A DNA stretch of 31,920 nt. Source: a virus (lineage: Duplodnaviria; Caudoviricetes). How positions within the stretch are numbered: position 1 is the stretch's first letter; the number at the start of each line of letters is the position of its first letter. Location of the stretch: positions 1-31,920 of the IMG/VR virus record IMGVR_UViG_3300006928_000042, one strand, 5' to 3'. The notes under the pieces are model-generated. The model did no database searches, was not told the origin of the DNA, and saw only the letters and a list, made by a program, of their open reading frames with translations. Position numbers and translations under genes: made by a program. This document shows, one piece after another, positions 1-31,920 of the stretch.

Positions 1-488
1 CAGTACAATGTATCTAATACAGATATATCTGTTATTGTAACTTCAAACTTTGTAATAAACTTATCTGTGTTAGATTCATCATTGTTGTAATCAGTAAATG
101 ATTTGTAAAAATCATCATACATATTATTACCATCACTACCCCAAGATTGTGCAGATTTGTTTTCTGTTTCTTCTGTACTATCTGAATAATAATATTTAAC
201 AGAATAAGAATTATTTACTGCACCTACTAAAAATCCTACTTCATATACATCTTCTGCAAATTCAAAGACATAAGTACCACTTTGTATAGCTAATGAACAA
301 CCTGTAGTTCCATACCTGCCTTGTTCATTACAATAAATATATGCAGCTTGATTACCACCACTAATAGTTAAACCTGATTGATAAGTATTATCACTAAAAT
401 CTTCTTGAACTGTAACTTCGCCAGGTACTTCTTCTGCGAATACAGGAGTAGGTATTAATAAAAATAATGCCAGGAGAATCCTAAACAT
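1..488 (-). CDS. Secreted/exported protein, runs off the window edge (N-terminal ~162 aa visible)
   Basis: Manual translation from ATG at 488: MFRILLALFLLIPTPVFA|EEVPGEVTVQEDFSDN..., open to base 1. Sec-type signal peptide; TAATG overlap with the upstream gene. Absent from the ORF track because its stop is outside the window. Confidence 0.8.
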   Translation of the reverse strand, partial: MFRILLALFLLIPTPVFAEEVPGEVTVQEDFSDNTYQSGLTISGGNQAAYIYCNEQGRYGTTGCSLAIQSGTYVFEFAEDVYEVGFLVGAVNNSYSVKYYYSDSTEETENKSAQSWGSDGNNMYDDFYKSFTDYNNDESNTDKFITKFEVTITDISVLDTLY

Positions 489-655
489 TACATTACAATT
501 GCAGCAACAACTCCACCTAATGCTACGAATAGCGTTAATACTTTATAAAACTCTGCTTTATCTAGTTTTGCATCTAGCTTTTCTTCTAATCTATCAAGTC
601 GTTCAATGACCATGTTAAGTAATTCTTTCTGTGTGTAGCCATTGTTGTGTGTCAT
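488..655 (-). CDS. 55-aa coiled-coil protein with C-terminal transmembrane helix (holin-like/lysis accessory candidate)
   Basis: Manual translation MTHNNGYTQKELLNMVIERLDRLEEKLDAKLDKAEFYKVLTLFVALGGVVAAIVM; abuts both neighbours. Confidence 0.7.
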   Translation of the reverse strand: MTHNNGYTQKELLNMVIERLDRLEEKLDAKLDKAEFYKVLTLFVALGGVVAAIVM

Positions 656-805
656 TTATGGTAAGTCATCTTTCTTAAGTGAAATCCAATCCCAATCTTC
701 GTTAAGATACAGATCGTTCTTAAAATTACTTTCACTTATTTTTTTTAGATATGTAAAAATTATTTTTAAAAAATAACCTATTAAAAATCCTGTTATAAAA
801 TCCAT
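656..805 (-). CDS. 49-aa small membrane protein
   Basis: MDFITGFLIGYFLKIIFTYLKKISESNFKNDLYLNEDWDWISLKKDDLP; hydrophobic N-terminus; ATG lies 7 nt after TGaTATAAT (leaderless geometry). Confidence 0.65.
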   Translation of the reverse strand: MDFITGFLIGYFLKIIFTYLKKISESNFKNDLYLNEDWDWISLKKDDLP

Positions 806-812
806 AACAAGA

Positions 813-821
813 ATTATATCA
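813..821 (-). promoter_or_regulatory. Extended -10 promoter, probably leaderless
   Basis: Minus strand GTATGaTATAAT-tcttgtt-ATG; no Shine-Dalgarno. Confidence 0.55.
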
Positions 822-828
822 TACTAAA

Positions 829-1131
829 TTATTCAGGTTTTGGATTATCAGCTTTAACTTTAGCTACGTGATCTTTCCATGTAGTAGTATCATTTAAAAT
901 GTCTTTATACTGCATGTCTAATTGATCTCCAATAAAACCATACGCTTCTTGTCTAGCTTCTATATAACCAAATTGTTGAGTATTCCATTTTCTATTAGCC
1001 AAGTCTGTTACAGCTTGTGCATAATCAGTATCAGTATATTCAAGTTTTTCGTTATTAACTAGCTTGTACATTGGCTTAGCAGCTTCTATTTCTGCTGTAG
1101 CTTCAGTTGTTAGTTTTTCTTTTGTTGCCAT
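829..1131 (-). CDS. Tail fibre assembly chaperone-like protein
   Basis: C-terminal R..AY..IGDQLDM.YKD.....W.D.V..VKA..PKP motif typical of small proteins following fibre genes; AGGAGAG RBS. Confidence 0.65.
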   Translation of the reverse strand: MATKEKLTTEATAEIEAAKPMYKLVNNEKLEYTDTDYAQAVTDLANRKWNTQQFGYIEARQEAYGFIGDQLDMQYKDILNDTTTWKDHVAKVKADNPKPE

Positions 1132-1151
1132 ATCTCTCCTATGTTAGCACA

Positions 1152-1682
1152 TTAATTATTAATTTTATACAATGTGATGGTTCCACCAGTAATTGTAGTA
1201 GAATCTCCTGTGATTACTATTCCATTATGAGCTTCTGCAACTCCATATTGCATAGCCCCTTGTGAGCCATGAGCAGTAGATGAAGTTGAATTAAAAACAT
1301 TATCTTCTATAGTTATGTAACTATATTGGCTTGAATTATTAAAATTAAATAAATAATAAACAAAACTACTACTTTCTCCTGCTGAAGCACCTATTGGACT
1401 GTTAGCAAAATACATTTCTGTTCTACTTGGATATGCGAAATTTTCGAAAGCACCATCTGGTTTTAAAATTAAATTAGCAAAATCATACTGTGCAGCAGTT
1501 TGTGGTTGTGATGCACCGCTAACAACTTTAGTAAATCTAGTATGTAGATAAGCAGTGTCTGTGTTAATAGTAATACCTTTACCTACTAACATATACACAT
1601 GATCAGTTGTAACACCATCCATGATTACTGAAGATACAGCACTTGTTACTGTTGTTGATTTTACTTGTTCTATAGCTTCCAT
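1152..1682 (-). CDS. Tail fibre/receptor-binding beta-sandwich protein (paralogue 3)
   Basis: 176 aa; shares pattern with two upstream ORFs, ending GTITLYKI. Confidence 0.6.
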   Translation of the reverse strand: MEAIEQVKSTTVTSAVSSVIMDGVTTDHVYMLVGKGITINTDTAYLHTRFTKVVSGASQPQTAAQYDFANLILKPDGAFENFAYPSRTEMYFANSPIGASAGESSSFVYYLFNFNNSSQYSYITIEDNVFNSTSSTAHGSQGAMQYGVAEAHNGIVITGDSTTITGGTITLYKINN

Positions 1683-2188
1683 TATGTTGCTTTAACTCCA
1701 TATACTCTTGCTCTAATATTTAATATAGTAGCAGAGCTAAGAAAATTAATTCCTGTATGACTTTCAGCAACTCTTAAAAGTCCAATAGCTTTTCTTGCAG
1801 GAGTTCCAATACTTGATACACCTGCATTTTGCCAATTTGCTGCAGTGTAAAGACTTGAATTAAAAGGATTATATATATCTATAACAGTTGCACCACCTTT
1901 ATTAGATAAATCACTAAAACCTATTTGACCAAATTCTGTTCCTGACAATGTTTTGTTTTCTCCAAAGACACCATAACTTCTCATAAGTAATACTGCATCA
2001 TCGTAATGTGAACTAGATACAACTCCACTTGCATTCATAAGTCTGAAATTTAAACCACCATTAGCAAAGTCAATAGTATCTAAAATAACTTTATAAGCAT
2101 CATAATCAGCACTAAAACAATTTGTAATACTTACATTACTTACAGAAGTTGCAGTTTTTGTTTCAATTAATTCTAAAATAGTTGACAT
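1682..2188 (-). CDS. Tail fibre/receptor-binding beta-sandwich protein (paralogue 2)
   Basis: 168 aa; LELIETKTA...F..DYDAYKV...IYNPFNSS...ARVYGV pattern shared with neighbours. Confidence 0.6.
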   Translation of the reverse strand: MSTILELIETKTATSVSNVSITNCFSADYDAYKVILDTIDFANGGLNFRLMNASGVVSSSHYDDAVLLMRSYGVFGENKTLSGTEFGQIGFSDLSNKGGATVIDIYNPFNSSLYTAANWQNAGVSSIGTPARKAIGLLRVAESHTGINFLSSATILNIRARVYGVKAT

Positions 2189-2191
2189 AAT

Positions 2192-2743
2192 TTATTCCTC
2201 CACACCATAAAGAGAAACACTACCTGCAGTAAAATTACCACCACTATCATTTAAAATTCTTACAGCATTTATTGTTTCTGCAACATTATAAACCTGTCCT
2301 CCAAAATACATGAAGATACTTCCAATAGTGCTATGGTGAGTTATCATACTAAATTTAGAACTGTCACCTAAATTGTATAAATAAACATAACCACTCATAG
2401 GAGTACCTGCATTAGCAAAAGCCAAAGACCTAAATCTATCTGTACCTGTACTAATACTCGGACCAAAACTTCCATTGTGTCCTCCATATTGTACTCCTCT
2501 TTCATAAGCTGTTCCTGCTTCAAAATTACTTCCACCATCATTAGATAATCTCATCTGTGTATAATCTGAATTAGTACCTGTTTTTAAATTAGTATAAGTA
2601 AGAAAGTGTACATTATAAGAACCAAGGGAATCAAAATCTACATTTGATTTACCACTTGCACTTTCTGTTTCAAGCAATGTTAATCCACCTGCTGCACCAC
2701 CACCTGCAGTAATTAATGCTCTAGCTACACCTAGTGGAGCCAT
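2192..2743 (-). CDS. Tail fibre/receptor-binding protein (paralogue 1) with Gly/Ala N-terminal anchor
   Basis: 183 aa; MAPLGVARALITAGGGAAGG followed by LTLLETESA...YLYNLGDSS...GSVSLYGV. Confidence 0.6.
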   Translation of the reverse strand: MAPLGVARALITAGGGAAGGLTLLETESASGKSNVDFDSLGSYNVHFLTYTNLKTGTNSDYTQMRLSNDGGSNFEAGTAYERGVQYGGHNGSFGPSISTGTDRFRSLAFANAGTPMSGYVYLYNLGDSSKFSMITHHSTIGSIFMYFGGQVYNVAETINAVRILNDSGGNFTAGSVSLYGVEE

Positions 2744-3762
2744 TATGCAAACGCTAGTTGTGGGACTATAAAAACTGTAGTACTTGCATCTTTAAATATA
2801 AAAGTCACAATGTCTATTGAAGCTGCTGCGGTACTTAATGTTAATCCTGCACCACCTGCTGTTTTACCTGCAGTTTCAGCTTGACCATTTACAGTTGTTT
2901 TGTTGATAGCCATAGTCCTAGAACCTGTACCATCTTGTGTAACAATCAAAGTAAATGTTGATATACCTGCGGCAGGTACATTTAAAAAATCTATATCTGT
3001 AACAGAGTGTGCTAGTGTAACTGAACCTGTATTACCATTAGCTAAATCAATAGATAATGCTGCTGCTGATGTAACATCTTGATCTGTTTCAGCATAGTCT
3101 TTTAATACTGCTGCTGATATTGTTTGGTCGCCACCTGTTACAGCACCTGATAAAGTTACAGCACCTAAAGTTTTATTTGTAAGAGTGTCTGTGGAGCTTT
3201 CTGTTACTACTGTTGAATCTATATTTAATACACCAGATGATGCTGTTAAACCTGTTCCATCTATTGCATCTACAAAATCTGCAATAGTTTCTCTTTTAGT
3301 AATATTGTTTCCGTCTGCATCTCTAAAGAATATTGAGTCAGCAGCAACGTTTACTGCTGCGTCTGTTACATTAAATACTACTTCTCCTGCTTGTGCGCTA
3401 CTCCAGGTGCCATCTATAACTTTACCTACAGCATCCCAAATATCTTCAAACATTTGTGCCATAGGAGAAACACGTACCTTTGTACCAGAAGCATGAGATA
3501 AACCTGATCCAGCAGCAGATCCTGTTAGGTATCTGTTGTCAACTGTAGACATAGCTGCTGATGATGCATTAATTGTTCCGTCAATAAAAATATATTCTCT
3601 TGATGTAGAACTATCTGGATCAATTACCAAATATATTGGTGAAGTTAAACCTGTTGTTGAAGTTAAATTTAAAGTAGTGTCAGTTGCACCAAGTGTTCCT
3701 GACAATGTTGTTTCAAAAGCATTACGTAAATTAGTTTCTGCTGCTTTTCTTGTATCTGCCAT
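2743..3762 (-). CDS. Proximal tail fibre protein
   Basis: 339 aa, Thr/Ala/Gly-rich; TDTLTNKTL and DLANGN...QDGTGSRT...LTLSTAAASIDIVTF fibre-type motifs; follows the nozzle gene. Confidence 0.7.
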   Translation of the reverse strand: MADTRKAAETNLRNAFETTLSGTLGATDTTLNLTSTTGLTSPIYLVIDPDSSTSREYIFIDGTINASSAAMSTVDNRYLTGSAAGSGLSHASGTKVRVSPMAQMFEDIWDAVGKVIDGTWSSAQAGEVVFNVTDAAVNVAADSIFFRDADGNNITKRETIADFVDAIDGTGLTASSGVLNIDSTVVTESSTDTLTNKTLGAVTLSGAVTGGDQTISAAVLKDYAETDQDVTSAAALSIDLANGNTGSVTLAHSVTDIDFLNVPAAGISTFTLIVTQDGTGSRTMAINKTTVNGQAETAGKTAGGAGLTLSTAAASIDIVTFIFKDASTTVFIVPQLAFA

Positions 3763-3815
3763 ATTTTATCTTTCTATAGCACCACCTCTATCTATACTTA
3801 TATCCTTTCTTGTAC

Positions 3816-3824
3816 ATTATATCA
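3816..3824 (-). promoter_or_regulatory. Extended -10 promoter candidate for fibre genes
   Basis: Minus strand TGaTATAAT overlapping the stop codon of the 658-aa gene. Confidence 0.4.
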
Positions 3825-5798
3825 AGTACCAAATTCGTATATACCTAAATTACCAACTCCGAGAGCGCTAAGAGAAGTTATTTCTGAAGTATCACTTTCT
3901 TGTAATTGACCTCTAACAGTAACAAAACAAAATACCATAGTAGAACCTTGTTTAGATATTTCTGATACTGGTAATGTAACATTCTCTACAATTCCTCTTA
4001 CAGTTTCTTCTGGTCTAAATACGTTTAACGTTACAGATTTACCCTCTAGTTTTTGTATTTGATTAAATATTTTTTGTCCAATGCCTGGTATATTTTTTGC
4101 AAGTTTACCTGGTCTTTCAATTCTATCTGAAACATTTATTGGTAACTTAACTATAACGTCCTCTGGTTCTGGGAATGCACGAACAGAAAAAGAATAAACA
4201 TACGGAGAGTATATTCCACCACTACCTGATTTAATAACTATTTTAGTTACTAACCATCTTGATAATACATTTACTAATGGGACCTCATCACCATTACCTT
4301 TAATTTGTATATTCTCTATATTTATCCAACCTGAACTTGATGCATCAGACATATCTTCTAGCTCTGTAGAATAAAATGTATTTACTTCTGATCCACCTGT
4401 CATAGTATTTGTATATACTCTTGAACCTATCCATTGTTTTGCAGATGCTGTATAAAAATCTCCTGCTGATAATATTACGTAACCATCATCAACGTAAGTT
4501 GTAGTATCTTCTTTAACTACACCAATATCTTTTAAAGTAAAAAATAATATATCGTTAGCAATAGCAATACCTTGACATTCTTTGCTAGCACTACTGTAAT
4601 ATATATTCCTAGCTATACCTAATGTAGGTAGGAATACAGACCACAAATGTGTTTCATTAGCATCTTCAATAACTGACATGTATATTTGTTCTCTTGTTTT
4701 TATAAACTTTAAAGGACCTCTATCAACAGTTGTAGAGTCATCTCCCCATTCTTTCATAACTTGTTTGTTGCTTACAATATATAAATTGTCTGCTGCAACA
4801 ACTTGAGCCATATACAATCTTCCTATGTAACCATTTGTTTGTTGATTTTTTTGTTTAGAACCTACAAAAACAATACCGTTAGATTCGATAATGTCAGTTA
4901 ATTCTTCTCCCTCAAAAAATGTTTGACCTTTAATAGTTAAACCAGAATCATCTTTTATAGAATAAACATAACCATTACTTGCTGCTGCTAATATTACAGC
5001 TCCTGCATCTGTCATGCCTACCCACTCTGTATTGTCAGGTAAATCTTTTACAATAGATGGCGCACCTGAACCTGATGCTACATTTAATAAATTACCATTA
5101 GATCCATCTACACCAAATATAAAATCTTTTACAGCAAATACATCTGTGTAATGTTTACTATTTGTATTCCAATCAGACCATGTTGTAGTAGATACATCAT
5201 ATTTACGAATAGTTCCATCAGTACCATCACTCATAGCAACATATAAATCTCCACCATAAATTGCAATACCTCTTACTGTACGTGATAGATTACTAGAGTC
5301 AGGTGTAAGTTCTGTCCAGTTAGTTCCATTGTCTGTAGATTGATATATTTTATTACCATCTCCTACATACAAAGTATTACTACTAGAAACTAATACTTGA
5401 TTTGTTGCATTGTCGCTTCTAGCTAAAGTAGTTCTATGTAACAATTCAACTTTATATTGCGTACCTTTTTCACCTGCATATTTAAATACATCTACACCTT
5501 TGCTATCAAAAAATCTTTTGTAATCATTTTTTCCTTGTGTTCTCTGGTGTGCCTGGTCTAATCCTTGTCCACCAGAAAAATCTGATCTACCATAACTTTG
5601 ACCAAACTCTGATCTAAATTCTTCTGGAGTTTGTGAAGTGTTTATTTGTTGAGCAGCTAATGGTGCAGTTGTTAAAGTAAATTCCCTACCTGGTGCAGTT
5701 GCTAATCGTAATAATACATCTGTAATCCCATCACTAATAGATGCTTCGTAACCCCATGCTAAAGGTCGAGAAACTTCTCCACTTGTAGGTACTGGCAT
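3822..5798 (-). CDS. Tail nozzle/stabilisation protein (beta-propeller; analogue of P22 gp10/T7 gp12)
   Basis: 658 aa; repeating beta strands, Asp-box-like YQSTDNGTNW, N-terminal DFSGGQG motif; directly after the adaptor. Confidence 0.65.
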   Translation of the reverse strand: MPVPTSGEVSRPLAWGYEASISDGITDVLLRLATAPGREFTLTTAPLAAQQINTSQTPEEFRSEFGQSYGRSDFSGGQGLDQAHQRTQGKNDYKRFFDSKGVDVFKYAGEKGTQYKVELLHRTTLARSDNATNQVLVSSSNTLYVGDGNKIYQSTDNGTNWTELTPDSSNLSRTVRGIAIYGGDLYVAMSDGTDGTIRKYDVSTTTWSDWNTNSKHYTDVFAVKDFIFGVDGSNGNLLNVASGSGAPSIVKDLPDNTEWVGMTDAGAVILAAASNGYVYSIKDDSGLTIKGQTFFEGEELTDIIESNGIVFVGSKQKNQQTNGYIGRLYMAQVVAADNLYIVSNKQVMKEWGDDSTTVDRGPLKFIKTREQIYMSVIEDANETHLWSVFLPTLGIARNIYYSSASKECQGIAIANDILFFTLKDIGVVKEDTTTYVDDGYVILSAGDFYTASAKQWIGSRVYTNTMTGGSEVNTFYSTELEDMSDASSSGWINIENIQIKGNGDEVPLVNVLSRWLVTKIVIKSGSGGIYSPYVYSFSVRAFPEPEDVIVKLPINVSDRIERPGKLAKNIPGIGQKIFNQIQKLEGKSVTLNVFRPEETVRGIVENVTLPVSEISKQGSTMVFCFVTVRGQLQESDTSEITSLSALGVGNLGIYEFGT

Positions 5799-6718
5799 TA
5801 TCCTGTAAAACTAATGCCGTATAAATCAACACCAGCAGGAAACCTGGTACGTTGTTCTCTTCTAGCTCTGTCTAATAGCACTCCATAATACCTAAGTAAT
5901 GCATTTCTAATTCTTTCACCAGAACCTAGTGGCACTCCTCTTGTCTCTAAACTTTCTGTAATAAAATTTTGTGTAGTAGTATCTACATCTAATTCAGACA
6001 ACATTTGTGCAACAGCGCCAACCATAACTATCTGTTCATGAAATTCATCTAATCCACTAACAGTATTTAAATCATTTGCTTCTGATGTCGGTCTTGTAAA
6101 TTGTGCTGCGTATACAACATAAACACTTTTACCACTTGTTGGACCAGTTGGAAATTGAACAGCAACATTAGTAGAGCTAGGTGTAAAATCAGTAAGTAAC
6201 TCTAATGATATGTCTGCGTAAGTAGTTGTAGAACTTGTAGAATTATTTATTCTTGCTTTTAATATTCTTTTAGTATCTGCTGGTGCCTCTGCATATTGTG
6301 TTGAAGTTGTTGTCAATGTAGTAGTCTTAACTGCATACAATGCAGGATATAAACCTATAATTTGATCTCCTATAGCATTAGCTACGTTCATTCTTGGATA
6401 ACGTGGTTTTAATATAATATCAGCATTTGTACTATGAGAGTCAATAGTTGATCCTAATCTTGCACGTTCTACAGTTATAGTTCTTGTTACTGTATTAATA
6501 TCTTCCACCATCATTAACTCTTGACCTATTTCTAATATAGATCCAGAACCAATTAAATCTTCTTCTTCTGGTGTCCATAAATTATCTACATAAGTGATTG
6601 TTGTTGTAGATGCAGAGTTATCTATACCTGAAGCTAATTGAGATAAAGGTTCCTGCTCTTCTACAGGACGTAAATATTCCCTATATGTTCTATCTATTAA
6701 TTGAGCAAGCGTTGACAT
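5798..6718 (-). CDS. Head-tail adaptor (tail tubular A-like) with inserted beta domain
   Basis: 306 aa; helical N-terminus MSTLAQLIDR and C-terminal FHEQIVMVGAVAQML...RARRE; lies between capsid and nozzle genes. Confidence 0.6.
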   Translation of the reverse strand: MSTLAQLIDRTYREYLRPVEEQEPLSQLASGIDNSASTTTITYVDNLWTPEEEDLIGSGSILEIGQELMMVEDINTVTRTITVERARLGSTIDSHSTNADIILKPRYPRMNVANAIGDQIIGLYPALYAVKTTTLTTTSTQYAEAPADTKRILKARINNSTSSTTTYADISLELLTDFTPSSTNVAVQFPTGPTSGKSVYVVYAAQFTRPTSEANDLNTVSGLDEFHEQIVMVGAVAQMLSELDVDTTTQNFITESLETRGVPLGSGERIRNALLRYYGVLLDRARREQRTRFPAGVDLYGISFTG

Positions 6719-6846
6719 TATTTAGGTTTCCTTTTATATAATTTTTTAGAATTTTTTGTATGTTTAGAACCTGTGTGTATAGTACCATTTTTCATTGTAT
6801 GATATTTACCTTTGTAAAGTTTTCCTGATTTTAAATAATAAGGCAT
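6718..6846 (-). CDS. 42-aa basic His/Lys-rich small protein
   Basis: MPYYLKSGKLYKGKYHTMKNGTIHTGSKHTKNSKKLYKRKPK; TAATG overlaps at both ends. Confidence 0.7.
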   Translation of the reverse strand: MPYYLKSGKLYKGKYHTMKNGTIHTGSKHTKNSKKLYKRKPK

Positions 6847-6995
6847 TATTTTTTATTTTTTCTTTTTTTCTTTTTAGGAAAACCTGCTTTCATATTTGCA
6901 TACGCTTTAGGTGAAATAGTAGATTTCTTTTTTGATCTACTTGTTCCTGCTTTTTTTCTTTTATTTATGTTATGGTACAATCCTTTTTTTGCCAT
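6846..6995 (-). CDS. 49-aa very basic small protein (putative DNA-binding virion protein)
   Basis: MAKKGLYHNINKRKKAGTSRSKKKSTISPKAYANMKAGFPKKKKRKNKK; GGAGAA RBS. Confidence 0.75.
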   Translation of the reverse strand: MAKKGLYHNINKRKKAGTSRSKKKSTISPKAYANMKAGFPKKKKRKNKK

Positions 6996-7166
6996 TTATT
7001 CTCCAAACATTCCTACACCTGCAACTTGTATACCGAATCTTCCATCAAATATTTCATCAGCTTCAAATGAATCTGGAAATGATTTGACAAAACTATCGCT
7101 GATAATTGCAGCAGATTCTAAAAGTATAGAGGTCTTGCCCTCTTTAAGCATAAGTAGAATACCCAT
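6996..7166 (-). CDS. 56-aa small structural protein
   Basis: MGILLMLKEGKTSILLESAAIISDSFVKSFPDSFEADEIFDGRFGIQVAGVGMFGE; fills the gap between neighbours. Confidence 0.65.
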   Translation of the reverse strand: MGILLMLKEGKTSILLESAAIISDSFVKSFPDSFEADEIFDGRFGIQVAGVGMFGE

Positions 7167-7173
7167 AAGTAAC

Positions 7174-7506
7174 CTAGCTTGCTCTAAATATTAATACTAT
7201 TTTTCTTTCAGCACCCTCAGAACTACCCGATACTATTTGTAAGTAACCACCTGAAGCAAAAGCCCATCCTGATGGATCAATTCTTATTACGTCACCAGCG
7301 CTAACTGTGTAGCTTACTGCTGATCCGTCTGTTTCTTTTACATCTTTCCAACTTGAACCGTCAGTTGAAAACTTAAATGTTACGGTAGATCCTGTCATAG
7401 CTGATGGAAACAATATGCCTGACAACAACTGTGTATCAGTATCGACTGCATCACTTGCTGTTTGTCCATTTGCTATTGTTGCTAATTTTGTTACGTTTCT
7501 TGCCAT
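7174..7506 (-). CDS. Probable capsid decoration/minor structural protein
   Basis: 110 aa, all-beta pattern, immediately downstream of the major capsid gene. Confidence 0.55.
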   Translation of the reverse strand: MARNVTKLATIANGQTASDAVDTDTQLLSGILFPSAMTGSTVTFKFSTDGSSWKDVKETDGSAVSYTVSAGDVIRIDPSGWAFASGGYLQIVSGSSEGAERKIVLIFRAS

Positions 7507-7516
7507 ATTACTTTTT

Positions 7517-7525
7517 ATTCTAACA
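7517..7525 (-). promoter_or_regulatory. Extended -10 promoter candidate
   Basis: Minus strand GTATGtTAGAAT, 10 nt before the ATG at 7506; no SD. Confidence 0.45.
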
Positions 7526-7568
7526 TACTCACAAGACCGCTAAGGTGGTTTAACGGTCTTAGTGAGTA
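7526..7568 (-). terminator. Long hairpin after major capsid gene (terminator or mRNA-stabilising stem)
   Basis: Minus strand TACTCAC-t-AAGACCGTTAA-accacc-TTAGCGGTCTT-GTGAGTA, ~18 bp; its U.G wobble only forms on the minus strand; no U tract. Confidence 0.7.
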
Positions 7569-7579
7569 ATACTTGTAGC

Positions 7580-8620
7580 TTACGCTACGCCTTTAATTTC
7601 CCCGTGATACTGCTGTGGACCAAAGTCGAATCCCATTTCCATGTAGACTGCTTTAGCCATTCTTGCATAATCATCTTGGTCTATATCTCTTACGAACATT
7701 GTTCCAAATCCTGGAATATTCAAGAATACTGGTTTAACAAAAGCTAAGTCAACGATATACGCTTTGTTAGCTGGTAAGTAATCAGATAGAGCCATACCAA
7801 TAGTTCCGAATGGTGTTACGAGTGTATCGATATCGACACCTCCAACATTTCGATCTCTTGGTAAGATACCATAATTAGTAGAACCAGAAGCTGCTGTTCC
7901 CTTAAGTACTTCATTGTTTAGATCAAGTAATTGTGCTGGAGAACAGAATAATACTGGATTCTTCATTGGCGCACCTGCGGTGTACATAGTTTTCATCAAA
8001 TTAGTAACTGCTGACCAAGATAGTTTTTGGTTTGTACCTGTACCATCTCCGTCTGTGTCGTGATATTCCCAGTTACCCCCTGCGAGGTTAACATGAGCTG
8101 CTAATCCTCTCATTTGACGATTTTGTCCGCCTGTGGAGCCATCATTAAAAGTACCATTGAATGCTTGAAATTCAACTTTCTTAGCTATTGTTTCCAATAG
8201 TAAAGACATTTGATAAGCGAGTTCATCAGTTACCTGGTTAGTACCCTCTAGTGCTAATTTATCAATTCCGTTCTTGTAGTTTGCTGATAAATCAAACGGT
8301 ACAATTTCACCACTAGCTGCTTGAGCTGAGAAAGATATTTGTACTGCTTCATGGAAAATTTCCAATACACCTTGTACAGAAGATCTGGATTGACCTGAAT
8401 AGTTAGGTTGTCCGCCCTCTGCTCCTGGTGTAACTGAAGAAACAGTTACGTTATCTTGTGTTTGAAATTGGAAAAATGTTGAGTTAGTAACAATTCCACC
8501 ATTCAAACCGCCTGCTGCTGCTAATAGAGGTGTTCTTGTAGGTGTGATTTTAAACAGTTCACCAGTAAAGTTATCAACGTCACTAGCTACTATAGGATTT
8601 GCACCTGATATTGCTGCCAT
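7580..8620 (-). CDS. Major capsid protein (DUF5309/SU10-MCP-like)
   Basis: 346 aa; TPTRTPLL, RQMRGL and IDTLVTPFGTI motifs; AGGAAAGGA RBS; follows scaffold. Confidence 0.85.
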   Translation of the reverse strand: MAAISGANPIVASDVDNFTGELFKITPTRTPLLAAAGGLNGGIVTNSTFFQFQTQDNVTVSSVTPGAEGGQPNYSGQSRSSVQGVLEIFHEAVQISFSAQAASGEIVPFDLSANYKNGIDKLALEGTNQVTDELAYQMSLLLETIAKKVEFQAFNGTFNDGSTGGQNRQMRGLAAHVNLAGGNWEYHDTDGDGTGTNQKLSWSAVTNLMKTMYTAGAPMKNPVLFCSPAQLLDLNNEVLKGTAASGSTNYGILPRDRNVGGVDIDTLVTPFGTIGMALSDYLPANKAYIVDLAFVKPVFLNIPGFGTMFVRDIDQDDYARMAKAVYMEMGFDFGPQQYHGEIKGVA

Positions 8621-8664
8621 TTAAATCATTTCCTTTCCTCTAATTTACATTAGATATTAATTAT

Positions 8665-9120
8665 TTATTTTTTATCTTTTTTTAATCGCTCAGACATATA
8701 CATCTTCGCTCGTATAGCTTCCTCTGGAGTTCCTTTTTCGATAATTTCATTTAATAAAACTATTGGATCCTCTTCTCCTATAGGTGCAGAACTTTGTTGT
8801 ATTTCTTGAGACCTAGCATCTGCATCAAATATTTTATCTGCTGCTACAGAATCATTTAGATTCACATTTTGATCTGCTGTGATTCCATAATTTTCAGATA
8901 ACCATGATGACAATTCGGAAGAATCTAATTTACCACTATAAAGATCTGCTGCCATCTTTCCTGTTCCTTGTGTAGGATCAAGTCCTACCTCTTTAAACAA
9001 GTTAGTTTTAGCATATCCACGTAGTTCCTTATTTTCTTTTTCCAGGCGTTTAGTGTAATCTCTAAAAGATTCCTCGCCTTTTCCCTCTGCTATTTCTGTC
9101 TCCTTAACTTCTTCTGTCAT
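8665..9120 (-). CDS. Capsid scaffolding protein
   Basis: 151 aa, acidic, coiled-coil FRDYTKRLEKENKELR; immediately upstream of MCP. Confidence 0.7.
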   Translation of the reverse strand: MTEEVKETEIAEGKGEESFRDYTKRLEKENKELRGYAKTNLFKEVGLDPTQGTGKMAADLYSGKLDSSELSSWLSENYGITADQNVNLNDSVAADKIFDADARSQEIQQSSAPIGEEDPIVLLNEIIEKGTPEEAIRAKMYMSERLKKDKK

Positions 9121-9139
9121 ATCTATACCTTTTCTCTAC

Positions 9140-9328
9140 CTTTATGCACATGCTCTATTAATGGTAGGATTTAATAGGTGTGGTTCTATTTGTTACTAAC
9201 TTATAAGTGAAAATTCCGCCTTAGAACTAGGCATTAACACCACAACGATTTGATACTTGATAGGTACGTTGGCATTCCTATCAGCATGGTGATCTATTTA
9301 TATACTGGCGGATTCTACCTACGCCATT
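9140..9328 (-). ncRNA. Structured 5' leader/cis-regulatory RNA candidate upstream of scaffold-capsid
   Basis: Five helices plus loop-loop complementarity in an ORF-free gap downstream of a TGtTATAAT promoter. Confidence 0.55.
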
Positions 9329-9334
9329 AAATAT

Positions 9335-9343
9335 ATTATAACA
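9335..9343 (-). promoter_or_regulatory. Extended -10 promoter for scaffold/capsid
   Basis: Minus strand TGtTATAAT in an AT-rich intergenic stretch. Confidence 0.6.
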
Positions 9344-9376
9344 TTTATGATATTAGGTAATAATAAAAAAACGCAC

Positions 9377-10705
9377 TTAAAGTTCTTGTAAACCTGTAAC
9401 ACCAGTCTCAGATATAGCAGTAGTACCTGTTGCAGAGAATATTGTTTCTTCTTCTGATTCTAATTGTTGTTTTAAAAATGCAGCTTCACTATCTCCAAAT
9501 ACTTCTGCTTCTAAAAATTCTGAAGTTCCAAATACTGCTTGACTCTCTCTATATTTTGCAGCTAATCTCCTAAGTCTTGGTAAATTAGTTTCTGCTTTTG
9601 CTGCTAATTGTTGTGCAAGTTGTGAATTAACACCAGCATTAATTAATCTTTGTGATTGTGATAATGTTACATCAACTCCACGTTCTGCAAATGCACCACC
9701 TATTTGTGATATTTTAACTCTGTTTTCTATAATATCTTTACTTATATCTTCATTTATAAAACTAGCAAATATAGCTTCGTCTGTAATCTGATCTTCAGAT
9801 GTAGCAACATTAGGATAGTTTTGTACATAAAATGTTTTGACTGCATCAAACTGTGGGAATAATAAACTATAAGCTGTTGATAATCTTTCTTCTACTTCTT
9901 TTGGTGCTACGTCTTGTTCAAATAGTTGTACAATTTTATTTTCAAATAAATCAGGATTTAAATTGTAATCAGCAAAATAACTTCTATATGCTTCTACATT
10001 AGTTAAATATTGTAGTTCTGGTGTTGCACCCTCTAACCTAAGTGTCTTACCATCTTCTCTAAATATACCAGGAAACTCATCTTTGTATTTTTCTGTTGTT
10101 CTTAATTCACGTATAGCATCATCTGCTTCACCACCATTAGTGTTGTATATAGATATAAATGTTTGCAATAATTCTTCGTCCATCCATGTGTAATTTAATC
10201 TTGCATACTCTTCAATATTAAATTTTTCTACTGGATCTCCTGGTTGTTCAGTCAATTGTGGACCTGTAGGTGGATCGCTTCTACCATCATCTGCTGAACC
10301 TATATCTTCTTCTGCAGATGTACCATCAGAATATATTGTTAGTCTCATCCTACGTCCATTATTAATGTACTCTCTTATAGAAGTTATTGTTACTGGACCA
10401 CCTATACTTGAACCATCTCCTGAACCATCTCCTGAACCATCTCCTGAACCATCTCCTGAACCATCTTCTGAACCATTTCCTTGTCCCTCTCCTTGTCCCC
10501 CTGCATCAGCTAGAGCTTTTAATCTTGTTTCTTGCGCTCTCTTTGCTATAACTCCTGGATCGTTTTGTACTGAAGCTAGAAGATCTGCTGGATTACTGTC
10601 TGCACGTGGTTCTTCATATATTGCAGGTTCTCCTTGTGATTGGAAATACTTAGCTATGAAACTTCCGCTTGGTAACTCTCTTCTTAAAAATGGAAATAAA
10701 ATCAT
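9377..10705 (-). CDS. Putative internal virion/ejection protein with GDGS-repeat linker
   Basis: 442 aa, acidic, helical C-terminal half; ATGA overlap with upstream gene. Confidence 0.55.
   Translation of the reverse strand: MILFPFLRRELPSGSFIAKYFQSQGEPAIYEEPRADSNPADLLASVQNDPGVIAKRAQETRLKALADAGGQGEGQGNGSEDGSGDGSGDGSGDGSGDGSSIGGPVTITSIREYINNGRRMRLTIYSDGTSAEEDIGSADDGRSDPPTGPQLTEQPGDPVEKFNIEEYARLNYTWMDEELLQTFISIYNTNGGEADDAIRELRTTEKYKDEFPGIFREDGKTLRLEGATPELQYLTNVEAYRSYFADYNLNPDLFENKIVQLFEQDVAPKEVEERLSTAYSLLFPQFDAVKTFYVQNYPNVATSEDQITDEAIFASFINEDISKDIIENRVKISQIGGAFAERGVDVTLSQSQRLINAGVNSQLAQQLAAKAETNLPRLRRLAAKYRESQAVFGTSEFLEAEVFGDSEAAFLKQQLESEEETIFSATGTTAISETGVTGLQEL
10409..10480. repeat. 12-bp tandem repeat x6 encoding (GDGS)n
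   Basis: TGAACCATCTCC x4 perfect plus two single-mismatch copies. Confidence 0.95.
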
Positions 10706-11943
10706 TTAACTCTTGAGTTCCACATAGTACCACCTGTTACTCTTTGTCCAGGTTGTCCGAATACTGATTCTAAATCTGCTACTGCTTTGTCTTGATATGT
10801 TTGTGTGCCTAGTTCAGCAGCTATCTCGAATGCAATATCTTCTCTTTCTTTAATATCATTAGTAGCAATAAATCTTGCCCACTCTGATGATGATTCATCA
10901 GGTTCTTGTCCCACTATATTTTTAAATTCGTATCTCCATTGTGGAGCAGCAGTAGAATATTTTTTAACATTAGTACCTTTATATTGTGGATGAGAAGCCA
11001 TAAAAGAATCTTCTAATGATGGTAAGTATGTCTCTGTATACCATAGTGGATTAGCTTCTTTTTCATTAGCTATATTTGTTAAATTTAAATTATCTGATGC
11101 ACCTGGACCAAGTATTGCGTCTATATCAGTAGCTATAGATTGTGTTGCAACAATGACATTTATATCTTCGCCACTAATAGCTGCTTGTACTTCTGGAGGT
11201 AATATACCAGGCAATCTAGGATTTTTAATTTTGTCATATACTAAACTTAAATCTTCATAACCTGGTGTACCATTAACTGAATTAGATACGAGTACATTAA
11301 TTAAATCTGGATCTAAATCTTTGAAACCCGCTAACATCATATCACTTACCACTTTTTCATATTCAGATTGAAAGTTAGCATTATATTGTGCAGGATCTTG
11401 TGCTTTTAATTTTACTGCTTTTCTTTCTGCTGATGTATGGTCTCTATACCAAGTTGTATTCATAAGTTCTGCATCTCTTGGTACTCTACCCTCTTGTGCT
11501 GCCTCAATAGCAACTGCTAAATAATCGTAGTTACCATCTTTATCTGTAGATAATAACCATGGTGCTGTCTTTGCTTCTTCTTTTATTGTCTCTACAAGGT
11601 ACTCATAAGGTGTTGCACCATCAGGTAATTTATCAGCTATATTATATAATTGATTTGTTGTACCAAAATTATAACTACTATTCCACATATCTGTAGTTAT
11701 AAAACCATCAGATTTAACTACTTCTCCGTTTTGTATAATAGTATTAGGAGTTAATGTTTCGTTACCAGGAACTTTTTCTAGTATTTCTAATGGATCTTCT
11801 ATTAAATATTTCCAAGTAAACATACTGCCATCAGGTAACTCAATAAAAGCCATTAGCCAAAAGTTGTTATCTTGTTGTACTACTTCATAATCAGCAGGTA
11901 ATCCTGCTATTAATCTGTTTTGTTCTTTACTTTGTGTTTCCAT
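10702..11943 (-). CDS. Putative internal virion protein
   Basis: 413 aa, acidic; assigned by position only. Confidence 0.5.
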   Translation of the reverse strand: METQSKEQNRLIAGLPADYEVVQQDNNFWLMAFIELPDGSMFTWKYLIEDPLEILEKVPGNETLTPNTIIQNGEVVKSDGFITTDMWNSSYNFGTTNQLYNIADKLPDGATPYEYLVETIKEEAKTAPWLLSTDKDGNYDYLAVAIEAAQEGRVPRDAELMNTTWYRDHTSAERKAVKLKAQDPAQYNANFQSEYEKVVSDMMLAGFKDLDPDLINVLVSNSVNGTPGYEDLSLVYDKIKNPRLPGILPPEVQAAISGEDINVIVATQSIATDIDAILGPGASDNLNLTNIANEKEANPLWYTETYLPSLEDSFMASHPQYKGTNVKKYSTAAPQWRYEFKNIVGQEPDESSSEWARFIATNDIKEREDIAFEIAAELGTQTYQDKAVADLESVFGQPGQRVTGGTMWNSRVK

Positions 11944-13960
11944 ATATAAACGTTTCTAATAGTCTATCAGGTTCATTTTTTGTATTTACTGGTTTTTCAC
12001 GCATAAATGACAATGTACCTTTTAATTTTTCACTTATATTTGTGTTATCAATGCTTGTTGGTAGGTATGCAGATACGTATTGTGTATCTGTTTCTGCATC
12101 CATAATTTTATTTATTAACATATCAGTAGGACTTATTTTTTCTACAACACCCATAATATTATTTAGACGCTCCCAGTCTGGTTCGTATTCTTTTTGATTG
12201 TACGCAGCTACACCATGTGCTGCTCCTAAATTATTCCAATAATTATGTGCGTATGTATTAGCCATATTTTTAAGTTCTGGAGCAGCAGCAATAGTCATTG
12301 CTAAACCTAATACTGCTGTTTCATATATATCTACAAAATCTAGTACACCACCTGGAGTTAATAATTGTGTTCCTAATCTTGTAAGTCTAGTTTTAAATCT
12401 TTTTTTTACTACTTTGTCTACAGGTAAATTGTCAACTTGTTTATTTAAATTATCTACTATATTAGCAAATTCATCTGATTCGTTTGGTGTTAATTGTGAT
12501 TGTGCATTTAAATCAGCTTGTTCAGCAATTTCTTCAGCAGTAAATTCTACAGTACCCTCTGGTTCTGCTAATTCTAAAAATTCATTTAACCTATCTCTAT
12601 CTACTTCATCAACTAATTCATCTGGAATTGTGTCTGGTATATCTACGTCTGGATCTATACCAGTTAAACTATTCTCACCTACATCATCTATTTCATCAAG
12701 TAACTTTTCTTCATCAATAGGACCTATCTCATCTTCTATTTCTGATAAAGATTGTTCAGTCATAGCATCACCATCTGCAAGATCTCCAGTTAATTCTTCT
12801 TCTGCTTCACGTGCTAATCTATTTGATTCATCATCAAGTGTGCTAATATCATCTGGTACATCTACTGCATTCGCATCTATAAATGGTATAACAGCAAAAC
12901 TATCAATATTTTTTACTTTGCTTGCGTTAGCTTGAAACTCTCTTACACCAACTTTATCTATGTTCATTCGTTTTCCATAACCTAAATCATCATTAGGATC
13001 TAAAAATACTACTTCGTATTGTACATTAATAGGTCCTGTTACAAACCCCTCAATGCCAGATTTTCTCAACGCTGCAATAGTATCTATATCTCCTACACCA
13101 GTTATCTGTCTTACTTTCTCTTTTATACTACTTGAGAAACCTTGTGTAGTTAAAGTTGTGAATGGTTTTCCATCAACATAAATATAGTGAGGAAAATCCA
13201 TATCTTTAGTAGCTTCAACTAAATCATCAAAACTAACGCCTGTTTCTTTTGCAAATGTTTGCCAATCTATTTTGCTTATTTGATCTCGCAAACCAACAGA
13301 GTTACCTACTAATGGACCTTTTGTTCCTGCATACTTTCCTGGTCCTATATCTATTAATAAATTATTTGTATCTACTTGTACTTTATAATACGAAGTTAAA
13401 GGTGCATTTGTACCTCCTCCTGTTATTTGTGATAATGATCTACTTCCTACAGGATCTGTATAAAATCCTGGTATCTGATGTACATCTCTACCATATCTAA
13501 TATCTCCTGGATTTACTTTACCTGCACCTTGATGACTTACATAAAACTCTACACTACCTGTAGTGCTTGGATTTAAACCATCATAAAAATTATTAATATA
13601 TCTATTTTGTTCTTCTACAGGTAAATTCTTATAATCTATTATTCCACCTTGCGCTCTAGGAAATTTTTCTGTTAAAAATCTTTGAGTACCCTCAAAGTTA
13701 AACATACCTCTACTAACATGTCCATCTGGCACAGATTTTTCACCTAAATTTTTCCAGTTTATTGTGCTATCAGGAAATTTAGGAAACTCTGGTTGTGTTG
13801 AACCCTCTTTTATAAGCTCGACAATTCTTGCAGCATCTTCTTCTGGAAAACCTTGTGCTTTTGCGAAATCTTCTAAGAAAGTTAAAGGCATAGTTCTTTC
13901 ACCGTAATTGTCTAATGCATCTCCAAATAATTCAATTATATCTTCTATTTGCCAATCCAT
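11927..13960 (-). CDS. Putative internal virion protein with probable ADP-ribosyltransferase-fold domain and acidic linker
   Basis: 677 aa; FYVSHQG...PGFYT...YYKVQV...LRKSGIEGF...QYEVVFLDP followed by an Asp/Glu-rich tract. Confidence 0.5.
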   Translation of the reverse strand: MDWQIEDIIELFGDALDNYGERTMPLTFLEDFAKAQGFPEEDAARIVELIKEGSTQPEFPKFPDSTINWKNLGEKSVPDGHVSRGMFNFEGTQRFLTEKFPRAQGGIIDYKNLPVEEQNRYINNFYDGLNPSTTGSVEFYVSHQGAGKVNPGDIRYGRDVHQIPGFYTDPVGSRSLSQITGGGTNAPLTSYYKVQVDTNNLLIDIGPGKYAGTKGPLVGNSVGLRDQISKIDWQTFAKETGVSFDDLVEATKDMDFPHYIYVDGKPFTTLTTQGFSSSIKEKVRQITGVGDIDTIAALRKSGIEGFVTGPINVQYEVVFLDPNDDLGYGKRMNIDKVGVREFQANASKVKNIDSFAVIPFIDANAVDVPDDISTLDDESNRLAREAEEELTGDLADGDAMTEQSLSEIEDEIGPIDEEKLLDEIDDVGENSLTGIDPDVDIPDTIPDELVDEVDRDRLNEFLELAEPEGTVEFTAEEIAEQADLNAQSQLTPNESDEFANIVDNLNKQVDNLPVDKVVKKRFKTRLTRLGTQLLTPGGVLDFVDIYETAVLGLAMTIAAAPELKNMANTYAHNYWNNLGAAHGVAAYNQKEYEPDWERLNNIMGVVEKISPTDMLINKIMDAETDTQYVSAYLPTSIDNTNISEKLKGTLSFMREKPVNTKNEPDRLLETFIYGNTK

Positions 13961-14070
13961 TATTCAATACCTCTACCAATAATATGGCACCTACATTCAC
14001 AAATAATTTTATGTACCTCTGTATCATCAAGAGGTAAATTAAAACCACAAAAATAACAATTATACTTCAT
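13960..14070 (-). CDS. 36-aa Cys/His-rich putative zinc-binding protein
   Basis: MKYNCYFCGFNLPLDDTEVHKIICECRCHIIGRGIE; TAATG overlap at both ends. Confidence 0.75.
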   Translation of the reverse strand: MKYNCYFCGFNLPLDDTEVHKIICECRCHIIGRGIE

Positions 14071-14864
14071 TATTTACCTTGCTTCATTTGTTCAAATCTG
14101 AATTTATCGTAGCCAATATTTTTAGGTTCATTAGGAAGTAATGTTGTTCCTTTAACAAAATCATTTAATGTTTCTGCAAACTTAGCTGCTTGCTCTTCCA
14201 TACTTTCTTGTACTGGTTTAGCGTATGCAAAATCAAGAATTTTATTTGCAAATTTTGGATTTTCAAAATCTTTTTTTCTCATAAGATTTCCTCCTGTATA
14301 TCTTTCTGCTTGTATTGATTCTGCATCCATCATGAAATCTGAATCTGGTGTAACCATACTAAAGGTTGACCAATTCTCTAAACCATTTGGTCCATCACCC
14401 TCTACATATCCAGATATATAAATAGCTGCAACTGCATTTATAAATGGATTACTTATATTATCTACAAAATCTCTACCATTATCAAATAGTTCTGGAAATA
14501 TTTTTTTAAATCTATCTTCCCAAAAATCATTTATCTGCCACAATCCATAGTCGACAGAGCCATCACTATTTGGTTTACTTACTCTGTTTTGTGAATAACC
14601 TAAACTATAACCACCGTCATGATGTTCAGCTAATGCTACTGCAACTAACTGTTGCATTGCAGATGGATCATCTGTATTTAATACAAACTCTCTTTCATCA
14701 TTAGGATTATATTCAGATGTAGATAAGTTTTTAGATTTTACATAATTGTCTGCAAATACTAAATAAGAATATAATCTTTCAGGTGTGTATTGTTCTTTAT
14801 CTGGTTGATCTGGTGCAAATGATAACCCATTAGCCATTATCAACCCTATTATAAATAATCTCAC
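14070..14864 (-). CDS. Lysozyme-fold peptidoglycan hydrolase, probably virion-associated (start may be ATG 14837)
   Basis: AVALAE catalytic helix, NSDGSVDYGLWQIN hairpin, NPFINAVAA and G...WSTF motifs. Confidence 0.85.
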   Translation of the reverse strand: MRLFIIGLIMANGLSFAPDQPDKEQYTPERLYSYLVFADNYVKSKNLSTSEYNPNDEREFVLNTDDPSAMQQLVAVALAEHHDGGYSLGYSQNRVSKPNSDGSVDYGLWQINDFWEDRFKKIFPELFDNGRDFVDNISNPFINAVAAIYISGYVEGDGPNGLENWSTFSMVTPDSDFMMDAESIQAERYTGGNLMRKKDFENPKFANKILDFAYAKPVQESMEEQAAKFAETLNDFVKGTTLLPNEPKNIGYDKFRFEQMKQGK

Positions 14865-16663
14865 TAACCAATAATATCACTCATCCTGTCAATTGAATAG
14901 GTTAAATATGAAAGATTTCTAGCATCTTCATCTGCTTTAGCTTGTGCTTGTATTTCAGGTTGTAATGTCTGTTCTATACGTTCAGCAGTTCTAACTCCTG
15001 GACTATCAGGCACTTGTAATTTGCTTTCTGGCATCATTCTTCTTCTTACTAAATCTAAATTTCTATCATACTCAACAGCAGCATTTGCATAGTCTTGTTC
15101 TGAATCTTTATAGAAATCCATAAAAGCTGCCATTTCTCCTGTAGTCATATTTGTTCTACCACCTGCTGCACTAATTGCAGTCTGTACTGCTTCTTTAACT
15201 GCTAAAGGTCCTGCTGATGGATAAACTAAAGGATATATAATTGGTCTATTTTTATAATCTTCTATTGCTCCTTGTAAGTATGGTCCTACCTTTTCTAACT
15301 TATAGTTAGCTTCTGTCATAGCTTCTTTCATTGCTGCTCTTGTTTGCAAACCCCATGTACCTGCTTCTGAATAGTAAGCATCTGGTGATAACATTCCTGC
15401 TTGCATTAATTGTAACTGTATAGCTTGTTGTTCATCAGGAGGTAAACTAATCCAATTAATTTTTCCCTCTGCTGGATCTCCAGCAATGTGATCAAATCCT
15501 CTATATAAGTTATCTACACCGTAATCACTTACTGTGAATTGTTCTTTAGTATCTTTTGCAAATCCCTCTACAGTAGGTTCTTGTACTTCTGCTTCTATAT
15601 TTTTAAATATAAAATGATCTGATGGTAAACTTCCAAATACATCTGTATTTCCTATATCTTCAAATAATAATTGTTGTTTATATTGATTAAAACTTTCTGT
15701 TCTTTCTGCTTCAGTTGTTCCTGTTAATTGTATAGGAGGTGTGTTTTGACCTATTAGACTTTCTGCTTGTTCTGCTGATAAAAACTCTTGTTTAAAATCT
15801 TCAAATTCTCCTGTTATTGGATTTATAGTATATGTCATGTAATAAGTATTACCTGTTGCAACATTAGTTGCTACACCAGATTCATCAACATTATCTTTTA
15901 ATGAAACGAATGATCCTGGTTTTGGTTTATAAGTGTTTGCATCTTCTGGTTTAATAAATTCTGGATAGTAATATACTTCAGCATCATTAGCACCAAATAA
16001 TTTAAGTCTTGGTAAAGTATATTGCAATGCTATATTATCTGTTCCACGACTAGAAAATGTTTGTTGGATTGATGGTGAAGTGTAAAATAAAAATCCTGAT
16101 CCACCTTTTGGTTTAGCTATTATTGCTGCTTTACCTGTTTCGTCAACAAATTCATTAACTTGTTCTTTTAAAAAGTTTCTATAAGTTGATGATTCTTCTG
16201 CATTTACAGGACTTACACCAGTAGCTAAATCAACACCACTATTAATTGATTGAACAAAATCTACAGGTAAAGTGTATTTATACCTAGGTCCTGAAAAAGA
16301 ATAACTTTGATATTCGTTTACAAATTCTGCTTCTCCAGGAATAAAATTTTCTAATACTGATAAAGAATCTTCAACAACTTGAACATTGTCAGCATAAAAA
16401 GAATCTAAAGAAGCATTGTTTTCATTGTTATTCATTGCATCATAAACTTCTAAAGTTGTAATTATTTGTGCAATAAATTGAGTATCAGAAATATCTTTAG
16501 TAATTAAACTATTCAAATTTGTAATTAAATTGTCATCTATTCGTGAACTACTTGTTAATTGCTCTATTGAACCAGCAGTAGTTTGTGAACCATAAGGCAT
16601 TTTAATTACACTTCTGTTAGCTAATACTGCTTCTATTAGCGCTTCTTTATATCCATCTTCCAT
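14864..16663 (-). CDS. Putative internal virion protein with possible peptidoglycan-binding helix motif
   Basis: 599 aa; IQLQLMQAGML...GTWGLQTRAAMKEA resembles the PG-binding-1 motif; adjacent to the lysozyme gene. Confidence 0.5.
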   Translation of the reverse strand: MEDGYKEALIEAVLANRSVIKMPYGSQTTAGSIEQLTSSSRIDDNLITNLNSLITKDISDTQFIAQIITTLEVYDAMNNNENNASLDSFYADNVQVVEDSLSVLENFIPGEAEFVNEYQSYSFSGPRYKYTLPVDFVQSINSGVDLATGVSPVNAEESSTYRNFLKEQVNEFVDETGKAAIIAKPKGGSGFLFYTSPSIQQTFSSRGTDNIALQYTLPRLKLFGANDAEVYYYPEFIKPEDANTYKPKPGSFVSLKDNVDESGVATNVATGNTYYMTYTINPITGEFEDFKQEFLSAEQAESLIGQNTPPIQLTGTTEAERTESFNQYKQQLLFEDIGNTDVFGSLPSDHFIFKNIEAEVQEPTVEGFAKDTKEQFTVSDYGVDNLYRGFDHIAGDPAEGKINWISLPPDEQQAIQLQLMQAGMLSPDAYYSEAGTWGLQTRAAMKEAMTEANYKLEKVGPYLQGAIEDYKNRPIIYPLVYPSAGPLAVKEAVQTAISAAGGRTNMTTGEMAAFMDFYKDSEQDYANAAVEYDRNLDLVRRRMMPESKLQVPDSPGVRTAERIEQTLQPEIQAQAKADEDARNLSYLTYSIDRMSDIIG

Positions 16664-19600
16664 TATGTCTCCATACTATTTGGTAAATACATACCATATT
16701 CTGCGTATACATTTTCATCATATATCATATCTTCTAAAAAGTCTTGTCTCTCTGCTATATATGGTAGCAATACTCTTTGTGCAACAAAGTAAAAATCATC
16801 ATTACGCATAGTTAATCTAGCAATTTCATCTCTTAAAAATTTACGTTCTTTAATATATTTTCTGGAAGATCTCCAACCATCTTGACTATAACCCTCTGCA
16901 AATGATTTCTTACTAAACAAATCAAATAAACTTAGAATACGTTTTACATCTTGTCCTACTCTTGTATTAGATAATTTAGGTTCATTTACCCATTTACCTA
17001 ATTCTTCTACTTGTAATTCTACATTTACAGTTGCAGGTAAACCAACTATAGTTTGGTCATATCCAGGAAACTGTTCTCTAGCATTAATTTGTTGAAGAGA
17101 TAAGAATCTATTTCTTTTTCTGTTTTGTTGTGGATCATTTATATTAAATATTTCTAATGATTGTACTCTTTGATTCTCCATATAAAACTCACCTAAAGAT
17201 TGATTTCTTTTAGCTAACCATTCGTCTGCACTAAGTGGTTCTCTTGTTTCATTTATAATTGTATTTATATATGCTTCATAATTAAATGCACCACCTCCAC
17301 CTTTAGGTATAGCAAATTGTGCTGTAAATCGATAGTCTTTAAATAAATCAGGATTGTTTCTTTCAAACTCTGCTCCCTTTTCATCTACTGGTCTTGGCTC
17401 TATAACAATTGATTTAGGTTGTACTATATCTATAGGATTAAAACCAAATCTTTCTATAAAGTGTTTTGTCGCTCCATAGTTATCTCCTGGCGCAAACTCT
17501 AATTGATTAGTTCCCTCTATAGTAGGAGGTGTATCTAAAATCTGTCTATAGTAATCTGACAAAGATTGCATTGCCCATACTGTTCCATTATTCTTTGGAT
17601 CATGTATTTCGTACCTAGCATTTAATCCAGTAGGTCCAATAAATTGTGAAAACGCTTTTACCATTGTTAACCAAGCGCTAGTTGTTTTTGCTCTCTGCAT
17701 TAACTCTGCTTGTTTTTCTGGTGTACTGTCATCTTCTCCATTTGCTTTTAACAATCTATATACGTCTATTTGTGAATTTATTTGTACACGTTTAATTTCA
17801 TCTGTAGGTGCGTCTGTACCATCTTCTTGAAAACCTCTAATAGCTCTCCAGGCATTTCTCATCCACGCTGGAATACCTGCTGATCTAATAAAGTCTCCTG
17901 CGTTCTGTACGTCAGGTAAACCATAAGGAAAGACAACTTTTTTAAAATTATCAAATGTAGGATTACCTCCAAGAAATGCAGAGAAAGGTATAGCTACCAT
18001 AGGTCCTACACCTGGTATTACATTTAATGCTAAGTTAAGAGAACTAGCATAACCAGGTAATCTAATGTCTGCTTTCCTATCTTCTCCTAATGCTAGATTA
18101 CTAACTAACTCACCACTAAATGGATAATAAAATACTTCTTCACCAGTAACATCATCTTGTGCTAAAAATCCCTCTCCCTCTACAGGACTAAATGGATTTT
18201 CTTTTCTTGCTGCATTAACTACGTTTTGTCCTTTTCTAATTACTTCTGGATTTTCTGCTATTAGTTTTGCCCAGGTAGTCATAATTTCTTTATATGCTTG
18301 TCCGAATGGAAATATAGCACGCATGTTGTAAAAGAATTTATTATTTTTAGATAAGTCATACAGTAAATCTTCTACACCTTGTAATGCAACTGCTTTAGCA
18401 ACTGTGTCTATTTGGTCAAAAGATGTTGCGTCATTTGTAAAACCTGATGCTTTGTATAATTTATTTCTTTCTCCATAATATTGTTCTTTTCTTCTTTCAA
18501 ATTTTCTTTCTATGTTCAATTCTAATTTATCTAATCTCTCATTTATTTGTCCTCTAATATTATCTACTTGTGATTTCTTTTTATTTAAAGCTGCTGTGTG
18601 ATCTTGTAAAACTTCAGTTGCTGCATCTATAAACTTTTGTCCTTTTTCTAATTCTGCTTCAAAAAACTTTACATTTGCTTCTCCTAAATTGTTGGCAATT
18701 TCATCTCCTTTTTCATTAAATTCTTTATTTAATTTTTTCCAAGCGCTTTTCTTTTGTGCCTTTGTAGTTTCTAAAAATGCTTCTAATTCAGGAACTGCAT
18801 CAAAATATCCATCTTTAACATTTTGTCTTAACTCTGCAAGAGTTTCTGAATACAAATTATTCCACTCTGTTTCAGTAATTTTTATATTATCTAAGTCATT
18901 AAATAATACTGATAGCTCCATATCCCCAAATTTATCTGATGCACCTCTTTCATATATGTCTCTCAATACTTCATACTCTTGTACATATTCATTAGTTTCA
19001 AATTTTGGAGTTTCTCGTGCAACATAATTATCTAATCTATCTTGCATATTTTTTATATTTCTATTTATTCTGCTGATAGAACCTCTAAGACGATTGATGG
19101 TAGTAGGCATCTTTGGTTTATTTTTACGAGGAGAGTAAGTCTGTATACCTGCTTTTTTCTTAGCATAGCCCAGTAATTCGTGTTCAAAGTTGTCTGCTGG
19201 ATAACGAGCTTCCATGTTACTTAATTTGTGTTCACGCTCACTACCAATTATTTTTAATTCTTTTTCACGCAACTCATCTATCTTTTTATCATATTTTATT
19301 TTTCTTTGAGGAGATATTTTTCTTGATTTCTTTCCTTGTTTAACAATTAAATCTTCACTTATATCATAATCAGCAAACATACCCAAAGAATATTTTTGAC
19401 CTTTACCTAACCAATATTTATTACCTTGAAACTCTTCTAGTTCATTTAAGTATTCTCTTTTTATTTTTGTAAATTCTTTTTGTAATTTATTAATGTCTTT
19501 TTGAAAATCTACAGATACATTACCTGCTGCTGCATCTATTTCATCTAACTTTTTAATTTGCTTTTTAAACATATCTAAATTAATAGTTGTATCTTGTTTA

Positions 19601-22600
19601 CGTAATTGTTGAGGTGTAAATCTCAACTTTGCCCATAAATTTTCATCTGGAATGTTAGCTCTATTTGCTCCTTTTATATTTACAAATCTACCCTCCGTGT
19701 AAATGGTTCCACCATAAAGTAATCTTTGTCTCATACCAGGACTCATAAAAGGCAACATATCATAAACTTGTCTCCAATACAATTGTCTAAATACTGGAGA
19801 TCTTGATAGTGTATCTGTTTTAGATGCCATAAAGAAATCAAAACCTTTAGCTGTCATCTGATCCCATTTATTAGTTGCATCCATGTATGAGTCAAATGGT
19901 GCAGATATATATTGTGGTAAATCCTCAAATACGTCATCTAAGGTTTTAACTAGTGATTTAAAGTTTTCTGCTTTAACGCCTGATTGTTTTTTAAATAATT
20001 TACTACCTTTAGATACTAATTCTTTAAATACATCATCTAATTCAACACCATCAACAGTTCCACTTTTAATCATATTAATTAAAGTATCGTTAGCTTTTAA
20101 TTTAGAACTAATAGTAAATGGATTATCACGTACTAAATTTATTTCATTTATATTATTTATATCTATTAACTTTTCTAACAATGCTCTGTTTTCATTAAAA
20201 TCTCCGCCAGCAGCACCTACAGCTCTTGCTTCTATTGCTTTAGCAAATGTGTACCTACCACCAACAGAACCTGCGGCTCTTCTAAATTGTGGACCACCTC
20301 TGTTATAAGATTTAATTATGTCTTTAGCTGCATCAGAACTACCCTCCATCCATTCTTGCAATCTTTGTTGTTGTTGTGGTTTAGTTAATAGTTCACCTGA
20401 ATTACTTCTGTATAAAAATTTAAATAAGTCATCATGATGCAATTTAGATATTTCAGATAAATAGTTTCTTAAATACTCGTTGTATTCCCCTGTTCTAACT
20501 CCGCTAGATCCTTTTCTTACAATATCTGCTTTGTTTAACACTTTGTATTTAAAAGGTCCAGGTTTTTTTTGTCCTTTACGTTCTCCACCAAATATATAAT
20601 CGTTATTATTATTTCCTGCAATTCTTGATGCAGCTTGTTGTGCTTCTATAGAATCATCAAACGCATCTCCAAATAAATCATTGTATGTAACACCTTTAGA
20701 GTTCCATCTTTTAACTTTTGCTGCATCATCACTATTAGTAATAAATTGTGATACCCACGACATAGGACGGCTAAATATATTATCGTAACCTCTAGCATAC
20801 ATTCTTAATTGCTCTTCACCAACAACACGTACTGTCCATGCACCTCTTAATAAAACTAATGGTTTCCAAACATTTGACATGTAGTAATCTGCAAGTTTTG
20901 AACTAACCCCTTGAACTGAATTTTTATCGCCAAGTAATTTGTATAATTTACCTGTGTCTAATGCTTCATCTGGTCCTTTAAATAAATCAGGAACCATAGC
21001 ACGTAATATACCCATACTGTTAAATGCTTTTGTTAAACCAGCAGCATCAGGTAATGGAATGCTTCTGTTTATAAACTGTGTCATAAGTTGTGGTCCTGGA
21101 GTCATTGTTGGTTTGCCATCTATAATTGTTGGTACAAAGTTAGTACCAGTTGCTACCTCTTCTCCAGTTACTGCATTAATCCAAAATTTTCTATACTCTG
21201 GTAACTCTTCATCAAATATTCTTGTTATAGCTTCTGCGTCTCTACGATTGACACCAGCACTATCTACTAAATCTTCTACAGACCTAGCTAACATATCTTT
21301 AGTTATGTCAAACAAAGCTGCTTCATCTCCATCATCTATTCGTATCATTTGATCTAATATTTCTGATTTATCTTTTGTTGTCATAGTTGTCTGGTCCATC
21401 CATAATTTTGATTGATTTAGTGTTTGATCCATTTGATCTACATCTAAAAATCTATAAGGTAAGTCAGATGCGTAAGAAGCAAGTATTCTACCTACTCTTG
21501 AATTTTCCATCATACTAGCTTTAATAATTTTTCTTGCTCCAAACAATTTTCCTGCACCCTCTAATCCAGGATCTAATCCTCTACCAATTAATGTTTCTGC
21601 TAATCCACCTGCTGCTCTTCCTATGGCACCAACTGTTGGTCTTTCCATTCCAAAACTATCTGGACCTCTAAAAGGATTTCCTAGATATTTATCATTTAAA
21701 AGACCACGAATAGCTTTCTTTTTATTTTCTAATGGTCTTTTTGATATTTGTATTTTTCTAAAATCTGCTAATATTTCTTTATCACTAATACCAGATAATG
21801 TCATAAATCTATGTGTATTGTCGTTAGTTGCTAAAAAGTTTATAAACTCTTCTCCAGCATCATCATTGTCTAAAAAATCATTAACTTGTTTTTTATTAAC
21901 AAAATTAAACTTACCTGTTTCGTATATTCCTAAAGTTTTTTTCTGTGCTTGTGTAAACTCACCAGAACCTTTTACCCCTTGTATACCTTTCTTTTTTAAT
22001 GATGCAATTAATTCTTCTGACGGTGCTAACAATCTTTTTGATTTAGTTAAGTGTTTAATACCTAATCCAAAATAGTTTGCAGGATCTAAAAACATTACCT
22101 TACCCATATCTATTAGTCCTGATACTGCATTAAAACTTCTACTTCCTGGTTCTAGGACTAAGTTTGCAGTAGCACGACCAAGTGATATAGGCATAGCTAC
22201 ATCTCTACCATCTGATCCTCTAGTTGTTATAGTAAATTGTCCTGATTCTTCTTGTGATCTTTGGTCTATATCAGTTATAGGATCTCCAAGATAATCATTA
22301 ATTTGTTGTGCTGCTCTATCAGGTGCCATACCTTTTTGCACCATATATTGATATTCTTCATAAAATTTAGAGTTAGGATTTTGTGCATCAAACTCATCAC
22401 TATCAGGTAAAAACCCCTCGCCTAAATTAACACGTTTACCTTGTCTTAAATTATTGACTGCTTGTCTAACTGTTGATTTACCTGACAATGCGTATGCATC
22501 TTGAAATGTTAAATTCTCTGCTTGATCTCCAAATGTAGAAGCTATAAAAGAGTTTATAGGTCTATCTACCCAACTTCTATATGCATCTTCTAATCCAAGT

Positions 22601-22905
22601 AAACCTAATCTAATTCCTGCTTTAAAACCATTACCTACTTTAGATAATATTCCTCTTTGATTGTGTTCAGCAATACGTGAAGCTACTTCTCCTAATACTT
22701 CTGATTCTGGTTTTACTTGCAGTAATGTTAAAGCTGATACTACATCAGGAGAAAAATTTGGATATAACCTTGATATTTGTGTAGCACGTGTAGCATCATT
22801 TAGAGTAACACGGTCTCTTGTTTGTTTATATTGATTCTGTCTATTATAAATTTCTTCGTATAAATCTCGCTCTTGAGAGGGATTGTCAAAATAAAATACA
22901 CCCAT
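16663..22905 (-). CDS. Large internal virion/DNA ejection protein
   Basis: 2080 aa; helical with a Lys/Glu-rich coiled-coil segment; WKPLVLLR and AIFPFGQAYKE motifs; size and context match podoviral ejection proteins. Confidence 0.65.
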   Translation of the reverse strand: MGVFYFDNPSQERDLYEEIYNRQNQYKQTRDRVTLNDATRATQISRLYPNFSPDVVSALTLLQVKPESEVLGEVASRIAEHNQRGILSKVGNGFKAGIRLGLLGLEDAYRSWVDRPINSFIASTFGDQAENLTFQDAYALSGKSTVRQAVNNLRQGKRVNLGEGFLPDSDEFDAQNPNSKFYEEYQYMVQKGMAPDRAAQQINDYLGDPITDIDQRSQEESGQFTITTRGSDGRDVAMPISLGRATANLVLEPGSRSFNAVSGLIDMGKVMFLDPANYFGLGIKHLTKSKRLLAPSEELIASLKKKGIQGVKGSGEFTQAQKKTLGIYETGKFNFVNKKQVNDFLDNDDAGEEFINFLATNDNTHRFMTLSGISDKEILADFRKIQISKRPLENKKKAIRGLLNDKYLGNPFRGPDSFGMERPTVGAIGRAAGGLAETLIGRGLDPGLEGAGKLFGARKIIKASMMENSRVGRILASYASDLPYRFLDVDQMDQTLNQSKLWMDQTTMTTKDKSEILDQMIRIDDGDEAALFDITKDMLARSVEDLVDSAGVNRRDAEAITRIFDEELPEYRKFWINAVTGEEVATGTNFVPTIIDGKPTMTPGPQLMTQFINRSIPLPDAAGLTKAFNSMGILRAMVPDLFKGPDEALDTGKLYKLLGDKNSVQGVSSKLADYYMSNVWKPLVLLRGAWTVRVVGEEQLRMYARGYDNIFSRPMSWVSQFITNSDDAAKVKRWNSKGVTYNDLFGDAFDDSIEAQQAASRIAGNNNNDYIFGGERKGQKKPGPFKYKVLNKADIVRKGSSGVRTGEYNEYLRNYLSEISKLHHDDLFKFLYRSNSGELLTKPQQQQRLQEWMEGSSDAAKDIIKSYNRGGPQFRRAAGSVGGRYTFAKAIEARAVGAAGGDFNENRALLEKLIDINNINEINLVRDNPFTISSKLKANDTLINMIKSGTVDGVELDDVFKELVSKGSKLFKKQSGVKAENFKSLVKTLDDVFEDLPQYISAPFDSYMDATNKWDQMTAKGFDFFMASKTDTLSRSPVFRQLYWRQVYDMLPFMSPGMRQRLLYGGTIYTEGRFVNIKGANRANIPDENLWAKLRFTPQQLRKQDTTINLDMFKKQIKKLDEIDAAAGNVSVDFQKDINKLQKEFTKIKREYLNELEEFQGNKYWLGKGQKYSLGMFADYDISEDLIVKQGKKSRKISPQRKIKYDKKIDELREKELKIIGSEREHKLSNMEARYPADNFEHELLGYAKKKAGIQTYSPRKNKPKMPTTINRLRGSISRINRNIKNMQDRLDNYVARETPKFETNEYVQEYEVLRDIYERGASDKFGDMELSVLFNDLDNIKITETEWNNLYSETLAELRQNVKDGYFDAVPELEAFLETTKAQKKSAWKKLNKEFNEKGDEIANNLGEANVKFFEAELEKGQKFIDAATEVLQDHTAALNKKKSQVDNIRGQINERLDKLELNIERKFERRKEQYYGERNKLYKASGFTNDATSFDQIDTVAKAVALQGVEDLLYDLSKNNKFFYNMRAIFPFGQAYKEIMTTWAKLIAENPEVIRKGQNVVNAARKENPFSPVEGEGFLAQDDVTGEEVFYYPFSGELVSNLALGEDRKADIRLPGYASSLNLALNVIPGVGPMVAIPFSAFLGGNPTFDNFKKVVFPYGLPDVQNAGDFIRSAGIPAWMRNAWRAIRGFQEDGTDAPTDEIKRVQINSQIDVYRLLKANGEDDSTPEKQAELMQRAKTTSAWLTMVKAFSQFIGPTGLNARYEIHDPKNNGTVWAMQSLSDYYRQILDTPPTIEGTNQLEFAPGDNYGATKHFIERFGFNPIDIVQPKSIVIEPRPVDEKGAEFERNNPDLFKDYRFTAQFAIPKGGGGAFNYEAYINTIINETREPLSADEWLAKRNQSLGEFYMENQRVQSLEIFNINDPQQNRKRNRFLSLQQINAREQFPGYDQTIVGLPATVNVELQVEELGKWVNEPKLSNTRVGQDVKRILSLFDLFSKKSFAEGYSQDGWRSSRKYIKERKFLRDEIARLTMRNDDFYFVAQRVLLPYIAERQDFLEDMIYDENVYAEYGMYLPNSMET

Positions 22906-22908
22906 TAT

Positions 22909-23358
22909 TTATGGTGCAATATCATCAGGACTTTGTTTATAAGCAGAACCTTGGCTCATCAACAATGACAATAATTCATCAGTTGGAAATATATCTGCCA
23001 TAGCTCTAATAAGCATCATAGAATCATCTTCTAAGTATGACTGTTTAGGTATACCAGTTTCAGTAACTGGCATGTCTGGATAATTTGTAGGTGCTGTTAA
23101 ATCAAAATCTTCTACTGGATTTATAGCAACAGGTGCATTATCTGCTGGTAACATTCCACTTGTATTAGATGCTTCTGCTGCAACATTTCCTTGTTGTACT
23201 TGATTTACTAATGCCGACTCTGCACCCATAGGTGCTTCACTTAACATTTCTCTTGCATCTGTAGCCGTAACGTTTAGATCAGTTCTTTTTGATAAAGCTC
23301 CTGGTCCACTTACTGCACCACCTCTTCTACCTTTATTCCTAGAAGATCCATTCGCCAT
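22909..23358 (-). CDS. 149-aa protein downstream of portal
   Basis: Start moved to ATG 23358 (MANGSSRNKGRRGG) after GAGGGAG RBS; contains VSGPGALSKRTD. Confidence 0.65.
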   Translation of the reverse strand: MANGSSRNKGRRGGAVSGPGALSKRTDLNVTATDAREMLSEAPMGAESALVNQVQQGNVAAEASNTSGMLPADNAPVAINPVEDFDLTAPTNYPDMPVTETGIPKQSYLEDDSMMLIRAMADIFPTDELLSLLMSQGSAYKQSPDDIAP

Positions 23359-23524
23359 TGTCATCTCCCTCTTCATCTATAATTGGTTTAAATAATATTA
23401 AAAATCCTGGTAAAGGTATGATGTCTGGTTCTTGTCCAAACGCATTTAAATTGTTCATCCATACATCACTTAATGTACTTTTGACCATACTATCAAATTC
23501 TACTTCAACATACTCTCTATCCAA
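23339..23524 (-). CDS. 61-aa acidic protein (TTG start)
   Basis: MDREYVEVEFDSMVK...GEWIF; TTG at 23524 is 5 nt after a GGAGG inside the portal 3' end. The ORF track's longer N-terminus is an off-frame read of the portal repeat. Confidence 0.6.
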   Translation of the reverse strand: MDREYVEVEFDSMVKSTLSDVWMNNLNAFGQEPDIIPLPGFLILFKPIIDEEGDDNGEWIF

Positions 23525-25334
23525 GAGGACCTCCTCCACCTGGTAATGGACCTCCTCCGCCTTGTAATGGACCTCCTCCACCTTGTAATAACAATGACCT
23601 TATATCTGGTGTAGGTCCTTGTGGCATTGGTGGTTGTCCTGGTATCTGTGCTTGACCTAATTCATCAAGCAATGCTTGTTCATCAGGAGATACTTGTTCC
23701 TCTGGTGTGTAAAATTTATCTAATATACTTGACATCTCTGATGGACTCTTTCTTATTTGTACTAATGCCATTGTAGCTTTAGCATCACCTTGTGTCGCTT
23801 GAACTTTTAATGTTTCAAACAATACTTGTTCTGCTTCATCTTTAGTAATCCTATTATTTATTTTTTGTAAATTTTCTAATCCATCCATATTTTCTTGTAA
23901 AGTTTCTTTATCTATAATTCCTGCTTGCAACAATTGTAAACCAGAAACAATTTTAGTTGGCTCATCAAATCCTGCCATAACACCATATACTCTACGTGTT
24001 GCATATTGACCACCTATATCTGTACTTGGTTCATACTGTTCTGAAAAAGCAGCTCCATTTGCATAACCACTAAGTGGTTTCTTTTTATTTTTATTTAAAA
24101 CTTCATCCATCTCTAAACGTTTAGAATCTATTTCTTCCATTGCTGTTTTTAGTGATAATTGATATTCTCTTACGTTTAAATCAACGGATGACATTAACTC
24201 TTGTAAACCTCTACCAGTAACAAATGAATTAGGAGATTGTGCATCATCTGTAACTGGATAACTTGCACCTAATCTTAATTGTCTTTCTAACCTATCTATT
24301 TGTTGAAACATTTGATACGGCAAGTTATTAGTTGGTTTTGCAACTTGACTACCTGGAGATAAATAGTTTATAGCAAATCTACCTCTTTTATAATTTCCTG
24401 ATTCTATTTCTCCAACAATATTTGTTTCTGTAAATACTGCATCTTCCATAGCTATAATTGATAAAACATTTATTTTTGCCATAGCTGACATAAGTCCTAA
24501 TACATGATCGTATTGTCCTTGTAGTCTGTCAAAACTAAATCTTTTAGCAATTACAAATCTTGGTCCTGTTTGTAATGGATTAGGTGTAAAATCTAATATT
24601 TGTTTAGTAGCTGGTAAATATACATAAGTACCCTCTTCGTTGTAATACTCTATTAACTCTTCACCATCAGAACTATTGTTTTCCCAATTTCTTGAATGAA
24701 CATCTTTGTACAATCCACCTGTACCACTTACGCCTGTATACGGTGTAGTACCCATATCGTACTCTATTTTTGCTTGTGGATATAATTTTTTAATTACACC
24801 AGCAGGAACAACTCTAACAAGAGCTAGTTCATTTGGTTGTTGGTCTGGTCCGTAATAACCAGGAAAGCAATCATAAGGATCTCTTAATTCAGCATGTGGA
24901 TAAAAATTTCCAAATTGATCTTTTTTGTTTCTTATAATCCATACACAGAATCCATAACCAGGCAACCATCTAGCTGCTTGTGGTAACTGCATGTCAATTT
25001 TACTTTTCTTATCATAAGAATGTACAATACGTTCTAGCTTTTCAGATTTCTTTTTAGCTCTTTCGCTATCTTTGTTATTGTATGGATCAACTTTTAAATC
25101 TGGAACTCTACCTAGTTTTTGTGCCAGGTGTTCTAATCCTGATTCAATCATATTAGGTATTGGTAAATCTTCATTATAGTTTTCTGAATTAGAACCAAGT
25201 AATGCAGCTACACCTTGTGAGCCACCATTAATTATTTTTCTTATTCTACTTCTATATTCCCAATGACCAGTATGTTCGTGTAATCCACGTAAATCGTCCA
25301 CCCTGTGTGCTAACTGGTCTGATGTTAACGGCAT
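23517..25334 (-). CDS. Portal protein
   Basis: 605 aa directly after the terminase; ELRDPYDCFP motif, helical pattern, Pro/Gln/Gly-rich C-terminal tail. Confidence 0.85.
   Translation of the reverse strand: MPLTSDQLAHRVDDLRGLHEHTGHWEYRSRIRKIINGGSQGVAALLGSNSENYNEDLPIPNMIESGLEHLAQKLGRVPDLKVDPYNNKDSERAKKKSEKLERIVHSYDKKSKIDMQLPQAARWLPGYGFCVWIIRNKKDQFGNFYPHAELRDPYDCFPGYYGPDQQPNELALVRVVPAGVIKKLYPQAKIEYDMGTTPYTGVSGTGGLYKDVHSRNWENNSSDGEELIEYYNEEGTYVYLPATKQILDFTPNPLQTGPRFVIAKRFSFDRLQGQYDHVLGLMSAMAKINVLSIIAMEDAVFTETNIVGEIESGNYKRGRFAINYLSPGSQVAKPTNNLPYQMFQQIDRLERQLRLGASYPVTDDAQSPNSFVTGRGLQELMSSVDLNVREYQLSLKTAMEEIDSKRLEMDEVLNKNKKKPLSGYANGAAFSEQYEPSTDIGGQYATRRVYGVMAGFDEPTKIVSGLQLLQAGIIDKETLQENMDGLENLQKINNRITKDEAEQVLFETLKVQATQGDAKATMALVQIRKSPSEMSSILDKFYTPEEQVSPDEQALLDELGQAQIPGQPPMPQGPTPDIRSLLLQGGGGPLQGGGGPLPGGGGPLG
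23527..23589. repeat. 21-bp tandem repeat x3 encoding a GGGGPL-type unit at the portal C-terminus
   Basis: GGACCTCCTCC(A/G)CCT(G/T)GTAAT x3. Confidence 0.9.
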
Positions 25335-27257
25335 TTATCTATCCCACATTCTTTCGTCATAAGTTGTCATTTTATAATTGCTATATGATGGATTATAGTC
25401 ATTGTCTACTTCTGATAGTACCAATTTAACGGTCTGGCGTACCCTTTTCATAGGAAACCAACTTGCCATAACTAAGTCTGTTTTACTACTAACCGATTTA
25501 GAATTACTTCCGCTAGCACTACTAAAATAAATTAACTGTTGTCTTAGTGTGTTTACTTTACGTTGTGTTAGCGGACTTGCCCATGGTAAGTTTATTTTCT
25601 GTTGTTCATACATAGGAACCATGGCAGTAACACCGAATACTGGATCCCATTTGTTTTTATATGTTTGATGTCCCTCTATCCTTACACCATTTGCTCCTGC
25701 CCAATTCTTTATTTCTTTATCTTGTCCTATAGCTTTTTGGAATCCGTTTTCTTCTACAATCCAATGTGATAAGAAATATTGTTCATGCCAATCTTTCATA
25801 ACTTTATGTGCTTTAGATATACCACCGCCTAAGTCATTACGTAAATCTACTAACCATAGTTGTCCAGTTTTTTGATTATATGCCCACAATACAGCAGCTT
25901 GATAACCTGTAGATGCTGGATCTAATCCTGCAATCAATGCAGTATGTGGTGGTATGTCTCCTAAGTTCCTGGACCTATCTAAACATCCGTCAATCATTTC
26001 TGCACTAAACAATTCCATACCTGCTGGTACAGCTTTATTTAAATACACCATTTCAAATATAGCTCTACCACCTGTAGTTTCTGCTGATGCTAATTGTTCC
26101 ATTAACCATTTATGAGTACGTTTACCTTTCCATAACATGTGTTCGTCCTGGTCATCTGACTCCTGGTCTAAAGGTATTTCTAAATCGTGCGCACGCTCTA
26201 CTATTGTTTCCCATGCCTCATTGTTCAGCAATGCGTTATACAGGTCATCTGGATGCTGTCTGGAGCCAATTACGACCATTCCTGTGTGTTCTTCTTTTCT
26301 TGACTGCAATGTTGTGGTCCACCAGTTTTTAGTATTTTCTCTAGCACTTGGTTGTACTGTACTACCATGATCTTCAATGTCATCAGATATTATTAAGTCT
26401 GCATCCCTGGACAATATCTTTCCGCCTTTACCTACAGCTACTAATGTAGGACTTTTTATACCAGCTACCGTTCTTGTAGCTACAGTAAATTGACTTGTAC
26501 TCCAAGACTTTCCTGATTTGTTCATAGGTCTAAATCCCTCGTATGATGCAAAGTCTTGTATAAGTTCTTCATTATTTTCTAAATGGTCCAATACAGCACC
26601 TACTGCATTCTTAGCTATATCCTCATTACCTCCAACCCACATTATTCTCATGTTTGGATTTTTACATATCATGTATACGCAGAAGTGTGTTAACAAATCT
26701 GTTTTGCCATGACGTGGCGGAGACAGTACCATAAGTCTCTTTCCATTTTCTATTGCATCTAATATTGCTGCTATCCATCTTTTTTGGAAACCTGGTGTCT
26801 CATACGGTACACCTTGCTCTGTCAAAAAATATTTGTCCCTGAAAGCTACAAAGTCATCTAGCTTGACAGCACTATCCCCCCCATTTTTTTGTAAGGACTC
26901 GTGATTTTCTCTTAGTGCTTCGTCTTTTATCCATGCAGACAATGATCTAGTTACAGTAGCTAATGAGCATCCTAGTATGTCAGCTATCTCTTGTTTAGTC
27001 TTAGTACCATTCAAAAGGTCGTCAAAAAAATTTTTTTTCTCCATAATGGCATAGTAATTACCTCTACGCTTCTGTATATTTGTATCTACCACTTTCTCTA
27101 CGTGGTACGTGTCGGTTGTCTTACTAGCCCTGTATGCTCTCTTTTTGATTCTATTAGCACACTTGTCTGAACAATATTTTCTCCTACCATCTGGTAAAAT
27201 GCGATTGCAGTCGTTAGCTACACAAAACTTGTTTTTCTCTTGTTTTGATTTACTCAT
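25335..27257 (-). CDS. terL: Terminase large subunit with N-terminal Zn-finger and HTH
   Basis: Walker A LSPPRHGKT, Walker B LIISDDIED, IGSRQH coupling motif, RNase H-like nuclease IAGLDPA...DLVMASW. Confidence 0.93.
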   Translation of the reverse strand: MSKSKQEKNKFCVANDCNRILPDGRRKYCSDKCANRIKKRAYRASKTTDTYHVEKVVDTNIQKRRGNYYAIMEKKNFFDDLLNGTKTKQEIADILGCSLATVTRSLSAWIKDEALRENHESLQKNGGDSAVKLDDFVAFRDKYFLTEQGVPYETPGFQKRWIAAILDAIENGKRLMVLSPPRHGKTDLLTHFCVYMICKNPNMRIMWVGGNEDIAKNAVGAVLDHLENNEELIQDFASYEGFRPMNKSGKSWSTSQFTVATRTVAGIKSPTLVAVGKGGKILSRDADLIISDDIEDHGSTVQPSARENTKNWWTTTLQSRKEEHTGMVVIGSRQHPDDLYNALLNNEAWETIVERAHDLEIPLDQESDDQDEHMLWKGKRTHKWLMEQLASAETTGGRAIFEMVYLNKAVPAGMELFSAEMIDGCLDRSRNLGDIPPHTALIAGLDPASTGYQAAVLWAYNQKTGQLWLVDLRNDLGGGISKAHKVMKDWHEQYFLSHWIVEENGFQKAIGQDKEIKNWAGANGVRIEGHQTYKNKWDPVFGVTAMVPMYEQQKINLPWASPLTQRKVNTLRQQLIYFSSASGSNSKSVSSKTDLVMASWFPMKRVRQTVKLVLSEVDNDYNPSYSNYKMTTYDERMWDR

Positions 27258-27264
27258 CTGTTAT

Positions 27265-27273
27265 AGTGTATCA
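27265..27273 (-). promoter_or_regulatory. Extended -10 promoter giving a leaderless terL mRNA
   Basis: GTATGaTACACT-ataacag-ATG; 7-nt spacing, no SD. Confidence 0.5.
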
Positions 27274-27321
27274 TACAAATACTTTGATTTAGATGGTTAA
27301 AGCAACCTAACATGTGTACAA

Positions 27322-27523
27322 GTAAGTGAGATCGAGACTCAGAAAGTTCCGAATCGGTAGTACGATAAACTAGTAAGGCAAACGGAATACTCAAGGCACC
27401 TGACTAAATCCTTGTCAATAGCTCTTTTTTTTATAGCTCGCTACGACTTCAATGGCGGTAGTCCTTACTAGCACTCCTAGTCCTATGTATTTGTCCTGTA
27501 CTAGCAAGAACTGACCTACTTAC
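27322..27523 (-). ncRNA. Rod-like structured RNA candidate upstream of terL
   Basis: Five nested colinear helices with three G.U pairs favouring the minus strand; no credible CDS. Confidence 0.5.
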
Positions 27524-27532
27524 ATTATAACA
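27524..27532 (-). promoter_or_regulatory. Extended -10 promoter (leftward)
   Basis: Minus strand TGtTATAAT. Confidence 0.55.
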
Positions 27533-27556
27533 GACTAATTACTGACTATAAAAAAC

Positions 27557-27616
27557 ATACTAGATATAGTGTATATTTCTGTAAATACTACATGTAGTGT
27601 ACACTATATATGGTAT
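27557..27616. promoter_or_regulatory. Three 16-bp NrdR-box-like palindromes (fourth at 27716-27731)
   Basis: ATACTAGATATAGTGT, ATACTACATGTAGTGT, ACACTATATATGGTAT versus consensus acaCwAtATaTwGtgt. Confidence 0.5.
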
Positions 27617-27619
27617 ACT
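27611..27619 (+). promoter_or_regulatory. Extended -10 promoter for the tRNA-like RNA
   Basis: TGgTATACT ends 7 nt before GGGGATG. Confidence 0.6.
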
Positions 27620-27626
27620 GTCTACT

Positions 27627-27718
27627 GGGGATGATTGGTAAGTAAAGCTAACAATCAAATAATAGATTGCCTTTGTACACAGTAGCTTTAAACCTAGGTT
27701 CGACTCCTAGCATCTCCA
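27627..27718 (+). ncRNA. 92-nt tRNA-like RNA resembling the tmRNA tRNA-like domain without an mRNA domain
   Basis: Acceptor GGGGATG/CATCTCC with G3.U70 and discriminator A; T-arm CTAGG-TTCGACT-CCTAG; unpaired GG-containing D-loop; 8-bp TAAAGCTA/TAGCTTTA helix; AAC connector; CCA not encoded. Confidence 0.8.
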
Positions 27719-27867
27719 CTATATATAGTAGGTCTATACGAAATACCTAGTTACCACCTATACTTTTGGTGATTCATATACATTTACGCAAACGCCAGAT
27801 TTAAGTGTGGGGGTTGTTAAATTATGCTCCAGAATTTGTAGGTTTTTGAAAGAGTCCTGAAGCTGAT

Positions 27868-27919
27868 GGATCTATATGAATCGATTTGTCTACTCCATAA
27901 CGGTACACGCACGCACGAC
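27868..27919. repeat. Intergenic bipartite motif, copy 1 (GGATCT-N38-CGCACGAC)
   Basis: Recurs at 29480-29528 and 31042-31091; preceded by AAGAGTCCTGAAG as in copy 2. Confidence 0.7.
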
Positions 27920-27966
27920 CGCCCTTAATTTAATCTGGAACTGGTATACGTCAATTGAACCAGGAT

Positions 27967-27993
27967 AAAAAGAAAGAGGGACCGAAGTCCCTC
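27967..27993 (-). terminator. Rho-independent terminator
   Basis: Minus strand GAGGGAC-TTCG-GTCCCTC-TTTCTTTTT; cUUCGg tetraloop. Confidence 0.9.
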
Positions 27994-28016
27994 CCTCCCT
28001 GCGTACGATACTGGGC

Positions 28017-28412
28017 TTATATCATAGATTCATAATTAAAGAACCTCTCGCAGTACTCCAACAATGTCTCTTCTTCTTCATTAGTTAATTGAGCAGATGT
28101 CCACGGTAAGAACCAGTTCTGAAATTGATACTCTGCTCTATCCTCATCCGCATAATATACAATGCGCATAGCGGGACCTCCTCCGCCTAAGGTTATTATG
28201 ATAGTTCTCTGGAACTCTACGCCATAATTATCCTCTAAGGATTCTTTTAATTCCTCCGCTCTTTCTTCCTGCTCTTCAGTAGGTACAGGATTCTTGGACA
28301 TATTCTCTATGTCCTGAAGCTCATCCAGTTCTAATTTCATGAACTTAATGAAGCGCTTCCCATACTCATCAGCTTCTGCTTGGTGCATCTTCTGTTCAGC
28401 TTGCATAATCAT
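28017..28412 (-). CDS. Acidic hypothetical early protein (GGGP motif)
   Basis: 131 aa; ITLGGGGPAMRI...YQFQNW; AGAGG RBS; followed by terminator. Confidence 0.75.
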   Translation of the reverse strand: MIMQAEQKMHQAEADEYGKRFIKFMKLELDELQDIENMSKNPVPTEEQEERAEELKESLEDNYGVEFQRTIIITLGGGGPAMRIVYYADEDRAEYQFQNWFLPWTSAQLTNEEEETLLEYCERFFNYESMI

Positions 28413-28533
28413 TACCTCTTCTTGTAGCTTTCTTGTATTTCATTTCTGTACAGTCTCCGCATACTTGGTATTTTGAGAAGTTAACAAATAAATCCTCATC
28501 ACTCCCGCATTCTGTACAACTTTTATAATTCAT
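28396..28533 (-). CDS. 45-aa zinc-ribbon protein
   Basis: MNYKSCTECGSDEDLFVNFSKYQVCGDCTEMKYKKATRRGNDYAS; CxxC-x15-CxxC; GGAGG RBS and ATGA overlap. Confidence 0.75.
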   Translation of the reverse strand: MNYKSCTECGSDEDLFVNFSKYQVCGDCTEMKYKKATRRGNDYAS

Positions 28534-29063
28534 GTTCTATATACCTCCATGATTCTCATTAAGTTAGTTGCTTTTAAATTATTTAAATTGTAATTATTAC
28601 TTAAACAATTATCCAGGATTTCCATGGTCGTAGCTCTTGCATCAGATAGATTTAAGAACTCTCCCCAGTGGCTTATAGGTTGGATAGTCTCTCCGTTATT
28701 CTCTGGAGTTAATATCGTGTATCTATAACCCTGCTCATATTCTTTATATGAGTAATTCATATTTAAATGGTCTGTATCATCTTTCATGAATCTCATATAA
28801 TTATCTTTATTATGGATCTCCATTAGATATTTATGTCTCATTATAAATAAACGTAGCCCACTCAACCGAAACAATTTAAATGCATTATTCTCAGCATTCT
28901 CAACGGCATCAATTTCCAATAATGGTAATATCCACGCCATGCCTATGCCGAAGATTTTACCCTCAGCATAAACATTATTATGACGATTGAACCAACGTCC
29001 GTTTAATCTTTTTAACTGCTCTAAATAACTTTTATTATTTGAGTAATGACTAAACAGAAGCAT
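28530..29063 (-). CDS. Hypothetical early protein
   Basis: 177 aa; GGAGG RBS; operon packing. Confidence 0.7.
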   Translation of the reverse strand: MLLFSHYSNNKSYLEQLKRLNGRWFNRHNNVYAEGKIFGIGMAWILPLLEIDAVENAENNAFKLFRLSGLRLFIMRHKYLMEIHNKDNYMRFMKDDTDHLNMNYSYKEYEQGYRYTILTPENNGETIQPISHWGEFLNLSDARATTMEILDNCLSNNYNLNNLKATNLMRIMEVYRT

Positions 29064-29064
29064 A

Positions 29065-29193
29065 TTAATCTTCCTCCAATACTTCTACATTTAACGTGAT
29101 ATTCATTCCTTTAAGCGGTCCCTCTGTAATCATGATGGTATTCTCATCAACATACTCAGCACAACCCTTAATGATATTTTTTTCTTTGCTCAT
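29065..29193 (-). CDS. 42-aa hypothetical protein
   Basis: MSKEKNIIKGCAEYVDENTIMITEGPLKGMNITLNVEVLEED; TAATG overlap. Confidence 0.65.
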   Translation of the reverse strand: MSKEKNIIKGCAEYVDENTIMITEGPLKGMNITLNVEVLEED

Positions 29194-29399
29194 TATTCAT
29201 CTTCCTCTAAAGAAAGATTTATATCGGATGCTATTTCACGGAGTCGAAAATATATGGCTCTATATCCTGCCTTGTTTCTGCTCCCGATTCCTAGCATCTG
29301 ATTAGCTCTGGTCATGTCCGCCCCGATTCTTATTCCGAAACGTTCTATATCACTCCAAGCATCTTCACGGATGTCGTGAAGCTCCTGCAATTCATCCAC
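29193..29399 (-). CDS. 68-aa hypothetical protein (GTG start)
   Basis: Strong AAGGAGG RBS; upstream TTGATT-N17-AATAAT promoter-like sequence. Confidence 0.75.
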   Translation of the reverse strand: MDELQELHDIREDAWSDIERFGIRIGADMTRANQMLGIGSRNKAGYRAIYFRLREIASDINLSLEEDE

Positions 29400-29479
29400 T
29401 TAGTACCTCCTTATTAATTAAATAGATACTCATATTATTGCAGAAGAGTCCTGAAGAATCAAACTTTAAAATTATTCCT

Positions 29480-29528
29480 GGATCTCAATTTATTTTAAAT
29501 ATAAATTTGCCACGCATTATCGCACGAC
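29480..29528. repeat. Intergenic bipartite motif, copy 2 (GGATCT-N35-CGCACGAC)
   Basis: CGCACGACACACA identical to copy 3; AAGAGTCCTGAAG at 29444-29456. Confidence 0.7.
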
Positions 29529-29533
29529 ACACA

Positions 29534-29568
29534 AAAGCCGTAGGTAAATCGGATAAACCTACGGCTTT
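29534..29568 (-). terminator. Terminator hairpin, possibly bidirectional
   Basis: AAAGCCGTAGGT-N11-ACCTACGGCTTT, perfect 12-bp stem downstream of the 29608 gene. Confidence 0.8.
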
Positions 29569-29607
29569 GCGTTTAGCGTGGTTATGTGCGGACCACAACC
29601 ATGCTAA

Positions 29608-29979
29608 TTATTTGTTAAGCGGGGTACCATTCTCCTCATAATAAGAATCAATTTGCAATTCCATTTCTTTTTCAGCTCTTTGCAACACAACTATTAATTC
29701 ACTTAATTTATTTTTATTTTTTATGTACCTATCTATGAGGGGAGTCTCGTCATTTAAAGGATACCAATTTTCTAAGTGTAGTTCAGATGAACCATAAACT
29801 AATGCACCACCAACATTTACTCTAGTGTTTAATGTCTTTGTACTTTGAAATGTACGAGTGCTATCAGTTTCTATAACTGATTTTTCTACTAGCTCATTGT
29901 ACGCACCAACTCTTTCACTCTCAGTTGTATTATTCTTGTCACTAAGAATATCTCGTAGTGTTTGTTTAATATCTAACAT
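29608..29979 (-). CDS. 123-aa hypothetical protein
   Basis: GGAGG RBS; operon packing. Confidence 0.7.
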   Translation of the reverse strand: MLDIKQTLRDILSDKNNTTESERVGAYNELVEKSVIETDSTRTFQSTKTLNTRVNVGGALVYGSSELHLENWYPLNDETPLIDRYIKNKNKLSELIVVLQRAEKEMELQIDSYYEENGTPLNK

Positions 29980-30168
29980 TTATTTTACCTCCATATTTTT
30001 CTGCGTCTCTTTTAGTTTACCTAAGATAGTATTTAATTCTGAATCTAAATCAGAAACATTATTTATAGCATCCTCTATGTTGCTTGAAGCATTGTGTAAA
30101 TCTGCGTCCATGCTTTCAAACGTACTGATTAGCTCTTCTATTTTTTTAATTAGCTCTGTTATTTTCAT
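29980..30168 (-). CDS. 62-aa acidic coiled-coil protein
   Basis: AAGGAGG RBS; heptad pattern. Confidence 0.75.
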   Translation of the reverse strand: MKITELIKKIEELISTFESMDADLHNASSNIEDAINNVSDLDSELNTILGKLKETQKNMEVK

Positions 30169-30320
30169 CTGTCCTCCTTAAGAACTTTTACAACTGTCTC
30201 TTCAGGACAATCTGAATATGGAAACTGTTCTTGCTCTTCACACAAACAAAAGTTAAATTCTTGCACTTGTGTTTTGTGTGTAAGGTTAGCCATGTCTTGC
30301 CAACTGTGGGATTTATTCAT
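30165..30320 (-). CDS. 51-aa hypothetical protein (CxC...C)
   Basis: MNKSHSWQDMANLTHKTQVQEFNFCLCEEQEQFPYSDCPEETVVKVLKEDR; ATGA overlaps both ends; GAGGAG RBS. Confidence 0.7.
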   Translation of the reverse strand: MNKSHSWQDMANLTHKTQVQEFNFCLCEEQEQFPYSDCPEETVVKVLKEDR

Positions 30321-30529
30321 AACTGGACTCCTCTCATGTTCAACTCTTGTTTTAATGTATGTATTGATAACTTTCCATGTCTTAGCATAATGAAAGATAC
30401 CTTAGTCAGAAACTTTGTCTTTGTTTCTTTGTCGATTTCACTCCATCCAGATAGTTCCGCTTCCAACTGTTGGAATACGGATTCTGAAAAAGTTACTAAC
30501 AATCCTCTTAAGTCTTTTTCATCTATCAT
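30317..30529 (-). CDS. 70-aa hypothetical protein
   Basis: AAAGGA RBS; TAATG overlap. Confidence 0.7.
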   Translation of the reverse strand: MIDEKDLRGLLVTFSESVFQQLEAELSGWSEIDKETKTKFLTKVSFIMLRHGKLSIHTLKQELNMRGVQL

Positions 30530-30660
30530 TATTTTCCTTTCACTATTTTGTTTACTCTTGTATATAAGTCATCATATTTTTGTAATAGTTCATCTTCGGT
30601 ATGTTCATCACATCTGAACACACCCTCTAATATTTCTATTATTTGTTCATCTACTTTCAT
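30529..30660 (-). CDS. 43-aa hypothetical protein
   Basis: MKVDEQIIEILEGVFRCDEHTEDELLQKYDDLYTRVNKIVKGK; GGAGG RBS; overlaps both neighbours. Confidence 0.7.
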   Translation of the reverse strand: MKVDEQIIEILEGVFRCDEHTEDELLQKYDDLYTRVNKIVKGK

Positions 30661-30959
30661 TCTTCCTCCCACTTTTCCATTTCATTAGACCATGAATTTA
30701 CACCTCTATCTGAAAGCAATTCAAGTGCAACGTCTAGTCCTCTGCGCAAATATTTTTCATCTGATATTGCATCTAAAGATAAGACTCTAATTCTACAATC
30801 ATTCAACCAAGAATATATTTCATTTCTTAATGCCATATACAATTCCAAGTCTGTTGGAATTTCATCTTGCCAGTTGTCTGAATGTGCGTTAAGGAAACTT
30901 GTTCCTAAATACGTCTTATCCACTTCAATATCTAAAGCGAATCGTTTTCTATATATCAT
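30657..30959 (-). CDS. 100-aa hypothetical protein, first gene of leftward early unit
   Basis: AGGAGG RBS; upstream TTGTTT-N16-TATCTT with TG extension. Confidence 0.75.
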   Translation of the reverse strand: MIYRKRFALDIEVDKTYLGTSFLNAHSDNWQDEIPTDLELYMALRNEIYSWLNDCRIRVLSLDAISDEKYLRRGLDVALELLSDRGVNSWSNEMEKWEEE

Positions 30960-30962
30960 TTA

Positions 30963-31110
30963 GTACCTCCTATTTAATACTTAAAGATACCACACATTCA
31001 CAAACAAACAAACAATATATTTATATATTGGACATTGTCCAGGATCTTAATTAATATAAAAATTAGAAATGCGTAAATACATGCGCACGACACACATAAA
31101 TAGGAGGTAC
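30963..31110. promoter_or_regulatory. Divergent control region bounded by a perfect 14-bp inverted repeat; contains two palindromes and motif copy 3
   Basis: GTACCTCCTATTTA (30963-30976) / TAAATAGGAGGTAC (31097-31110); CAATATAT-tt-ATATATTG; GGACAtTGTCC; GGATCT-N36-CGCACGAC. Confidence 0.7.
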
Positions 31111-31112
31111 AT

Positions 31113-31523
31113 GTGAGCAAGAACATTGCAAAAATATTAGATACTTATTTGTTTGACAAAGATAATGTTGAAGAAAGTACAACTATAAGTAATGAAGAAT
31201 GGATAAGAAAGTACAAGCCAATTGCAAATACTAATGATGAAAATCATAATTATTACAATGCTGATGGACAATTAGTACATGGTTGGTTTGATTACAGTAC
31301 AGAAGAAGAAAGAAATTATCTTAAATCTATACCAGAGAATAGATTGTGGACCGAGATACATTCAAGCGGTAGTTTTGAGGGAATCGTTGCAGGTGCAGTA
31401 GCATTTGATAGATTAGAATACTACATTACAGAAATACCATGGGAAAATAATGGCATAGAAGTTGATTATCATATTGAGTGTAAAGAAGAATATCCAGATT
31501 GTTGTCAGGACGAGGAGGAATAA
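31113..31523 (+). CDS. Acidic hypothetical protein (start uncertain)
   Basis: 136 aa; YKPI.N...LWT...YYITEIPW pattern; AGGAGG RBS 5 nt before the GTG. Confidence 0.75.
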   Translation: MSKNIAKILDTYLFDKDNVEESTTISNEEWIRKYKPIANTNDENHNYYNADGQLVHGWFDYSTEEERNYLKSIPENRLWTEIHSSGSFEGIVAGAVAFDRLEYYITEIPWENNGIEVDYHIECKEEYPDCCQDEEE

Positions 31524-31780
31524 TGAATAAATATTGGTGGATAATTAGAACTGATGATAATTTAGGTTTGCCGTACGATACTTTTATTAAGTGGTACAAC
31601 ATACCTAAATTAGTTTACTGGTTAATTAAATATGAATATAGTCAAGCAAACTATTGGTGTACCTTTACTTGGGTAGATATAGATAGCAATATAGGAGAGA
31701 GTAGTTTATTTGTATTAGCTGAAATGAAAAACAAATTGATAAGAGAATTTAATTCTATTGAAGTAGAGGAGGAAGAATGA
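31523..31780 (+). CDS. 85-aa hypothetical protein
   Basis: Start placed at ATG 31523 (MNKYWWII) after GAGGAGG; TAATG overlap. Confidence 0.7.
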   Translation: MNKYWWIIRTDDNLGLPYDTFIKWYNIPKLVYWLIKYEYSQANYWCTFTWVDIDSNIGESSLFVLAEMKNKLIREFNSIEVEEEE

Positions 31781-31908
31781 GTTTTGTTAATCAAATAGAT
31801 TGGACTTGTGGTTGTATGCGAATGACAGAGTTTGATTATAGAAGTGGTAAAGAACGAACAGTAGGTAGAAGTTATTGCAGAAAACAAGATTGCGATAGGA
31901 GGAAGTAA
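31777..31908 (+). CDS. 43-aa Cys-containing protein
   Basis: MSFVNQIDWTCGCMRMTEFDYRSGKERTVGRSYCRKQDCDRRK; GAGGAGG RBS; ATGA/TAATG overlaps; next gene begins at 31908. Confidence 0.65.
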   Translation: MSFVNQIDWTCGCMRMTEFDYRSGKERTVGRSYCRKQDCDRRK

Positions 31909-31920
31909 TGCCAGGAATAG

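Follow-up and report, generated by a model that had tools for sequence, protein, structure and literature searches.

A tmRNA derivative reduced to the tRNA-like domain upstream of a phage terL gene, with a predicted second RNA partner

Why phages carry pieces of tmRNA is an open question. RNAs with just a tRNA-like domain (TLD) recur in hundreds of viral contigs, whereas the 2025 tmRNA database holds 9 standard-form genes without a coding sequence (CDS) among 97,179 (Nawrocki et al. 2025, PMC11915505). One such RNA lies in the stretch of DNA analysed here (the window), a phage record of 31,920 bases that CheckV rates as 77% complete; is it an intact molecule under selection, and what might it do for the phage? 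The terminase, portal and major head genes are on the minus strand, and the mini-tmRNA and a predicted second RNA, RNA-A, occupy a plus-strand gap upstream of terL. The terminase large subunit TerL (25335..27257, minus strand; PHROG 38, E 3.4e-69) is a fixed neighbour, oriented away from both RNAs.

A tRNA-like domain conserved beside terL

The mini-tmRNA (27627..27718, plus strand) is recognised from its sequence, from Rfam and from orthologs, and measures 92 nt up to the discriminator A73, read from the sequence at 27718. Its 7-bp acceptor stem (27627-27633/27711-27717) contains G3.U70 and leads into a stemless D-loop (27634..27642) in which the elbow GG (18/19) is separated by 3 nt from the G19-equivalent. 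The 8-bp P2 helix (27643-27650/27683-27690) closes a 32-nt loop (27651-27682) with a 5-bp inner hairpin, which stands in place of the pseudoknots and tag reading frame, neither of which is present between the P2 strands; a 3-nt AAC connector (27691-27693) and the T-arm (27694..27710) complete the molecule. CUA follows A73 directly (27719-27721), and CCA is not encoded. An extended -10 motif read from the sequence (27611..27619, plus strand) ends 7 nt before G1 and is conserved in alignments of the focal and sister clades, and transcription is predicted to start at G1 or within 1-2 nt of it; the motif is absent from the list of a sigma-70 scan that demands a -35. The original prediction, made from the letters of the DNA, had named the acceptor with G3.U70 and A73, the GG-containing D-loop without a stem, the 8-bp helix, the 32-nt loop with its hairpin, the 3-nt connector, the T-arm and the promoter motif, and all of these are present. 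The span then given for the element, 27611..27721, does contain it, but takes in the promoter as well as the RNA.

ARAGORN called neither a tRNA nor a tmRNA over the window, as had been expected for the tRNA. The Rfam tmRNA model RF00023 matches the mini-tmRNA end to end (36.4 bits, E 8.6e-12), covering both ends as anticipated, but below its gathering score of 47 bits, and the model of two-piece permuted tmRNA, RF04321, gives a weak match (21.9 bits, E 0.33). The folding energy is unremarkable against shuffled sequences (z -0.50), and the case for the RNA therefore rests on covariation.

Orthologs were found in the same place and orientation in 67 of 76 regions upstream of related terL genes, so that the equally short syntenic homologues that the original prediction proposed to look for in viral databases do exist. 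They comprise 21 distinct variants of 77-93 nt, with TerL identities of 70-100%. The nine misses consist of six loci with too little flank, L403, which is without the 3' half, and two loci at 52% TerL identity (L453 and L454), one with a short flank and the other, L454, with an N gap at the place of the mini-tmRNA. In L403 a deletion of about 50 nt has removed the 3' T-stem strand and the acceptor strand, and the partner RNA and docking site remain. In a more distant terL group (51-55% identity) no TLD was detected upstream in 23 loci, several of them with short flanks, nor in four whole records.

All 7 acceptor positions and all 5 T-stem positions pair in each of the 21 variants. Two-sided changes are seen at pair 5 of the acceptor and pairs 1-3 of the T-stem; P2 is present throughout (21/21) as a helix of 4-8 bp, the sequence of which differs between lineages and the strands of which enclose 17-33 nt. 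The D-loop/T-loop elbow pair 18:55 covaries, being G/U in 16/21 variants and A/G in 5/21, and 19:56 and 54:58 (G19-C56 and U54.A58) never change in the 21 variants. The inner hairpin is kept in seven of eight close variants and lost in L395, and CCA is encoded in 0/21. Judged from these alignments, the tRNA elbow and the TLD fold of the mini-tmRNA are under selection. The prediction of an intact, selected TLD-only derivative of tmRNA is thus borne out by the covariation among 21 variants and by the presence of both ends; the RNA has neither the D-stem nor the anticodon arm of an ordinary tRNA, and a one-off deletion or attachment-site remnant is at odds with orthologs at 67 of 76 loci in which both ends covary. 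Rfam tmRNA scores of the orthologs range from 29.8 to 52.6 bits and one of them reaches 47. This is the L438 ortholog, which combines a near-canonical D-loop with a score above the Rfam threshold (52.6 bits) and on these grounds indicates that the family derives from tmRNA; the L399 ortholog gives no Rfam tmRNA match.

Two further observations were made on this set of loci. The elbow swap of G18 to A with U55 to G occurs in L399, L400, L404, L406, L416, L430 and L435; such A18/G55 RNAs escape patterns that require the usual T-loop, and no paper on the swap was found in the literature searched. Downstream of the RNA both clades conserve short motifs at 27740-27817, with no evident RNA structure; among them is a run of five G at a distance of about 90 nt, and they are possibly packaging or promoter signals.

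Known relatives and the determinants for alanine and SmpB

The original prediction regarded this RNA as a candidate for an undescribed system. That claim is not supported, since the phage TLD-only form is already in print and is common. Mycobacterium phage DS6A is listed as 'TLD only' by Hudson et al. 2014 (PMC4131195), who add that tmRNA is strongly inhibited by a comparable molecule whether or not it can be charged, perhaps because SmpB is titrated, and Nawrocki et al. 2025 (PMC11915505) report that the DS6A form inhibits endogenous tmRNA in E. coli. The suggestion that the mini-tmRNA sequesters SmpB therefore has a published precedent. We read the DS6A element directly (tmRNA Website tmID 11587; Phage__Mycobacterium.9; JN698994 from 28478). 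Like it, the mini-tmRNA is phage-encoded and contiguous, carries G3.U70 and A73, has no tag frame and does not encode CCA, the same three bases following A73 in both; unlike it, with its UCGAC D-loop end and a P2 closed by a short hairpin, the mini-tmRNA has a shortened D-loop and a largely open 32-nt loop that is complementary to a second RNA.

Pattern searches of viral sequences placed the RNA among a larger set. A search with the acceptor-stem pattern returned at least 119 viral loci, at least 81 of them distinct, and 16 of the distinct sequences are ARAGORN tRNAs (among the matches listed). The canonical-junction pattern occurs in at least 120 viral stretches, with about 230 estimated; the 118 matches listed comprise 88 distinct sequences of 69-82 nt, for which ARAGORN makes 0 calls, and among these G3.U70 is present in 88/88 even with position 70 left free in the pattern. 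A short-D-loop pattern matched 56 viral stretches (28 distinct, two of them called tRNA-Ile) and 43 metagenome stretches, in the terL lineage and also in phages without a TerL match. Further TLD-only RNAs with a short D-loop, 84-98 nt in length and with a long, branched inner region, are found in L457, L461, L471, L475 and L480, where the fetched flanks show no TerL match. The mini-tmRNA as a blastn query against named phages gave short, chance-level matches only, and a canonical copy gave mostly short T-arm matches to full tmRNAs and att-like sites.

The mini-tmRNA shares with the canonical phage TLD-only class its layout of acceptor, T-arm, P2 and connector and its invisibility to ARAGORN. 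It differs in that its lineage is 77-93 nt long and has lost G3.U70 in 3 of 21 variants. Like standard tmRNA (RF00023) it has a TLD with G3.U70 and A73 about a 7-bp acceptor and a stemless D-loop that makes the elbow contact, and unlike it has no pseudoknot ring, resume codon or tag. The absence of a tag frame is shared with the CDS-less mitochondrial (RF02544) and Mallomonadaceae plastid tmRNAs, as described in PMC11915505; those are organellar, the mitochondrial ones usually permuted and with a nucleus-encoded SmpB, whereas the present RNA is viral and no smpB was found in its phage. Two-piece permuted tmRNA (RF04321) also consists of two RNAs held by base pairing, as here if the predicted duplex forms, but its acceptor stem is divided over the two pieces; the present TLD is whole, and the partner has a promoter motif of its own and no tag frame that we could find. 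From its sequence, the mini-tmRNA has the anatomy of the DS6A TLD-only form (a contiguous TLD of less than about 100 nt, without a CDS, in a phage) with a divergent SmpB junction, and it is not a standard tmRNA.

Alanylation is directed by G3.U70 and A73 (PMC3968760, PMC3985003), and according to PMC8363625 E. coli SmpB grips A15, U17, A334 and G19 stacked on C18, and G19C prevents its binding. In our own register the window RNA retains G3.U70, A73 and the equivalents of G19 and A334. Its D-loop has 3 bases between the elbow GG and the G19-equivalent, compared with 4 in canonical tmRNA; C18 is replaced, and the canonical UUCGAC/GGAC junction is missing. Among the orthologs G3.U70 is retained in 18/21 variants (60/67 loci), the G19-equivalent in 16/21 (52/67 loci) and the AAC connector in 16/21, and the window RNA keeps the connector together with the other two. 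Three variants (seven loci) carry G3-C70 and all three are without the G19-equivalent, two of them by a G-to-C change; on a TerL tree (FastTree, with one relevant node weakly supported) at least two changes are needed at 3:70. The original prediction had taken the SmpB surface as intact, which overstates the case: the D-loop and connector motifs are reduced, and close relatives lose G3.U70 and the G19-equivalent. On sequence grounds, SmpB binding by the window RNA is plausible, but less secure than for the canonical class.

No SmpB gene was detected in five records, two of them at least 99% complete, so any SmpB partner would be that of the host. A scan of 185,579 cellular genomes for the window D-loop gave seven matches, all true tmRNAs matched at an offset, and thus no cellular one-piece tmRNA with this D-loop (by the exact pattern, which only one-piece genes of 333-393 nt could match); the mini-tmRNA is therefore probably not a copy of a known host surface. 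Natural variants of the lineage, which carry G3.U70 or G3-C70, retain or lack G19, and have G18/U55 or A18/G55 at the elbow, make it possible to tell alanylation, SmpB binding and elbow mimicry apart. L325 carries an intermediate form (1501-1576, minus strand) with a short D-loop and the canonical GAC/GGAC junction. Near-identical full tmRNAs with the tag ADNYAYAC occur in L312 and L314-L318, which are assemblies labelled as different phyla, possibly through misbinning.

A second structured RNA and its complementarity to the loop

Covariation points to a second structured non-coding RNA, RNA-A, at 27274..27432 (plus strand, ends approximate), between terL and the mini-tmRNA and about 300 nt upstream of the loop of the latter. 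Its core stems lie at 27346-27351/27383-27388, 27353-27356/27363-27366 and 27334-27336/27390-27392, and within the same bounds it begins with a 5' docking region and ends with a 3' hairpin and U-run. An extended -10 at 27259..27267 (plus strand), conserved in alignments, points away from terL and is its predicted promoter; in L454 this motif goes with RNA-A and not with the terL start. In the focal core 6 of 17 pairs show two-sided changes, 95% of cells pair and 0 of 500 shuffles scored as high, for seven sequences and a structure chosen by eye. Viral sequences contain the core at 21 loci, every one of them on a contig that belongs to the terL set. It is conserved down to 52% TerL identity (L453, L454), with invariant single-stranded motifs. 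Two overlapping helices of RNA-A both look conserved, which suggests a switch.

Loci of the sister clade (L399, 1250-1500, minus strand, and others) carry at the same position another, different structured RNA (about 230 nt) that covaries strongly, probably makes a loop-loop contact and has a G-rich 3' block that does not vary. The core of this RNA pairs in 288/288 cells with two-sided changes at 9/18 pairs, and is unrelated to the focal core (no match with a covariance-type model). In 18 cells the plus strand has G.U where the minus strand would have a mismatch, and consensus folding also favours plus. Strand support for the focal core is weaker than that for the sister core, and from the sequence a terL leader on the minus strand is an alternative: transcription from a near-consensus promoter on that strand, at 27552-27524, would pass through RNA-A on its way to terL. 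Neither RNA-A nor the sister-clade RNA has a match in Rfam, and thermodynamic stability gives no signal for RNA-A (z +1.82 on the plus strand, +0.75 on the minus). HDV-like, twister, pistol, RNase P and c-di-GMP motifs did not fit RNA-A by eye, and a tag frame was sought in it and not established. PMC10690425 mentions 10,006 unnamed candidates, and RNA-A or the TLD may be among them.

The loop of the mini-tmRNA is complementary to this neighbour. Its segment 27672..27681 (plus strand) is predicted to form 10 bp, one of them G.U, with the docking site at 27313..27322 (plus strand) in RNA-A, and a second segment, 27653..27659 (plus strand), which overlaps the inner hairpin, has a 7-nt complement at 27283-27289 and is the positional homolog of a 9-12 bp duplex in L395 and the sister clade. 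With an unbroken duplex of at least 9 bp and up to two G.U as the test, the loop matches the first 60 nt of RNA-A in 67/67 loci (18/18 focal, 49/49 sister; 9-12 bp across loci), whereas control windows do so in 7.9% (of 732) and 2.2% (of 1,976) of cases. The match was already known when the target window was set, and only about five independent types of loop are represented among the 67 loci. A loop complement lies upstream throughout this lineage, and one of at least 9 nt in 17/21 here, against 1/57 in the canonical class and 1/25 among other short-D-loop (GGUAAG-type) RNAs. Perfect complements span 7-11 nt for cognate pairs and mostly 4-7 nt across lineages in a cross-matrix. Loop and target change together between lineages, through an indel and two-sided substitutions, and single changes stay plus-strand G.U.

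Measures of energy are less uniform. The duplex energy ranks 0-3 in the sister clade but only 7th-25th of 66-82 windows in the focal clade, where the match includes a 6-bp palindrome in an AT-rich region. Cofolding, which cannot model pairing out of a closed loop, gave the cognate window middling ranks and was not supportive (focal clade, 0-6 of 24-30; sister clade, 3-23 of 22-30). Sequence comparison across lineages shows that the loop retains its complementarity to the 5' part of the RNA upstream of it, and we consider it more likely than not that the two form this pairing in the cell, for whatever purpose. This covarying complementarity to a second RNA is the most unusual feature of the locus and had no place in the original prediction; in the literature searched (mostly at abstract level, with few subscription journals) neither a paired second RNA nor a tmRNA fragment serving as a docking module is described. 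The RNA-RNA contact that it predicts, with a structured RNA that is itself uncharacterised, is precise and testable, and if the pairing is real a fragment of tmRNA has been repurposed as a docking module.

Possible roles and genomic setting

The role that we tentatively favour for the mini-tmRNA is that of an SmpB competitor that is also predicted to dock a second phage RNA. Transcription would begin at or near G1, driven by the RNA's own extended -10; host enzymes would trim the 3' end, add CCA and, in the window genome, alanylate the RNA via G3.U70 and A73. Binding of SmpB and EF-Tu would then let it compete with host tmRNA, with less tagging and degradation of stalled phage proteins, as reported for DS6A. 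The freed loop would have been co-opted as a docking arm for RNA-A, and in some sublineages the scaffold role may persist after the determinants for alanine and SmpB have decayed. A bolder extension, which we hold to be doubtful, is that the two separately transcribed phage RNAs make up a new tmRNA architecture, in which a whole TLD docks an exchangeable structured partner by its loop and, with host SmpB, brings this partner to stalled ribosomes in place of a message domain; with such an architecture a phage could rewrite the fate of stalled proteins.

Next in standing, if unlikely, is an order of importance in which the scaffold comes first. Here the TLD would mainly be a stable handle in the shape of a tRNA, by which RNA-A is bound, protected or switched, or one precursor would fold back onto its 5' end; SmpB and alanine would be incidental, and RNA-A may in that case regulate the late terL operon as an antisense RNA to its possible long leader. 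The duplex is universal (67/67 loci) while G3.U70 (60/67) and the G19-equivalent (52/67) are not, a two-sided T-stem change persists in a G3-C70 lineage, and transcription from 27552-27524 would cross RNA-A towards terL, all of which would suit a scaffold. However, G3.U70 and the AAC connector persist in most lineages and would be needless for a pure scaffold, the RNA-A cores of the two clades are unrelated, and the focal core also occurs in L453 and L454, in which no TLD was found (L454 having its N gap there).

Competition for SmpB with docking remains our preferred reading over three others, each of which we regard as quite improbable. RNA-A might be docked as a separate message domain and supply a resume codon or an immediate stop in trans. 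The docking site is situated where a message domain would branch off from P2, RNA-A contains helices that cross or kiss, and in both types of RNA-A an AUAAACU run, resembling the sequence that precedes resume codons in tmRNA, leads into short frames that have no start codon. Against this, the types have no frame in common; in L388 the register is shifted by a 1-nt insertion, the frame of the focal RNA-A is part of a covarying helix and the short peptides lack a hydrophobic tag end, while the conservation of a stop reflects only a near-invariant block.

Rescue without a tag, in which an Ala-TLD-SmpB complex enters the stalled ribosome, takes over the chain and frees it untagged, has been suggested for CDS-less mitochondrial tmRNA in PMC11915505, and would accord with the alanine identity kept in the window and in 88/88 canonical copies (among the matches listed). 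It is weakened by the loss of G3.U70 in 7/67 loci; no stop codon is supplied, and the DS6A form is reported in the same paper to be inhibitory. We give as little credence to the idea of a decoy that diverts host defence proteins which recognise or cleave the elbow or T-loop of tRNAs. No tertiary feature is kept more strictly than the elbow contact, but there is no anticodon loop, the T-loop sequence is changed in 5/21 variants, the complementarity of the loop goes unexplained, and no defence system was identified in connection with this idea. An ordinary tRNA, an attachment-site remnant, a permuted tmRNA or a decaying ssrA fragment is very improbable, since the weak RF04321 match and the lost 3' half of L403, which speak for it, are outweighed by covariation in 21 variants with two-sided changes in an acceptor of which both strands are present, the missing D-stem and anticodon arm, inconsistent isotypes across relatives under relaxed tRNA scoring, the absence of a tyrosine integrase from five records (PF00589, 0/5), and a downstream G-run that has no D-loop behind it and is mutated in L127 and L136.

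Searches of the 65 ORFs gave no host marker and no Pfam match to a serine recombinase, no WhiB was found in five records (two or more nearly complete), and no TerL relative was found in the cellular genome collection. The best named TerL matches, to two unannotated Caudovirales records and to Streptomyces phages at 26-28%, are too weak for host assignment. Contigs from four RNA runs lie over or beside the mini-tmRNA (unstranded, from runs picked by this locus), and on a 20-kb control the same runs covered scattered coding regions too; their shares were too small to name a habitat.

Some smaller features of these genomes can be added. TerL (25335-27257) has an N-terminal extension with a zinc finger (PF11706) and a helix-turn-helix, possibly a fused DNA-binding part resembling a small subunit. 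The minus strand has a hexamer resembling a -10 at 27255-27270, 7 nt ahead of the start codon of terL; it overlaps the plus-strand promoter motif, and terL may be translated from a leaderless mRNA. A UUCG-loop hairpin with a U-run (27968-28000, minus strand) follows the early genes, its stem kept through changes in relatives, and is likely a terminator that the terminator scan overlooked. In the sister-clade phage L521 the early genes include those for a small SET-domain protein and an ArdA-like antirestriction protein (10869-11183, 14457-15035).
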